From: Alphaproteobacteria bacterium
GTDB taxonomy: Bacteria; Pseudomonadota; Alphaproteobacteria; SHVV01
Length of the DNA: 64,000 bases
NCBI GenBank assembly: GCA_965261735.1
Contig: OZ253470.1
Span: forward strand, 3,616,001 to 3,680,000
Reading direction: 5' to 3'
Shown here: piece by piece, positions 1 to 64,000 of the stretch
Layout: each line of letters starts with the position of its first letter
Numbering within the stretch: position 1 is the first letter of the stretch
The notes under the pieces: generated by a model
Told to the model about the DNA's origin: nothing
Database searches by the model: none
What the model saw: the letters and a program-made list of their open reading frames with translations, nothing else
Position numbers and translations under genes: made by a program

Positions 1-184
1 GGGGATGTGGGCAAGGCGCGTAGCGACTTGTCCATCATATCCACAGGCGGGGCGCCGCGGTAGGCCTCGGCCGGCGTTTTTCCCCCGAGCGCCGAGTGCG
101 GCCTCTCGGTGTTGTAGAAGTCGATCCACTCGCCGATGACGCGCCGGGCCTCGAAGCCGTCGGCGAGCTCGCGCAGATAGACGG
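1..184 (-). pseudogene. IS3-family OrfB (DDE integrase core) C-terminal fragment
   Basis: Minus strand reads VYLRELADGFEARRVIGEWIDFYNTERPHSALGGKTPAEAY, a typical IS3 OrfB C-terminus; cut at 184 by the next IS. Confidence 0.8.
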
Positions 185-734
185 TGGAGTGACCCCCTAA
201 AAGGGGTCCAGATTTATTAAAGAGTTTGGCGCATTTTGCCCCCTCGAAAGGAGGACAAAATGAGCCGTAAACGCTACACCTCAGAACAGATTATCAGCAT
301 GTTGCGCGAAGCCGAGGTGGCTTTGGCGCAGGGCCAGTCCGTTGGTCAAGCTTGTCGCACACTCGGCGTATCGGAGCAGAGTTGCTATCGCTGGCGCAAG
401 GAATATGGCGGCCTTCGTACTGACCAGGCCAAGCGTCTGAAGGACCTGGAGAAGGAGAATGGCCGTCTCCGGAAGGCGATCTCGGATCTGACGTTGGATA
501 AGCTGATCTTGCAAGAGGCGCTTGAGGGAAATTGCTAAGCCCCGCCCGTCGCCGGCAGTGTGTTGATCATCTCCAGGCCGAACTGGGAATCTCCGAGCGA
601 CGTGCCTGTGCTGTTGCAGGCCAACATCGCTCAACCCAGCCCAAGAGACCCCGTGGTCGGGATGATGAAGAGGCACTCACGGCCGCGATCATCCGCTTGG
701 CCAGCCAGTATGGCAGATATGGCTATCGGCGGAT
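185..734 (+). mobile_element. IS3-family (IS407-like) element, 3'-truncated by IS256
   Basis: Starts TGGAGTGACCCC; orfA 260-538, then orfB in the -1 frame across a GGGAAAT slippery site; orfB (RQCVDHL...YGRYGYRRM) is cut at the IS256 end at 735. Confidence 0.85.
260..538 (+). CDS. IS3-family OrfA (HTH)
   Basis: MSRKRYTSEQIISMLREAE...YRWRKEYGG...LEKENGRLRK; GGAGG ribosome-binding site upstream. Confidence 0.88.
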   Translation: MSRKRYTSEQIISMLREAEVALAQGQSVGQACRTLGVSEQSCYRWRKEYGGLRTDQAKRLKDLEKENGRLRKAISDLTLDKLILQEALEGNC

Positions 735-1084
735 GATCGTGTCCCGCGGAGTGGTGTAAGAGCGTTGCGCTCTACGCGGCTCCCGGCGGGTAGGGCCGGG
801 ACGTTCAGGCTGCCACGGTGGGCAGCGTGATGGGGACACCATCGCTCAGCGGAGCGATGGATTCCAGCGTCATGTATCTCCTTGAGACGGCCCACTCGTC
901 GTTCTGCTCGAGAAGGATGGCGCCGACGAGCCGTGTGATGGCGGCTTCGTTGGGAAAGATACCGACGACGTTGGTGCGACGCTTGACCTCGGCATGGAGC
1001 CGATGGGGTGGACGCCCCTCCCGACGGCATCGCGATGTGCCAGGTTGGCGGTGTTGTTAACGCCAAGCGAGGAAGGGGGCGTCC

Positions 1085-2107
1085 ATGGAACAGGTTCACA
1101 TGATCGGGATCGATCTGGCGAAGAACAGCTTTCAGCTGCACGGTGCGCGGGCGGATGGGTTGGTTGCGTTCCGCAAGAAGCTGAGCCGGGCGAAGCTGTT
1201 GGACTTTGTGGCTGCGCAGCCACGCTGCACGGTGGCGATGGAGGCGTGCGGCGGCGCGCACCATTGGGGCCGGGAGATCGGCAGTCTCGGCCATGCGGTG
1301 CGACTGGTCCCACCGATCTACGTCAAAGCGTACGTCAAGCGGCAAAAGAACGACGCGTCGGATGCGGAGGCGATCTGCGAGGCGTCGTCGCGGCCGACCA
1401 TGCGCTTTGTGGCTGTGAAGACGGAGGAACAGCAGGCTCGGGGCATGCTGTTCCGGACGCGCGATCTTCTGGTGCGCCAGCGCACCCAGACGATTAATGC
1501 GCTGCGCGGCCATCTGGCGGAGTTCGGTGTCATTGCCCCACAGGGGCCGGCTCATGTCGGCCGGCTGACCTCGGCGCTTGAGGGACCGGCTTCGAGGTTG
1601 CCGGAAGCGGTCCGCGAGCTGGCCGGCCTTCTGCTTGAGCAGATCGCCGGCCTCGATGCGAAGATTGCGGGCCTGGAGAGGGAGGTCCACGTGAGAGCAC
1701 GGCAGGATGAGGAGGCGAGGCGCCTGATGAGCGTGCCGGGGATCGGGCCGATCAGCGCGATGGCAATCCAGGCCTTCGCACCGCCGATGGAGAGTTTCCG
1801 GCGCGGCCGCGACTTCTCCGCTTGGCTCGGCCTCGTGCCGCGCCAGCACACGACCGGCGGCAAGCCGAAGCTGGGCAAGATATCGAAGATGGGCCAGCGC
1901 GATCTGAGACGGCTGCTGATCACAGGCGCGATGACTGTGGTCCGCTGGGCGGTTCGGCGCGGCGTGACGACGGACCCCTGGCTGGCCGGGATGCTGGCGC
2001 GCAAGCCGAGGATGCTCGTCGCGGTGGCGCTGGCCAACAGGATGGCGCGCATCGTCTGGGTGCTACTGACGAAGAAGAAGAGCTACCGGGCTCCCGCCAC
2101 CGCCTGA
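1085..2107 (+). CDS. IS110-family DEDD recombinase/transposase
   Basis: [46 protein letters not shown] motifs; intact 340 aa. Confidence 0.95.
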
Positions 2108-2360
2108 GAGAACGGCGAAGTGCGGGAAGCCGTCGGGGATGTGGGCAGGACGGAGGACAGGTAAGGGCAAAGGTCAACGAGACCGGGTTGGGAAAACCAG
2201 CATCCGAACGGAGAGCTTTCAAGCTCGCGTAACCGATTTGGACCCAATCCGCGTATCTCCATACGGGCCCGCGGCGTGTCATCTGCCGCATAGAGAGGCC
2301 GGACACACGACAGCACCTGACCGCATGCACCGAGCCGACCAAAAACTGCTTGCATCAACG
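2108..2360 (+). ncRNA. Putative bridge RNA / seekRNA of the IS1111-type element
   Basis: Two stem-internal-loop-stem modules; loop segments match the target (CGAACGG 2205-2211; AACCG 2231-2235) and the donor (CCAT 2259-2262; ACACACG 2303-2309). Boundaries approximate. Confidence 0.7.
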
Positions 2361-3652
2361 GGGGCGTCCACACACGTTCGATCGGGTTTGTGGAGTGCAA
2401 TTTCTGGCGGTGCTCCCTGGGGAAGCTCATGTAGGCGAGGACGTCGTGCTCGGCTTCGTCCATGAGAACTGCCAGCTTGGGCACCTTGGGCCTGAGCTGG
2501 TCGGCGACCTGGCGCCACTGGACCTTCGCGCTGTCGGCGTCCTCCTGGGCGAAGGCGGAGACGACGCGCCGGCCCTGGCGGCCGGCATGGGCCAGCAGGT
2601 TGCGGGCGAAGTGCACGCGGCAGCGCTGCCATGTGGCGCCGAGGATCCGGGTCGCGGCGGCCTTCAGGCCCTTGTGGTCGTCGGAGATCACCAGCTTCAC
2701 GCCGCGCAGCCCGCGCCGGGCCAGCGAGCGCAGGAACTCGGTCCAGAAGGTCTCGGCCTCCGACGCGCCGATCGCCACGCCCAGGACCTCGCGGCGGCCT
2801 TGGTCGTTGACGGCCACAGCCACGGTCACCGCGACCGAGACGATGCGTCCGGTCTGGCGCACCTTCACGTAGGTGGCGTCGAGCCACAGATAGGGCCAGT
2901 CGCCCTCCAGCGGTCGATCGAGGAAGCCGGTGACCTTATCGTCGATCTCGCCGCACAGCCTGGAGACCTGGCTCTTGGAGGCGCCCGACATCCCCATCGC
3001 CTGAACCAGATCGTCGACCGAGCGGGTCGACACCCCCTGGATGTAGGCCTCCTGGATCACCGCAGCCAGCGCCTTCTCGGCCATCCGCCGCGGCTCCAGG
3101 AAGCCCGGGAAGTAGCTTCCCTTCCTCAGCTTCGGGATCTTCAGCTCGACCGTGCCGGCCCGCGTCTCCCAGGACCGGTCGCGGTAGCCGTTGCGATGGG
3201 TGATACGATCCGCCGAGCGCTCGCCGTGCCCGGCGCCGGTCAGGCCCTCAACCTCCAGTGCCATCAGCCGCTCGGCCGTGAAGCCGATCATCTCGCAAAG
3301 CAGATCGGCATCGGAGCTCTTCTCCAAAAGCGCGCGCAGGGTCATCATGTCCTGGGTCATCGTGGTTCTCCTTCGGGTCAGGTTGGTTTGCACTAGCCCA
3401 ACCCTAAACCGGAACCGCGATGGCCTCCGCTGTGGATAGCCGGCTTGCCTACGCCAGACTCTCGGCGGTCGCTACGGCAAGCCGCCTACCCACAGCTAAC
3501 AGAGGCTCCAACAACTCCTACACCACGTCCTGGGACACGACCTTCCTCCTTTGCTCAGCAGCCACTGCGGTACCACGCTTTGCGATCCGCGCACTCATTT
3601 TTTGTATATTATTTGGAAGCGGAAAAAGGTTTCGTAAAGCAGCGGAACTAGC

Positions 3653-3967
3653 TTATGCCAGTGCAGGCACTTGTAGTTCCACCGCGTCACCTTTTACGGT
3701 CACATCGAATTTCTGTACCGGTTTGCCGGCGTTGCCAACGCCCTTCCAGACATCGACACGGAATGCGTGCAGGGGGCACTGGACCTCGGTGCCGTCGAAC
3801 TCGCCTTCACCCAGTGATCCACCGGCATGCGGGCAACGATTGTTGATCGCCGCGCAATGCTCGCCAACTCGGAACACGGCAACCCTCAAACGTTCATTAA
3901 CGTCGATGATTTTCGCGCCGTTGTCCGGGATATCGCTCAGTTGCAGATTAATCGTTTGGTCGCCCAC
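3653..3967 (-). CDS. Rieske [2Fe-2S] ferredoxin
   Basis: CPHAGGSLGEG...CPLH Rieske motifs, 104 aa. Confidence 0.9.
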   Translation of the reverse strand: MGDQTINLQLSDIPDNGAKIIDVNERLRVAVFRVGEHCAAINNRCPHAGGSLGEGEFDGTEVQCPLHAFRVDVWKGVGNAGKPVQKFDVTVKGDAVELQVPALA

Positions 3968-4230
3968 GCACTTACCTCACTACTAATTCCGGTGGAGAGA
4001 CTGCCACCAGATGCCCCGCGCGGCAATCTAACGTTGTAGGCGCCCTCGCCGGTCTGATCCCGCGCAATCTGGGCTTTGATGGCGTGCTGGGCTTCCTTCA
4101 GCTCGCGGGCAATAGGGTCGAAGAAGTGAAGGCGCGGGCGGCACGGCGGTGGGCGTCCGAGAAATTCGCAGGCGCCGCCGACGGGGCGGCAGCGAACGCC
4201 ACCCCGCCGGTCGCACACCGCAAAGACCCT

Positions 4231-4479
4231 CTACAGGCCGTTGAGAATGATCCGCATCGCTTTTGCCAAGGCGAGCTGGGCCTCAGTGTGCGAGCCGGAC
4301 TTATGCAAGGATTCACCCTCATCGCGCAGTTGCTTGACTTCGCTGGACTGCGAGGCGTTGAGGCTGACCTTCGACATGGCGGCGTCGATGGCCTTGACGT
4401 CTGCTGGACAATGGAATGCGAGCGCGGGCGCGGAGATCGCAAGCGTGAGCGCCCCGGCAAGGAAAATACGTCCGATCAT
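4231..4479 (-). CDS. Small secreted hypothetical protein
   Basis: Signal peptide ending APALA, then FHCP and a helical body; GGAGG ribosome-binding site. Confidence 0.75.
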   Translation of the reverse strand: MIGRIFLAGALTLAISAPALAFHCPADVKAIDAAMSKVSLNASQSSEVKQLRDEGESLHKSGSHTEAQLALAKAMRIILNGL

Positions 4480-4687
4480 GGCTTCCTCCTGTTTGAACCG
4501 CCGACGGTTTTGCGGGCTTTGAAACTCGTCGAAGGTTAAACACGCGCCGTAGCCGTCTATTCCCGGGCCCGCACGGGCGGGTACGCGGCCGCCACTGACC
4601 CCCAGTTAACGCCTGCGCCTCGAGGAACGCCCTGGACGTGCCGGCGCTGACGGCGGCCGGTGTCCCGACCGCCGATTCAAGCGATAC

Positions 4688-5731
4688 TTACTTTTTGCCG
4701 AAAATCTCCCTGATATTCTCCTGGAAGTACTCCTCCGACACGACCTCGTTCGGCATGGCGTTGGGCACGAGCTTGGCGTCCTTGAGCTTGGCGTAGCCAC
4801 CGCCGATCAGTTCCGGCTTGGCGGGGACTCTTCCTGAGTCGCCGAGGATCTTCTGCGCCGAGTCCGACATCATATAGTCGATGAACAGTTTGCCCGCATT
4901 GGGGTGCGGCGCGTTGGCCGACAGGCTGGTAACCAGGCCCAAGACCGTCATCCATTCCGGCACTCCCCAATCGACGGGAGCCCCGTCGGCCTTCACCGGC
5001 TCGGTGAATTGGGGATAGGCGGCGACGTGAATGGCGATCTCGCCCGACATGAGCATCTCGCGCACCTGCATGTAGCGCCCATATTTGGGCTTCTGAGCGG
5101 CGAGCTTATTCATGTAGTCGAGCCACTTCTGTTCGCCGAGCTCTTGACGCATCGTGACGGCCCAGCTGCGGGCACCGCCGGTCCCCAATGGATCCTGCAT
5201 GCCGATCCTGCCCTTCCACTTCGGATCGAGCAGGTCGTTCCAGGTCTTGGGCTCCTCGCCGGGCTTCACCAGGTTGGTGTTCCAGGCGAAGCTCGTGTTG
5301 TTCATGGCGTACGGATTGTTGTAGCCGTTGGCGTCCCTAAGCGCGGGCGGATAGTTCGCCTGCTGCGGCGAAACGTACTGTGCCAGCAAGTTCTGTTCCA
5401 CCCAGCCCGGCGTGGTCACGACGGTCGACAGCATCACGTCGACGACGTGGCGGCCGGTCTTCGATTCGGTCTCGAAGCGCTGGGCGTATTGGCGGGTGTC
5501 GCCGCGGAAGAAGTCGACGTCGATACCCGGGTACTTGCTCTGGAAATCGTTCTTCAGAGTCTGCAGCAGCTCGATCGGCTGGCCGGAATAGAAGACGAGC
5601 TTGCCCTCTTTCTTAGCGGCTTCGTAAGTGGCCTGCGCATCAGCCGCAGGCGCCGTGAACAGGCCCCCGATAGCCGCAAACACCGCTGCGGCGCCAAGCC
5701 AGCGCCAGCGAATCGGCGAAGTGGTTAGCAT
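4688..5731 (-). CDS. ABC transporter substrate-binding protein (AfuA/Fe3+-thiamine-like)
   Basis: Signal peptide; AKKEGKLVFYS, PKTWNDLLDPKWKG, APHPNAGKLFIDY motifs. Confidence 0.88.
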   Translation of the reverse strand: MLTTSPIRWRWLGAAAVFAAIGGLFTAPAADAQATYEAAKKEGKLVFYSGQPIELLQTLKNDFQSKYPGIDVDFFRGDTRQYAQRFETESKTGRHVVDVMLSTVVTTPGWVEQNLLAQYVSPQQANYPPALRDANGYNNPYAMNNTSFAWNTNLVKPGEEPKTWNDLLDPKWKGRIGMQDPLGTGGARSWAVTMRQELGEQKWLDYMNKLAAQKPKYGRYMQVREMLMSGEIAIHVAAYPQFTEPVKADGAPVDWGVPEWMTVLGLVTSLSANAPHPNAGKLFIDYMMSDSAQKILGDSGRVPAKPELIGGGYAKLKDAKLVPNAMPNEVVSEEYFQENIREIFGKK

Positions 5732-6227
5732 TGGTATTTCTCCCTTGTTCTCGTAATTTGCCTCGATCGCGCAACAACGCTCCGCAGATTAGGCGGTCCA
5801 TGTGACCGGCGCAAGCCTGCGGCCTCGAGGCGCCAAACGCAACTGATTTGCGCCACACTTGGCACTTCCGGACTCGTCCTCTTGGATGGTGAAGTCCTAA
5901 TTTGAAACAGCTCGGTTGTAATTGGCACGACCTTTTCGACTTCAAGAAGCTCTGTCGACCTGACCTATCCGATCGACGGAGGCGAGACGTTCGCCTGAGA
6001 GGCGGGACGTCCAGGTGAAGGGGGGGCGCATCCGGAGTCGGCGACCGCGGCGAGCGTATGAAGCGGCCGGTCATCGGTGAGCCGGTCGGATCTCGGCCCG
6101 GCTACGCGCGCGGATGATCGGAGTGTCGTTCATATGCGCTCTCCGTGATGGATGCGGAAAATGAAGCGCCTGCCCGGAGGGGTTCCGGACGGGGTGCTTG
6201 CCGTGGCGGGCGGTCAGTGGACGAGGC

Positions 6228-7069
6228 TGCGCATTCCGACAAAAGCGGCCACTGATTCCGATCCAAAACGGCCACTTTGGCCGGGGGTCGAAATTGGCGT
6301 CGTGATCGTCGCCGTTGGGTGCTTCCTTGATGTCATTTTCGTTCGGCGTGGTCAACGTCGTTGGCGTTGAAGTTTTCGGCGATGGTCTTTCGCATGGAGG
6401 GCCCGTCGAGGTTGATTCTGTGGGAGTTGTGGACGATACGGTCGAGGATGGCGTCGGCGAATGTGGGTTCGCCGATGACGTCGTGCCATTTGTCGACGGG
6501 CAGTTGGCTGGTGATCAGGATGGCGGCGTTTTGGTACCGGTCCTCGACGATTTCCATGAGGTCGCGTCGCTGATCGGCGCTGAGGCGGTCGGGTCCCCAA
6601 TCGTCGAGGATGAGGAGATTGGCCTTGGTGAGCGCGCGGAACAGGCGGGGGTAGCGTCCGTCGGCGCGCCCTGTTTCGAGCTCGGCTAACATCCTGGGGA
6701 CGCGCTTGTAGAGAACGGAGAAGTCGTCGCGGCAGGCCTTTTGGCCGAGCGCGCAGGCGAGCCATGATTTTCCGACGCCACAGGGACCAGTGACGATCAG
6801 GTTCTGTTTGCCGGCGATCCATTTGCCGCGCGCCAGTTGCTGGAAGAGGGCTTTGTCGAGGCGTCGGGAAGCCCGGTAATCGACATCCTCGATACAGGCG
6901 TCTGGATGGCGCAGGCGGGCGTTGCGGAGCCTGTAGGTCAGTCGCCGGTCGTCGCGTTCGGCTTCCTCGCGGTCGAGCAGCAAGGCCAGCCATTGGCTAT
7001 GGTCGAGCTCGCCGGCCTGGGGATTGTCGTTGAGCTCGGCGAAAGCGCGGGCCATGCCGTGCAGCTTGA
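6228..7069 (-). mobile_element. istB: IS21-family remnant: right end plus N-truncated istB (6333-7069)
   Basis: End TGCGCATTCCGAC with repeated CGGCCAC motifs; IstB Walker A GPCGVGKS, LLILDDWG, DAILDRIVH; cut by IS256 copy 2. Confidence 0.88.
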
Positions 7070-8503
7070 GGTCGTGTCCCAGGACGTGGTGTAGGAGTTG
7101 TTGGAGCCTCTGTTAGCTGTGGGTAGGCGGCTTGCCGTAGCGACCGCCGAGAGTCTGGCGTAGGCAAGCCGGCTATCCACAGCGGAGGCCATCGCGGTTC
7201 CGGTTTAGGGTTGGGCTAGTGCAAACCAACCTGACCCGAAGGAGAACCACGATGACCCAGGACATGATGACCCTGCGCGCGCTTTTGGAGAAGAGCTCCG
7301 ATGCCGATCTGCTTTGCGAGATGATCGGCTTCACGGCCGAGCGGCTGATGGCACTGGAGGTTGAGGGCCTGACCGGCGCCGGGCACGGCGAGCGCTCGGC
7401 GGATCGTATCACCCATCGCAACGGCTACCGCGACCGGTCCTGGGAGACGCGGGCCGGCACGGTCGAGCTGAAGATCCCGAAGTTGAGGAAGGGAAGCTAC
7501 TTCCCGGGCTTCCTGGAGCCGCGGCGGATGGCCGAGAAGGCGCTGGCTGCGGTGATCCAGGAGGCCTACATCCAGGGGGTGTCGACCCGCTCGGTCGACG
7601 ATCTGGTTCAGGCGATGGGGATGTCGGGCGCCTCCAAGAGCCAGGTCTCCAGGCTGTGCGGCGAGATCGACGATAAGGTCACCGGCTTCCTCGATCGACC
7701 GCTGGAGGGCGACTGGCCCTATCTGTGGCTCGACGCCACCTACGTGAAGGTGCGCCAGATCGGACGCATCGTCTCGGTCGCGGTGACCGTGGCTGTGGCC
7801 GTCAACGACCAAGGCCGCCGCGAGGTCCTGGGCGTGGCGATCGGCGCGTCGGAGGCCGAGACCTTCTGGACCGAGTTCCTGCGCTCGCTGGCCCGGCGCG
7901 GGCTGCGCGGCGTGAAGCTGGTGATCTCCGACGACCACAAGGGCCTGAAGGCCGCCGCGACCCGGATCCTCGGCGCCACATGGCAGCGCTGCCGCGTGCA
8001 CTTCGCCCGCAACCTGCTGGCCCATGCCGGCCGCCAGGGCCGGCGCGTCGTCTCCGCCTTCGCCCAGGAGGACGCCGACAGCGCGAAGGTCCAGTGGCGC
8101 CAGGTCGCCGACCAGCTCAGGCCCAAGGTGCCCAAGCTGGCAGTTCTCATGGACGAAGCCGAGCACGACGTCCTCGCCTACATGAGCTTCCCCAGGGAGC
8201 ACCGCCAGAAATTGCACTCCACAAACCCGATCGAACGGCTCCATGCCGAGGTCAAGCGTCGCACCAACGTCGTCGGTATCTTTCCCAACGAAGCCGCCAT
8301 CACACGGCTCGTCGGCGCCATCCTTCTCGAGCAGAACGACGAGTGGGCCGTCTCAAGGAGATACATGACGCTGGAATCCATCGCTCCGCTGAGCGATGGT
8401 GTCCCCATCACGCTGCCCACCGTGGCAGCCTGAACGTCCCGGCCCTACCCGCCGGGAGCCGCGTAGAGCGCAACGCTCTTACACCACTCCGCGGGACACG
8501 ATC
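7070..8503 (+). mobile_element. IS256-family element type A, copy 2 (transposase 7252-8433)
   Basis: Both TIRs present; full ORF with [26 protein letters not shown] motifs. Confidence 0.95.
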
Positions 8504-8790
8504 CCTCAATGCCATCGTTATCGATAATTTGGCGGAGCCCCCGCGTCATCTGGTAGTCGGCCGTGCGGCTCTTCTCAACGAAGATTGTGTGCGCCATGTT
8601 GAGACGCCCGGTCCTCGCCTCATGGTCGTCGGACTTTTCATAGACAAAGATGATGAGGTGGTAACCGAGCCCATAAATCTTTTGGCGCGCCGACTTGAAT
8701 GGACAAGAGGACTGAGGTTGCCGGATGCTTGTGACCTTGATATCCAAATCGAGGCTCGGAATGTCGATGCCGCTAGCGGAGTTGCCCTCA
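8504..8790 (-). pseudogene. Type II restriction endonuclease (NspV-like), inverted middle fragment
   Basis: GNSASGID...DIKVTSIRQPQSSCPFKSARQKIYGLGY...RTADYQMTRG; continues in frame at 10239 across the shared TSD CATTGAGG. Confidence 0.75.
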
Positions 8791-8804
8791 GGCATCTCAA
8801 GCTG

Positions 8805-10238
8805 GATCGTGTCCCGCGGAGTGGTGTAAGAGCGTTGCGCTCTACGCGGCTCCCGGCGGGTAGGGCCGGGACGTTCAGGCTGCCACGGTGGGCAGCGTGA
8901 TGGGGACACCATCGCTCAGCGGAGCGATGGATTCCAGCGTCATGTATCTCCTTGAGACGGCCCACTCGTCGTTCTGCTCGAGAAGGATGGCGCCGACGAG
9001 CCGTGTGATGGCGGCTTCGTTGGGAAAGATACCGACGACGTTGGTGCGACGCTTGACCTCGGCATGGAGCCGTTCGATCGGGTTTGTGGAGTGCAATTTC
9101 TGGCGGTGCTCCCTGGGGAAGCTCATGTAGGCGAGGACGTCGTGCTCGGCTTCGTCCATGAGAACTGCCAGCTTGGGCACCTTGGGCCTGAGCTGGTCGG
9201 CGACCTGGCGCCACTGGACCTTCGCGCTGTCGGCGTCCTCCTGGGCGAAGGCGGAGACGACGCGCCGGCCCTGGCGGCCGGCATGGGCCAGCAGGTTGCG
9301 GGCGAAGTGCACGCGGCAGCGCTGCCATGTGGCGCCGAGGATCCGGGTCGCGGCGGCCTTCAGGCCCTTGTGGTCGTCGGAGATCACCAGCTTCACGCCG
9401 CGCAGCCCGCGCCGGGCCAGCGAGCGCAGGAACTCGGTCCAGAAGGTCTCGGCCTCCGACGCGCCGATCGCCACGCCCAGGACCTCGCGGCGGCCTTGGT
9501 CGTTGACGGCCACAGCCACGGTCACCGCGACCGAGACGATGCGTCCGGTCTGGCGCACCTTCACGTAGGTGGCGTCGAGCCACAGATAGGGCCAGTCGCC
9601 CTCCAGCGGTCGATCGAGGAAGCCGGTGACCTTATCGTCGATCTCGCCGCACAGCCTGGAGACCTGGCTCTTGGAGGCGCCCGACATCCCCATCGCCTGA
9701 ACCAGATCGTCGACCGAGCGGGTCGACACCCCCTGGATGTAGGCCTCCTGGATCACCGCAGCCAGCGCCTTCTCGGCCATCCGCCGCGGCTCCAGGAAGC
9801 CCGGGAAGTAGCTTCCCTTCCTCAGCTTCGGGATCTTCAGCTCGACCGTGCCGGCCCGCGTCTCCCAGGACCGGTCGCGGTAGCCGTTGCGATGGGTGAT
9901 ACGATCCGCCGAGCGCTCGCCGTGCCCGGCGCCGGTCAGGCCCTCAACCTCCAGTGCCATCAGCCGCTCGGCCGTGAAGCCGATCATCTCGCAAAGCAGA
10001 TCGGCATCGGAGCTCTTCTCCAAAAGCGCGCGCAGGGTCATCATGTCCTGGGTCATCGTGGTTCTCCTTCGGGTCAGGTTGGTTTGCACTAGCCCAACCC
10101 TAAACCGGAACCGCGATGGCCTCCGCTGTGGATAGCCGGCTTGCCTACGCCAGACTCTCGGCGGTCGCTACGGCAAGCCGCCTACCCACAGCTACCAGAG
10201 GCTCCAACAACTCCTACACCACGTCCTGGGACACGACC
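8805..10238 (-). mobile_element. IS256-family element type A, copy 3 (transposase 8875-10056)
   Basis: Near-identical to copy 2, in the opposite orientation. Confidence 0.95.
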
Positions 10239-10443
10239 CATTGAGGACGACATAGTTGCCTTCCTTCAGGACAAAAACCTTCCGGTGGATTAAATCGAAG
10301 CTCGGAAGCTTGCAGCGGACATCCTTCGGGAGCCGCCACTTCAGGGCTACCTAACTATTTCCAACGCCCTGCAATGGCGGCTTCAGTACGGGCGTGTCAT
10401 CGCACAGGCCGGGGGCATCACGGGCATCGATAGGGTGCGCTAA
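10239..10443 (+). pseudogene. Type II restriction endonuclease (NspV-like), C-terminal fragment with internal stop
   Basis: IEDDIVAFLQDKNLPVD*IEARKLA...QGYLTISNALQWRLQYGRVI; ends 4 bp before the methyltransferase ATG. Confidence 0.75.
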
Positions 10444-10447
10444 CGTG

Positions 10448-13225
10448 ATGGGTCGGAAAGAGCGCGAGATCTGGCAGTACGGTGACTTTCAGACGCCTCA
10501 GCAGTTAGCGGCCCAGGTTTGCAGGCGACTCCGCCTTATGGGCATTGAGCCATCGGCTATTCTAGAACCCACCTGCGGGCGCGGTTCCTTTCTCGTGGCG
10601 GCCGCGGAGGCGTTCCCGGATGCCGGAGACATCCTTGGTGTGGAAATCAACGAGCGGTACGTTGCGGAGGCGCGCGAGGCTTGCGGTGGTAGGGCGAAGG
10701 TCGAACAGGGAGACTTCTTCCAAACAGACTGGTCGCGCGTCTTGGACAAAGAAGGAGGAAGCTGGCTTGTGTTGGGAAATCCGCCTTGGGTTACCAACGC
10801 GGAGCTGGGCCTGCTTAGCAGCACGAATTTGCCTACCAAGAGCAACTTTCAAGGTCACCGAGGGCTTGATGCGATCACCGGCAAGGCGAACTTTGATATC
10901 TCTGAGTGGATGCTGCTGAAACAGGTTGGTTGGCTCAAGGAACGGTCCGGCTGGATCACAATGCTGGTTAAGACGGCAGTGGCCCGTAAGGTTCTTCGAC
11001 AGATGTGGAAGGTGGGCGAACCTGTCGGAAGAGCTGCGATCTTCAAGGTGGACGCGATGCGCCATTTTGGGGCTGCTGTGGACGCCTGCCTATTCGTGCT
11101 GCCTGTCTGCCTGGGCGAGCCATCAAGGATTTGCGATGTATTCGATGGCTTGGAGGAGCCCAAGCCCAGCGGGACAATTGGCTACCATGATGGGGTCTTG
11201 GTCGCGGACGTCGATAAGTTCCTGCAGTACCGCCATCTTCTCGGGTCTAATGTCGAGTATGTTTGGCGCTCAGGGGTCAAGCACGACTGTGCGAGAGTCA
11301 TGGACCTGAAGCGAGTCGAGAACGGCGGGCTTGAAAACGGACTCGGCGAGGCGGTGGAAGTTGAAGACATCTACCTGTACCCAATGCTGAAGAGTTCAGA
11401 CGTTGCCAATGGGCGGAAACGCTCCGACCGACTGATGGTTGTTCCACAGCGCGAGATTGGTGAGGACACATTGCACATTCGTGAGGACGCGCCGCGAACA
11501 TGGGCCTACCTTAGCGCAAACGGGGGGAGGCTTGACGGGAGGGGAAGCGTTATTTATCGGCGCAAACCTCGCTTCTCCATCTTCGGGGTGGGCACGTACA
11601 CGTTTGCGCCCTGGAAGGTCGCCATTTCCGGCTTCTACAAGGCCATGCGTTTCGTAAAGGTGGGTCCAGTCAGCGAAAAACCCGTGGTGTTCGATGACAC
11701 AGTGTACTTCCTCCCTTGTTGGGGTTGTGTCTCGAAAGTGGTGGAAATTGGTTTTGGCGCCTCTCCGAGCGGGTTGAGTTTTGCGGCGGTCAGGCTGCGC
11801 GGTCAAGGGTTTCGTCGGCGATTAGCTGATCGAGGGTTTCCCATCCATCGACTTTGCGCATCTGGATTTGGCCGGAAGCGAGGAGTGCCCAGAGGAGCAT
11901 CGGCACTGTTTCGGGACACGGCAGCACGGTCTGTGTTTTGATCCGGCGCTTGAACTCCTCGTTGAGACGCTCAATGGCGTTGGTCGTTCGGGCTGATTTC
12001 CATTGGCTCTTGGACAGGCGCGTGAAGGTAAAGAGCTTGTCGCCCGCTTCTGCGAGGCTGTCCGCGACGGCCCTGCATTTCAGCCGCCACTTGCGGACAA
12101 ACGCCTTGCGGCGGGTTTCCACCTCGGAGGCAGTGTCAGCATAGATCATATCGCGGTAATCTTCGCTCAGCTCGTCATGCATGTGTTTGGGAGCATGACC
12201 CAGAAGGTTGCGGTGCTTGTGCACGGTGCAGCGTTGAACGGGAAGGTCATCGCCCCAAAGCGCCGACAGAGCCGCCTCCAGTCCCGGCGCGCCATCGACG
12301 ATGACAAACCCGGGCCGTTTCAGTCCACGCGCATCAAGGTCGTCGAGGAACTGGCGCCACGCCGCCTGGCTTTCTCCGCCCATATTCCCGATCGAAAGCA
12401 AGACCTTCTGGCCATCCCGGCGCACCCCTATAGCCGCGAGAACCGAGATGTTGGTGGCCTTGCGGTCCAGTCGGGTCTTGATCACAGTGCCGTCAAGGAT
12501 CAGCCGAACGATATCCTCATCCGCGAGGCCACGGCTGCACCAGGCGTCCCAATCGACCTTCACCTTGCGCCACGCCCGGCTCACAACGTCCTTGCTCACA
12601 GCACCCCGGAAGAGCCCGAACAGCGCGCGTTTCACCCGCCGCGTGTTGGTTCCGGACAGATACACCGAAGCGATCAGCGCCTCGGCCTTTCTGGTCAGCC
12701 GCTGGTAGCGCGGCAGCGCCCGCGAACGCCATTCCGACGCCCGACCGTCTTCCTCAACGATCCGCGCACGCGGCACGCTCACCCTCTCGGTCCCGAATGT
12801 CCCCGTCAGTTGCCGCTCCCGGTGCCCGTTCCGATACCCTTGCCGAAGCGCGTCCTCTCGACCGTATCGGCAGCGCCCGAGAAACTGCGCAAGTTCCTCC
12901 TCAAAAACGGCCTCGATCGTGGATCTGATGTTCTCCCGCAGCCGGTCCTCGAGCGGATCATAGCCGGCGTCATTGGCCAGTAGCGAAAGCGCGGAAGTCT
13001 CGGTAGTGTTCTTCATGGCGTGATCTCCTTGGCGGTGCTAGCCGCCGATTGGGTGGTTGTCTTGTCACCCGGAGATTACGCCATCCTCAAATTTCCACCA
13101 CTTTCGAGACACAGCCCTTGTTGGTCGGAGGAGGAGGCCAATTTTGTCTATACCCTTGTCCAGTCCATGCCCTACTCTCGGCTACTCGCTGCCATGATTT
13201 TCGTCGAGGAGAAGCGAGCCATTCG
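10448..13225 (+). pseudogene. Amino-DNA methyltransferase (M.NspV-like), split by IS256 type B
   Basis: YGDFQTP, ILEPTCGRGSFL (motif I), GNPPW (motif IV); frame resumes at 13117 (PCWSEEEA...EKRAI) after the IS. Confidence 0.85.
11723..13116 (-). mobile_element. IS256-family element type B (transposase 11790-13016), intact
   Basis: TIRs GGTTGTGTCTCGAAAGTGGTGGAAATT; perfect 8-bp TSD CTTGTTGG; QRCTVH and TTNAIERLNEEFKRR motifs. Confidence 0.95.
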
Positions 13226-13259
13226 TCGCCAAACTGGATCACTTCGCCAGTGACCGGCA

Positions 13260-13481
13260 TGACAAACCAACCGTTGGCACGGCGTCGCGGCTGTTCCAGT
13301 AGGCGCGGTTCAGGCAGGAGACGATGCCCTGATGCTTGACCTGACCATCCTTCGCCTGCTCCTCGGTGATCTTCAGATTTTCGAGGAGCGCCTGAAAGCG
13401 CGGCCGGACGTAGTACCAGCGAATTGGTCGGCCGAGCGGAAGCGGGGGAAGTGCAGCTGCCAGTCCGCTATGAAAGTTCAT
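13260..13481 (-). pseudogene. CD-NTase / SMODS nucleotidyltransferase N-terminal fragment (CBASS-like)
   Basis: WYYVRPRFQALLENLKITEEQAKDGQVKHQGIVSCLNRAYW resembles the N-terminus of SMODS CD-NTases; truncated before the expected GS catalytic motif. Confidence 0.6.
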
Positions 13482-13493
13482 CGGCCCGCCACC

Positions 13494-14714
13494 TCAGGAC
13501 GCCATGGTGAACTGCCGCCGGACGTCGCCGGTCCCAACGAATTGCGATAGCAGCCGGTAGTTCTTCCGTTCGTAGCGAACCCTGCCGGCGACGATCGCCG
13601 GATGAACTTGCAGAGCCCTGGCGAGATTCATCACGGCCGCGGTCGTCGGCCGATCCCGCACTGCGCTCGCTTCCCAATCCATGCGCGGGATGAGCGCTTC
13701 TTCCGCCCATTCGTCGGCCTGCGCCTCCCTGGGATCTTCCCGTCTTCCGTCGAGTTTGCGCAGCGTAAAGTCGTCGACGAAGGCGTCCCCCCTGTCGTTG
13801 TCCATGTGTCGGCCGACATGGGCCAGCTCGTGCAACAGGCAGAACCAGAAATTGTCGATTCTGTCGTAGCGCAGAGTGAGGCCGATCACCGGTGTGCCAT
13901 CACCGAGCCGGAGTGCCACCCCGTCGAGATAGGTCTTTGGCAGGTGCTTTTCGATCACCAGCGGAATGCCATGCCTGGCCAGCGATTCCTTCGCCAGCCG
14001 CGGGCCGTCTTCGGACCAGCTCAGCCGCGCGACCTTCGTCAGGAATTCCAGGGTTACGGTGCCACGCTCATAGTCCGTCTTCGGGCGATCCTCGTTGGCT
14101 CTTGCAAGGACCTGCCAGCACCACGCCTTGAGGGCATGGGGGTCCATTTTGGCATTCGCACGAACATGGTCGTTCTTTCGGTAGAGCGTAGCGCCTGCGA
14201 CATCCAGCCCGCCTGCGCGATCGATCAAGTCTCGCATGATCCGGTCGGCGGATCCGGCCAGATCGGGGCCGTCCGGAATCCAGCCCAACCTTGCCATTGA
14301 CTTGACGGGAAACCGGTTCCATTCGATATCGGCCAGCGGATCGTCGAGATCGACATCCGGCCCCTGCAGCAGCACGTCCGCCGGAATCCCGAGATGCTCA
14401 TGCAGTGCACGCGCCATCGGCATGGTGATCGCACGCTTGCAGGAGAGAACCTCGGAGACCTTCGCGCGGCTTCCGATGAACGAGACGAGATCGCGGGGGC
14501 GCAGGCCCGCCTGTTCCATGCGAAACTCTATCGCGGCGATCGGATTCGGATATCCCATCGGCACATGCTTGCTTTCATACAGTTCAACGAGATCGACCAG
14601 TATATCGAGCTCATCGCCCTCCAGACTGTCGGGTTCCGTATCCATGAGCCCGGAGATCCGGGCCAATGCTGCCTCATAGTCCGCTTCAGACCGAATTGGC
14701 TTGATATTGGCCAT
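13494..14714 (-). CDS. higA: HigA-type antitoxin fused to an ImmA/IrrE Zn-metallopeptidase domain
   Basis: IKPIRSEADYEAAL...DLVELYE...AIEFRMEQ HTH, then RYDRIDNFWFCLLHELAH (HEXXH) and EAQAD. Confidence 0.88.
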   Translation of the reverse strand: MANIKPIRSEADYEAALARISGLMDTEPDSLEGDELDILVDLVELYESKHVPMGYPNPIAAIEFRMEQAGLRPRDLVSFIGSRAKVSEVLSCKRAITMPMARALHEHLGIPADVLLQGPDVDLDDPLADIEWNRFPVKSMARLGWIPDGPDLAGSADRIMRDLIDRAGGLDVAGATLYRKNDHVRANAKMDPHALKAWCWQVLARANEDRPKTDYERGTVTLEFLTKVARLSWSEDGPRLAKESLARHGIPLVIEKHLPKTYLDGVALRLGDGTPVIGLTLRYDRIDNFWFCLLHELAHVGRHMDNDRGDAFVDDFTLRKLDGRREDPREAQADEWAEEALIPRMDWEASAVRDRPTTAAVMNLARALQVHPAIVAGRVRYERKNYRLLSQFVGTGDVRRQFTMAS

Positions 14715-14715
14715 C

Positions 14716-15009
14716 TCACACCTCCTCCACGTCTACGGCGTCATACTCTGCATGTGTGCCCACGAAGCGTATGTAGACGACGCGGTACGGGTAATTGATT
14801 TTGACGACGAGCCGGTAGTCGTTGCCCTTGATGTTGAAGATCACCCGGTTGTCACCAACGATGCTCGCGCTGCCGTACATCTCCTTCAGGCTGGCCGGTG
14901 TATCCCAATCCGCCTGCTTCGCTTCCCGATACCAGGCGAGAAGCGGTTCTTCTGCATCTGAGTGATGCTCCCAGAACTCCCGGAGCCTCTTCTTGGCGAT
15001 GATCCGCAT
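14716..15009 (-). CDS. higB: HigB toxin (mRNA interferase)
   Basis: MRIIAKKRLREFW...FNIKGNDYRLV...IRFVGTHAEYD. Confidence 0.93.
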   Translation of the reverse strand: MRIIAKKRLREFWEHHSDAEEPLLAWYREAKQADWDTPASLKEMYGSASIVGDNRVIFNIKGNDYRLVVKINYPYRVVYIRFVGTHAEYDAVDVEEV

Positions 15010-15013
15010 AGGG

Positions 15014-15067
15014 TATATACATCGTTCCCATTTTCATGTCAAGTATAGTGGTCCCAAAACGAGAACC
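15014..15067 (-). promoter_or_regulatory. Sigma70-like promoter of higBA with candidate operator palindrome
   Basis: TTGACA (15042-15037), 17-bp spacer, TATATA (15019-15014), 4 bp from the ATG; imperfect palindrome GGTCCCAAAACGAGAACC at 15050-15067. Confidence 0.6.
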
Positions 15068-15212
15068 ATCCTATAGCGGGACGCAGTAGGGAAGTACAGC
15101 GGAGGTCACGAGGTCACGAGGTCACGAGAGGTCAGGAGATGCCTGGGGTTCTCCCAAAAACCATTCCGAGGACATTCCGAAACGTGTATTGGAAGAGATT
15201 GCCTAGAAACAG

Positions 15213-15245
15213 AAACGCCGCTAAGATGTTGTCTTAGTGGCGTTT
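15213..15245 (-). terminator. Hairpin downstream of the tRNA fragment
   Basis: AAACGCCGCTAAGA / TCTTAGTGGCGTTT, 14-bp stem. Confidence 0.55.
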
Positions 15246-15249
15246 TATT

Positions 15250-15294
15250 TGGTTGCGGGGGTTGGATTTGAACCATCGACCTTCAGGTTATGAG
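15250..15294 (-). tRNA. 3' half of tRNA-Met(CAT), probable att-site duplication
   Basis: CTCATAACCTGAAGGTCGATGGTTCAAATCCAACCCCCGCAACCA: anticodon loop, T-arm and CCA, but no 5' half; integrase adjacent. Confidence 0.85.
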
Positions 15295-15513
15295 TTTGCG
15301 TAAGAGTTAAGACGACAATTGCAGTCATGCGTGCGCATGGATGCGCTGGTGTGTGATAATTGGCTATTTTACAAGGTGTTTGTGGACGGTACAAGAGCTT
15401 ATTACCATGACAATCGTGCGCACGGATGCGCAGAGTTTGTAATCCCGATGATTCCCATGTGATTCCCAGTATGATATGGTGCTTCCCATTGCCGGACACA
15501 CCGGGGATCCGCC

Positions 15514-16075
15514 ATGCCCGCTCAGATCAAGATCACCAAGCGAACCGTTGACAGGATCACTGGCGACGGATCGGACAGGTTCTATTGGGACGACGATCTC
15601 CCCGGTTTCGGCCTGCGCGTCCGCGCCTCGGGACGCAAGTATTATGTCGTCCAGTTCCGCGCCAACGGGCGGCTGCGCCGCATGACCCTGGGTCGTCATG
15701 GGGCAGTGACGCCGGAGACCGCACGGCGGCGTGCCATGGCGCTGATCTCGGAGGCCAAGGGCGGTAAGGACCCGGCTGCCCTTCGGGACAAAGGCCGCAA
15801 GGCGGCAACGATGAAGGTGCTCGGCAGGCGGTTTCTGGAAGAGTACGTCCCGGTTCATTGCAAGCCGAGCACGGCCTACGAGTACCAGCGTTCAGTGAAG
15901 TTATTCATCGACCCCAGGATCGGAACCCGCAAGGTGACGGAGATCCAGCGGAGCGACATCGCCGAACTACACCATGGCATGCGGGAAACGCCCTACCAGG
16001 CCAACCGGACCCTCGGGGTGCTTTCAAAGATGTTCAACTTGGCCGAGTTGTGGGGTCTGCGTCCGGACGGCTCAA
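15514..16075 (+). pseudogene. Tyrosine integrase, N-terminal arm-binding/SAM part only
   Basis: WDDDLPGFGLRV...RRMTLGRHG...PYQANRTLGVLSKMFNLAELWG; catalytic domain missing. Confidence 0.88.
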
Positions 16076-16109
16076 TGCGGATACTCCGGCCTAACCGGCA
16101 ACTCCAATA

Positions 16110-16740
16110 ACCCTGGAGGTTCAATCGCAATGTCCCGGATGCCGACGCGGAACACGAACATACTCACCAGGATGAAGAGAGTGCAGGCGGCCAGCAGCGC
16201 GAGCGAATAGGCAGAGCCGCTGTTCCAGTTCCCCGCCTCGAAGAAGTTCCGATAGATCACCTGGCTGAACCATTCGGGGTGGAGACCGGGGCCGACCAGG
16301 CCGGGAACGGCGATGGAGCCCGCGGCCAGCATGAAGGTCATGATCGAACCCACGGCGATGCCCGGCTTGGCGTGTGGCAGGACAACACGCAGATGGGTCC
16401 TCAGTGTCGAGGCGCCGAGATCCTTGGCGGCCTCGATCTGGTTGGGATCGAGCGTCTCGATCGTGTTGTAGACCGGGAACACCATGAACAGGATGTAGGC
16501 GTAGACCTCGTCGTCGGCCAGCGGCAGGACCGAGGAGTTGAAGGTGACTGCCTCGGTTCGCCGGAACTGTCTCACCGCCGGGCCGGGCTCGCCGCGCGCG
16601 AGGTGGGCGAGGCCGAGCAGGTGTCGCGCGATCGGATCGCGCGGCCGCGACTTCAGATGTTTCTTCAGTTTGCGCTCGGCAGAACCATGCCGGCCGGCCC
16701 TGAGTTCGGCGGCTGCGGTTTCTAGCGGGCCAACTTTCAA
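16110..16740 (-). pseudogene. Chimera of a TPR-protein N-terminus and a PotB-like ABC permease C-terminus
   Basis: ARHLLGLAHL (TPR-like) joined in frame to VYAYILFMVFP...IEAAKDLGA (EAA motif). Confidence 0.7.
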
Positions 16741-16748
16741 TCGAGGCC

Positions 16749-17780
16749 TCAGACCGCCTGCGCGGCCTCGACGAGACGGCCGAGCTTGGCACGCGTCAGT
16801 TCGATTCCCAACATGATGAGCCCGCAGTCGGGCGCGGCCATCAGCCGGTCAGCGTCGATGCGGTCGAGCGCCGCCCGCAGGCGTGCGACGATCTCGTCGA
16901 CCGTCTCAACCCGGCTGGAGGCGATCTCGACGACGCCGAGGATGACCGTGGTGCGGGAAAACGCGTCGAGCAGGGCAAGATCGTTGTGCCGGTGCGCATC
17001 CTCGATGGAGACAGCGTCCACGATGCTGGCGTCCACCGCGCGGGCGAGCCGTCGGTAGACCTCCGGATCGGCCTTCACGTAGTCGGTCTCGTCCAGCATG
17101 TCGGGATAGCCGCAGCACATGTGCATGGTACGGGTCACGCCGCCGGGGACGCCGTGGAAGCAGCGCTCGAGATTTTCGACCCCGAAGTCGAGCGCCTGGT
17201 CCGGCAGGCGCGCGAAGAGCGGCTCGTCGACCTGGATGTGGCGGCACCCCGCCTCCGCCAGGCGTCTGATCTCCACGTTGAGCGCCCCGGCCAGATCGGC
17301 GCACCAGGAACGGTGGTTGGCATAGAAGACGTTGGCGGTCGAGTCCGCGATCGTGAGCGGTCCGGGCACGGTGATCTTGACGGGCCTGTTCGTCGCCGCC
17401 TGCGCGACCTCCCAATCGCGCACCAGGAACGGTTCGCGCGCCGCGACTTTGCCCGTGAAGGTGGGCATCTCGGCCGTCCAGGCACCGTTGCGCATGGTGC
17501 ACTCGGTTAACGTATCGAGTTCGAAGCCGTCGAGATGGCTGCAGTGGTAGCGGATGTAGTTCGCCCGCCGGATCTCGCCGTCGGTCGGGATGTCGATTCC
17601 GATAGCGGCCTGCTCGGCCACGACCTCTCGTGTCGCACGGTCGAAAGCGGCCCGCCGCTCCTCCGGCGACAAGTCCCCGGCCTCGACCTCGCCGACCTCG
17701 ACGTTCTCGTGCATCCAGGCAGTGCGCGGCACATAGCGCGGTTTGGGATAGGAGCCGATGCAGGTGGTCACGAGCGGCAT
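16749..17780 (-). CDS. Cobalamin-independent methionine synthase II family (MetE catalytic domain only)
   Basis: TTCIGSYPKP, TDGEIRR, IQVDEP, HMCCGY, APDCGL Zn-ligand motifs. Confidence 0.9.
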   Translation of the reverse strand: MPLVTTCIGSYPKPRYVPRTAWMHENVEVGEVEAGDLSPEERRAAFDRATREVVAEQAAIGIDIPTDGEIRRANYIRYHCSHLDGFELDTLTECTMRNGAWTAEMPTFTGKVAAREPFLVRDWEVAQAATNRPVKITVPGPLTIADSTANVFYANHRSWCADLAGALNVEIRRLAEAGCRHIQVDEPLFARLPDQALDFGVENLERCFHGVPGGVTRTMHMCCGYPDMLDETDYVKADPEVYRRLARAVDASIVDAVSIEDAHRHNDLALLDAFSRTTVILGVVEIASSRVETVDEIVARLRAALDRIDADRLMAAPDCGLIMLGIELTRAKLGRLVEAAQAV

Positions 17781-18094
17781 GGACGGCCCCCTGGGTTGTG
17801 GCTCGGTTCCGAATTTTGATCCCCACGGTCTACACGAATTCAATAACCGAGGGGGCCGCTCCAAGCATCAACTCTTCGCTCGCTTCATCTCAGGGTCGTA
17901 GAGCGGACCGCTTTGCAGCTTGCACGGGACGCGTTCGTCCGCCACTTCGAGCTCGAAGTCCAGCTTCGATCCCCTGATCCTGGCAGACGGCAAGACCGAC
18001 CTCTTCGTGGTCGCGCCCGAGGAGACCATCGAGCACGTCGAGGGCTGGCTGCGCCTGTGGGTCGCCATCCCCAACGCCGTCGCCGGTATCAACG

Positions 18095-18429
18095 GGAACT
18101 CGCCTTCTTCCGCAAGCACCGCCAGCGCATGCGTTACCACGCCCTGAAGGCAGAGGGCGTCGCCATCGGCTCAGGCGTGGTCGAGGCGGCCAACAAGACC
18201 CTGGTGACCCAGCGCATGAAGCGCTCCGGCATGCGCTGGCGGATCGCCGGCGGACAGGCTGTGCTGACCTTCCGCGCCCTGATCAAATCCGCTCGCTTCG
18301 ACCGGGCATGGAAGGCCATCATCGGCGCAACCGACACACCAGCCAACGACAACATCAATCCCTGTGCCGTCATCGCCATCGCTGCCTGAACTCAATGAAC
18401 GAAGCCACTGCTATCAACTGGGATTCCCC
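18095..18429 (+). mobile_element. ISKra4-family remnant (3' end), diverged from the copies at 30135 and 49460
   Basis: RMRY...IGSGVVEAANKTLVTQRMKRSGMRW. Confidence 0.75.
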
Positions 18430-18449
18430 ATGTTGGAACCGATCCACGC

Positions 18450-20002
18450 GGTCGTGTCCCAGGACGTGGTGTAGGAGTTGTTGGAGCCTCTGGTAGCTGT
18501 GGGTAGGCGGCTTGCCGTAGCGACCGCCGAGAGTCTGGCGTAGGCAAGCCGGCTATCCACAGCGGAGGCCATCGTGTGTGGACGCCCCCGTTGATGCAAG
18601 CAGTTTTTGGTCGGCTCGGTGCATGCGGTCAGGTGCTGTCGTGTGTCCGGCCTCTCTATGCGGCAGATGACACGCCGCGGGCCCGTATGGAGATACGCGG
18701 ATTGGGTCCAAATCGGTTACGCGAGCTTGAAAGCTCTCCGTTCGGATGCTGGTTTTCCCAACCCGGTCTCGTTGACCTTTGCCCTTACCTGTCCTCCGTC
18801 CTGCCCACATCCCCGACGGCTTCCCGCACTTCGCCGTTCTCTCAGGCGGTGGCGGGAGCCCGGTAGCTCTTCTTCTTCGTCAGTAGCGCCCAGACGATGC
18901 GCGCCATCCTGTTGGCCAGCGCCACCGCGACGAGCATCCTCGGCTTGCGCGCCAGCATCCCGGCCAGCCAGGGGTCCGTCGTCACGCCGCGCCGAACCGC
19001 CCAGCGGACCACAGTCATCGCGCCTGTGATCAGCAGCCGTCTCAGATCGCGCTGGCCCATCTTCGATATCTTGCCCAGCTTCGGCTTGCCGCCGGTCGTG
19101 TGCTGGCGCGGCACGAGGCCGAGCCAAGCGGAGAAGTCGCGGCCGCGCCGGAAACTCTCCATCGGCGGTGCGAAGGCCTGGATTGCCATCGCGCTGATCG
19201 GCCCGATCCCCGGCACGCTCATCAGGCGCCTCGCCTCCTCATCCTGCCGTGCTCTCACGTGGACCTCCCTCTCCAGGCCCGCAATCTTCGCATCGAGGCC
19301 GGCGATCTGCTCAAGCAGAAGGCCGGCCAGCTCGCGGACCGCTTCCGGCAACCTCGAAGCCGGTCCCTCAAGCGCCGAGGCCAGCCGGCCGACATGAGCC
19401 GGCCCCTGCGGGGCAATGACACCGAACTCCGCCAGATGGCCGCGCAGCGCATTAATCGTCTGGGTGCGCTGGCGCACCAGAAGATCGCGCGTCCGGAACA
19501 GCATGCCCCGAGCCTGCTGTTCCTCCGTCTTCACAGCCACAAAGCGCATGGTCGGCCGCGACGACGCCTCGCAGATCGCCTCCGCATCCGACGCGTCGTT
19601 CTTTTGCCGCTTGACGTACGCTTTGACGTAGATCGGTGGGACCAGTCGCACCGCATGGCCGAGACTGCCGATCTCCCGGCCCCAATGGTGCGCGCCGCCG
19701 CACGCCTCCATCGCCACCGTGCAGCGTGGCTGCGCAGCCACAAAGTCCAACAGCTTCGCCCGGCTCAGCTTCTTGCGGAACGCAACCAACCCATCCGCCC
19801 GCGCACCGTGCAGCTGAAAGCTGTTCTTCGCCAGATCGATCCCGATCATGTGAACCTGTTCCATGGACGCCCCCTTCCTCGCTTGGCGTTAACAACACCG
19901 CCAACCTGGCACATCGCGATGCCGTCGGGAGGGGCGTCCACCCCATCGGCTCCATGCCGAGGTCAAGCGTCGCACCAACGTCGTCGGTATCTTTCCCAAC
20001 GA
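18450..20002 (+). mobile_element. IS256 type A remnant (left end plus short 3' piece) enclosing IS1111 copy 2
   Basis: IS256 left end 18450-18574 joined to the IS1111 right end; IS256 3' piece 19947-20002; intervening transposase gene absent. Confidence 0.88.
18573..19948 (-). mobile_element. IS110-family (IS1111 group) element, copy 2 (recombinase 18842-19864)
   Basis: Near-identical to copy 1 (2 amino-acid differences); CG cores at 18573-18574 and 19947-19948. Confidence 0.93.
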
Positions 20003-20108
20003 GGCCCGCCCTGACAAAGCAGCGAGTGTCGCACCCCCGAGACCGAAGGGATCAGCGGATACCGCCGAACCCGGCCGCGAGGTCCTCGCGCGCGATGACG
20101 CCACCCAT

Positions 20109-20205
20109 GATCGGCGCGGTCGAGAACATCCATGGCGCGCTCCCCTATATCCGGTTTGCGCCCATTCTAGCCCTAGTGGGTGTGGGTGTAAACCGGATAG
20201 GCAAG
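20109..20205 (-). mobile_element. IS1595 type A left-end fragment
   Basis: Matches the first ~97 bp of the element at 21306. Confidence 0.85.
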
Positions 20206-20595
20206 GCTCATTCGTCTATGGTTTTCTTGCTGCCTATGACCGCGCACTCCGGAAGGCCGGGGACATCTTCGCCCGGAGGATGTCTTCTGTCTCGAACCGT
20301 CAACCTCACGACAATCCCGGATCTTGCAAGGTGCAGCCACCGCCTACGACGCCTTCGGGTCGACAATCCACACTGACTCCCTGAGGACCGTACAATCCGA
20401 GACGATCATGTCCACAACTGCGGTAATCCTCGAGAAATCATAGTCACCGCTCACCTCGGATTGGGCCAGGAACGCCCTCATGACATCGCTCTTGCCAACC
20501 AGTTCGCCATGATAGACGCCCAGTTCTTTGTGCGCGTCTTTGTGCGCGGAAATCCCGCCTGAAGCACAGCTCCTGCTTCATCACCACGAGCCCTA

Positions 20596-20751
20596 GGAGA
20601 CCTATTGCATCGTCAGCGGCCGCAGGCAGATGAAGATCGACGGCCGGTCGGGCCGGGCTGCGCGGTCTATACCCCGCCCACGGCCCGGCACGCCTTCCGG
20701 CGCACCGGCGTTGTCAGAGGAAAACGGTTTGAGCCACCGAGCGAGGTCTCC
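20596..20751. mobile_element. Possible MITE / IS5-like deletion derivative
   Basis: Short terminal IRs GGAGACCT...AGGTCTCC around ~155 bp with no ORF; no clear TSD. Confidence 0.35.
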
Positions 20752-20759
20752 CACAACTC

Positions 20760-21131
20760 CTATTTCATGATGTAGAAAGCCAGCTTGTTTCCATCCAGGT
20801 CCCTGAAATACCCGCCGTAGAATCCGCTAGTGCCACGCGGGCCGGGTGCCCCCTCGTCCTTCCCCCCGAGCTCAAGAGCCTTGGCATGTAATGCATTCAC
20901 CTGCTCTTCGCTTTCGACTTTGAGCGCAATCATTGTGCCGTTGCCTACAGTAGCCGGGTCTCCATCGTAGGGCTTGGCTACGCAGAATGTCGTTTCACCC
21001 GATGGGGCCTCCCACCGGATGAAAGTTTCTGCTTCCGTTGTCCGCTTCGCTCCGATATCCCCGAGAAGCGAATCATAGAACCGGCCAGCGCGTTCAATAT
21101 CGTTTGCACCTAGAATCAAGTTTCCGATCAT
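20760..21131 (-). CDS. VOC/glyoxalase family protein
   Basis: GANDIERAGRFYD...GNGTMIAL...GAPGPRG...YFRDLDGNKL. Confidence 0.9.
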   Translation of the reverse strand: MIGNLILGANDIERAGRFYDSLLGDIGAKRTTEAETFIRWEAPSGETTFCVAKPYDGDPATVGNGTMIALKVESEEQVNALHAKALELGGKDEGAPGPRGTSGFYGGYFRDLDGNKLAFYIMK

Positions 21132-21305
21132 TTCGCGATCCTTCCTCAAAATGCGGGAGCAACCCAGGAATTCCAGCTGCTTTAAGAGGTATATCAAAAA
21201 TTAGCTTATATCAATCAGTTACCAATACGGCGCACCCTAGCACCCCCCCTGCTGATCAGATGGTGGGGTGGCTCCGGAAAATCCGACAGGTGTTGAAGTT
21301 CAGGT

Positions 21306-22410
21306 CTTGCCTATCCGGTTTACACCCACACCCACTAGGGCTAGAATGGGCGCAACCCGGATATAGGGGAGCGCGCCATGGATGTTCTCGACCGCGCCGA
21401 TCTCCCATTCCCGCATTCGCTACCCGAGTTCCAGCGACTTTTCCCCGATGATGCGGCCTGCGCCGCCTACCTGGAGAAAGCCCGCTGGGGAGACGGCTTT
21501 GCCTGCCCGCACTGCGGCACGGCGGGAGAGCCGTTCCACTTTGAAAACCGCCCTGGCGTCCTGCGCTGCCGCAAGTGCCGCCAGAACACCGGGCTGACGG
21601 TGGGAACAGTGATGGAGCGTAGCCACACTCCGCTGAACGTCTGGTTCTGGGCCGCTTATCTGGTCGCCAGTCAGACGCCCGGCATGTCCGCCGTGCAGTT
21701 TCAGCGGCAACTTGGTCTTTCGCGCTACGAGACGGCCTTTCAAATTCTCCACAAGCTCCGCTCGGGCATGGTGCGGCCCAACCAAGACAGGATCGGTGGA
21801 CAGCCCAAGAACCATGTTGAGGTGGACGAAACCTGGGTTGGCGGGCGAACGCGTGGGGAAGGCCGTGGTGTTCACCACAAGGTTCCCGTCTCCTGTGCCA
21901 TCGAAGTGCGTCATCGAAAGCCGGGCACCAAGCTCGACAACCGGAAAGACGGACGCTATGCCGGACGCGTTCGGCTCGCCGTCGTGCTCGACCGTAGCGC
22001 CGAGTCGCTCTGTGGGTTCGTCGAGAGCACCGTCGCGCCGCGATCGCTGATCGTTACTGACGATTGGAGCGGCTATGCTGGCCTCGGTAAGCGCGGCTAT
22101 GAGCACTTCGCTGTTGCCGAGTGTGGTGATCCAGAGGTTGCCGAGCAATACCTGCCGATCATCCATCTGGTTTTCGCCAACCTGAAGACGTGGCTGATCG
22201 GTATCCACCACGGCGTTAGCCACCAGCACCTACAAGCCTACCTCAACGAGTTCACCTTCCGCTTCAACAGGCGGTTCTACCCGTTCAACGCCTTCCGCTC
22301 ATTGCTCGGCATCGCGGGCGACACCTCTGCTCCAACCTATGCCGAGCTTTACTCGGGAGAGTGGCGGCACCCTACATGTAGCGGTCATGGACGTTAACCG
22401 GATAGGCAAG
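21306..22410 (+). mobile_element. IS1595-family element type A (transposase 21378-22397)
   Basis: TIR CTTGCCTATCCGGTT; zinc ribbon CPHC...CRKC, VEVDE, TDDW, YLNEFTFRFNRR; no TSD. Confidence 0.93.
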
Positions 22411-22466
22411 AAACGAGTCAGTAAATAGAAACCGTCGGTGTCTCAAAGTCGTTGACAGGTTCCGGA
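22411..22466 (+). mobile_element. Isolated right end of the IS3 element seen at 46140-48773
   Basis: Reverse complement of about 46140-46195. Confidence 0.8.
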
Positions 22467-23120
22467 GCGCGAGGCAACGGAGAACCGTGCTCTTGCCCGA
22501 GCCGGGTGCGCCGGAGAGCAGCAACGCGCGCTCGCCTTGCAACAGCCAGTCGTCGAACGCGACCGCAGGCGTCACGGGCAATTCGTTTGGCGGTCTGCGA
22601 AAGTCAACGGGTTTCCCGGGATCGCTGTATTCGTCGAACTGCCAGGCATGGTCGTGCTCTCCGTAGGCCTCGACGGAACCGTCCTCCGGCTCCAGCGGCG
22701 GCTCAAGGAACGGATTGACCGGATCGACATTGGGAAGCACGAAGCGCTTGCGGATGTCGCGCGTATCCCGCCGTGCCGGGTCAACATTCAACCCCGGGTC
22801 CAGTTGCTGGATCCGCGCCTCGTAGATCTCCGCCAGACGTCTCCGCAGTGCAGTCACGCGTTGCACCTCCAGCGGCCGTTTCAGGTTCGCCGCGACTTCC
22901 TCGCCGGCAAAGGCTTTGAGCCAGATCGGACCGAAAAAGTCGTGGATGATCTCCGGATGGGACCTCAGCTTCTCGCTGAGCTGGGTACCGTCCACAGCTT
23001 CGAACACGATGTCTCGTTCAAGAAGCCGTGCGGCCTGTGTTTCGATCGTGTCCTGCAGCGCGGTGTCCGCAAGGCTTGCCTGGACGCAAAGGACGAAGCA
23101 CCGCGCCGACGCAGCCCATT
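22467..23120 (-). pseudogene. NACHT/STAND NTPase internal fragment
   Basis: LSEKLRSHPEIIHDFFG..W, then Walker A LLLSGAPGSGKSTVLR. Confidence 0.65.
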
Positions 23121-23583
23121 TACCTTCCCCTCTTGGAACCGTCCTTCGGCGATGGCGACTTTCTACTCGCGGCCGTCGAGCGCCTCCTCGCGGCTTGGCG
23201 CAATCTCGGGGAAGCCGTCCCGGCGGCAGCTCTCGCGAACTGCATCCGTGCCGTCGAACTGCACCAGACCTCATTCGAATCCACGCGCGCCAAACTGGCC
23301 CAGCTCCTCCAAGACGCAGGAATTCGTCGAATCGATGCCTCGTCACTCCTCGATACCTGGCTGATCCACGATGATTTCCTGCTCGCCGATTTGCCACTCC
23401 CTGTCCATTTCGTCGTCGGCAATCCGCCTTATGTACGGCACGAACTCATTCCTGACGCGTTGGTCACCGAGTACCGGAACCGGTACAGCACGATCTTCGA
23501 TCGCGCCGATATCTACATTCCATTTATCGAACGATCACTGAACCAATTGTGCGACGGCGGCAAGCTGGGCTTCATCTGTGCGG
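23113..23583 (+). pseudogene. Eco57I/PaeR7I-like N6-adenine methyltransferase fragment
   Basis: LLEPSFGDGDFL, VVGNPPYVR, RADIYIPFIERSL. Confidence 0.8.
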
Positions 23584-23747
23584 CTTGAGCAACGGTTGCT
23601 CGCATCCTCTCGAAGCCGTCCGTATGGCTGCTTTCGGCTATGTCGATCACCCCGTGGTAGAGCTCATCTTGGAGATCTCTAAACGTCCCCTCCGGAACTG
23701 TGTCCCGAGCAAAATTCCGTAGCGATTCTGCATGATAGAATCGTTCA
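23580..23747 (-). pseudogene. ABC three-component system C-terminal-domain (CTD6-like) fragment
   Basis: [31 protein letters not shown]. Confidence 0.55.
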
Positions 23748-23862
23748 TGGCGGCACCGGGCACGACCCAGAGCGGGCTGTGCCCGAGGCGAAGCCACGCC
23801 CAGAAGGCGAAGCAACCCGAGATCTCGGCGATCGCGCAGGCGACATAGAATGCAAACGACAT
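23748..23862 (-). pseudogene. YnfA/UPF0060 membrane protein N-terminal fragment
   Basis: [16 protein letters not shown]. Confidence 0.75.
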
Positions 23863-23924
23863 CGTTCCGCCCTATAGCGAGCCTATGCCGGCGCCTCGAT
23901 ACCGAAACGCGCGCCCGCGTGCGC

Positions 23925-24269
23925 TCAGCCTTCGACGAGGCCGACGTTGTTGCCCGCGGGGTCGGTGAAGATCGCCATCGTGACCGCGTCCGGTATCTCC
24001 GTCCTCGGCATCACCGTCTTGCCGCCCGCCGCCTCGATCTTCGCGAGATGCGCGTTGATGTCGGGAACCTGAACGTACACCATGGTCGCCGGCGCCATGT
24101 CGCTGGCGGTGATGCCGCCGTTGATCCCCGTCTCGCTCCCGGTTTTGGTGAAGCCGTAGTTCATCGGCTGCATGACCTCGATGTCCCAGTCGAACAACTC
24201 GCGGTAAAACCCGCTGAGTTTGGTCGCGTCCTCGCCGTGAATCTCGAAGTGAACCACCGGATTCCCCAT
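23925..24269 (-). CDS. VOC/glyoxalase family protein
   Basis: NPVVHFEI...FY.ELFDW...INGGI...FTDPAGN. Confidence 0.9.
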   Translation of the reverse strand: MGNPVVHFEIHGEDATKLSGFYRELFDWDIEVMQPMNYGFTKTGSETGINGGITASDMAPATMVYVQVPDINAHLAKIEAAGGKTVMPRTEIPDAVTMAIFTDPAGNNVGLVEG

Positions 24270-24385
24270 CGCGCCCTCCCCTATTGTCGTGCTTCGAGTA
24301 TGGCATGGCCGCCCTCCGGCGCAACCGCCAACTTGGGCCTCGGTAGCCGCCCAAGCCAGGCGTTTTCGGCGCCAGTTGTTAAGGC

Positions 24386-25490
24386 CTTGCCTATCCGGTT
24401 AACGCCCATGACCGCTACATGTAGGGTGCCGCCACTCTCCCGAGTAAAGCTCGGCATAGGTTGGAGCAGAGGTGTCGCCCGCGATGCCGAGCAATGAGCG
24501 GAAGGCGTTGAACGGGTAGAACCGCCTGTTGAAGCGGAAGGTGAACTCGTTGAGGTAGGCTTGTAGGTGCTGGTGGCTAACGCCGTGGTGGATACCGATC
24601 AGCCACGTCTTCAGGTTGGCGAAAACCAGATGGATGATCGGCAGGTATTGCTCGGCAACCTCTGGATCACCACACTCGGCAACAGCGAAGTGCTCATAGC
24701 CGCGCTTACCGAGGCCAGCATAGCCGCTCCAATCGTCAGTAACGATCAGCGATCGCGGCGCGACGGTGCTCTCGACGAACCCACAGAGCGACTCGGCGCT
24801 ACGGTCGAGCACGACGGCGAGCCGAACGCGTCCGGCATAGCGTCCGTCTTTCCGGTTGTCGAGCTTGGTGCCCGGCTTTCGATGACGCACCTCGATGGCA
24901 CAGGAGACGGGAACCTTGTGGTGAACACCACGGCCTTCCCCACGCGTTCGCCCGCCAACCCAGGTTTCGTCCACCTCAACATGGTTCTTGGGCTGTCCAC
25001 CGATCCTGTCTTGGTTGGGCCGCACCATGCCCGAGCGGAGCTTGTGGAGAATTTGAAAGGCCGTCTCGTAGCGCGAAAGACCAAGTTGCCGCTGAAACTG
25101 CACGGCGGACATGCCGGGCGTCTGACTGGCGACCAGATAAGCGGCCCAGAACCAGACGTTCAGCGGAGTGTGGCTACGCTCCATCACTGTTCCCACCGTC
25201 AGCCCGGTGTTCTGGCGGCACTTGCGGCAGCGCAGGACGCCAGGGCGGTTTTCAAAGTGGAACGGCTCTCCCGCCGTGCCGCAGTGCGGGCAGGCAAAGC
25301 CGTCTCCCCAGCGGGCTTTCTCCAGGTAGGCGGCGCAGGCCGCATCATCGGGGAAAAGTCGCTGGAACTCGGGTAGCGAATGCGGGAATGGGAGACCGGC
25401 GCGGTCGAGAACATCCATGGCGCGCTCCCCTATATCCGGGTTGCGCCCATTCTAGCCCTAGTGGGTGTGGGTGTAAACCGGATAGGCAAG
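24386..25490 (-). mobile_element. IS1595 type A, intact (transposase 24399-25418)
   Basis: Both TIRs; perfect 8-bp TSD GTTAAGGC. Confidence 0.95.
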
Positions 25491-25544
25491 GTTAAGGCGT
25501 TAGGAGTATGGTGTTAACTGCCACCGGAGTCTGCGGGATTGAAA

Positions 25545-26951
25545 ATGACCAATTACGATTACGACCTCTTCGTCATCGGCTCCGGCCCGGCCGGGCAGCG
25601 CGCCGCGATCCAGGCCGCCAAGCTCGGCAAGAGGGCGGCTGTTGCCGAGCACAAGGCGGTGATCGGTGGCGCCTGCATCAACACCGGCACGATCCCGAGT
25701 AAGACGCTGCGCGAAGCGGCGCTTCACCTTTCCGGATTCCGCGAGCGCAGCATCTACGGCGCCTCGTACTCGGTAAAAAAGAATATCACGATGACCGACC
25801 TGCTCTACCGCGCCGAGCACGTCATCAAGAACGAGCTGGACGTCACCCGACACCAGCTTCAGCGCAACGGAGTCGAGGTCATTCAGGCGGACGCCGCTTT
25901 CGTCGATCCGCACACGTTGCGCCTCGTCGATATCGATGGGCACGGCGCGCACGAGGTGACCGCGGCCAGCGTCGTGATCGCGGTCGGTACCACAACCACC
26001 CAGGACAGCCATATCCCCTTCGATGGCCAGCGCGTCTTTACCAGCGATGAAATCCTCGGCCTCGACGAACTGCCGCGCTCGCTCGCCGTCATCGGCGCCG
26101 GCGTCATCGGCTGCGAGTACGCGACCATCTTTGCGGCGCTGGGCGTGCGCGTCACGCTGGTCGACAAGCGCCCGCGCCTCCTCGAATTCATCGACAACGA
26201 GATCATCGATTCGCTTGTCTATCAGATGCGCCAAACCCGCATGACGATGCGGCTGGGGGAAGAGGTGAGCGGTATCGAGCCCTGCATCGACGAGAAAAAC
26301 GGCGAGCGCGTCAGCATCACTCTCGAGAGCGGCAAGCACATCACCGCCGAAAAGGCCCTCTACAGCATCGGCCGGACGGGCGCGACCGCCGGCCTCAACC
26401 TGGAGCCGGCGCAGATTTCAAGCGACGAGCGCGGCCGCATCCCGGTCAACAAGAACTACCAGACGGAGATGCCTCACATCTACGCGGTTGGCGACGTCAT
26501 CGGCTTCCCGAGCCTCGCCTCGACCTCGATGGAGCAGGGTCGGCTCGCCGCGTGTCATGCCTTCAATGCCGATGCGCAAAGTGTGCCAGAGCTCTTTCCC
26601 TACGGCATCTACACGATCCCCGAGATCTCGACCGTCGGCAAGAACGAGGAAGAGCTGACCGCGGACGAGATTCCCTATGAGGTCGGTAAGGCTGCGTACC
26701 GCGAAATCGCGCGGGGCCAGATCATTGGCGATTCAAGCGGGCTCCTCAAGCTCCTGTTCCATCCTGAGACGCACGATCTGCTGGGTGTCCACATCCTCGG
26801 CGAGGGGGCCAGCGAACTCATCCACATCGGCCAGGCGGTGCTCGCCCTGGGCGGGCCGATCGACTATTTCGTCAACACCGTGTTCAACTACCCGACTCTC
26901 GCCGAGTGCTACAAGACGGCGGCCTTCGACGGTATTAACCGGCTGGCGTGA
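25545..26951 (+). CDS. sthA: Soluble pyridine nucleotide transhydrogenase
   Basis: GSGPAG FAD motif; GGACINTGTIPSKTLRE lacks the second redox Cys; LASTSMEQGR; FNYPTLAECYK. Confidence 0.9.
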   Translation: MTNYDYDLFVIGSGPAGQRAAIQAAKLGKRAAVAEHKAVIGGACINTGTIPSKTLREAALHLSGFRERSIYGASYSVKKNITMTDLLYRAEHVIKNELDVTRHQLQRNGVEVIQADAAFVDPHTLRLVDIDGHGAHEVTAASVVIAVGTTTTQDSHIPFDGQRVFTSDEILGLDELPRSLAVIGAGVIGCEYATIFAALGVRVTLVDKRPRLLEFIDNEIIDSLVYQMRQTRMTMRLGEEVSGIEPCIDEKNGERVSITLESGKHITAEKALYSIGRTGATAGLNLEPAQISSDERGRIPVNKNYQTEMPHIYAVGDVIGFPSLASTSMEQGRLAACHAFNADAQSVPELFPYGIYTIPEISTVGKNEEELTADEIPYEVGKAAYREIARGQIIGDSSGLLKLLFHPETHDLLGVHILGEGASELIHIGQAVLALGGPIDYFVNTVFNYPTLAECYKTAAFDGINRLA

Positions 26952-26952
26952 G

Positions 26953-28323
26953 TTAGCCGTCGTAGAGTGGGGCGCCCGCGGTAAAACCGCTCCAGGCGAA
27001 CCAATAGGCGATGTGGCCCGGGAGCCGCGCGAGCCGCGCCGCGCCCGCGACCAGCGCCTCCTCCTCGACCCGCCAGGACTCGCCGTCCGCGACAACGCTC
27101 GCGGCGCCATCGGGACCGGCGGCGAACGTGCGGCCGCCGGCGTCATAGGCTCGCACCGTGTGCGAGTCGGCATCGCCGATGAGCACGATATCGCGCTCGC
27201 CGACGCGATCGTTGATCACCCGCCCGCCGGCGAACGCCGTCAGCGGCCAGGCCTTGTCGGCTCCATCGACGCGCAGGGCGAAGACCTGGTCCTTGGGCTT
27301 CAACCGCTTGTCGCCGACGACCGCCGGGAACATCAGCGTGGGGCTCGCGAAATACTCCTTGTAGTAGGCACCGGGCCGGTAGTCGCGCACGTGCCCGGTC
27401 CGCAGCGACAGGACCTTGGTGTCGGGATGGCGCTCGAGCCAGTGGCGCCACTTGGTGATCGCGACCGGCAGCACCTTGAGCACAATCCCCGAGCCGGTGA
27501 GCTCTCCGACCACAGGGCGGCCGGTAAACTGATTCCACAGCGAGTTGGTCTCGCGGTCGTACATCAGCTTGTTGGAGCGGTAGAGAAAGCCCGAGGAGCC
27601 GAACACGAACGGCTCCGCGCGGTCGGGCAGCTTGGTTTCATACAGGATGCCCGACCCACACAGGGTGCAGTAGGCGAGCGCCACCGGAACGCCACCGACC
27701 ACGTCGTTGAACATTTCGTGCGGGTTCATGATGCGCAGCGGATAAGCGCGGGCGTCGCCGTTGATCTGGACCCCGAACACGAGCTCCTCGTCGAGCAGGT
27801 AGTCGGCCTCGGCCGGCGTGATGTGCGGGGGGTTCACCAGCGCCGGGATGCCGTCCTTGACGACGCCGCCCCAGGCGATCTCCTCGAGCCTGATCTCGTG
27901 CTTGACGCCGGGCTGGAGGAAGAGCCGGAAGTTCTCATCGATCGTCGCCATGACGTCGGCCTTGAAGCCGTCGAAACCCTCATACGGGGTGATTTCCGGA
28001 TGGGCTTCCTGCCACAGCATCCAGTCCTTCCAGTCATCACCGAGCTTCTCGCCGGTCAAGGCATAGAGGGAGGCCAATATCCCGCCGCCGTCGTCGCGGA
28101 CGAATCTCATCGACTGGATGAGGGCCGCCACGATGTCGGGATTCCCGCGCGCCCGAAACTGCGCCAGGATCCAATTCCGGGACGCGGGCTCGGCGTTGAA
28201 CATGGCGAGGCGCATGAGCTGATCGACCACCTTGGCGGGCATCGGGGGTGTGGTTTCCGCCCGTGCGGCCGCGAACGCCATAACCCCGACGGCGACGACG
28301 GCCGCCGCCATGATCTGTCTCAT
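26953..28323 (-). CDS. DUF3179 family protein
   Basis: WGGVVKDGIPAL, ARAYP...HEMFND, YCTLCGSG, SNKLMYD, YWFAW. Confidence 0.85.
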   Translation of the reverse strand: MRQIMAAAVVAVGVMAFAAARAETTPPMPAKVVDQLMRLAMFNAEPASRNWILAQFRARGNPDIVAALIQSMRFVRDDGGGILASLYALTGEKLGDDWKDWMLWQEAHPEITPYEGFDGFKADVMATIDENFRLFLQPGVKHEIRLEEIAWGGVVKDGIPALVNPPHITPAEADYLLDEELVFGVQINGDARAYPLRIMNPHEMFNDVVGGVPVALAYCTLCGSGILYETKLPDRAEPFVFGSSGFLYRSNKLMYDRETNSLWNQFTGRPVVGELTGSGIVLKVLPVAITKWRHWLERHPDTKVLSLRTGHVRDYRPGAYYKEYFASPTLMFPAVVGDKRLKPKDQVFALRVDGADKAWPLTAFAGGRVINDRVGERDIVLIGDADSHTVRAYDAGGRTFAAGPDGAASVVADGESWRVEEEALVAGAARLARLPGHIAYWFAWSGFTAGAPLYDG

Positions 28324-28441
28324 CGGTCTGCCTCCCTTGAGTGGCGTTAAGTATAGGAATGCGGGAAGGGAGCGCAAAAACACGGCCTTTCACGTTGGCG
28401 TGACAAGGTGGGCGCAACCGGTGGAAGGGGTCGGCGGCAGA

Positions 28442-29120
28442 TCAGCCCGGTCCAACCGCTGCGCCCGCCGCGTCCTCCGGCCCGGCGCGTTGATGCAGGC
28501 GCGCGCCCAGCGTTGCCAGCTCCTCCCCGCCCAGCGTTTCCTTCGCCAGCAGCGCCCGAGCGCCGTCCTCGAGGACGCCTCGGCTGGCCTCGAGGATGGC
28601 GATGGAACCCTCGAACGCGGCCCCGATGACGGCACGGACAGCGCAATCGATCTCGCGCGCGGTCTCCTCGCTATAGCGCCGCGGCTGCGGAGTCCATCCC
28701 GGGGGCACACCCAGCAGGGGCGCCTGCTCGGACTCGTAGGCCACGTTGCCGAGCTTCTCGTCCATGCCGTAGCGCATCACCATGCTCATCGCGATATCGG
28801 TCGCCTTGCCCTGGCGGTCGAAACGGCCGGCACGCAACAGCGCCGGGTCGAGGATTTCGGGCCGATTGGTCGCCGCCAGGAGGACGATGCCACCGCTCGG
28901 GTCGAAGCCATCGAGCTCGGCGAGGAGCTGGTTGAGCGTCTGCTCCTTTTCGTCGTGCCCGCCCGACAGGGGGCCGAAGCCGCGCGCCCGACCAAGAGCG
29001 TCGAGCTCGTCGATGAAGATGATGCAAGGGGCGTTCGCGCGGGCCTGCTCGAACAGGTCGCGCACGCGCGCCGCACCGACGCCGACGAACATCTCGACGA
29101 ACTCGGACCCGTTGATCGCA
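28442..29120 (-). pseudogene. ftsH: FtsH AAA protease remnant with N-terminal truncation and internal deletion
   Basis: [42 protein letters not shown] fused directly to KATDIA..MV..YGM; HEXXH region absent. Confidence 0.88.
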
Positions 29121-30134
29121 AAGGGGATTATATACCGGAGTCACAATTTCCTATTGCTCACCGCCTTGCGCCATGTTACAACGGAGTCACAATATAGGAG
29201 ACAGAGACATGGCAAACAAGGCACCGGGAAGGCTCACCGCAAGGGTATCTCGCTAATCGAGATCGCTGCCATGTTCCCGACCGATGGGGCGGCGGAGAGG
29301 TGGATTGAAGCCCAGCGCTGGCCCAAAGGCCCGTATTGCCCATATTGCGGCTCCTTGAACGTCCAGGTGGACATCAAACACAGTTCCATGACGCACCGTT
29401 GCCGGGACTGCCCAACCCGGCCCATGTTCTCCCTCAAAACTGGCACCGCCATGCACCGCACCCAGCTCGGTTATCGGGAATGGGCCATCGCCATTTATCT
29501 GCTGGCGACCAATCTCAAGGGCGTGTCGAGCATGAAGCTGCATCGAGACCTGAACATCACGCAAAAATCGGCATGGTATCTGGCCCATCGGCTTCGCGAG
29601 GGGTGGAAGGCCGGAAACGGCGGCATGTTCTCTGGGCCAGCAGAGGCCGATGAGACGTACCTCGGCGGGAAGCGGGCCAACATGCCTAAATCCAAGCGGA
29701 AGGCGCTGAAGGGTCGCGGAGCCATTGGGAAGACGGCGGTGGTTGGCGTAAAGGATCGGATCACGAAGCGGGTCCACGCTCAAGTTACCCCTTTCACAGA
29801 CGCAGCAACTCTGCAGTCCTTCATCCACAATCATGTCATGAGGGGGGCTGAGGTGTACACGGATGAGCATGGGGGATACAGGAATCTTAAGGGTTTCGAG
29901 CATGCATCAGTCAATCATAGCGTCGGCGAATACGTCCGAGGCATGGCGCACACCAATGGGATCGAGTCGTTTTGGAGCATGCTCAAGCGGGCGCATAAGG
30001 GCACTTTCCACAAACTTTCGGCCAAGCATCTTAACCGCTATGTGACGGAGTTCGCGGGCCATCACAACGATCGCGAGTATGATACGTTGGCAATCATGGA
30101 GCGGATCGCGTCGGGGCTGTCCGGCAAGCGGCTA

Positions 30135-31770
30135 GGGTGCGAGTCTCGCATGGCAGTGATGTCTGCGGCTTGGTTCGTTGAGTTCAGGCAGCGATTGCCA
30201 TGGCTGCTGCACGTGGACTGATGTTGTCGTTGGCCGGTGTGTCGGTTGCGCTGATCAGGGCCTTCCATGCGCGCTCGAAGCGGCCGGATTTGATCAGGGC
30301 GCGGAAGGTCAGAACAGCCTGTCCGCCGACGATCCGCCAGCGCATGCCGGAGCGCTTCATGCGCTGTGTCACCAGGGATCTTGTTGGCAGCCTCGACCAC
30401 GCCTGAGCCGATGGCGATGCCCTCTTCCTTCAGGGCGTGGTAGCGCATGCGATGGCGATGCTTGCGGAAGAAGGCGAGTTCCCGCTCGGTCTCGGCCCGG
30501 TCCGGCGCAGCGGCGGCATCGCGAAGGTGGCGCAGCGCCCGGATCACCTTGGCGACGCCACGGGGATCGTGACGGAGGATCTCGCGGTACTTCTCGAACC
30601 AGCCGGGCGCCACGGCATGGTCGGACGCGGTTTGCAGATGTTCGCAAGCATGCCAGAAGTCGATCACCTCGGTTTCGGGCGACAGGGTCTCCAGGAAGGT
30701 CCAGTTGTCGGCGGCGCCATCGGCGATAGCGACGATCCCGATCTCGGGGCGTGCTCGCCTGATGTGTGCGACTTCGCTTGCAAGCTGCGCCTTCAGCGTG
30801 AGCTTGCCGCTCTCCGGCATGGGGCCGAGATAGAGGGTCTTCAGGCGCTTGCCCTCGGCGTCGTGGAAGGAGACCGTGCCGCAGGCGGCCTCGCGCCAGG
30901 AGGCCTTGGCGCGACCGTCCTCGCCGGGTCTCAGCGGCACCATGACGCCGTCGAGGGAGACCGAGGCGGTGGTCGCGTCCTGCGGTATGCCCTCGGCCTC
31001 ACGGATGCTGCCCAGCGTCTCCGGGCCGAGGCTCTCCCAGCATTCGTGCATGCTCAGGGTCAGGCGCTCACCGACGGCGTCATGGCGCCGGTCTTCGCAA
31101 AGAACGCCGCCGCTTCCCGGGCCGTGCAGCGACCCATCATCAGCAGACCGAGCTCGGCCGCCGGCCGCGTCAGGTAATCGTCGACGAGGCCCAGGCTCTC
31201 GTCGACCGGCACCGGCGATGCCCCGCTCGCGCCGCTGCGGTAACGCGCTCGCCGGTAGGCGAGCGAGGTCATGATCGTCTTCGGCGTCACCGCGACCCGG
31301 AACCAGCTCTGCCCGTCCCGCTCGATCCGGGAAGCGCCATCGTCCCGGTTCTCGATGACGGCGCCCATGACATCGCGAGCGAACTCGTTCGTGGCCTCAC
31401 GCACCCGCAACTCGACCTCCTCGGGCACCTCGGGGCGCGGCTCGGAACGAAGCTCCTCGCGACACAGTGCGAGCACCCGGGCGGCCGCCTCGACGACCCG
31501 AGGAGGCAGGCCGGAAAGATCGATGGACGAAGGCGCCGGAGGCGGGGATACTGCCATGGGAATGCTCCCGATGTTGGGTTTCGAGACACGGCATCGTACC
31601 GCTTCTGGCGGTGCGGAGCGTTCCCACCTTCCCCTGCTCGACCCTGCCGTCGTGACAAAATCCTGCCTTGGAGCGGCCCATTGTCACGAATAGCCGTTTT
31701 CGGCCGTTCGTCTCGACACAAAAACCGCACTAAATCAATGACTTGGATTTTCCATACCAGACCCACACCC
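30135..31770 (-). mobile_element. ISKra4-family element, frameshifted, copy 1
   Basis: Ends GGGTGCGAGTCT / AGACCCACACCC; near-perfect TSD AGCGGCTA / GGCGGCTA; DGVM, DGA..NW, DFWHA, IGSG.VE motifs split over three ORFs. Confidence 0.85.
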
Positions 31771-31828
31771 GGCGGCTACGCTATAGAGACCTAATCGCCG
31801 ACAATGGGCTGGACTCGGGAGCGCGGGC

Positions 31829-32257
31829 GTGAACGGCCCCAACTGGTCTAACCAGACGCTCTGGACAGGCGACAATCTCGACATCATGCGAGGCATGAAC
31901 AGTGCCTCAGTCGACCTGATCTATCTGGACCCTCCTTTCAACTCCAAAGCCGACTACGCCGCCCCTATCGGATCAATGGCTGCCGGAGCAGCGTTCAAGG
32001 ATACCTGGACACTTACCGAAGTAGATGTTGAGTGGATCAATCTGATTGAGGCTAAGCACCCGGCTCTTTATCGGGTTTTGCTCGCAGCAATGACGGCCAG
32101 CGACAAATCCTACTTGACATACATGGCGGCGCGATTGCTTGAGATGCGCCGAATTTTGAAGTCAGCCGGCTCAATATACCTGCACTGCGACCCAACCATG
32201 AGCCATTACCTAAAATTGGTAATGGACTCGATCTTCGGGCGAAAGAATTTTAGGAAC
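31829..32257 (+). pseudogene. Beta-class N6/N4 DNA methyltransferase, truncated
   Basis: GDNLDIMRGM..SVDLIYLDPPFNS; GTG start overlaps the transposase TGA. Confidence 0.88.
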
Positions 32258-33503
32258 GATCGTGTCCCGGCGCGTGGTGTAAGAGCGTTGCGCTCTACGC
32301 GGCTCCCGGCGGGTAGGGCCGGGACGTTATGGAGCCGTTCGATCGGGTTTGTGGAGTGCAATTTCTGGCGGTGCTCCTTGGGGAAAGTCATGTAGGCGAG
32401 GACGTCGTGCTCGGCTTCGTCCATGAGAACTGCCAGCTTGGGCACCTTGGGCCTGAGCTGGTCAGCGACCTGACGCCACTGGGCCTTCGCGCTGTCGGCG
32501 TCCTCCTGGGCGAAGGCGGAGACGACGCGCCGGCCCTGGCGGCCGGCATGGGCCAGCAGGTTGCGGGCGAAGTGCACGCGGCATCTTTGCCAGGTGGCGC
32601 CGAGGATCCGGGTCGCGGCGGCCTTCAGACCCTTGTGGTCGTCGGAGATCAACAGCTTCACGCCACGCAGCCCGCGCCGGGCCAGCGAGCGCAGGAACTC
32701 GGTCCAGAAGGCCTCGGCCTCAGACGCGCCGATCGCCATGCCCAGGACCTCGCGGCGGCCCTGGTCGTTGACGGCCACAGCCACGGTCACCGCGACCGAG
32801 ACGATGCGCCCGGCCTCGCGCACCTTCACATAGGTTGCGTCGAGCCACAGATAGGGCCAGTCGCCCTCCAGCGATCGATCGAGGAAGCCGGTGACCTTAT
32901 CGTCGATCTCGCCGCACAGCCTGGAGACCTGGCTCTTGGAGACGCCCGACATGCCCATGGCCTGCACCAGGTCGTCGACCGAGCGGGTCGACACGCCCTG
33001 GATGTAGGCCTCCTGGATCACCGCAGCCAGCGCCTTCTCGGCCATCCGCCGCGGCTCCAGGAAGCCCGGGAAGTAGCTCCCCTTCCTCAGCTTCGGGATC
33101 TTCAGCTCGACCGTGCCGGCCCGCGTCTCCCAGGACCGGTTGCGGTAGCCGTTGCGGTGGGTGATACGATCCGCCGAGCGCTCGCCGTGAGCGGCGCCGG
33201 TCAGGCCCTCAACCTCCAGTGCCATCAGCCGCTCGGCCGTGAAGCCGATCATCTCGCAAAGCAGATCGGCATCGGAGCTCTTCTCCAAAAGCGCGCGCAG
33301 GGTCATCATGTCCTGGGTCATCGTGGTTCTCCTTCGGGTCAGGTTGGTTTGCACTAGCCCAACCCTAAACCGGAACCGCGATGGCCTCCGCTGTGGATAG
33401 CCGGCTTGCCTACGCCAGACTCTCGGCGGTCGCTACGGCAAGCCGCCTACCCACAGCTACCAGAGGCTCCAACAACTCCTACACCACGTCCTGGGACACG
33501 ACC
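32258..33503 (-). mobile_element. IS256 type A variant with 3' internal deletion
   Basis: Both TIRs; TSD TTAGGAAC; several substitutions relative to copies 1-3; the last ~50 codons are missing. Confidence 0.9.
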
Positions 33504-33515
33504 TTAGGAACGAGC

Positions 33516-33710
33516 CTTGCCTATCCGGTTAACGCCCATGACCGCTACATGTAGGGTGCCGCCACTCTCCCGAGTAAAGCTCGGCATAGGTTGGAGCAGA
33601 GGTGTCGCCCGCGATGCCGAGCAATGAGCGGAAGGCGTTGAACGGGTAGAACCGCCTGTTGAAGCGGAAGGTGAACTCGTTGAGGTAGGCTTGTAGGTGC
33701 TGGTGGCTAA
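33516..33710 (-). mobile_element. IS1595 type A right-end fragment
   Basis: Matches about 24386-24580. Confidence 0.88.
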
Positions 33711-35281
33711 CCTGACTTATTCATCGGAGGCAGAGTTTATCGGTTGATTTTGAGCGCGCGAAGGTTTGTGTTCGGCGCCTTGCGGTGCCGGGATTTGAGG
33801 TTGGCGGTGTCGGGGTTTGGGGTTGAATGGGCTCGGGTTGGCGGGGCACGGCGCCCCGGCGATCAGGGGCCCGCGGCGGCGAGGCGCCCGGCCAGCAGGC
33901 GGAACAGGGCGGCATCCGGACAGGCCGAAGCGAAGTGGATGCGGATGCGGGCGGCCTTTTCGACGACGCGGGCGCCGATCTTGAGCAGGCTTTTCCTGAG
34001 GGTCGCGAACTCGGCCCAGGCAAGCGGCATCCGGCGGGGCACGGCATCGCGCAGGGCGAGCATGAGCCAGTAGGCCGCGGTGTGCAGGACGAGGCGGAAC
34101 TGGTTAGCGAGCGGGCTCTGGCAGGAGGTCCGGTCGGAGGCGAGCTGGCCCTTGTGCAGCTTGATGAGGTTCTCGGGCTCGCCACCGAGCGAGGTGACGA
34201 TGTAGCGGGCGTCGAAGCCCCGCGCGGTCGCCTCCAGCCGGGCGACGACCCGGCGCTGGCGGCTCCAGGAGCGGGCGGCGTAGGCGAACGCGGCGAAGCC
34301 CCGCATCCTGTCCGCGCCGGCCTCGGCGCGGCGCACCCTGAGGTCGTCGGCCACCTCGTATGAGAGGCGGTGCAACACGCTGTTGCCGGCCAGGCCGAAG
34401 ATGTAGTCGACGCCGGTGTCCTCGCACCACGCCATGGCCTCGGTCCGTCCGTAGTGGGAATCTCCCCGGAAGGTGAGCCGGGTGCGCGGCCAGTGCCGGC
34501 GGATGCGGCGCACCAGGTGCTTGAGGAGGGTCCGGACCTCGGCGCCCGACGGCGTCTTGCCGGGGCGCAGGAGAACCGCCACCGGCTTGCCGCTCTCGAC
34601 GTGGTAGACGTGGACCGGCAGGAAGCAGCGGGTGTCGTAGTGGGCATGGAACAGCGACAGCTGCTGGTGGCCGTGCACCGGATCGCAGGTATCGTCGATG
34701 TCGAGCGTGATCGCCGCGGGAGGGGCGGGGAAGCTGCGGCAGAAGAGATCGACCAGCGCCGCCGTCATGCGCGCCACCTCGATGCGCGAGGGCGCGTTCT
34801 CCAGCCGGCTCATGGTCGGTTGCGAGCACAGCGCGCGGCCGCTCTCCGGCGCCCGGCCGACGGCCAGCTTGAACAGCGGATCGGTACGCAGGGCGTCGCA
34901 GTCGTCGGCATCCTCGTATCCGCAGGCGATCGCGAACATGCGGAAGCGCAGCATCGCCGGCAGCGTGTGCACCACCAGCGCCGGATCGCGCCACTCCCGG
35001 ATGCAGCCCGCCAGCGCCTCGGCCAGGCCAAGCCGGCGTTCGGCCCCGCGCAACAGGACCAGCCCGCCGTCCGACGAGATCAGCCCGCCCCCGAAATCGG
35101 CGGTCACCTTCTTGCGTTTGACGGCTGGAAGATCGAACGGGAGCTGGCTATCTTCGGTCATGGTGGGCGTGGCGCTTTCGTTGCCTGGGGAGAAGGACGC
35201 TGGACAACGACTTTCTACCCAATACCAACGACTTACGCCATGTCCGCCATCATAACATTGGGCCGCGCTGAATAAAGCGGG
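33711..35281 (-). mobile_element. IS1380-family element (transposase 33863-35161, probable small internal deletion)
   Basis: Ends CCTGACTTATTCA / TGAATAAAGCGGG; SSDGG, GYEDADD, LDIDDT, RGDSHY motifs; the usual Y..RG.AEN segment is missing before ENLIK. Confidence 0.88.
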
Positions 35282-36436
35282 CTAGTGGATTGATTCCAAC
35301 GTTTGGAACCCTCTGTTTCGTGCGGCGATGATATGATCGGGGTCGGCTTTCCAGATGAAGGGTTTTGGGTTTGCGTCATTGTATTCGCGGACAAATCGGT
35401 TGATGGCGTCCTGAAGGTCGACGACGGATTGGAAGACGCCGTATTTGAGCCTGCGCCGCGTTAGTTTGGCGAAGAAGCCCTCGACGGCATTGAGCCACGA
35501 GCACGAGGTTGGCGTGAAGTGGAAGGTCCAGCGTGGATGGCGGGCGAGCCAGGCGCGGACCTTGTCCTTCTTGTGCGCGGCGTAGTTGTCGAGGATGACG
35601 TGGACGGCCTTGTCCGTCGGCACCTCGCGCTCGATGCGGTTGAGGAAGCGGATGAACTCCTGATGGCGGTGGCGCTGCATGTTCTGTGCGATGACCGTAC
35701 CGTCCAGCACGTTGAGCGCGGCGAACAGCGTCGTCGTGCCATGCCGTTTGTAATCATAGGTCATCGTACCGGCGCGGCCCTTCTTCATCGGCAAGCCGGG
35801 TTGGGTGCGGTCGAGCGCCTGGATCTGTGATTTCTCATCAACCGACAGCACCACGGCATGGGCCGGCGGATCGACATACAAGCCGACGATATCTGTGAGC
35901 TTCTCGGCGAAGGCGGGATCATTGGAGAGCTTGAAGTGCCGCCAGCGGTGCGGGCTGAGGCCATGGGCCTTCCAGATCGCTTGGACCGTCGACGCCGCGA
36001 CGCCAGCAACCTTCGCCATCGCGCGCAGCGTCCAGTGGGTCGCCTCGTGCGGCGGCGCTTGCTGGGTCAGGCGGACGATCTCGGCGACGCGCTCCGGCGG
36101 GATCGGCGCTTTGCCAGGCGGACGGGACCTGTCGCGAAGCAAGCCGTTGACACCCTCGTGCATGAACCGCTCCTGCCAGCGCCAGACACAGGTCTTGGAC
36201 TTGCCGGTCTCGGCCATGATCGACGAGTTCCCGAGCCCCTCGTCGCTCTTCAGGATGATCCGCGCCCGCCAGACATGTTTCTGCGAGCTCTTCGGGTCCG
36301 CGACGATAGCTTGCAATCGCTGACGGTCGCCAGACGTGACAGTAAAATGGATGCCGGTGCGCATAGCACAGACTCGCATGACACCGCACAATACGGAATC
36401 TCAAATCGGACTCTTTCGTTCCGATCAATCCACTAG
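35282..36436 (-). mobile_element. IS630-family element, intact (transposase 35282-36364)
   Basis: CTAGTGGATTGA termini with TA/CTAG target; VDEK, DNY, SWLNAVEGFF. Confidence 0.93.
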
Positions 36437-36444
36437 CGCCGACC

Positions 36445-37230
36445 GCGCGCCCGCTTTCCGGCGTGCGGGCGCTCGATCTCACCCATGTCATCGCGGGGCC
36501 GGTGTGCGGTCGCGCCCTGGCCGAGCACGGCGCTGAGGTGATGCGGATCGGCGCGCCAAACGGGTACTACAACGAGTCCTTCGTCATAGACACCGGGCAC
36601 GGCAAGCTCTCCGCCCACCTCGACCTGCGCACCGTTTCGGACCGCGGGCGATTGCTGTCGCCGGCTCGCGAGTGCGACGTGTTCATCCAGGGCTTTCGGC
36701 CCGGTGCACTCGCTAAGCTGGGATTGGCGCCGGAGGATCTTTGGGCGGTGCGCCCGGGACTGATCTACGTCACGCTCTCTGCCTTCGGCCACGCCGGCCC
36801 CTGGGTGCAGCGGCGCGGATTCGACAGTCTTCTCCAGTCGACGAGCGGTATTGCCCACGAAGGCGGCGACGGCACGGCCCCAAAACACTTGCCGGCGCAG
36901 GCGCTCGACTATGCCACGGGTTATCTCGCGGCCTTCGGTGCGCTCGTGGCCCTCGAACGCCGGGCCAGAGAGGGTGGCAGCTACATGGTCCGCGTTTCGC
37001 TGGCGCAGACGGGCCGCTGGATTCAGTCGCTGGGGCGGGCGGACTCGCACGACGTGGCGCTCGCCAGACTGCCGGCTCGCGAAGACCTGCAATCGTGGAT
37101 GACCGAGAGCGAGACGGCGTTCGGGTCGATCCGCCATGTTGCGCCGCTGCTCCGAATGTCTGAGACCCAACCTTATTGGGCGCGGCCCACCGCGCCTTAC
37201 GGTGCGCACCCCCCATCCTGGCCTGCGTAA
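36445..37230 (+). pseudogene. CaiB/BaiF CoA-transferase, C-terminal half
   Basis: RALDLTHVIAGP, DTGHGK, RRGFDSLLQ, QALDYATGY. Confidence 0.8.
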
Positions 37231-37289
37231 AGGGGGAGCGTGCCGCCAAGTTCTCGTAAGGCAGCGCCGGATGACCTCGGCCCCGCGCG

Positions 37290-37480
37290 CGGGAGTGGGG
37301 TGCGGCGACCGCTTCGACCCGGCGGTCGCGATGGCGGAGCTCGGCGCACGCTGGGAGATCGGCCGCAACTACTTCAAGCGCTTCGCATGCGTCCGCTACG
37401 CCCACGGGCTGTTGGATGCGCTCGAGCGCCTAGCGATGGTGCAGCCCGAGCATCGCCGCGAGGCGGCCGCGATCGTTGTT
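37290..37480 (+). pseudogene. MmgE/PrpD family fragment
   Basis: LGARWEIGRNYFKRFACVRYAH. Confidence 0.6.
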
Positions 37481-37541
37481 ATCGAGGCGCGCGCGCACGC
37501 CCCCGTCGGCCGCCTGACCGAGGCTGACTCCGTCGCGTCCG

Positions 37542-39602
37542 CTACGAGAGCCCCACGTGAATGCGGATCTCGCCCAGCGATCCGATTTCAAACCGGTCGT
37601 TTGGGCCGATTAGCGTCGTCGAACTGTATTCCTCGATGATCGCGGGGCCTTCCGAATCAAAGCCGACGGGCAGGCGCGACCGCCGGAAGACCGCCGTGGA
37701 CAGGGCGGCATCCGGCTCCTTGAAGTAAACGGGCCGCGGCGCTGCGATCGCGGCACTCGCTGCCGTTCCCTCGCTATCTCCGATCATCTCGAGATCGGGT
37801 CGCGGGGTCGCGGCTCGGGCCGTTATCTGCAGCGTGACGAACTCGACCGGCACCTCGGAGTCGGCGTGCCCGTAGCGCCCGCGGTAGACGCCTTCGTACA
37901 CCCGCCCGATATCGTCCGCCGTTTGTCCAGCGAGAACGGGCGTCTTCACCGAGTGCGCTTGTCCGCGGTATCGCATCTCAGCGGCGCGCTCGAAAACGAT
38001 CGGGCTGTCGCCGGTTTCCCGGGCGAGTCGTTCCACGATCGTGGTTTCGAGGTGCGCGTAGAGCGCCTCCATGTCCGAGATCGCCTGCTCGCCGAGCGGC
38101 CGCAGGAAGGTCTCCGCATCGTCGAGGCGTATGTCGGCAAGGAGCATGCCGATCGCCGAGAAATTGCCGGGTTGGGGCGGCACGACGACAAGCGGAATCT
38201 GGAGCTCACGCGCGAGCGCCGAGGCATGGAGCGGTCCCCCGCCACCATACGCGAACAAGGCGAACTCCCGCGGATCGATGCCTCGCTCGACGGTGATCTT
38301 CTTGATCGAGGCGGCCATGGTCACGATGGCGATCGCGACGATGCCCTCGGCGACCACGAACAAGCCCGGCTCGTCCGGATACCCGAGCGGCTCGGCGACG
38401 CGGCCGAGAATCGCCCGCCGCGCCGCGTCCGCATCGAGGCTTAGGTCACCGCCGAGAAATGCCTGTGGGTCGAGCCGCCCGAGAACGACGTTGGCATCGG
38501 TCACGGTCGGCTCGGTACCGCCGAGGGAATAGGCGACGGGCCCCGGTTCGGAGCCGGCGGACCGCGGCCCAACGTGGAGCCGTTCCTGCTCGTCGAGCCA
38601 GGCGATCGAGCCACCGCCGGCGCCGACTTCGACGATGTCGACGACAGGGGCGCGAATCGGGAAGCCCTGCTCATAACCGCCGACATGGTATTCGGATTTC
38701 ACGTCAAAGCGGCCGGCCACGACCAGAGCGCTCTTTGCCGTGGTACCCCCCATATCGAAGGCGATAACGCGATCGAGTCCCAGGTGCTCGGCGTAGGCGA
38801 CGGCACCGATGCAACCGCCAACGGGCCCCGATTCGATGAGGAGCACGGGCTGCCGTGTGGCGCGGTCAATCGATAAAACGCCGCCGTTCGATCCCATGAG
38901 GAAGAACTCGCCGCTGAAACCGTCACCGCGCAGGGTCTGGTCGAGACGGTCGACATAGCTTGTCACCTGCGGGCCGACGAAGGCGTTGGCCGCAACGGTA
39001 GCCGTCCGCTCATACTCGTACCACTCGCGAGAAACGTCGGAGCCGCAGGTCAGATAAAGGTCAGGCAGGAGTTCTCTTAGCCACTCGGCCACCAGGCGCT
39101 CGCTCGCCGGATTGGCGTAGGCATTGAGGAACGAGATCGCGACCGCGTGGGCTTGGATCGTGGCAATCCGGGCCGCGAGCGTTTCGACCTCAGCCCGGTC
39201 CGGCGCGGTGACGACCTCCCCGGACGCGCTCATTCGCTCGCTGATCTCGAACCGGCGATCGCGTGGGATGAGCGGCGGATCGCGTCGGTACCGCAGATCG
39301 AACGGATCGGCCTTGTTGCCGCGCCCGATTTCGATGACGTCCCTGAATCCCCGGGTGACCACAAGGGCAACGTCCGCGCCGTTGCGCTGGATCAGCGTAT
39401 TGATGACGAGCGTCGTTCCGTGCTTGAAAAGCTTGGCTTCGCTGAGCGCGACGTTGGTTCGCTTCAGGCTGTCGGCGACGCCGCGCGTCAGGTCGTCATA
39501 GGTCGTCGAGTGCTTGGCGTAGACCAACCGCTCCGCCTGTCCGTCATAAACGGCAACGTCCGTGAAGGTCCCGCCGATATCGGCGGCGACGATCACGGTC
39601 AA
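37542..39602 (-). CDS. Hydantoinase/oxoprolinase A subunit (ATP-binding)
   Basis: DIGGTFTD, HGTTL..N, ESGPVGG, DMGGTT, GAGGGS, PTVTDAN. Confidence 0.92.
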   Translation of the reverse strand: MTVIVAADIGGTFTDVAVYDGQAERLVYAKHSTTYDDLTRGVADSLKRTNVALSEAKLFKHGTTLVINTLIQRNGADVALVVTRGFRDVIEIGRGNKADPFDLRYRRDPPLIPRDRRFEISERMSASGEVVTAPDRAEVETLAARIATIQAHAVAISFLNAYANPASERLVAEWLRELLPDLYLTCGSDVSREWYEYERTATVAANAFVGPQVTSYVDRLDQTLRGDGFSGEFFLMGSNGGVLSIDRATRQPVLLIESGPVGGCIGAVAYAEHLGLDRVIAFDMGGTTAKSALVVAGRFDVKSEYHVGGYEQGFPIRAPVVDIVEVGAGGGSIAWLDEQERLHVGPRSAGSEPGPVAYSLGGTEPTVTDANVVLGRLDPQAFLGGDLSLDADAARRAILGRVAEPLGYPDEPGLFVVAEGIVAIAIVTMAASIKKITVERGIDPREFALFAYGGGGPLHASALARELQIPLVVVPPQPGNFSAIGMLLADIRLDDAETFLRPLGEQAISDMEALYAHLETTIVERLARETGDSPIVFERAAEMRYRGQAHSVKTPVLAGQTADDIGRVYEGVYRGRYGHADSEVPVEFVTLQITARAATPRPDLEMIGDSEGTAASAAIAAPRPVYFKEPDAALSTAVFRRSRLPVGFDSEGPAIIEEYSSTTLIGPNDRFEIGSLGEIRIHVGLS

Positions 39603-39874
39603 GACGCGTTCAGCCGGGAACGGCCGCGCGCCGGGTCGGCGAAGGTCGAGGCCAAAACCACAACGAGAACTAAGGTGGCGCGGCAAAGACCGCACCACCC
39701 CGCTCGGCTTCGCTCGCCCTCACCGCTACTTCGACAGGTTGATGGCAACTCGTTCCATGGCAGTGCTCTTGATGTGCGCCGCCACCGAGCGGCGGAGGGT
39801 CGTGCATCGCAATCGAATCGGGTTCGCACCGACCGTGGCGCGGCGCACCGATCCCGCCGCGCCGTGCCACACGC

Positions 39875-40882
39875 TTACATGCCTGGGATGAACTCGTTGG
39901 TGTAGAAATCCTCTGCCTTCATGGACGCCGGCACGACGCCCGCGGCCTTCATGTTCTTGATACCGTCCGCCCAATCCGACGGCCCCATGTAGCCCAACGG
40001 CTTGTCCTTGGTCGCCTCGGTGACGTAAAGCGGGCGGTAGTTGGCGATCTGCCCACGGGCGACCGCGGCGTCCGCGTCGGCGTCGGGGCGTGCCTTCACC
40101 AGCGCGGCGATACCCTCTTCGACATGGCCGTTGATGACGTACTCGAAGGCACCCAGCGTGACCTTGACGAACTTGCGAATGTCATCAGGCCGGTCTGCGA
40201 TGGCCTTGTTGTTGGCGATGAGTCCGAGGCCCGGCATCTTGAGCCCGAACTGGGTAAAGGTGAACCCCTCCGAAGGCCTCGCACTGGCCATGTAAGGCAG
40301 GTCGTAGGCGGGGCCCGAGATCATCGCGTCGGCTTGCTTGTTGATGTAGGTCGACCACAAGTTGGCGGCCCCGACCCGGAGGATGCTCGCCTTCTTGATA
40401 TCGGTGCCTGCGTTGCGGAAGAACGCTTCGAGGAACGGCTGTTCAAAGCCGCCCGAGGTCGACACGATCTTCACGTTGTTGTCGACGAGGTCCTTGGGGC
40501 TCTTCCAACCCGACCCCTTCGGGACCACGACGCCGATGATCGACGTGCGGGCGAACGAGGCGATTGCCTTGACGGGAATACCTTTAACCATGCCGACGAT
40601 CGCCGGCGCATGGGTGGCGAGGCCGATCTCGTACTTGCCGGCTCCGACTAGCTGTGTGGTCACCACCGATCCGGTGCCATCCTCGAACGTGACGTCCAGG
40701 CCTTCATCCTTGTACCACCCCCTCTGGTCGGCCAGGTGGAACCAGGAATGGTGGACGTGGGCCAACCACTCGAAACGAACCTTGAGCGGCTCGGCGCCCG
40801 CCATGCTCGACAAACCAAGGATAGAAAGCAAGACAGCCGCGCCGAGCAAAGAAGCCGGCGCGAGCCCATTCAACCTTTTCAT
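39875..40882 (-). CDS. ABC substrate-binding protein, NMT1/THI5-like
   Basis: Signal peptide; GWYKDEGLDV..GTGS; AEDFYTNEF C-terminus. Confidence 0.85.
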   Translation of the reverse strand: MKRLNGLAPASLLGAAVLLSILGLSSMAGAEPLKVRFEWLAHVHHSWFHLADQRGWYKDEGLDVTFEDGTGSVVTTQLVGAGKYEIGLATHAPAIVGMVKGIPVKAIASFARTSIIGVVVPKGSGWKSPKDLVDNNVKIVSTSGGFEQPFLEAFFRNAGTDIKKASILRVGAANLWSTYINKQADAMISGPAYDLPYMASARPSEGFTFTQFGLKMPGLGLIANNKAIADRPDDIRKFVKVTLGAFEYVINGHVEEGIAALVKARPDADADAAVARGQIANYRPLYVTEATKDKPLGYMGPSDWADGIKNMKAAGVVPASMKAEDFYTNEFIPGM

Positions 40883-41026
40883 GGGATTATCCTCCATCTT
40901 GGTACCGCGCCCGCAACAGCTACCTGTAGGCCCGGCGAAGTTGATAATATAGCCCTTTGAGGAAGATGCGGCCAGCGAGTCATCCGGCACAATTCGGCGT
41001 CGGCGCTGGGAACCGGATGCGATACA

Positions 41027-42829
41027 TTGAACGATAGCGACCGAAACGGCGAAGAGCGCAAGGATGCCCGCGATCTCGATCCGGTAACGCTCGAGATCAT
41101 CCGCCACGGCCTCGGCTCGATCACCGAGCAGATCGAGACCAACATCATGCGCACCGCCTACAGTCCGCTCGTCTACGAGTACAAGGACTACGCCGTCGGC
41201 ATGGTCGACGTGGAGGGCCGACTCATTTCACAGTCGCGTGGCGGCATTCCTATTTTCGTAGCCAATGCGCTCGGCCGCGCCGTGCAGGACGGTATTCACG
41301 TCTACGGGCTCGACAACATCAACCGCGGCGACATCATCATCAGCAACCATGCCGCGACCCTCGGGCAGCACCTCAACAACATGGCCATGTACACTCCGGT
41401 CTTCGCCGACGAAGCCCGCGACGAGGTTGTCGCCTTCATAGGGGTGATCGTGCATCACATCGATGTCAGCGGGCGCTACGTCGGGTCCTGCCTCGGAAAC
41501 CGCAGCACCGACATCTTCCAAGAGGGCATCCAGTACCGCAGCGTCAAGCTCTACGCCGCGGGGCGGCGGGTCGAGGAGATCTACAGAATCATGCTCGACA
41601 ACACGCGCTTTCCGGCGATGTTCTCCGGCGACCTGGAGGCTCAACTCGGCGGCGTGCTGATGGGGCGCGATCTTTTCTCGGAGATGATCGCGCACTACGG
41701 CGCGGCGACGTTGCAGAGAGCGTTCCTGCGCATCTGGGAGCAATCCGAGCGCAAAGCGCGCGCGGCGGTGAGCGCCATCCCGGACGGCACCTACGGGGCA
41801 ACCGCGAGCCTCGATGACGACGGCATTTCGCTCGGTTCTCCCGTGCCGATCGACGTCAAAGTCGTCGTTTCGGGCGACGAGTTGACGGTCGATTTCAGCG
41901 ATCTCGCCCCGCAGATGGCCGGGCCCTTCAACTCCGGCCGCTACGGCGGCGGGATCACGGCCGCGCGCATGGCGCTCAAATACCTCACGACACCGCACGA
42001 GACGGCCAACGAGGGCTGTTTTCGGCCGCTTAAGGTCATCCTGCCGGATGGAATCTTTCTCAGCGCGGGCAAGGACGCGCCGATGGCGCTTTTCAGCGCG
42101 CCGATCGCCTCGGTGATCGACGTGATCATCCGTGCGCTCGAGGAACCCGCCCCCGGATTGGTGACCGGCGGCCACCACGCGACGTTCGGCATCCATCTTT
42201 TCCATGGCAAGGATCCCCGAACGGGTGAGCTCTACCAGCACTTCGACGCGGCCTCGGGCGGCTACGGGGCGAGCGCGCGCCAGGACGGCGGCGGGCCCTA
42301 CAAGACGATGATCGATGGCGACACCAAGGACATCCCGGTCGAGATTCAGGAGGCGCTGTATCCGCTGCGCGTCGAGTCCGTGGCCTACCGCGTCGATTCC
42401 GGCGGGCCGGGCAAGTTTCGCGGCGGGCTCGGGGTCGACAAGGTCTACCGCGCGATGGCGCCGATGAAATTCACGGCAAGCTTCGATCGCACGCTGACGC
42501 CGGCCTGGGGCGTCTGCGGCGGAAGGGACGGCGACCCGGGACGCGCCATCGTCGAGCGACCGGGTCGGCCGGCGCAGGTTGCGTTGAAAGAGGATGACAT
42601 CGAACTTGAGGCGGGTGACGTGGTTCGCATCCTGTCCGGCGGCGGCGGCGGCTTCGGCCCACCGCAGGAGCGCGACGTGGCCCAAGTGGCAGACGACGTG
42701 CGGCTCGGTTTCGTTACGCCGGAAGGAGCGCGCGCGGATTACGGGGTCGCATTGGACTCAGAGCTGCGCGTTCTCGCCGACGAGACCGCCGAGGAACGCC
42801 GACGTCGATCGAGCGCTCAAGCGGCTTGA
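41027..42829 (+). CDS. Hydantoinase/oxoprolinase B subunit
   Basis: DPVTLEII, RTAYSP, HLNN, DSGGPGKFRGG, GGGGFG.P.ER. Confidence 0.92.
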   Translation: MNDSDRNGEERKDARDLDPVTLEIIRHGLGSITEQIETNIMRTAYSPLVYEYKDYAVGMVDVEGRLISQSRGGIPIFVANALGRAVQDGIHVYGLDNINRGDIIISNHAATLGQHLNNMAMYTPVFADEARDEVVAFIGVIVHHIDVSGRYVGSCLGNRSTDIFQEGIQYRSVKLYAAGRRVEEIYRIMLDNTRFPAMFSGDLEAQLGGVLMGRDLFSEMIAHYGAATLQRAFLRIWEQSERKARAAVSAIPDGTYGATASLDDDGISLGSPVPIDVKVVVSGDELTVDFSDLAPQMAGPFNSGRYGGGITAARMALKYLTTPHETANEGCFRPLKVILPDGIFLSAGKDAPMALFSAPIASVIDVIIRALEEPAPGLVTGGHHATFGIHLFHGKDPRTGELYQHFDAASGGYGASARQDGGGPYKTMIDGDTKDIPVEIQEALYPLRVESVAYRVDSGGPGKFRGGLGVDKVYRAMAPMKFTASFDRTLTPAWGVCGGRDGDPGRAIVERPGRPAQVALKEDDIELEAGDVVRILSGGGGGFGPPQERDVAQVADDVRLGFVTPEGARADYGVALDSELRVLADETAEERRRRSSAQAA

Positions 42830-42929
42830 GCGGAAGCGCCAACAGCGACGTCGCTATCGCCTCGCGGGCCCCGCCTACGGTTTGACCATGTAGCAAACGC
42901 CCGGCAAGCCGTGCATCAGGAGGACCGAC

Positions 42930-43160
42930 ATGGAACGCACCGCTATCAACCCGACGACGCTGGCCGAGCCGGTCGGCTACTTCTCACGCGCCGTCCGCAT
43001 CGGCGACACGCTCCACGTCTCCGGAACCTCGGCGATCACCGGCTTTACCGGCGACCTCAACGATCGCCGCATTCCGGGCGGCATAGAGGAGCAGACGCGC
43101 CTTACACGCTCGACAACACCGGGAAGGTCCTGGACGCCGCGGGCGCAAGAATGGCGCTTG
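42930..43160 (+). pseudogene. RidA/YjgF family, frameshifted and truncated
   Basis: PVGYFSRAVRIGDTLHVSG...IEEQTR, continuing in another frame as TLDN..KVLDAAGA. Confidence 0.75.
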
Positions 43161-43164
43161 CCTA

Positions 43165-44138
43165 AGTTTGGCGAAGAAGCCCTCGACGGCATTGAGCCAC
43201 GAGCACGAGGTTGGCGTGAAGTGGAAGGTCCAGCGTGGATGGCGGGCGAGCCAGGCGCGGACCTTGTCCTTCTTGTGCGCGGCGTAGTTGTCGAGGATGA
43301 CGTGGACGGCCTTGTCCGTCGGCACCTCGCGCTCGATGCGGTTGAGGAAGCGGATGAACTCCTGATGGCGGTGGCGCTGCATGTTCTGTGCGATGACCGT
43401 ACCGTCCAGCACGTTGAGCGCGGCGAACAGCGTCGTCGTGCCATGCCGTTTGTAATCATAGGTCATCGTACCGGCGCGGCCCTTCTTCATCGGCAAGCCG
43501 GGTTGGGTGCGGTCGAGCGCCTGGATCTGTGATTTCTCATCAACCGACAGCACCACGGCATGGGCCGGCGGATCGACATACAAGCCGACGATATCTGTGA
43601 GCTTCTCGGCGAAGGCGGGATCATTGGAGAGCTTGAAGTGCCGCCAGCGGTGCGGGCTGAGGCCATGGGCCTTCCAGATCGCTTGGACCGTCGACGCCGC
43701 GACGCCAGCAACCTTCGCCATCGCGCGCAGCGTCCAGTGGGTCGCCTCGTGCGGCGGCGCTTGCTGGGTCAGGCGGACGATCTCGGCGACGCGCTCCGGC
43801 GGGATCGGCGCTTTGCCAGGCGGACGGGACCTGTCGCGAAGCAAGCCGTTGACACCCTCGTGCATGAACCGCTCCTGCCAGCGCCAGACACAGGTCTTGG
43901 ACTTGCCGGTCTCGGCCATGATCGACGAGTTCCCGAGCCCCTCGTCGCTCTTCAGGATGATCCGCGCCCGCCAGACATGTTTCTGCGAGCTCTTCGGGTC
44001 CGCGACGATAGCTTGCAATCGCTGACGGTCGCCAGACGTGACAGTAAAATGGATGCCGGTGCGCATAGCACAGACTCGCATGACACCGCACAATACGGAA
44101 TCTCAAATCGGACTCTTTCGTTCCGATCAATCCACTAG
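43165..44138 (-). mobile_element. IS630 copy 2, 3'-truncated, inserted at CTAG in an IS1595 left end
   Basis: Matches 35463-36436. Confidence 0.9.
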
Positions 44139-45204
44139 AATGGGCGCAACCCGGATATAGGGGAGCGCGCCATGGATGTTCTCGACCGCGCCGATCTCCC
44201 ATTCCCGCATTCGCTACCCGAGTTCCAGCGACTTTTCCCCGATGATGCGGCCTGCGCCGCCTACCTGGAGAAAGCCCGCTGGGGAGACGGCTTTGCCTGC
44301 CCGCACTGCGGCACGGCGGGAGAGCCGTTCCACTTTGAAAACCGCCCTGGCGTCCTGCGCTGCCGCAAGTGCCGCCAGAACACCGGGCTGACGGTGGGAA
44401 CAGTGATGGAGCGTAGCCACACTCCGCTGAACGTCTGGTTCTGGGCCGCTTATCTGGTCGCCAGTCAGACGCCCGGCATGTCCGCCGTGCAGTTTCAGCG
44501 GCAACTTGGTCTTTCGCGCTACGAGACGGCCTTTCAAATTCTCCACAAGCTCCGCTCGGGCATGGTGCGGCCCAACCAAGACAGGATCGGTGGACAGCCC
44601 AAGAACCATGTTGAGGTGGACGAAACCTGGGTTGGCGGGCGAACGCGTGGGGAAGGCCGTGGTGTTCACCACAAGGTTCCCGTCTCCTGTGCCATCGAGG
44701 TGCGTCATCGAAAGCCGGGCACCAAGCTCGACAACCGGAAAGACGGACGCTATGCCGGACGCGTTCGGCTCGCCGTCGTGCTCGACCGTAGCGCCGAGTC
44801 GCTCTGTGGGTTCGTCGAGAGCACCGTCGCGCCGGGATCGCTGATCGTTACTGACGATTGGAGCGGCTATGCTGGCCTCGGTAAGCGCGGCTATGAGCAC
44901 TTCGCTGTTGCCGAGTGTGGTGATCCAGAGGTTGCCGAGCAATACCTGCCGATCATCCATCTGGTTTTCGCCAACCTGAAGACGTGGCTGATCGATATCC
45001 ACCACGGCGTTAGCCACCAGCACCTACAAGCCTACCTCAACGAGTTCACCTTCCGCTTCAACAGGCGGTTCTACCCGTTCAACGCCTTCCGCTCATTGCT
45101 CGGCATCGCGGGCGACACCTCTGCTCCAACCTATGCCGAGCTTTACTCGGGAGAGTGGCGGCACCCTACATGTAGCGGTCATGGGCGTTAACCGGATAGG
45201 CAAG
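44135..45204 (+). mobile_element. IS1595 type A lacking its left TIR (transposase 44172-45191)
   Basis: Identity to the other copies; begins at the internal CTAG. Confidence 0.9.
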
Positions 45205-45351
45205 GGAGATACATGACGCTGGAATCCATCGCTCCGCTGAGCGATGGTGTCCCCATCACGCTGCCCACCGTGGCAGCCTGAACGTCCCGGCCCTACCCGC
45301 CGGGAGCCGCGTAGAGCGCAACGCTCTTACACCACTCCGCGGGACACGATC
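45205..45351 (+). mobile_element. IS256 type A right-end fragment
   Basis: Matches about 8357-8503. Confidence 0.88.
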
Positions 45352-45407
45352 GATCGCCCGGGCCCCGAGGAGGAATCTGAGGCGGGGGAAATCAGTAAGA
45401 GGACCGA

Positions 45408-46091
45408 ATGCAGCAGCCAGTGCGCTTGTCTTTCCGGCTGTCCGACTTGCGGACAGCGGTCTGCGATTCTCCCAAATTGGTCGCGGCCGTGTTGTTGGCC
45501 GCATTGATACCGCTCGCCGGCTGTGGCACCGCATCGCCGCCGACACGACAGGCGGATATCTGCGAGGTGTTCCGGCAGTACCCCGACTGGTATGACTATG
45601 CCCGGAAGTCCGCAAGCCGCTGGGGAACACCGATCCACGTGCAGATGTCGTTCGTGCGCCACGAATCGAGTTATCGGGGCGACGCCCGGCCGCCGCGCCA
45701 ATGGCTCTGGTTCATACCGCTCGGCCGTCCGTCTTCTGCCAAGGGTTATGCGCAGGCACAGGATCCGGTCTGGAACGAATACCAAGCGGAGCGGGGACGT
45801 CTGTTCCGCAGCCGCGGCGACATGGAAGATGCCCTGGACTTCATCGGCTGGTACAACCACCGAACCAGACGTCAGCTCGGCATACCCCTCACCGACGCGC
45901 AGCGCCTCTACCTCGCCTACCACGAAGGGCAGGGCGGATATCGGCGGGGCACCTGGAGGGACAAGCCGAAGGTGCAGCGTGCCGCCCGGCGGGTCGCTGC
46001 GACCTCGGATCGTTATAGAGCGCAGCTTGTGCGCTGTGAATCCAGCTTTCGGTGCGACTCCTGGTATCAAGTCTGGCCGTTCTGCCGCTAA
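45408..46091 (+). CDS. Transglycosylase SLT-like lipoprotein
   Basis: Lipobox LAGC; HESSYR, SSAKGYAQA, DALDFIGWY, YLAYHEG. Confidence 0.8.
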   Translation: MQQPVRLSFRLSDLRTAVCDSPKLVAAVLLAALIPLAGCGTASPPTRQADICEVFRQYPDWYDYARKSASRWGTPIHVQMSFVRHESSYRGDARPPRQWLWFIPLGRPSSAKGYAQAQDPVWNEYQAERGRLFRSRGDMEDALDFIGWYNHRTRRQLGIPLTDAQRLYLAYHEGQGGYRRGTWRDKPKVQRAARRVAATSDRYRAQLVRCESSFRCDSWYQVWPFCR

Positions 46092-46139
46092 TCGCCGATC
46101 TGCACCCTCGCGATATGCGGGCGCACCAGCGCGTAAGAA

Positions 46140-48773
46140 TCCGGAACCTGTCAACGACTTTGAGACACCGACGGTTTCTATTTACTGACTCGTTTCTCCT
46201 GTTGTGGAAGTGGCGGGTGGGTTGATCCTTGCCTATCCGGGTTACACCCACACCCACTAGGGCTAGAATGGGCGCAACCCGGATATAGGGGAGCGCGCCA
46301 TGGATGTTCTCGACCGCGCCGATCTCCCATTCCCGCATTCGCTACCCGAGTTCCAGCGACTTTTCCCCGATGATGCGGCCTGCGCCGCCTACCTGGAGAA
46401 AGCCCGCTGGGGAGACGGCTTTGCCTGCCCGCACTGCGGCACGGCGGGAGAGCCGTTCCACTTTGAAAACCGCCCTGGCGTCCTGCGCTGCCGCAAGTGC
46501 CGCCAGAACACCGGGCTGACGGTGGGAACAGTGATGGAGCGTAGCCACACTCCGCTGAACGTCTGGTTCTGGGCCGCTTATCTGGTCGCCAGTCAGACGC
46601 CCGGCATGTCCGCCGTGCAGTTTCAGCGGCAACTTGGTCTTTCGCGCTACGAGACGGCCTTTCAAATTCTCCACAAGCTCCGCTCGGGCATGGTGCGGCC
46701 CAACCAAGACAGGATCGGTGGACAGCCCAAGAACCATGTTGAGGTGGACGAAACCTGGGTTGGCGGGCGAACGCGTGGGGAAGGCCGTGGTGTTCACCAC
46801 AAGGTTCCCGTCTCCTGTGCCATCGACGTCGTGCTCGACCGTAGCGCCGAGTCGCTCTGTGGGTTCGTCGAGAGCACCGTCGCGCCGGGATCGCTGATCG
46901 TTACTGACGATTGGAGCGGCTATGCTGGCCTCGGTAAGCGCGGCTATGAGCACTTCGCTGTTGCCGAGTGTGGTGATCCAGAGGTTGCCGAGCAATACCT
47001 GCCGATCATCCATCTGGTTTTCGCCAACCTGAAGACGTGGCTGATCGGTATCCACCACGGCGTTAGCCACCAGCACCTACAAGCCTACCTCAACGAGTTC
47101 ACCTTCCGCTTCAACAGGCGGTTCTACCCGTTCAACGCCTTCCGCTCATTGCTCGGCATCGCGGGCGACACCTCTGCTCCAACCTATGCCGAGCTTTACT
47201 CGGGAGAGTGGCGGCACCCTACATGTAGCGGTCATGGGCGTTAACCGGATAGGCAAGGGTTGATCCAGACGGCTTCGGGAAGCGGGGCGGGTTTCGGGGT
47301 GCCGTGGACGAAGCGTTCGGGGTGAAGGGCCCAGGCGGCTTGCAGGGTACGTCCGCGCTGAGCCAGCACATCCGGTGCCCAGTGATGATGGACATCATCG
47401 GGGGTGAGCATCGCGATCCCGGCATGGCGGTGTTCGGTGTTGTACCAGGGGAAGAACGACCGGCAGAAGGCGATGGCGGCGGTAATGTCTTCGAAGCGCC
47501 CAGGGAAGCCGGGGTGATACTTCAGGGTCTTGAACTGCGCTTCGGAGAACGGGTTGTCATCGCTGACCTGGGGGCGGCTCAGAGAGCGGGTGACCCCGAG
47601 GTCGGCGAGGAGTTGGGCGGTACACTTGCTGGTCATCGGCGCGCCGCGGTCCGAATGCAGGGTGAGCACCTGGGGCTCGATGCCTTGCTTGAGACAGGTT
47701 TCCTCGATCAGCGTCGCGGCGAGCGCGGCGTTCTCCCGATCGGCAACCATCCAGCCCACGACGCAGCGGCTGAAGATGTCGAGCAAGACATAGAGGTAGA
47801 AGGACGTCCAGCGTTTGGGCCCCCGGAGCCGGGTGATATCCCAGGACCAGGTCTGGTTGGGGCCCGTGGCCACCAGCTCGGGCTTGGTGTAGCAGGGATG
47901 ACTGCGCTGATTGCGCCGCTCTCGCACCGGCTAGTTCGCGGCCAGGATCCGGTATATCGTGCGCTCGGCGCACAGATACTGGCCTTCATCGAGCAGCGTC
48001 GCGACGACCTCGGCCGGTGACCGGTCGACGAAGCGCGGGCTGGCGAGCACGTCGAGGACGTGCGCGCGTTCGGACGCACACAGGGCCCGGGCGGGCGTAG
48101 GACGGGGCTGCTGATGCCCGGGAGCGGGCCTCTGACGACGGTAGAAGGAAGCCCGTGGCACCCCCAGCGCTCGGCACGCCGGCGCCACGCCGACCTGCGA
48201 TGCGAGCGGCTGGACGGCCATCAGCAGTCCTTCCCGTGTTCGAGGCTGAATCCCAGCAGCCCGGCAACTTTTCCCTGGACGTCCAGGATCGTATGGGCGG
48301 TGTGCAGCTCCTTCTCCAGCCGAGCCACTTTCGCCTCGAGCTCGTGCACCTTCGCGCTGAGGGGGTTGCGCTCGGCGGGCTTCCGACCGCGTTTGCTCGG
48401 GGTCAGGCCTTGAAGCGACCCTTCACGCCGCGCCCTGCGCCATTCCGTCAGATGGGAGCTGTACAGCCCCTCGCGGCGAAGCAGCCGGCCCACCTCGCCG
48501 GGCTGCGTGCAGCTCTCTGCCTCCTCCAGAATCCGCAGTCGATACTGCGCGGTGAACTTGCGCCTCTTCGGCTTGGCCACGACCTCCGGGTCCGGCGTTG
48601 GCCGCGCGTGGCTGGCACCGGCCCCGGGGGCCTCGTCGCGACGCTCCTCGACCCCCAGGGCCGGAGCGTCCATCTCTTGCAATGTCATCGATTCTCTCTC
48701 TGCGGTCATTGGTATTCACCTCCACCGCCCTACAGTAATTCCAAGGGGGGCCGGTGTCTCAGTGAGGTTGGCA
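46140..48773 (-). mobile_element. IS3-family element; orfA 48221-48709, orfB with premature TAG at 47931 and IS1595 insertion
   Basis: IRs TGTCAAC..TGAGACACC / TGCCAAC..TGAGACACC; WSWDIT, HSDRG, DNPFSEAQFKTLKY. Confidence 0.88.
46228..47257 (+). mobile_element. IS1595 type A with 75-bp in-frame deletion
   Basis: TSD GGTTGATC; 314 aa versus 339 aa in intact copies. Confidence 0.92.
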
Positions 48774-48892
48774 GAGAGGGCTTCTCGCTCGCCAGGGTTC
48801 CTCCTCAAACGGAAACAAGCCTGTTATGATGTGGTGACAACGCTGTGCACAGAAACAGCGATCAAGAACGGCACATCAGTGGGGCAACAATC

Positions 48893-49138
48893 ATGGGGCA
48901 ATTAGCAGTGACTTGGATGAAGACGACCGTCGTCGCAATCATTGTGACCGGCGCGCTGGCCACCTCCGGGTGTTCGAGCGAAGGTTTCACATGGATCAAC
49001 GGTGATCGATACCGGTTCCTCGGTATCGAGTCCCGTTGCGCACCCGATGGCTCCCTTGTCCTGTGGCAGCGCGCTAACGATGCCGGTGACTTCGGCGCGG
49101 TCCAGGCCTCTTCGGCAAACTGCACCGGCGGGCCATAA
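48893..49138 (+). CDS. Small putative lipoprotein
   Basis: Hydrophobic stretch ending TSGC; two further Cys; no recognised family. Confidence 0.45.
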   Translation: MGQLAVTWMKTTVVAIIVTGALATSGCSSEGFTWINGDRYRFLGIESRCAPDGSLVLWQRANDAGDFGAVQASSANCTGGP

Positions 49139-49459
49139 GGGCTAAAGCCGGCCCGATGGACACGTCCTTCGGCAATTGGCGCTCCGCGTAGCGCGGCGCC
49201 CGCCGGGGAAGTCCCGGGCGAGGATCGCGGGGGGACAGCATCGGAGAGCCTCGCGGCGAACTACCGGCGACCCATCCCAGCCAGCTGAAAGTGATGGCGC
49301 GAAGGATCTGCCGGGTGGCGGTACTGGGGGCGACCCCGATCCGGAACACGTCCCGGCCGAGGAATTCGCCTTAGATTCTGGAAATTCAGGATGTCATTGA
49401 CCCGGAACCACGACGGATCGTCCGCCGTTTCGTTCTTTGGCATCATTTTGAACAGAAAC

Positions 49460-51094
49460 GGGTGCGAGTCTCGCATGGCAGTGATGTCTGCGGCTTGGTT
49501 CGTTGAGTTCAGGCAGCGATTGCCATGGCTGCTGCACGTGGACTGATGTTGTCGTTGGCCGGTGTGTCGGTTGCGCTGATCAGGGCCTTCCATGCGCGCT
49601 CGAAGCGGCCGGATTTGATCAGGGCGCGGAAGGTCAGAACAGCCTGTCCGCCGACGATCCGCCAGCGCATGCCGGAGCGCTTCATGCGCTGTGTCACCAG
49701 GGATCTTGTTGGCAGCCTCGACCACGCCTGAGCCGATGGCGATGCCCTCTTCCTTCAGGGCGTGGTAGCGCATGCGATGGCGATGCTTGCGGAAGAAGGC
49801 GAGTTCCCGCTCGGTCTCGGCCCGGTCCGGCGCAGCGGCGGCATCGCGAAGGTGGCGCAGCGCCCGGATCACCTTGGCGACGCCACGGGGATCGTGACGG
49901 AGGATCTCGCGGTACTTCTCGAACCAGCCGGGCGCCACGGCATGGTCGGACGCGGTTTGCAGATGTTCGCAAGCATGCCAGAAGTCGATCACCTCGGTTT
50001 CGGGCGACAGGGTCTCCAGGAAGGTCCAGTTGTCGGCGGCGCCATCGGCGATAGCGACGATCCCGATCTCGGGGCGTGCTCGCCTGATGTGTGCGACTTC
50101 GCTTGCAAGCTGCGCCTTCAGCGTGAGCTTGCCGCTCTCCGGCATGGGGCCGAGATAGAGGGTCTTCAGGCGCTTGCCCTCGGCGTCGTGGAAGGAGACC
50201 GTGCCGCAGGCGGCCTCGCGCCAGGAGGCCTTGGCGCGACCGTCCTCGCCGGGTCTCAGCGGCACCATGACGCCGTCGAGGGAGACCGAGGCGGTGGTCG
50301 CGTCCTGCGGTATGCCCTCGGCCTCACGGATGCTGCCCAGCGTCTCCGGGCCGAGGCTCTCCCAGCATTCGTGCATGCTCAGGGTCAGGCGCTCACCGAC
50401 GGCGTCATGGCGCCGGTCTTCGCAAAGAACGCCGCCGCTTCCCGGGCCGTGCAGCGACCCATCATCAGCAGACCGAGCTCGGCCGCCGGCCGCGTCAGGT
50501 AATCGTCGACGAGGCCCAGGCTCTCGTCGACCGGCACCGGCGATGCCCCGCTCGCGCCGCTGCGGTAACGCGCTCGCCGGTAGGCGAGCGAGGTCATGAT
50601 CGTCTTCGGCGTCACCGCGACCCGGAACCAGCTCTGCCCGTCCCGCTCGATCCGGGAAGCGCCATCGTCCCGGTTCTCGATGACGGCGCCCATGACATCG
50701 CGAGCGAACTCGTTCGTGGCCTCACGCACCCGCAACTCGACCTCCTCGGGCACCTCGGGGCGCGGCTCGGAACGAAGCTCCTCGCGACACAGTGCGAGCA
50801 CCCGGGCGGCCGCCTCGACGACCCGAGGAGGCAGGCCGGAAAGATCGATGGACGAAGGCGCCGGAGGCGGGGATACTGCCATGGGAATGCTCCCGATGTT
50901 GGGTTTCGAGACACGGCATCGTACCGCTTCTGGCGGTGCGGAGCGTTCCCACCTTCCCCTGCTCGACCCTGCCGTCGTGACAAAATCCTGCCTTGGAGCG
51001 GCCCATTGTCACGAATAGCCGTTTTCGGCCGTTCGTCTCGACACAAAAACGCACTAAATCAATGACTTAGATTTTCCATACCAGACCCACACCC
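49460..51094 (-). mobile_element. ISKra4-family element, frameshifted, copy 2
   Basis: Near-identical to 30135-31770 including the frameshifts; no TSD. Confidence 0.85.
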
Positions 51095-51582
51095 TCCATA
51101 ACTCCGGTCGCGCCATGGTATGGGAACAGACCCCTGCGTTTTTCCCGTTCGCGAGATGAGAGAGGAATTCTCTTACTATCGAGTAGTTCGACCACTTCCC
51201 CGACACCGACGGCAGCCCATCCTTCCGGTTTCCCGTCCTCATCCAGCTTGTCGGGAAACAGATCCCAAATTTCCGGTGCGAGGTAAGGATCGCGGCCCTC
51301 GATCTTGGCGCGGGTGGGTCCGAAATCCACGAACCAGTCCTTGAACAGCGCCCGCGCCATCGCCTCCAGCGTCTCGTTCATGCGCCGGTTCAGCTCGATC
51401 TTGTCGTCCAGCGTGCCGAGGATGTGAGCGATGGCACGTTGTTCGTTGACATCATCGGGGAACCAAACAGGAGCCTGATGCAAATGATTCCAGTTTAGCC
51501 CAGGCACCGCTGCTTTGTCTGAAAAGGGCAGAAAATCAATGCCTTTCAAGAAATAGCTGATAAACCGTGGATCATTATTTTT
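51095..51582 (-). pseudogene. hsdS: Type I R-M specificity subunit fragment
   Basis: EQRAIAHILGTLDDKIELNRRMNETLEAMARALFKDWFVDF...PEGW. Confidence 0.9.
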
Positions 51583-52332
51583 GGGAATTGTATACAATTC
51601 TAGCCAATATCTCGACATATCATTGATTTCATTACACAAATAAGCGCTTGAACCTTCTGGCTCGTTTTCCCTATATTATTAGCCATAGGGAGATTACACA
51701 TGGCCAAACGCGACAAGATTGAAATCATGAGCGCCTGGGATTTCATGGCGCGATTTCCTACTGACAAGGATGCGCGAGGCCATATCGAGCGGATGCGCTG
51801 GGGCAATGAACCTTACTGCCCTCACTGCGGAAGCGTTCGGATCAGTCATATCACAAACGAGAAACCGCAACCTTATCGCTGCAAGGATTGCCGCAAGCAC
51901 TTCTCGGTCACGACAGGGACGGTGTTCCAGTCCGCCAAACTCTCACCACGCAAGTGCCTCTATGCGATCTATCTCATGGTCATTGCCAAGAAGTCCATTT
52001 CAAGCTGCCAGATGGCGCGGGAATTGGGCTGCACGCAAAAGACAGCGTGGTATCTCGCCCAGCGCATTCGTGAGACATGGCTCAACAAGTCCAGCATTGG
52101 CGACCCGATGGCTGGCGAGATTGAAATCGATGAAACCTATATAGGCGGGCTGGAGCGCAACAAGCACGCATCGAAAAAGTTGAAGGCCGGACGTGGCCCG
52201 GTCGGAAAGCAGCCGGTTATCGGGCTGCGGGAACGCGGATCGGGCCAAGTTAGGGCGCACCCAATTACCGGAACCGATGCGGCGCATCTACAAGGCGCAG
52301 TGCGTTCAGAGGTGGTGCCGGGATCAACTATC
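51583..52332 (+). mobile_element. IS1595-family type C element, truncated (transposase from 51700)
   Basis: Left end GGGAATTGTATAC; CPHCGS..CKDC, EIDETY; cut by an IS1595 type A. Confidence 0.82.
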
Positions 52333-53437
52333 CTTGCCTATCCGGGTTACACCCACACCCACTAGGGCTAGAATGGGCGCAACCCGGATATAGGGGAGCG
52401 CGCCATGGATGTTCTCGACCGCGCCGATCTCCCATTCCCGCATTCGCTACCCGAGTTCCAGCGACTTTTCCCCGATGATGCGGCCTGCGCCGCCTACCTG
52501 GAGAAAGCCCGCTGGGGAGACGGCTTTGCCTGCCCGCACTGCGGCACGGCGGGAGAGCCGTTCCACTTTGAAAACCGCCCTGGCGTCCTGCGCTGCCGCA
52601 AGTGCCGCCAGAACACCGGGCTGACGGTGGGAACAGTGATGGAGCGTAGCCACACTCCGCTGAACGTCTGGTTCTGGGCCGCTTATCTGGTCGCCAGTCA
52701 GACGCCCGGCATGTCCGCCGTGCAGTTTCAGCGGCAACTTGGTCTTTCGCGCTACGAGACGGCCTTTCAAATTCTCCACAAGCTCCGCTCGGGCATGGTG
52801 CGGCCCAACCAAGACAGGATCGGTGGACAGCCCAAGAACCATGTTGAGGTGGACGAAACCTGGGTTGGCGGGCGAACGCGTGGGGAAGGCCGTGGTGTTC
52901 ACCACAAGGTTCCCGTCTCCTGTGCCATCGAGGTGCGTCATCGAAAGCCGGGCACCAAGCTCGACAACCGGAAAGACGGACGCTATGCCGGACGCGTTCG
53001 GCTCGCCGTCGTGCTCGACCGTAGCGCCGAGTCGCTCTGTGGGTTCGTCGAGAGCACCGTCGCGCCGCGATCGCTGATCGTTACTGACGATTGGAGCGGC
53101 TATGCTGGCCTCGGTAAGCGCGGCTATGAGCACTTCGCTGTTGCCGAGTGTGGTGATCCAGAGGTTGCCGAGCAATACCTGCCGATCATCCATCTGGTTT
53201 TCGCCAACCTGAAGACGTGGCTGATCGGTATCCACCACGGCGTTAGCCACCAGCACCTACAAGCCTACCTCAACGAGTTCACCTTCCGCTTCAACAGGCG
53301 GTTCTACCCGTTCAACGCCTTCCGCTCATTGCTCGGCATCGCGGGCGACACCTCTGCTCCAACCTATGCCGAGCTTTACTCGGGAGAGTGGTGGCACCCT
53401 ACATGTAGCGGTCATGGGCGTTAACCGGATAGGCAAG
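52333..53437 (+). mobile_element. IS1595 type A (transposase 52405-53424)
   Basis: Both TIRs; flanks differ (no TSD). Confidence 0.93.
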
Positions 53438-56400
53438 CTTCGAAGGACGGCGTCAGCGTGGCCCCGTCACCGCCGCCCAGCGCGAAGCGGCGCGAGCCCT
53501 CCATCCCGGTGCGCAGCAGCCACACATCGGCGTCCGACGCCTCCAGCCGGCCGCCCGACCTGCCGGACGCCGAGCCCGAAGAGGTCCGGGTGAACCGGCC
53601 GTCGCCCTTGACGGCCAGCGACAGGCCGCCTTCCTCCGCCGGCGTCAGCAGCTCGCTCCGGATCCCGGCCGCGCCCATGCTCATCGTGAGGTCCGCCGTC
53701 AGCGCCTCCTGGCCCTCCGGCGTCACCGTCACCTCGCCGGACCCGTAGCCCGCCGCCGTCCAGACCGAGAGCCGGTCGGTCAGCGTCAGCCCGGCATAGG
53801 GATAGACCCCGGTCAGCGTCGCATCGATGCCGCCCGCGCCCGCCTCAGAGCGGTAGCCGCCCGTGCCGCGCGAATCGCCCACCGCCAGGCCCGCCGTCCA
53901 GCGTCCTGCCCCGGACCCCGATCCGGGGTCCGACGCCCAGTCGGCGCCGATGAGGCCCGTGGTCACCTCGCCGTCCAGCGAGAGGCCACCCTCGCGGCCG
54001 TCGAAGCCGGTTATCGCGCCCCGGCCCCAGACCGAGGCGTACCCGCCGTCCCCGGCCGACCCGCCGGTCAGCGCGAACGAGGTGCCGGTGATGAAGTCGC
54101 GGCCCGTCAGCGCCCGCGATTCGGCTTCCCGCCCGGTTGCGGACGCGCCGTTTCGGGACGCGTCTCTCCCGTCCGGCCCGGCCTGCGCCAGCCACGCGCC
54201 GAGCGCCGCCATCGCGCCGCGGTCCTCGGCTCCCGCCGCCAGCGCCGCCCGGTCCCGGTCGGCCGCGTATCGGGGTGCCGCTTCGCCGCCTGTCCCGGAC
54301 CCCGATCCGGGGGTCCACGACGGCAGCGCCTGCCCGGCGAGGCTCGCCTCGATGCCCGGCGTGCGCGGCGCCTTGAGCCGCGCCTCGACCGCATCCAGCA
54401 CATGGCCCGTCACCGTGCGCCCGAAACGCGCCAGCCACGCCGCCGGCATCGCGTCGGTGTTGTCGATCGTCCCCGTCGCCGTGGCGTCGGCGATCGCCGC
54501 CCCGTACGGCGCCGAGAGCCTCAGCGTCATGGTCTCCGCGCCCTCGTCGTGCGCGTCGTCGAGCACCCGCACCGAGACCGTCCTCGACCTCTGGCCCGGC
54601 CCGAACCGCACCGCGCCCGAGGCTGCGACATAGTCCGCGCCCGCCGTCGCCGTGCCGTCCGAGGTCGCATAGCGCACCGAGACCGTCTCCGACGGCGCCG
54701 CAGCGAGCGTTACCGTGAACCGCAGCACCGCGCCCGCCGCCTCGCGCACCCGCGCGTCCGCGACCGACACGCCCGGCCCCGGCGCCGGCGCCTCCGCCGC
54801 CGCCGCCGCCGTGCGCACCAGGCGCACCGCGACCGTCTCGCCATCCTCCCAGTCGACGTCGACACCGTCCCAGGTGAAGCTCGCGTCCGAGCCATTCGCG
54901 TCGGCGAACGGCAGCGCCATGCCGCCCACGCGCAGGGTCAGGCCCCCGGTATCCCAGATCGGTGTCTTCAGCGCGAAGTAGATGCGCCGCTCCGGCGCGT
55001 AATGCCACAGCCACTGCACCCGCAGGCCGCCGCTGCCCCCGGTGTTCGTGAACAGGTCCGCGTCGTCGCTGCCGGTCGAGCCCCCGCCGAAATCGATCAC
55101 CTCCATGTCGGCCGACCACAGCACCGTCTCCGCCGGCGCCTCCGCCGGCGCGCGGTCGTTGTCGAACACGTCGACGCCCGCGGACGCCGCGGCCACCCGG
55201 TAGCCGTCGCCGGCCGCCACCGCCGCCGTCACCCGGCCGTCCGCCTCCGCCGTCGTGTCGTCCCCGGTCGCCACCGCGAGCACGGCCTCCGCCGCGCCCG
55301 CCTCGAACCGCACCGTCGACGGCGCCGCGCCGTCGAGCACCGCGCCCGCCGCGCGCACCGACACCGCGACCTCGAGCGCCGCCGCCGTATCGCCGGTGCG
55401 CCTGAGCGTGAACCGCGCCGCCGCGCCCTCCGTCACCGGCGAAGCGGCCGCCGCGATCGAGACCTCCGGCAGCGCCACCGAGACCGCCGCCGTCGCGCCC
55501 GCGATGTCCGCGTCCGTCTCGCCGTCGCTCGCGACCCACTGGTAGGCGAACCCGGCGTCATCGCGACCGTCCGCATCGGCGATCTCCGTCACCGAGGCCT
55601 CCAGCGTCTCGCCGACCCGCGCCGTCCCCGCGATCGCCGGAAGGCCCGTCGGCGCGGCATTCGCCGCCGCCACCGCTTCGGTCGCCTCGCTGACCAGCGT
55701 CTCCTGCGTCCCGCGCCCGTCGGTGAAGGTCACGCTCACCTTGACCGTCTTGCCCGCCTCGGCCGCGGTCAACGTGTAGCTCGCCGCCGTCGCGCCGGCG
55801 ATGTCCGTATCCGCGCTGCCGTCATCGGAGACCCACTGGTAGGCGAATGTGGCACCGCTCAGGCCGTCCGCATCGGCGATCCCCGAGACCGAGGCCTCCA
55901 GTGTCTCGCCGACCCGCGCCGTTCCGGCGATCGCCGGCAGGCCCGTCGGCGCGGCGTTCGCCGCCGCCACCGCGGCCGTCGCGGCGCTGAGGAGCGTCTC
56001 TCCGGTCCCGCCGTCGTCGGTGAAGGCGACCCGCACCTTCACCGTCTTGCCCGCCTCGGCCGCGGTCAGCGTGTAGCTCGCCGCCGTCGCGCCCGCGATG
56101 TCCGCGTCCGCGCTGCCGTCATTGGAAACCCACTGGTAGGCGAACGTCGCACCGCTCAGGCCGTCCGCGTCGGCGATCCCCGTCACCGAGGCGCCCAGCG
56201 TCTCGCCGACCCGCGCCGTCCCCGCGATCGTGGGCAGCCCCGTCGGCGCCGTGTTCGACACCGCCGCCTGCGCCACCGGCTCCACCGTGCCGGTCGCCGC
56301 GCTCACCAGCGTTTCTTCCGTCCCGCCGTCGTCGGTGAACGCGACCCACACCTTCACCGTCTTGCCCGTCTCGTCCGTGCTCAGCGTGTAGCTCGCCGCC

Positions 56401-59345
56401 GTCGCGCCCGCGATGTCCGCGTCCGCATCGCCGTCATTGGAAACCCACTGGTAGGCGAACACGGCGTTCCCGAGACCGTCCGCGTCGGCGATCTCCGTCA
56501 CCGAGGCCTCCAGCGTCTCGCCGACCCGCGCCGTCCCCGTGACCGCCGGCAGGCCCGTCGGCGCCGTGTTCGACACCGCCGTCCCGGCGCGAGCTACCGT
56601 CGCCACCGCCTGGCCGGGAAGCTTGCGCCCGTCCGCCGTGCAGATCGCCCCGGGCTCACCGCACGCCCCGTCGCCCGGCGACAGCGTCACCGTCACGGCC
56701 TCGTCCGACGACGGCGCCACCGTGATCTCCCACTCCGCGCTGCTCCCGTTCACCCGGTTGGCCTTGCGCACCGCGCCGTTGTCGGCCTGCACCGCCGTGT
56801 CGCGCAGCGTCCGGTAGCTCGAATTCACCGCCTCGCTGAAGCTCAGGCGCAGCACGAACGTCGTCCCCGCGCCCTCGTGCCCGGCCGCGAACGCCGCCGT
56901 CAGCGCCGCCGTCTCGCGCTCATCGGGCGCGGGCGCTGCCGCCCTCACGCTCCGGTAGTTCGACACCCCGCTCAGCTCGCGCCCCCGGATCGCCTTCACC
57001 CGGTAGACGTAGCGCACCCCTTCCTCGACATCGGTGTCCGTCCAGGCGGTATCGGCGCTCCCGGTGTCCTCGGCCACCGGCACAAGCGTGCGCTCGCCTT
57101 CCTCCGGCGCGCGGCGAAGCACCCGGTAGCCCGTCACCTCGTCGGCCGCCGCTTGCGGCGCCTGCCAGGCCAGCGCGTTGCCCGCCACCGTCGCCTCCGC
57201 GCTCAGGCCGCGCGGCCGGCGGCCCGCCGACAGGTCCTCCGTCCAGTCGTCCTTGGATTGTGTCGTTGGAGGGGTCAGGGAGTTCCACGGCAGACCCCCG
57301 CCGCCGGACTTGGTCGTGCGGACCAGGCACTCCGGCGCCGGTCCCTTCCACATCTTCTGCAGGCCGGCGCTGTCGTAGTACCGGTATGGGCCAGAGCCGC
57401 AGGGAAATTCGTCCACTATCTCCTGGAGCCTCGTCACCAGCGGCGTTGTCTCCGCCAGTTCCTGAGCGCTGACTTGTCCATCCGCCAGGATGTTCCGGCT
57501 CCTCGCCTGATATTCACAAGACGCTTCCAGGAGTTGTATCGCGGGAGGCTTGTTCCGGTCCCAATGGGACCTGCCGCAATCCGGGATGCCGGGCTCCGGG
57601 TCGGGGTCGGTGGCGGGGACGGAAACCGTCAGGGTGTAGGTGCCGAGGCCACCGTTACCACTAACCTGAACATACACGGCCCCCGTAACTTCGGCCGTCC
57701 AGATAAGGCGGGCGTTATAGCCGGTGCCCCCGTCATCATCATTTACAGCTGGCGAACCGACCGTAAATCCTTTCGTGACAAACGGATCGCTAAGCGTGCC
57801 CCTGCCTGTCGGCGACCCCTCCACATCAATCTGGTACGTAACGCCCGAGGTGAAGGAGAGACCGAAATAATCGACATCGTTAGCGGCTTGAATATTGCCG
57901 GTTACTGAGCTCCCCAGCGAAACGGTGCAGGTCGTGGTCGAATCGCCGGCGCAGTCGTCCGCCACGGGCGTGGCCGTCGCCTCGTTGGAGGCGTTGGCGT
58001 CGCCCTCGCTGTTCACCGCCCGCACCTGGAAGGTGTAGGCCGTGGCGTTCGTCAGGCCGGTGACGGTGTGGCTCAACGTCCGGGGGCTGTCGGAGATGTC
58101 CATCCAGGATCCGTAGGATCCGCTGGTCTTCTGGCGGTACTCTAACTTGGTGATGGTCGAGCCGCCGTCGTCGAACGCCGTCCACGACAGCGTTACCTGC
58201 GTGTTCCCCGGCGTCGCCGACAGGTCGGCTATGGCGTCGGGGACGGTGGCCGTGGCGCCTTGGTCGATGACGCTCACCGTGCCCGAACCGTCCGTCCCGA
58301 CCGTGTAGTCCGTGTTCGTCTGGATCGTCGCGGTGACCACGGAGTCGCTTTCCACCACGCCGTCGTCCACCGTCGGGACCGACAGCGTCGCGGTTGTGTC
58401 GCCCATGGCGAAGCTCACCGTCTTCGCCCCCTCCTCGGCGGACGCCACCATGTCTTCCGACTCCGAGACCGACACGCTGACGTTGAGCGGCCTCGACGAC
58501 AACAGCACCGGCTTCGACGCCGTCAGGATGAACTCCGCGTTGAAGCCCTCGTTCACGCCGCTGTCGCCGGCGATCGTCACCGTGGCGGGGCCGGTGGTGC
58601 CCGTGACCGCAGTGGACCACGGGCCCTTGCCGTTCCCGTTCACCGCGCGCACGTAGAGGTCGCGCTCGCCGTCGGCAAAGGGCCCTAACCCCGGCAACGT
58701 CGGGACGGGCACGAATGGACCGGCAGTGACGTCAAAGAGACCGATGTTAGCGACCGCCGTGTCCGGACTGGCCCCCGGCCCACGGATCGCTGCCTGATAC
58801 CCCGTGATCGGCGAGCCGCCGTTGTCCGCGGGCGCGGTCCAGTCCAGCTCCACCGCATGATGGCCCTCGGTGACGACGAGGCCGGTCGGGGCCCCGGGGA
58901 CGGTGGGGAGGAGCAGCCTGACCGTTATGGTATTGGTCTGCCAATCGTCTTCGTCATAGGTGTGACGGCTCTCGGCCCAATAGATTCCCACGTTGGTGCT
59001 GCTTACGACTGCGTTGGTCGCGTCACTTGCCTGCAGCGTCGTCGTGCTTCCGCCCACGGTGATTTCCAGGGTCACCCCGGTGTCCGTGAGCAAGTACAGC
59101 CGGTTATCAGAGCCTCCCCTAACCCCAAGCAGTTCAACGGTGTGGGTGGTCGTTTCGACGGTGAACGAGCCGGGACTCAGCGAACCGTGGGTCGTCGTGA
59201 GGTAGGCAGCGGCGGACGAGCCATAGCCGTCGTAAGTGTAGGCACCGACCGTCCAGCTATTGGCCGACGTCAAGGTGGCGTTCCACGCCACGGTTTGCGC
59301 GTGGGACGGTGCGCTCGGGAGAAGGAACATCAGCGCCGCAAGCAA
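53438..59345 (-). pseudogene. Giant surface adhesin / autotransporter-like protein (FN3, PPC-like, Calx-beta-like, tandem Ig-like repeats), barrel truncated by IS1595
   Basis: Signal ending SHA-Q; FN3 motifs (LDWTAP.DNGGSPITGY, YTFQVRAVN); VRYATSDGTATAGADY; AWLARFGRTV linker, then beta-strand-rich C-terminus cut at TPSFE. Confidence 0.8.
55490..56575 (-). repeat. About 3.5 tandem ~300-bp coding repeats
   Basis: N.APTGLP...GTARVGETL.ASV..IADADG...FAYQWV..DG..DADIAGATAASYTL; the last copy is truncated. Confidence 0.9.
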
Positions 59346-59829
59346 CGCGGCTGCGAGGCTACCCCCGAACCGCGCGGGGAAGCGCTTCGCTCGAAGGCGG
59401 GGACTCGGACGCGGCGGACGGCCGCCGGGTGCGTTACCAGAGCGAGAGGACGGAGAGGGTTGCGGTGCGTTGGATTGCGCCCGCCCGCCGGACGCACTAG
59501 CGGACGTGCTAACGTTGGCTTGGCCGCAGCGTCGAGCTTGATTTCATTGCAACGGGTTCGGCGATAGGTCAAGACGAAGCGCATTAGTCGTAGGATCCTA
59601 CGCGACGACTTGATCGTCGCCAGGATGCGCCGCCTTCACATCAAGCCATCACCAAGATTGAAGCCGATTCCGCCACCCGATGGCCGCAGCTTTAATTCTC
59701 CATTAACCACATCTTTGTAAAAAGGGGGGCCGGACAGAGGAATGACCCCCATCGAAAGGGGATTACAAAGAAAGGTTGACATTCTCAGGCTGACTCCCTA
59801 TCTTCAGAGTGTCGGAAGGGAGAGCGGAA

Positions 59830-60804
59830 ATGGCGAAGAAGGCACCCGGAAAAGCCCATCGCGAAGGGATGACCATCGTTGATTTGATGGACATGTTTCC
59901 GACCGAGGAAGCTGCGGCCGAGTGGTTCGAGACGATCATTTGGCCGGACGGTCGCCATTGCCCAAAATGCGGATCGGTCCGCACCCGCGAAGCCTCTCAT
60001 GCGAAGATGCCGTACTGGTGCACGGACTGCCGGTCGTACTTTTCGGTGAAGACGGGGACGGCGATGCAGCGGTCCAAGATCCCGCTGCGCAAGTGGGCCA
60101 TTGCGATCTACCTGTGCCTGACCAGCTTGAAATCGGTTTCGTCCATGAAGCTGCAACGCGATATCGGCGTGTCGCAGCCGACCGCATGGTTCATGCTTCA
60201 CCGTATCCGGGAAGCTTGGGCGGAAGATGACGACGACCAGTTCGATGGCCCCGTGGAAGTGGACGAGACCTATTTCGGCGGCGAGCGTCGGAACATGTCG
60301 AAGGCGAAGCGCAAGGCGATGAACAAGAGCCGTGGCCCAGTCGGCAAAACGGCGGTGGTCGGCGTCAAGGATCGTGATAGCAACGAGGTTCGGGCCGAGG
60401 TCGTGCGTCGGACGGACGGCGCGACGTTGCAAGGCTTTGTCCGCGAGCACACCGAGTCGGGCGCGACGGTCTACACAGATGACGCGGCGGCCTACCGAGG
60501 GATGCCGGAATTCGAGCATGAGGCCGTCAATCACTCGGTCTCCGAATATGTCCGGGGTCAGGCGCACACCAACGGCATCGAGTCCTTTTGGTCGATGCTT
60601 AAACGGGCGCATGCCGGCACGTTCCACAAGATGAGCCCGAAGCACCTTCAACGGTACGTCTCCGAGTTCGCCGGCAAGCACAACGTCCGCAACTCAGGAA
60701 CGCTTGCGCAGATGCGGGACACCGTCGCTCGCCTCATCGGGCGCAGCCTTCTCTACCGTGACCTGATCGCCGACAACGGGCTTCCTTCGGGTTCCGGGGC
60801 GTAA
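59830..60804 (+). CDS. IS1595-family transposase
   Basis: [28 protein letters not shown]. Confidence 0.93.
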   Translation: MAKKAPGKAHREGMTIVDLMDMFPTEEAAAEWFETIIWPDGRHCPKCGSVRTREASHAKMPYWCTDCRSYFSVKTGTAMQRSKIPLRKWAIAIYLCLTSLKSVSSMKLQRDIGVSQPTAWFMLHRIREAWAEDDDDQFDGPVEVDETYFGGERRNMSKAKRKAMNKSRGPVGKTAVVGVKDRDSNEVRAEVVRRTDGATLQGFVREHTESGATVYTDDAAAYRGMPEFEHEAVNHSVSEYVRGQAHTNGIESFWSMLKRAHAGTFHKMSPKHLQRYVSEFAGKHNVRNSGTLAQMRDTVARLIGRSLLYRDLIADNGLPSGSGA

Positions 60805-60891
60805 GGGCTCCGTTCGGCGGAACAGCGCCTTGGCCAGCGCTTCCGGCGTGGCGCTAGCAAGGTCGCGGGCTGGGTCCAGCATTGGCTTCAT
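60694..60891 (-). CDS. Small hypothetical protein inside the IS, overlapping the transposase 3' end in antisense
   Basis: ATG overlaps the cargo TGA (ATGA coupling); MKPMLDPARDLASATPEALAKALFRR. Confidence 0.45.
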   Translation of the reverse strand: MKPMLDPARDLASATPEALAKALFRRTEPLRPGTRRKPVVGDQVTVEKAAPDEASDGVPHLRKRS

Positions 60892-61478
60892 GTTCTATCT
60901 TTCTGCAAATCGTTAAATTCGTATTTCTCCGCTTGTTGGAGCACCGTTTTTAGTGTCGCCTTCGCATCCCGAAGAGCATAAACGCGCGATTGAGCGGCGA
61001 GAGATACGAGAAAAGAGTACCACAGAACGAGAACTCCAACGTTCTCGCTTGATCTGGCGAAGCTAGGTGGTCGATCAGGGCAGTCAACTTTCAGGCGCTT
61101 GAGCGACACCGAAAGCTCCCATAGCTTAGCGCTATAACGTAGAGAAGATCGAGCCGGCATATCGCCATCAATGACCGCGACCAAATTGTCTCTAAGTTCC
61201 ACTATTTCATTATATAGTCGATGAAAAACAACAGACTCTGAAGTCAAGAGGTCCCTTACCCATCTCCATTCGTAGATCCGGTTCCACCAGAAACCGACGA
61301 AGGCGAAGAACCCAATTGTGAGAAGCAAGACGCATGCCATTTCAATAAAAAACGGGTCTAATTCATGCTCGCCATACATCACTTTGCCTTGGATCCATTT
61401 GATCCTAGCCAGCCCGAAACCCCCGGTGACATGAACCCCGAGGCTGACGGCCCGAAGCAGTATGAGTCCCCAATGCAT
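60888..61478 (-). CDS. IS cargo: hypothetical membrane protein
   Basis: 196 aa, AT-richer than flanks, hydrophobic segments (FFIEMACVLLLTIGFFAFVGFWW); promoter-like TTGACA-N16-CATGAT upstream. Confidence 0.65.
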   Translation of the reverse strand: MHWGLILLRAVSLGVHVTGGFGLARIKWIQGKVMYGEHELDPFFIEMACVLLLTIGFFAFVGFWWNRIYEWRWVRDLLTSESVVFHRLYNEIVELRDNLVAVIDGDMPARSSLRYSAKLWELSVSLKRLKVDCPDRPPSFARSSENVGVLVLWYSFLVSLAAQSRVYALRDAKATLKTVLQQAEKYEFNDLQKDRT

Positions 61479-61530
61479 CCGGTCATCATGCCCACCCCGC
61501 CCGTTGTGTCAACCTTTCTTTGTAATTCCC

Positions 61531-64000
61531 CATCGAAACCGCCTTCACTACCGCGGTGCGGCATCACAAGGCCGGCCGGACCGGTCCCGCGGCCGCGCTT
61601 TATCGCGAGATCTTGGCGGATCGACCGGATCATGTCGGTGCTTTGACCAACCTCGGCGCGGTCGCCGTCGCCGCTCAGCGCTTCGACGAGGCGCACACCT
61701 GTTATCGCCGCGTCATCGACCTCGCCCCCGACGACGATGCCGGGTGGGCCAACCTCGGGAACCTGTGTCTGACGCAGCATCGCTATCCCGAGGCCGAAGG
61801 CCACTATCGGCGGGCCCTCCAAATCAACCCGAGCTTGGCCTCGGCGCACGCAAACCTGGGCCATCTTTACGTCTCGCGGGGCCAGTTCGACGAGGCGCTC
61901 GCCCACTACGAGACCGCCGCGGCCGCGGACCCCATGCTGGCAGGTATTCACGTCAGCCGCGGCCTCATTCTCTATGCGCTCGACCGCAACGCCGCCGCGA
62001 AGGCCGCCCTTGTTGAGGCACTCGGGCTCGACCCCGACAACGCGGAAGCTCACCATACCCTGGGGCGGGTGCTGATCGAGCGGGGCGAGCCGGAGCCCGC
62101 GAGAGACCATATCCGCCGTGCCGCCGACCTCGACCCGAGCCCGGCGCAGGTATGGCGCAACCTGGCCAAGGTGCACGCGGCGCTCGGTGAGACCGACGAG
62201 GCAATCCGCTGCTTTCGCGAATGCGTGGATAGGGCGTCGGACGATCCGGACGCGCGCCGCGAGCTCGCGGCCGCCGAGATGCGTAGGGGCGACCTGGCCG
62301 CAGCGCGCCGAAACCTCGAGACCTGCCGGAAGCTCGAGCCCGACGACGTGGAGACCGAGTTCGAGCTCGGAAACCTGTGCCGATGCGAAAACCGGCACGA
62401 CGACGCGATCGCGCATTACCTGCGCGCTGCCGATCTCGGCCCGCAATATCCGGCGATCCGGGTCACCCTGGGTCTGACATTGGAGCTCGTAGGCCGCTAC
62501 GACGAGGCGATCGCGGCCAACCGTGCGGCGATCGCGCTCCGTGCCAGCGCTCCTGCCTTCAACAACCTGGGCAACTGCTACCTTGCGAAGGAAATGATCG
62601 AGGAAGCGGTCGACGCCTACCACTCGGCGATGGCACTCGAACCCGATGCCCTGACGGCTCACAATCTCGGCAATGCGATGCGCTCGCTGCTGCGCCTCGA
62701 GGACGCACGCCATTGGTTCGAGGAGACCATCCGCCTCGATCCGACCATGGCCGCCGGCCATAACGGGCTCGGCAATACCTATCTTGACCAGGGCGACTAC
62801 GCGAAGGCTCGGCGCGCCTACGAAGACGAGCTGGCCGGCCATCCGGACGATCGCGAGCTTTTGTACAATCTGGGTCTCGTGCTCGTCGAAACGGGCGCGC
62901 TCAAGGAAGCCATTTCGGTCGGAAAGCGCGGTGTAGCTTCTAATCCGACCTTTGCGCCGGCCCATTTCAGCCTGGCGCGGGCGTGCGCTGCGAGCGGCGA
63001 GCACCGCGAGGCCCTGAAGTGGGTGCGGGCGGGCCTCGATCTCGACCCCGATGACGTGGCTGGCCTGATGGCCCTCGCCGCCACGTGCGCCCAGCTATGG
63101 ATGCCCGAGCCCGAGATCGCTGCCTTGAAGCGCGTTCTCGACATCGACCCGGGCTGTGGGAGGGCGCTCGCGCTGCTCGTCAACGCGGTGCTCTCGCTGT
63201 GCGACTGGCAGAAGTACCGCGAGTTCAGCGCCAAGCTCATCGAACGCGTCGCGGACCCGGGACAGGACGACATTGCCAGCATCAGCGTGTTCAACCTACA
63301 GGCCCTACCGGTCCCCTATGCTTTCATCGCTGAAGGCGCCCGCGCCGCGGCGCAAGCCGTCACGCGCGAGATGGCACCGCTGGTAGCGTCGACCCGGCTC
63401 CAGCGGCGCGCGCGCGCGTGCAGGGTCGGCTGCGCATTGGCTATCTCCTGCCCTACACCTTCCGCCATAGCCTGCCGCACGTCCTCAAGACCGTTGTCGA
63501 GCACCACGACCGCGACCGCTTCGAGATCTTCGGCTACTCGATCTCGCCCCATGACGGCAGCGCTTTCAGCGCCGCCTACCGCGCGAGCTTCGACCGCTTC
63601 AGCGACGTCGGCGTCGCTTCCCCTGTCGGTGCCGCGCAACGGATCAGCGACGACGGCATCGACATCCTGGTCGACGTGGCCGGCCATACGCCGGTCAATT
63701 GCATGCCCGTCCTGGCCTTTCATCCGGCACCCGTTCAGGCCCATTTCCTCGGCTACTCGATCACGACAGGTGCCGACTTCATCGACTATCTCATCACCGA
63801 CCGAGTGTTCATGCCGGAGCACTGCGCGCGCCACAATCGGGAAAACCACGTGTTCCTGCCCGACACCTTCATGACCGCGCCGCCTGTGGTCATCGCCGAG
63901 GCGTCATCGGGCCGCGCCGAGCTCGACCTTCCGGCAGACGGCTTCGTGTTCGCCAACTTCAATCACCCATGCAAGTTCGAGCCAGAGATCTTCGCCGCGT
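61531..64000 (+). pseudogene. TPR-repeat O-GlcNAc transferase/SPINDLY-like (GT41) gene; first codons (59742-59757) separated by the IS, frameshift near 63420
   Basis: Many TPRs, then in another frame RLRIGYL...HDRDRFEIFGYS...DGIDILVD.AGHT...PAPVQ...DYLITD...FANFNHPCK; removing the IS restores MTPIETAFTTAVRHHKAG. Confidence 0.85.

Follow-up and report, generated by a model that had tools for sequence, protein, structure and literature searches.

What selects the position at which one insertion sequence (IS) enters another, and can the instruction be read in the element that moves? This question is raised by positions 1001–2376 of the window, by which we mean the whole stretch of 64,000 nucleotides analyzed here, where a 1,376-bp IS on the plus strand (length including the CG core at both junctions) interrupts a member of the IS256 family. 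The best explanation, to which we assign a probability of roughly 0.92, is an IS1111-group element with a DEDD recombinase and a 3′ non-coding region (NCR) that would encode a two-module guide RNA for both target and donor. RNA-guided mechanisms of this kind have been in print since 2024 (PMC11187229, PMC11208160); the element is a clean new example of the known seekRNA/bridge RNA mechanism, and the mechanism itself is not new.

Identity, boundaries and copies of the element

The preliminary description of this locus had placed the recombinase in the IS110/IS1111 family, and the protein and the architecture of the element both agree. The transposase gene (tnp; 1085–2107, plus strand) encodes 340 amino acids with an N-terminal DEDD (RuvC-like) domain (PF01548, residues 7–146, E = 6.6e-15) and a C-terminal PF02371 domain (E = 4e-22), and the protein scores 316 bits against the NCBIfam model NF033542, "IS110 family RNA-guided transposase" (cut-off 140). 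The IS1111 group is recognized by the motif GL-P----S/TG and a transposase of 330–350 amino acids (PMC11187229). Here the motif reads GL-P----TG, the subterminal inverted repeats (sTIRs) GTGGACGCCCC (1008–1018) and GGGGCGTCCAC (2361–2371) are 11 bp long, within the range of 7–17 bp, and the NCR downstream of tnp (2108–2376, plus strand) measures 269 nt vs 84 nt upstream. Both sTIRs are conserved in relatives, the pair being recovered by motif search in 67 of the 80 related loci retained (the best 80 of 537 confirmed relatives). Among proteins of known structure, relatives include ISCro4 (E = 1.2e-12) and IS621 (E = 7.3e-10, with the similarity in the C-terminal part), and the nearest cultured relative found is a protein 69% identical on a plasmid of Methylocystis rosea.

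The ends of the element were placed by comparing flanks and empty sites, with one copy of the CG core at 1001–1002 and the other at 2375–2376. The 59 unoccupied sites in IS256 copies read GGAGC-CG-TTCGATC with one CG only, and contigs of two RNA-library runs join window position 1000 straight to 2375 with a 2-nt ambiguity; the boundaries 1001 and 2376 are thus confirmed. For three targets, the genome also contains a paralogous empty site in which CG occurs once. Across 12 distinct sites, insertion is specific for orientation and site, and nothing beyond the core dinucleotide is repeated at the two junctions.

The genome holds 14 full-length copies of this IS at an identity of at least 99%, 13 of them with an intact transposase ORF, together with two sister types that are ~80–82% identical and have different targets. 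By all appearances, window positions 1001–2376 are an active, multicopy IS1111-group member of the IS110 family. A second copy lies on the minus strand at 18573–19948, inside an IS256 remnant. We considered whether this copy arose when the right end recombined with a pseudo left end. The segment deleted at this locus ends in ...AACCG-CG-ATGGCC, in which ATGG resembles the left end of the IS itself, but the left side agrees with the left target guide in 0 of 5 nucleotides, and such an origin is doubtful.

The host element, whose extent was drawn from occupied vs empty copies, spans 735–3542 on the minus strand and would measure 1,434 bp without its insert; its transposase (PF00872, E = 3e-99; also NF033543) is encoded by a gene broken at 1000/2377. 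There are 47 full-length copies of this IS256-family element in the genome, and a 393–398-aa ORF is present in 36 of them. The insertion point falls in the C-terminal part of the transposase gene and truncates it. Two full copies and one remnant are occupied, vs the 59 empty sites. The two occupied full copies are identical only within the 2,808-bp composite and differ in their outer flanks. The preliminary description had proposed that the IS can ride in IS256. A search for SNPs diagnostic of such joint movement gave no private shared SNP in the IS256 parts of these two copies, and their sole polymorphic IS256 site also splits the other copies 13 to 11.

Target guides and insertion sites

Two short stretches within the first module of the NCR, both on the plus strand, read as target guides. 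The right or "T" guide, ATCCGAACGG (2202–2211), complements the top strand of C-CG-TTCGGAT and covaries with right flanks; the left or "B" guide, GTAACCG (2229–2235), is identical to the top-strand sequence of left target and core. The motifs CGAACGG (2205–2211) and GTAACCG noted in the preliminary description are therefore where it had put them, and its right-guide-first order agrees with the order reported for IS1111-type seekRNAs (PMC11187229).

It had also proposed a preferred target close to AAC-CG-TTCG, to be checked as a consensus among the genomic insertions. Such a consensus is present in the copies of this genome. Across the 12 distinct sites the left flank reads G (10/12), Y (10/12), A (12/12), A (11/12), C (12/12) and then CG, so that the three positions next to the core (A at −3, A at −2 and C at −1) agree with GTAACCG almost throughout. 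The right flank is (G)TTCG in 7 of the 12 sites. Counted by copy, right flanks match ATCCGAACGG in 8 of 14 (TTCG in 6, GTTCG in 2) and show no match to the right guide in the other 6. Two of these mismatched cases were settled by paralogous empty sites within the genome, and for at least one mismatched copy the empty paralogue is contiguous, which identifies a simple insertion. When empty sites for all six were sought in other genomes, matches came from only 4 of 21 related genomes (including G000), all of them repeats and none from the same genus.

Occupancy follows guide match: two of the four genomic G[TC]AAC-CG-TTCG sites are occupied, vs 2–3 of ~62 IS256 sites. The IS256 site is off-consensus, as had been noted, since its left flank and core agree with the guide in 5 of 7 nucleotides, and few IS256 copies carry the insert. 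Taken together, the flanks suggest that sites are chosen mainly through the left target guide.

Covariation between guides and targets among homologues had been set beforehand as a test, and both target guides passed it in 40 guide classes drawn from 70 related elements of other genomes. The left guide is identical to the left flank at 4.58 of 5 positions on average (1.45 when shuffled), and the longest exact match between the right guide and the right flank averages 5.47 nt (3.17 when shuffled), with 0 of 2,000 shuffles reaching the observed value in either case. At least 29 distinct left-guide 5-mers occur across the relatives. The two sisters in the same genome are equally telling. Sister A carries the guides CGTGGTACA and GCAAAAATG and the target GCAAAAA-TG-TACCACG, while sister B carries GTGGGTCA and CAAAATTG and the target CAAAAT-TG-ACCCC; in both, the donor guide has become ACAGATG and the right end is altered in step. 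Guides, target, core (CG to TG) and end have all changed together, and the sisters are, as far as such a comparison can tell, a case of natural reprogramming within one genome. One could still hold that the protein alone picks its sites and that the guide matches are coincidence in GC-rich sequence, given that a single 7-mer match in 269 nt is not extremely rare on its own. The shuffle results for both guides across the 40 classes and the joint change of guides, target and core in the two sisters speak against such coincidence, to which we give a vanishingly small probability.

In some relatives (L032, L058/L100 and L090/L092), the guides are exact matches to siblings from the same family. A 1-nt deletion in the scaffold (GGGCAAA-GGTCAA) shared by the main element, L032 and L033 was considered as protection from insertion of the L032 type. 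This reading is unsupported, because the exact 12-mer targeted by L032 is present in only 11 of 42 NCRs.

A conserved fold of the non-coding region

The proposed outer stem and the GAGC/GCTC and GCGGC/GCCGC hairpins were all found in place, and the two stem-loop modules were recovered by RNAalifold from an alignment of 42 NCRs. A basal helix, formed by GATGTGGGC (2138–2146) and GCTTGCATC (2348–2356), encloses both modules. In module 1, the outer stem pairs GGGTTGG(G) (2185–2192) with CCCAATCC (2243–2250), and the inner hairpin GAGC-TTTCAA-GCTC (2213–2226) pairs GAGC at 2213–2216 with GCTC at 2223–2226. The stem-loop of module 2 (2266–2300) pairs GGCC at 2266–2269 with GGCC at 2297–2300 and GCGGC at 2271–2275 with GCCGC at 2285–2289. 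All of these are read on the plus strand.

The complete fold comprises seven helices and 35 pairs, of which 97.1% are paired across the 42 NCRs (27–41% in slid controls), and 12 of the 35 show compensatory change, a result reached in 0 of 500 shuffles. Compensatory change is seen in 4 of the 9 pairs of helix 1 (the basal helix) and in 5 of the 8 pairs of helix 3 (the outer stem of module 1), where 99.4% of cells are paired; in helix 5 (the inner hairpin of module 1) the pair 122/138 has changed on both sides in 19 sequences. Helices 6 and 7, which belong to module 2, are 98–99.5% paired with one compensatory pair. No match to Rfam 15 was obtained for window positions 1–6000 at E values up to 1; therefore no curated RNA family covers the NCR.

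The fold also bears on the molecule that does the guiding. What we compared is sequence complementarity, and single-stranded or hairpin DNA at the element end, pairing with the target in the manner of IS200/IS605, would show the same complementarity. At three positions of helix 1, however, G-U pairs are kept in 28–35 of the 42 sequences and on the plus strand only; on the other strand they would be A-C mismatches, and their retention is characteristic of folded RNA. In the NCBIfam model that gives the protein its name, it is likewise called RNA-guided. A DNA guide is thus very improbable. A structured RNA remains our preferred reading, and by analogy with IS1111 relatives, for which guide order and co-purification of the RNA are reported (PMC11187229), the NCR would act as an RNA bound by the recombinase.

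The probable donor module

Module 2 had been proposed to carry ACACACG, equal to the left donor sequence plus core, and CCAT, complementary to the right donor sequence ATGG. Both motifs are located as claimed (CCAT at 2259–2262, ACACACG at 2303–2309, plus strand), and they fared differently in the relatives. ACACACG is identical to the last 7 nt of the element, that is, to its right end and core, and tracks that end: the donor guide equals the right end exactly in 59 of the 70 elements parsed, in 7 sequence types, and in four further elements it differs at the last core base only. The remaining 7 of the 70 donor guides were mis-parsed by the regular expression; 6 of these match in alignment A1, and L108 lies outside A1. 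That alignment holds nine end types in all, ACACACG and 8 variant forms, each following the last 7 nt of its element.

For CCAT, the relatives show conservation only. It is invariant in alignment A1, and the candidate right donor guide that contains it, CTCCAT (2257–2262, plus strand), complements the ATGG(A/G)G found at the left end behind the core. No covariation between the two appeared: CTCCAT is unchanged where the left end is CGAGGG (L051), CGATAG (L109) or CGATGGTG (L087), although left ends are so uniform that this comparison is weak. In place of the expected complement of the core it has AC, with both CG and TG cores. In terms of the IS621 definition of a bridge RNA, a left donor guide with core is present, and a right donor guide including the core was not found, again in a comparison weakened by the small variation of left ends. 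This finding suggests the possibility that donor recognition is split, with RNA reading the right end and protein the left.

It is also conceivable that only module 1 works as a guide, in the form of a short seekRNA, with the protein reading the donor ends through the subterminal repeats and the end match of module 2 serving the processing, stability or regulation of a long transcript. The long (11-bp), conserved sTIRs fit this reading, as do the lack of covariation between CTCCAT and left-end variants and the absence of a core complement. So does the 82-nt seekRNA of ISEc11, which contains target matches only and with which transposition is reported to have been better than with the long form (PMC11187229), the role of which its authors left open in that report. 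Module 2 may therefore be dispensable, because the short target-only seekRNA sufficed for transposition of ISEc11 (PMC11187229). Without pairing, though, it is hard to explain how ACACACG and its 8 variants follow the last 7 nt (including the change of core from CG to TG), and donor-complementary loops are described in three IS1111-group elements by Durrant et al. (PMC11208160). We regard a guide confined to module 1 as improbable, at considerably better odds than a DNA guide, and continue to favor the two-module RNA.

Predicted circle junction and RNA-library contigs

Excision to a circle would be expected by analogy with related elements, and a promoter may form at the circle junction. The junction sequence TTGCAT-N17-CACGAT predicted in the preliminary description would indeed form when the right end is joined to the left, with TTGCAT (the proposed −35, at 2351–2356) lying 17 nt before CACGAT. 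The two hexamers match the sigma-70 consensus weakly, at 3 of 6 positions each (6/12), and among 43 end pairs, 34 fit best with a spacing of 17 nt. TTGCAT also belongs to the conserved basal helix, within its 3′ arm. A promoter-like site was not found in the linear element. The element is covered by contigs of four RNA-library runs, for which DNA carry-over is possible and which give no ends, strand or level. No contig of these four runs is joined back across the circle junction, and gaps in such contig cover are uninformative.

Proposed mechanism and relation to known systems

In the mechanism that we propose, the 3′ NCR, read on the strand of the gene, would give a structured guide RNA (a long seekRNA, which is to say a bridge RNA) whose basal helix would enclose module 1 as the target-binding loop and module 2 as the donor-binding part. 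For the conserved CTCCAT, the probable partner is the ATGG of the left end. Insertion would occur in one orientation at G-Y-A-A-C-CG-(G)TTCG with strand exchange at the CG core, and the left target guide would be the stricter determinant. The window copy hit the off-consensus site GGAGC-CG-TTCGATC in the IS256-family transposase gene, truncating that gene.

For 93% of IS1111 elements, a bridge RNA has been predicted at the right end (PMC11208160). Like ISEc11, ISPa11, ISKpn4 and ISPst6 (Siddiquee et al., 2024; PMC11187229), the present element has a DEDD transposase of ~340 amino acids with the GL-P----S/TG motif, sTIRs and a long NCR downstream of tnp. As reported for IS1111 seekRNA elements in the same study, a small hairpin lies between two short matches to the target, of which the one to the top strand is 5′ of the one to the bottom strand; related members are naturally re-directed by swapped matches, and no promoter is found within the linear element. 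Unlike the ISEc11 group, its target is GYAAC-CG-TTCGG, its host is an uncultured alphaproteobacterium with relatives in MAGs labeled as several phyla, and one can clearly read a second module that matches its own right end. An RNA, a circle and transposition would be expected here by analogy.

The similarities to IS621 and ISCro4 (Durrant et al., 2024; PMC11208160; PDB 8wt6, 9t56) comprise the same two protein domains and an RNA of two modules in which the left donor guide and both target guides, left and right, include the core dinucleotide; left guides equal the top strand and right guides complement it. In contrast to those elements, the present one encodes its RNA at the right end rather than the left, has the guides within a loop in reverse order, and combines a long sTIR with a CG core (TG in the sisters). 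All four pairings of IS621 are reported to include the core (PMC11208160), whereas the candidate right donor guide here has neither core complement nor covariation, and the IS621 protein is only distantly similar (E = 7e-10, C-terminal part).

The element resembles IS4321/IS5075 in its orientation-specific insertion at a defined sequence inside another mobile element, which it disrupts. Repeated or mobile DNA as a target of IS4321/IS5075 and further IS1111 members was reportedly described by Partridge and Hall in 2003. The IS256-family hit differs from these in being off-consensus, with few copies occupied. For annotation of this genome, IS1111 insertion accounts for the disruption of several IS256-family copies in a region rich in IS elements.

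Less work has been done on IS1111-type RNAs than on that of IS621. One genome here offers 14 recent copies, a target logo and two sisters with co-changed guides, target, core and end, and the relatives add ~40 guide sets on the same scaffold, which provides an alignment for defining the programmable positions of an IS1111-type guide RNA. A broader reading, which is tentative and which we consider rather doubtful, is that the clade is a natural library of reprogrammed guides on one RNA scaffold in a MAG community. Targeting would be asymmetric, with the left guide nearly always obeyed and the right often ignored while insertion stays precise; the donor module would read the right end only, leaving the left end to the protein and the subterminal repeat; and several members would be directed precisely at the guide-RNA gene or the right subterminal repeat of their siblings. 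We know of no previous description of such asymmetric targeting, of a right-end-only donor module or of sibling-directed guides. If members do insert into the guide-RNA gene or right subterminal repeat of their siblings, these elements would therefore compete by disabling each other's guides.

Element anatomy and the interrupted IS256-family host

The element is a discrete unit of 1376 bp at window 1001-2376 on the forward strand, and its one long ORF (1085-2107, 340 aa) carries both IS110-family recombinase domains (PF01548, E 6.6e-15; PF02371, E 4e-22). The protein scores 316 bits against the NCBIfam model NF033542, 'IS110 family RNA-guided transposase' (cut-off 140), and its closest solved structures are the recombinases of ISCro4 (E 1.2e-12) and IS621 (E 7.3e-10). 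Together with subterminal inverted repeats of 11 bp (1008-1018 and 2361-2371), an 84-nt leader 5′ of the ORF, a 269-nt non-coding region (NCR) 3′ of it (2108-2376) and a 10-residue stretch fitting the motif GL-P----S/TG, these features bear out the assignment to the IS1111 type made in the preliminary description. Such features set the IS1111 group apart from the IS110 group in two published studies (PMC11187229; PMC11208160). The nearest relative found in a cultured organism is a Methylocystis rosea plasmid protein (69% identical) annotated only as 'IS110 family transposase', and Rfam 15 gave no match over window 1-6000.

The host is an IS256-family element of 1434 bp (window 735-3542, reverse strand; PF00872, E 3e-99; NF033543), its extent being taken from copy comparison. 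It has 47 full-length uninterrupted copies among 78 BLAST hits in the genome, 36 of which keep a 393-398-aa ORF. The unoccupied IS256 site, GGAGC-CG-TTCGATC, contains one CG and occurs 59 times, and contigs from RNA libraries (runs X5 and X6) join window 1000 straight to 2375 with a 2-nt ambiguity; a single CG therefore bounds the element on each side, as had been proposed. The insertion interrupts the IS256-family transposase after residue 329 and removes ~65 C-terminal residues. Because the last catalytic motif of these enzymes presumably falls within the lost part, inactivation is likely.

At least three or four insertion sequences are nested at the window's left end, since an IS3-family orfA (260-538; PF01527) and the start of its orfB (together within 191-734) stop where the IS256-family element begins (735), and window 1-190 resembles the terminal part of a further transposase gene, on the reverse strand. 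No obvious target duplication was seen for the IS256 copy at window 735. In an IS256-family copy with an internal deletion (window 32329-33503), the right-terminal 60-70 nt adjoin position 260, which lies a few bases ahead of the IS1111-type insertion site, and another truncated copy begins at position 263 (genome 1186282).

Target sites and target guides

The genome (5.03 Mb, one contig) holds 14 full-length copies at 99-100% identity, five at 80-82%, and fragments; the 340-aa ORF is intact in 13 of the 14 and frameshifted in one. Left flanks comprise 12 distinct sequences, the IS256 site being common to three copies, and their consensus before CG is G (10/12), T or C (10/12), A (12/12), A (11/12) and C (12/12). 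After CG, six of the 14 copies read TTCG, two GTTCG and six something else. The preferred target had been predicted from a single off-consensus copy, and it agrees with the G-Y-A-A-C before CG and with the (G)TTCG after it in 8/14 copies. GGAAC-CG-GTTCGG and CGTAAC-CG-GGCGGTG are simple insertions with paralogous empty sites that contain one CG, so an unmatched right flank is not always a sign of rearrangement.

The left target guide, GTAACCG (2229-2235), is identical to the consensus left flank together with the core, and the right target guide ATCCGAACGG (2202-2211) reads as C-CG-TTCGGAT in reverse complement. Against the left guide the IS256 site does less well, with 5/7 for left flank plus core. 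No unoccupied GTAACCGTTCGG was found in the genome. Two of four G[TC]AAC-CG-TTCG sites are occupied, against two full copies and one remnant in ~62 IS256 sites; occupancy thus follows guide match.

A second copy in the window (18573-19948, reverse strand) is flanked by just 68 nt of IS256 on the left and, on the right, directly by the terminal 125 IS256 nucleotides (the same sequence as window 3420-3544), so that relative to the first copy its surroundings lack 1043 bp of IS256 (2377-3419). Its new right flank starts with ATGG, as does the sequence following the core at the left end of the element itself, and two more copies with unmatched right flanks also start with AT (ATGTGA and ATAAGC).

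Two sister types in the same genome, ~80-82% identical to the element, provide a natural test of the guides. Sister A (four copies) lies at GCAAAAA-TG-TACCACG and reads GCAAAAATG and CGTGGTACA at the aligned guide positions; sister B (one copy) lies at CAAAAT-TG-ACCCC and reads CAAAATTG and GTGGGTCA. In both, the core is TG instead of CG, the right end ACACACG has become ACAGATG, and so has the internal segment aligned with 2303-2309. Guides, target and core have changed together, which upholds the claim that internal guide segments match the target. All sister A copies (genome 4347340, 4173238, 3421883 and 439467) sit in one short repeat extending ~44 nt on the left and 58-77 nt on the right. 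A genome search for an unoccupied joined target gave 0 matches for 11-16-nt joined motifs; either all targets are occupied or the repeat moves along with the element.

Guide-target covariation among relatives

A scan of genome contigs confirmed 537 relatives, of which the best 80 (65-98% protein identity) were used. By motif search, 67 of these 80 loci had both subterminal repeats, and the other 13 were dropped (L031, L038-L041, L056, L067, L069, L071, L072, L101, L104 and L110). With the three types of this genome this made 70 elements; L073 and L074 were lost at guide extraction, leaving 68 elements with 55 unique guide/site pairs, 40 guide classes and 29 distinct left-guide 5-mers. Taking one site per class, the left guide (5 nt upstream of the core) matched the left flank at 4.58 of 5 positions, compared with a mean of 1.45 (sd 0.19, maximum 2.12) in shuffled pairings. 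For the right-guide window, the longest stretch exactly matching the reverse-complemented right flank (without the core) was 5.47 nt, compared with 3.17 nt (sd 0.16, maximum 3.77) in shuffled pairings. For each guide 0/2000 shuffles attained the observed value; the classes are related, so these results are not strict probabilities, and kinship would lift the values from shuffling but not those observed. The left guide's match is close to perfect (5/5 in 28 of 40 classes), that of the right guide more variable (exact run ≤4 nt in 13 of 40). The covariation that the preliminary description had named as a check is thus present.

The best 80 of the 537 relatives come from metagenome-assembled genomes (MAGs) labelled Alphaproteobacteria, Binatia, Acidobacteria, Chloroflexota, Nitrospinota, Gemmatimonadota/Longimicrobiales and others. 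Transposases 65-98% identical in at least six labelled phyla, with many copies in several genomes, suggest that horizontal spread has been recent and within a single type of community. Among the public runs that contain parts of the element, in small shares, some are labelled sponge metagenome.

In four relatives (L043, L044, L099 and L103) the core is CG at the left junction and CA at the right. The right target guide of L043 and L044 has TG, the complement of CA, and their left target and donor guides have CG, so the two sides of the core can differ. A 77%-identical relative in another MAG (L051, L052) is inserted at GCCAGACT-CG-AGGGCGG, in sequence homologous to the terminal region of this window's IS256-family element (compared with window 3436-3490); more than one member of the clade therefore hits IS256-family elements, at differing sites.

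Several relatives are inserted into siblings. A 96%-identical one (L032:2441-3866, approximately) lies precisely at GGGCAAA-CG-GTCAAT in a sibling's guide-RNA scaffold; its 60-nt flanks are 100% identical to positions 1117-1176 and 1179-1238 of locus L050, and its own guides GCAAACG and TTGACCG match the site. Guides also fit the site in L058 and L100 (sibling's right subterminal repeat, CACCGGGGG-CG-TCCATAGACG), in L090 and L092 (donor module, AAGAGGC-CG-GACATACG) and in L068 and L077 (NCR or right end). In L103, L108 and L061 an internal piece of the element itself comes after the right end: in L103 the right-end repeat occurs three times with a 131-bp period (3786, 3917, 4048), L108 joins its right end to the sequence after its own donor-guide segment, and L061 joins it to positions 273-332. 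These ends look like aberrant recombination or tandem right-end duplication.

Predicted RNA fold, donor module and circle junction

RNAalifold on an alignment of 42 NCRs returned seven helices, among them both stem-loop modules described earlier. A basal helix pairs 2138-2146 with 2348-2356, and a small hairpin occupies 2173-2183. Module 1 has an outer stem (2185-2192 with 2243-2250, and 2197-2198 with 2240-2241) and an inner hairpin (2213-2226); module 2 has stems at 2266-2269 with 2297-2300 and at 2271-2275 with 2285-2289. Standard pairs fill 97.1% of 1468 cells (93.8% when shuffled), both sides change in 12 of 35 pairs (6.1 when shuffled), and 0/500 shuffles reached any of five fold measures. 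Sliding the partner columns by 1-3 lowers pairing to 27-41%. The single-sequence fold is just modestly above shuffles (z = -2.4). Three basal-helix positions show G-U pairs in 28-35 of the 42 sequences; such pairs can form only on the transposase-gene strand, an argument for an RNA read in the same sense as the gene. Relative to the inner hairpin, the right guide is on the 5′ side and the left guide on the 3′ side, the right-guide-first order that had been noted; this is the order reported for IS1111-type seekRNAs (PMC11187229), and the reverse of the IS110 type.

For the segment ACACACG (2303-2309), put forward as donor-left plus core, the donor segment of the 70 elements is identical to the element's final 7 nt in 59 (7 sequence types), is off only at the last core base in four, and was mis-parsed by the regular expression in seven. 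Six of these seven are in the alignment, where the segment matches; L108 is absent from it. The alignment has nine element-end types in total. The other proposed donor guide, CCAT, stands less firmly. Within CTCCAT (2257-2262), which is complementary to ATGGAG and with one G-U pair also fits this element's ATGGGG, CCAT is invariant across the alignment, but CTCCAT is unchanged where the left end differs: CGAGGG (L051/L052), CGATAG (L109) and CGATGGTG (L087 and relatives). It is followed by AC whether the core is CG or TG. This candidate thus has no core complement, whereas IS621 includes the core in all four guide pairings (PMC11208160).

The promoter predicted at the circle junction is present as TTGCAT, 17 nt and CACGAT, but matches the sigma-70 consensus at only 3/6 + 3/6. 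TTGNNN occurs 16-18 nt upstream of NA(C/T)(G/A)AT in 41 of 43 distinct end pairs, 17 nt being best in 34; the subterminal repeat also fixes this spacing, and the conserved basal helix has TTGCAT as one of its arms. A simple scan found no promoter-like site within the linear element, and linear ISEc11 is likewise reported without one (PMC11187229). Contigs from four RNA-library runs, which are no proof of transcription, cover 23-29 of 30 bins across window 801-2576; among them are further insertion sites with GTAAC or GTAAG directly ahead of CG, and a C-to-G change at 2233 by which the guide would become GTAAGCG. No circle junction occurs among them.

Relation to known systems

The mechanism was published in 2024 for both the IS1111 and IS110 groups (PMC11187229; PMC11208160). 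The seekRNAs of ISEc11, ISPa11, ISKpn4 and ISPst6 co-purify with their transposases and are re-programmable (PMC11187229). Bridge RNAs that have a target loop and a donor loop were demonstrated for IS621, and for 93% of IS1111 elements the right end is predicted to encode one (PMC11208160); a 2026 review gives the same picture (PMC13604230).

At the level of sequence, the element has every feature that marks the IS1111 group and an IS1111-type seekRNA, and the sole one it lacks is an IS621-style core within the right donor guide. The initial observation is confirmed and its interpretation supported in all main points; for this element we infer the guide RNA itself, its binding by the protein, the circle and the circle promoter. 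Since these features are present and the mechanism has been known since 2024, the element belongs to a known kind. It would not surprise a specialist; it is a clean case, and it brings a useful alignment of the family.

Follow-up and report, generated by a model that had tools for sequence, protein, structure and literature searches.

Deletions that start exactly at one end of an insertion sequence and leave the element itself in place occur next to the DDE elements IS1, IS26, and IS903, where they arise by intramolecular transposition, by the DDE transposase, into a nearby target. Bridge RNA- and seekRNA-guided recombinases are currently in development as programmable genome editors, and their excision mode and off-target events have been debated in papers and preprints of 2025 and 2026. 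For IS621, a preprint describes the donor arms as sufficient for excision and a 5-bp right-donor motif as able to start the reaction (bioRxiv 10.64898/2026.08.31.748434), and partial circles are described as using one canonical boundary (bioRxiv 10.64898/2026.08.14.744561). In ISPpu9, end mutants are reported to use unexpected copies of the core dinucleotide, located in the flanking DNA, for recombination (PMC12288879). In the window analyzed here (64,000 nucleotides [nt] of an alphaproteobacterial genome, contig OZ253470.1, positions 3,616,001 to 3,680,000), the right end of an IS1111-type element, copy 2, is fused at the crossover dinucleotide to a look-alike of the element's own left junction from 1 kb away. 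In a limited literature search on IS110 and IS1111 elements, no account of a comparable natural deletion in flanking DNA was found.

Copy 2 occupies 18575..19946 on the minus strand (1,372 bp, not counting the shared CG core), with its left end ATGGGGTGGACG at 19946 and its right end ..GTCCACACA at 18575. Repeat analysis and whole-genome BLAST showed it to be the reverse complement of copy 1 (1003..2374, plus strand), from which it differs at 3 of 1,372 nt. Its recombinase gene (18842..19864, minus strand) is intact and encodes 340 amino acids with DEDD_Tnp_IS110 and Transposase_20 domains; 338 of the 340 residues are identical to those of copy 1. The protein matches PF01548 (DEDD, RuvC-like N-terminal domain; 5.7e-15), PF02371 (C-terminal domain; 3.9e-22), and the model NF033542, "IS110 family RNA-guided transposase" (319 bits; cutoff, 140). 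Its translated C-terminal domain contains the GL-P----S(T)G motif, which is used as the criterion for the IS1111 group, a group with subterminal inverted repeats given as 7 to 17 bp (PMC11187229). The repeat found here is 11 bp long, with GTGGACGCCCC (1008-1018) pairing with GGGGCGTCCAC (2361-2371), and the stop codon is followed by a noncoding region of 267 nt (2108-2374 in copy 1). The 14 full-length copies in the genome share the flanks ..AAC-CG and CG-(G)TTCG. The core CG is single and is not duplicated upon insertion: an S9 peptidase gene is contiguous across an inserted element, with 2 additional nt. The empty site of this gene was rebuilt from an uninterrupted, 95%-identical homologue of 716 amino acids, in which residue 133 is followed by residue 134 with one CG; no orthologue of the peptidase was found in four related genomes. 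Domains, motif, noncoding region, repeats, and insertion mode all fit the IS1111 group of the IS110 family, to which we assign the element.

Copy 1 and copy 2 both reside in an element of the IS256 family, whose Mutator-type DDE transposase matches PF00872 (1.3e-116) and NF033543 (327.7 bits; cutoff, 150) and whose ends, GGTCGTGTCCC.. and GATCGTGTCCC.., are terminal inverted repeats. The genome holds about 60 IS256 copies and 58 empty words of the insertion site used by copies 1 and 2 (site 1); this site is occupied in three cases, namely, by copies 1 and 2 and by a third copy located 13 kb upstream of the window. Copy 1 has both IS256 flanks intact, in a composite at about 735-3543, and serves as the reference for the undeleted state.

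The two junctions of copy 2 differ in kind. At 19947..20006 (plus strand) lies a fragment of IS256 (positions 1167-1226) with the core CG at 19947-19948, which forms a normal left junction at site 1; its flank, GCATGGAGC-CG|ATGGGG, is common to copies 1 and 2, as the original prediction had it. An unrelated break ends this fragment at about 20006. On the other side, 18450..18574 (plus strand) is an IS256 left-end fragment comprising positions 1-125, including the terminal inverted repeat GGTCGTGTCCC..., with 99 to 100% identity over 125 nt to other IS256 copies; it is the remnant beyond the deletion, and its counterpart in copy 1 is 3418-3542. In copy 1, the right junction reads ..GTCCACACA-CG-TTCGATCGG, and in copy 2 it reads ..GTCCACACA-CG-ATGGCCTCC, the core of this novel joint (right end-CG-ATGGCC, minus strand) being 18573..18574, or IS256 positions 124-125. 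In intact IS256, the second site reads CCGGAACCG-CG-ATGGCC (site 2), which in the undeleted composite lies at 3411..3425 (plus strand; GGAAC-CG-CG-ATGGCC), with the core used at 3418-3419. A fusion of the right end, at its CG core, to an IS256 site near 3418 had thus been placed correctly, and so had the loss of about 1.04 kb including the transposase: IS256 positions 126-1166 (1,041 bp, or 1,043 bp of the composite when one core copy is counted) are missing, and with them the start and 339 of the 404 codons of the transposase gene (7219-8433 in an intact copy).

The 21-mer spanning the joint occurs once in the 5.03-Mb genome, the donor-joint 12-mer is found only at copy 2, and the circle junction is absent from the assembly. 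Other short left-end fragments of IS256 (positions 1-121, 1-140, and 1-150) have different endpoints, and none adjoins the element. Among the short unitigs listed for 17700-20400 (Logan contigs, four runs), no piece crosses 18574/18575, and the loose unitig ends at 18574 are followed only by the intact IS256 continuation. An exact-match scan of JGI metagenome contigs gave no hit for the copy 2 joint and none for the control, the normal right junction of copy 1.

To locate the guides of the element, we used covariation across 66 loci, which gave 39 distinct guide sets (locus L061 was left out as misaligned). In copy 2, all four segments lie on the minus strand. The right-target guide, CCGAACGG (18738..18745), covers the core and the right target, pairs with the top strand of C-CG-TTCGG, and sits in an internal loop; over the 39 guide sets, it matches its own flank at 6.08 of 7 positions and the flanks of other elements at 3.72 of 7. 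The left-target guide, GUAACCG plus AU (18712..18720), has the same sense as GTAAC-CG followed by AT and agrees with its own flank at 6.54 of 7 positions, compared with 3.56 of 7 for other elements' flanks. It thus reaches 2 nt (AU) past the core, and the left end begins with this AT; a target guide running past the core into the left end would be handshake-like. The right-donor guide CUCCAU (18687..18692) is complementary to ATGG(A/G)G at the left end, with only ATGG paired in all variants and position 5 often unpaired. The left-donor guide, GGACACACGA (18639..18648), also placed by covariation, has the same sense as the right end, ACACA-CG-A, and matches its own end at 6.95 of 7 positions and those of other elements at 5.50 of 7, with full matches in 37 of 39 sets. 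The guides fall in the loops of a fold that is conserved over 34 sequences and has 23 pairs, 8 of them with compensatory changes. Those for GTAAC-CG and for CG-TTCGG lie in a target loop, and those for ACACA-CG and for ATGGRG lie in a donor loop. In copy 1, CCGAACGG (2204-2211) lies 5' of GUAACCG (2229-2235). Rfam (E values up to 1) contained no family for the noncoding region, giving two chance-level matches only. The region is predicted to encode a seekRNA/bridge RNA, the target and donor guides of which covary with flanks and ends.

We favor, with some confidence, the reading that the adjacent IS256 DNA was deleted when the right junction recombined, in an excision-type reaction, with a pseudo-left junction. 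The element would first have inserted at site 1 (GGAGC-CG-TTCGA) in the IS256 transposase gene, as in copy 1. The recombinase would then have started an excision-type crossover using the right junction (right end-CG-right target) and, bypassing the true left junction, taken as partner the cryptic look-alike GGAAC-CG-CG-ATGGCC, which lies in the same IS256, 1,043 bp farther downstream. The look-alike would supply the core CG and ATGG, the part that the right-donor guide always pairs, as well as the left-target-like GGAAC-CG immediately upstream. Exchange at the second CG would leave right end-CG-ATGGCC in the chromosome, and the IS256 DNA in between would depart, presumably as a 1,043-bp circle with the junction GGAACCG-CG-TTCGATC. 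In keeping with this proposal, the deletion begins precisely at the right boundary of the element, at a CG, the crossover dinucleotide; the evidence base is a single event. We infer that the recombinase and its RNA made the joint, that the event took place in cis, and which guide recognized site 2; events in cis and in trans (with another of the about 60 IS256 copies) would look alike, because the right end of IS256 has been lost at this locus. A point against this reading is that recent IS110-group work is described as favoring copy-out of a single strand, with no loss from the donor locus; for a fixed deletion, the exchange would then have to be completed on both strands, or the exchanged strand would have to be replicated.

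How well site 2 mimics a donor was assessed from sequence alone. The joint reads ACACA-CG-ATGGcc, in which the left donor is matched in full and the right donor at 4 of 6 positions. The second site had been equated with the element's own left end; CG-ATGG is indeed shared, but ATGGCC is mismatched at positions 5 and 6. In an excision-type synapse, three of the four half-sites would match the guides (left donor in full, right target of site 1 at 4 of 5 positions, pseudo-right donor ATGG at 4 of 6), and the fourth would match at 0 of 5 positions in register and 4 of 5 at a 2-nt offset. The copy at genome position 374884 uses a sequence identical to this offset motif, GGAAC-CG, as its left target, with 4 of 5 guide matches; the original prediction had not pointed the motif out. 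In IS256, the 1,168 nt downstream of the right end contain 137 CGs, and ATGG comes directly after 2 of them, so that a random CG endpoint would show ATGG about 1.5% of the time, and CG-ATGG combined with GGAAC-CG occurs only at the CG that was used. With GGAAC-CG lying 2 nt out of register, a role for this motif in the recognition of site 2 may be suggested only post hoc. Nearer to the right end lies a better mimic of the right donor, CG-ATGGGT (core at 3194), which was left unused.

The same product would be expected if two copies in the same orientation had been inserted at sites 1 and 2 of one IS256 and homologous recombination had removed one of them together with the 1 kb between them. 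Material for such an exchange is at hand, with 14 near-identical copies and a mosaic pattern of single nucleotide polymorphisms (SNPs) that suggests exchange between copies; at the 18 sites that vary among them, copy 2 is the same as the copy at genome position 1547538 (18/18), and the SNPs do not group the three IS256-borne copies and are unable to reveal a chimera. Poor right targets are also tolerated, with 2 of 5 matches in 7 of the 14 copies, copy 2 among them. The left target is where this explanation falters: in the register of the joint, site 2 offers AACCG against the guide GUAAC, 0 of 5 matches, whereas each of the 13 other full-length copies has the core and 3 or more of the 5 matches, and the left-target guide follows its own flank closely over the 39 guide sets (6.54/7, see above). 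Insertion by way of the nearby GGAAC-CG would yield right end-CG-CGATGG, which differs from the joint observed. The original prediction had proposed a search of the genome for insertions at the second site; none of the 59 unjoined site 2 copies in the whole genome is occupied, and no site 2 insertion was found among 80 related loci. The left-target mismatch makes an insertion at site 2 followed by homologous recombination unlikely.

Simple insertions next to CG-AT bear on the weight that the joint can carry. Besides copy 2, two further copies have CG-AT as the right flank. The copy at genome position 4466650 (CG-ATGTGA) is a simple insertion with no deletion; at the copy at genome position 1544443 (CG-ATAAGC), the downstream part starts at residue 224 of a homologue, the upstream match is weak (E value, 0.09) and in contiguous register, and this copy is probably a simple insertion as well. 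Recurrent deletions to CG-AT sites were therefore rejected. CG-AT after a right end is not diagnostic by itself, because it also flanks one demonstrated and one probable simple insertion, and an AT after the core can be explained with no donor guide involved. Nonconsensus right flanks were likewise seen at the copies at genome positions 1699256 and 3689049. The excision-type deletion originally proposed for copy 2 is partly supported: in its favor are the pairing of ATGG with the right-donor guide, the 0-of-5 left target, and the unoccupied site 2 copies, and against it are these CG-AT flanks and the unused mimic at 3194.

Sites of the form left target-CG-AT are thus real insertion sites, and the element could have made a simple insertion into a preexisting internal-deletion derivative of IS256 with a junction that read GGAGC-CG-ATGGCC by chance; GGAGC-CG-AT matches the left-target guide with its AU extension at 7 of 9 positions, and internally deleted IS256 copies do occur, e.g., at 32258-33504. 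We regard such a history as very unlikely: an unrelated deletion would have to stop exactly at the core of site 1, and the genome contains no empty derivative with that junction, the only BLAST pieces that begin at IS256 position 1167 being three, all beside copies of this element. Still less probable is element-independent illegitimate recombination or slippage with an endpoint that fell at the element boundary by chance. The region is rich in insertion sequences that are broken (a fragment of ISKra4 at 17913-18389, the end of an IS1595-type element at 20109-20215, and the IS256 cut at 20006), but the microhomology is limited to the 2-nt CG, one endpoint is the exact end of the element, and the other is one of the rare CG-ATGG sites. 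Least probable of all is a chimeric repeat join made during assembly: the genome appears to be metagenome assembled, with metagenome-assembled genome records as its closest relatives, and is very repeat rich (14 full element copies and 58 empty site 1 words), but a single 5.03-Mb contig across dozens of 1.4-kb repeats implies long reads, the two sides of the joint share 2 nt only, a join that an overlap assembler would not invent, and ordinary long reads would span the joint, given that unique DNA is reached after 125 nt on one side and after about 1.5 kb on the other.

The joint had been predicted to recreate a promoter, and the sequence TTGCAT-N17-CACGAT is present at 18571..18599 on the minus strand (TTGCAT at 18599-18594 and CACGAT at 18576-18571), reading towards lower coordinates; it matches the sigma-70 consensus at 6 of 12 positions and was not called by the promoter scan, and TTGCAT is kept in 4 variants. 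At the sequence level, the joint can thus be described as recreating a look-alike of a circle junction-type promoter. Downstream of the joint and in the same direction as this putative outward promoter lies a cobalamin-independent methionine synthase-like gene (16749..17864, minus strand; PF01717, 3.7e-44; scores on the methionine synthase models are below their curated cutoffs).

If the preferred reading of an excision-type deletion is true, copy 2 would be field evidence that, in flanking DNA, the core together with a right-donor motif of 4 nt is able to recruit the reaction, and it would show this for an IS1111-type element in addition to IS621. The deletion inactivated a competing insertion sequence, since most of the IS256 transposase gene is gone. 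The guide map, which links 39 guide sets to their targets and ends, represents a testable code for the clade of this element, and the composite at about 735-3543 is a ready substrate for reconstitution. A wider proposal, which we put forward tentatively and consider rather doubtful, is that IS1111-type recombinases can excise at pseudo-left junctions composed of GGAAC-CG and CG-ATGG halves with a duplicated core between them and so cause heritable deletions of neighboring genes. The resulting joint would be a permanent donor joint that recreates a promoter into host genes and might act as donor for more RNA-guided rearrangements, and such elements would be agents of genome reduction and of the killing of competing insertion sequences in the insertion sequence-laden genomes of symbionts.

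Compared with IS1, IS26, and IS903, the enzyme here is a DEDD recombinase, predicted to act at an RNA-specified core. The element resembles the IS1111-group seekRNA elements ISEc11, ISPa11, and ISKpn4, as described by Siddiquee et al. in 2024 (PMC11187229), in its recombinase of about 340 amino acids with the GL-P----(S/T)G motif, its long downstream noncoding region, its subterminal inverted repeats, its site-specific insertion with no duplication, and the order within the RNA, where the top-strand match lies 5' of the bottom-strand match. It differs from what is described for them in its target, GTAAC-CG-TTCGG, which includes a site within an IS256 transposase gene, in its host, an uncultured alphaproteobacterium, and in its donor-side guides, which are deduced here from covariation. 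With the modular circles reported for ISPpu9 (PMC12288879), the copy 2 joint would share alternative boundaries that recombine at a conserved dinucleotide, including unexpected copies in flanking DNA; ISPpu9 belongs to the IS110 group and its circles were obtained in the laboratory, whereas copy 2 is a natural genomic scar. On our best reading, the joint would match the "half-match" recombination described for IS621 in the 2026 preprints, in which a crossover at the core dinucleotide uses the left-donor arm and a short right-donor-like motif with the target halves dispensable, and the partial circles described for IS621, in which noncanonical boundaries reuse one true terminus. The outcome at copy 2, known from the DNA sequence only, is a fixed chromosomal deletion rather than a circle or an off-target insertion, and, in contrast to IS621, the element is of the IS1111 type, its guide RNA lies downstream of the gene, and its cryptic partner would lie in flanking DNA outside the element.

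The window spans positions 3,616,001 to 3,680,000 of a genome that consists of one contig of 5.03 Mb, with uncultured Alphaproteobacteria MAGs as its nearest relatives in public records. It carries 14 full-length copies (at least 99.4% identity) and 2 partial copies of a 1,372-bp element encoding a 340-amino-acid recombinase with both IS110-family domains (PF01548 and PF02371) and a score of 319 bits against NF033542 (cut-off, 140). These domains, a 10-residue motif in the recombinase, a non-coding region of 267 nt 3' of its gene, and 11-bp subterminal inverted repeats (1008 to 1018 and 2361 to 2371 in copy 1) are features that Siddiquee et al. (PMC11187229) list for the IS1111 group. Copy 1 (1003 to 2374, + strand) lies inside an IS256-family element (∼735 to 3543; transposase matching PF00872 at 1.3e-116 and also NF033543), two intact 1,435-bp copies of which (7070 to 8504 and 8804 to 10238) stand in inverted orientation with 299 nt between them. 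A REP-like palindrome lies in the left end of IS256 (71-nt genome-wide matches to IS256 positions 46 to 116), and ∼12 copies of it with 82 to 83% identity are scattered through the genome; in a related MAG (loci L056 and L057), another IS1111 variant lies within the loop of such a palindrome. The region from 3.60 to 3.69 Mb, which includes the whole window, is dense in insertion sequences, with 5 copies of the IS1111-type element in ∼90 kb, an IS1595-type element represented by 5 or more copies or fragments (e.g., 21306 to 22410), and ISKra4 fragments; four tandem direct repeats of ∼297 to 315 nt, 66 to 87% identical to the reference copy (family D7), occupy 55367 to 56575.

Copy 2 of the element (18575 to 19946, − strand) has 3 mismatches to copy 1 over 1,372 positions, and its recombinase gene is intact (338 of 340 residues the same). 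The two copies share the left junction, GCATGGAGC-CG/ATGGGG, at the usual insertion site (site 1), and the left flank of copy 2 (19947 to 20006) corresponds to IS256 positions 1167 to 1226. The right junction reads ..GTCCACACA-CG-TTCGATCGG in copy 1 and ..GTCCACACA-CG-ATGGCCTCC in copy 2, where the adjoining 18450 to 18574 equals IS256 positions 1 to 125. IS256 positions 126 to 1166 (1,041 bp) are absent, and with them 339 of 404 transposase codons. The fused site (site 2) reads CCGGAAC-CG-CG-ATGGCC in the undeleted composite, where its core is at 3418 to 3419. Words specific for each junction occurred in the whole genome 58 times (empty site 1), 3 times (left junction at site 1), 2 times (right junction at site 1), once (copy 2 joint), and 59 times (unjoined site 2). 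Junctions and counts thus bear out the original prediction of a shared left site, a right end fused at its CG to site 2, and ∼1.04 kb of missing DNA. Since the IS256 right end is lost here at ∼20006, origins in cis and in trans are indistinguishable.

Non-coding regions were aligned first for four variants with differing flanks and then for 66 loci (the window copy and related elements; L061, which misaligned, was dropped), and four short RNA segments covaried with the DNA expected to be recognized. In copy 1, these are a right-target guide, CCGAACGG (2204 to 2211), which complements top-strand C-CG-TTCGG (core and right target); a left-target guide, GUAACCG plus AU (2229 to 2237), in the same sense as GTAAC-CG plus the left end's first two letters, AT; a right-donor guide, CUCCAU (2257 to 2262), the complement of ATGG(A/G)G at the left end; and a left-donor guide, GGACACACGA (2301 to 2310), in the same sense as ACACA-CG-A at the right end. 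Across 39 distinct guide sets, guides matched their own flanks or ends better than those of other elements (left target, 6.54 versus 3.56 of 7; right target, 6.08 versus 3.72; left donor, 6.95 versus 5.50). Covariation was weakest for the right-donor guide, in which ATGG was paired throughout and position 5 was frequently a wobble or mismatch. Folding of 34 of the 43 distinct non-coding sequences gave a consensus, with which a separate fold agrees, of 23 pairs (8 with compensatory changes), in which the target guides flank a hairpin-closed internal loop and the donor guides flank a second stem. The top-strand match lies 5' of the bottom-strand match, as described for IS1111-type seekRNAs (PMC11187229), and donor loops were predicted for IS1111 bridge RNAs by Durrant et al. 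(PMC11208160). An Rfam search of the non-coding region returned no matching family.

Several IS1111-type variants are inserted in the non-coding regions of others (L019/L037, L063, L105, L076, L095, L097, L109, and L108), in or beside the guide-RNA gene or subterminal repeat, so related elements target one another's guide genes. The core is CG on the left and CA on the right in L048, L049, L104, L108, and the partial copy at genome position 3363441. The right-target guide of L048 and L049 has CA as well, and their left-target and left-donor guides have CG, which suggests that a core mismatch is tolerated or programmed. An older IS256 copy (32258 to 33504; ∼97% identical) has an internal 188-nt deletion (junction near 32328/32329) whose right boundary, 7 nt upstream of the site 1 core, directly precedes ATGGAGC-CG; the CUCCAU guide is perfectly complementary to ATGGAG, and no IS1111-type sequence is present at this deletion.

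In all 14 genome copies, the core and 3 to 5 of the 5 left-flank positions match the guide; on the right flank, 2 to 5 of 5 do. Two copies other than copy 2 also have a CG-AT right flank. The copy at genome position 4466650 splits an S9 peptidase gene whose halves align to residues 1 to 133 and 134 to 704 of an uninterrupted 716-amino-acid protein (95% identical); a deletion was rejected there because the halves are contiguous, which also proves that CG is shared on insertion and not duplicated. At 1544443, the downstream half starts at homologue residue 224, and the upstream half matches weakly (E value, 0.09) in contiguous register. Left target-CG-AT sequences are therefore genuine insertion sites, as the 9-nt match to GUAACCGAU would predict. 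Of the CG-ATGG at the joint, proposed to mimic the left end, ATGG is always guide paired; bare CG-AT, found also at the simple insertion at 4466650, is no mark of deletion.

Site 2 looks like a left junction with a doubled CG, and the best reading of the sequence, which we consider probable, is that copy 2 arose by excision-type recombination, in which the right junction of the element would have recombined with this pseudo-left junction. Three of four half-sites fit such a synapse: the left donor fully, the right target of site 1 at 4 of 5 positions, and the pseudo right donor ATGGcc at 4 of 6, the same four letters that are always paired. The fourth, the left target, occurs as GGAAC-CG, shifted 2 nt from register. 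The 1,168 nt lying downstream of the right end contain 137 CGs; ATGG follows only 2 of them, and of these two only site 2 has a left-target-like element adjoining CG-ATGG. Against the predicted RNA-guided deletion counts the other mimic, CG-ATGGGT (core 3194), which is nearer, matches the right donor better, and was not used. It belongs to a second pseudo-left junction (3184 to 3200, GGTAGC-CG-TTG-CG-ATGGGT; left-target-like part, 4 of 5), unused in the genome. The alternative, insertions at both sites followed by homologous recombination between them, is improbable: as an insertion target in the joint's register, site 2 matches the left-target guide at 0 of 5 positions and the right-target guide at 2 of 5, an insertion directed by the neighboring GGAAC-CG would give right end-CG-CGATGG and not the observed joint, and no element occupying site 2 was found in the genome or among 80 related loci.

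The joint recreates TTGCAT-17 nt-CACGAT, since CG-AT rebuilds the second hexamer; the first, TTGCAT, is kept in the four aligned variants, and junction promoters are known in the IS110 family (PMC11187229). A putative promoter here would face a methionine-synthase-like gene (16749 to 17864, − strand), with an ISKra4 transposase fragment on the opposite strand in between. What stands of the predicted promoter is the motif and its direction; against it are a match of only 6 of 12 to the sigma-70 consensus by our own count and its absence from the calls of a promoter scan.

A limited search of main texts found no description of a comparable natural case. Donor arms are reported to suffice for IS621 excision and "half-match" recombination can begin at a 5-bp right-donor motif (bioRxiv 10.64898/2026.08.31.748434), natural partial circles often keep one canonical boundary (bioRxiv 10.64898/2026.08.14.744561), ISPpu9 end mutants recombine at unexpected core-dinucleotide copies in flanking DNA (PMC12288879), and each junction in the excision complex is bound across both RNA loops (PMC13626964). 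Because that complex spans both loops, a site with left-target-like and right-donor-like halves would be attractive. Under copy-out models, a fixed deletion would require that both strands be exchanged or that the exchanged strand be replicated. Copy 2 is thus probably a natural scar left by the type of event that experiments on the IS110 group have now revealed; here, however, the element is of the IS1111 type, the partner site lies outside it, and the deletion is heritable.
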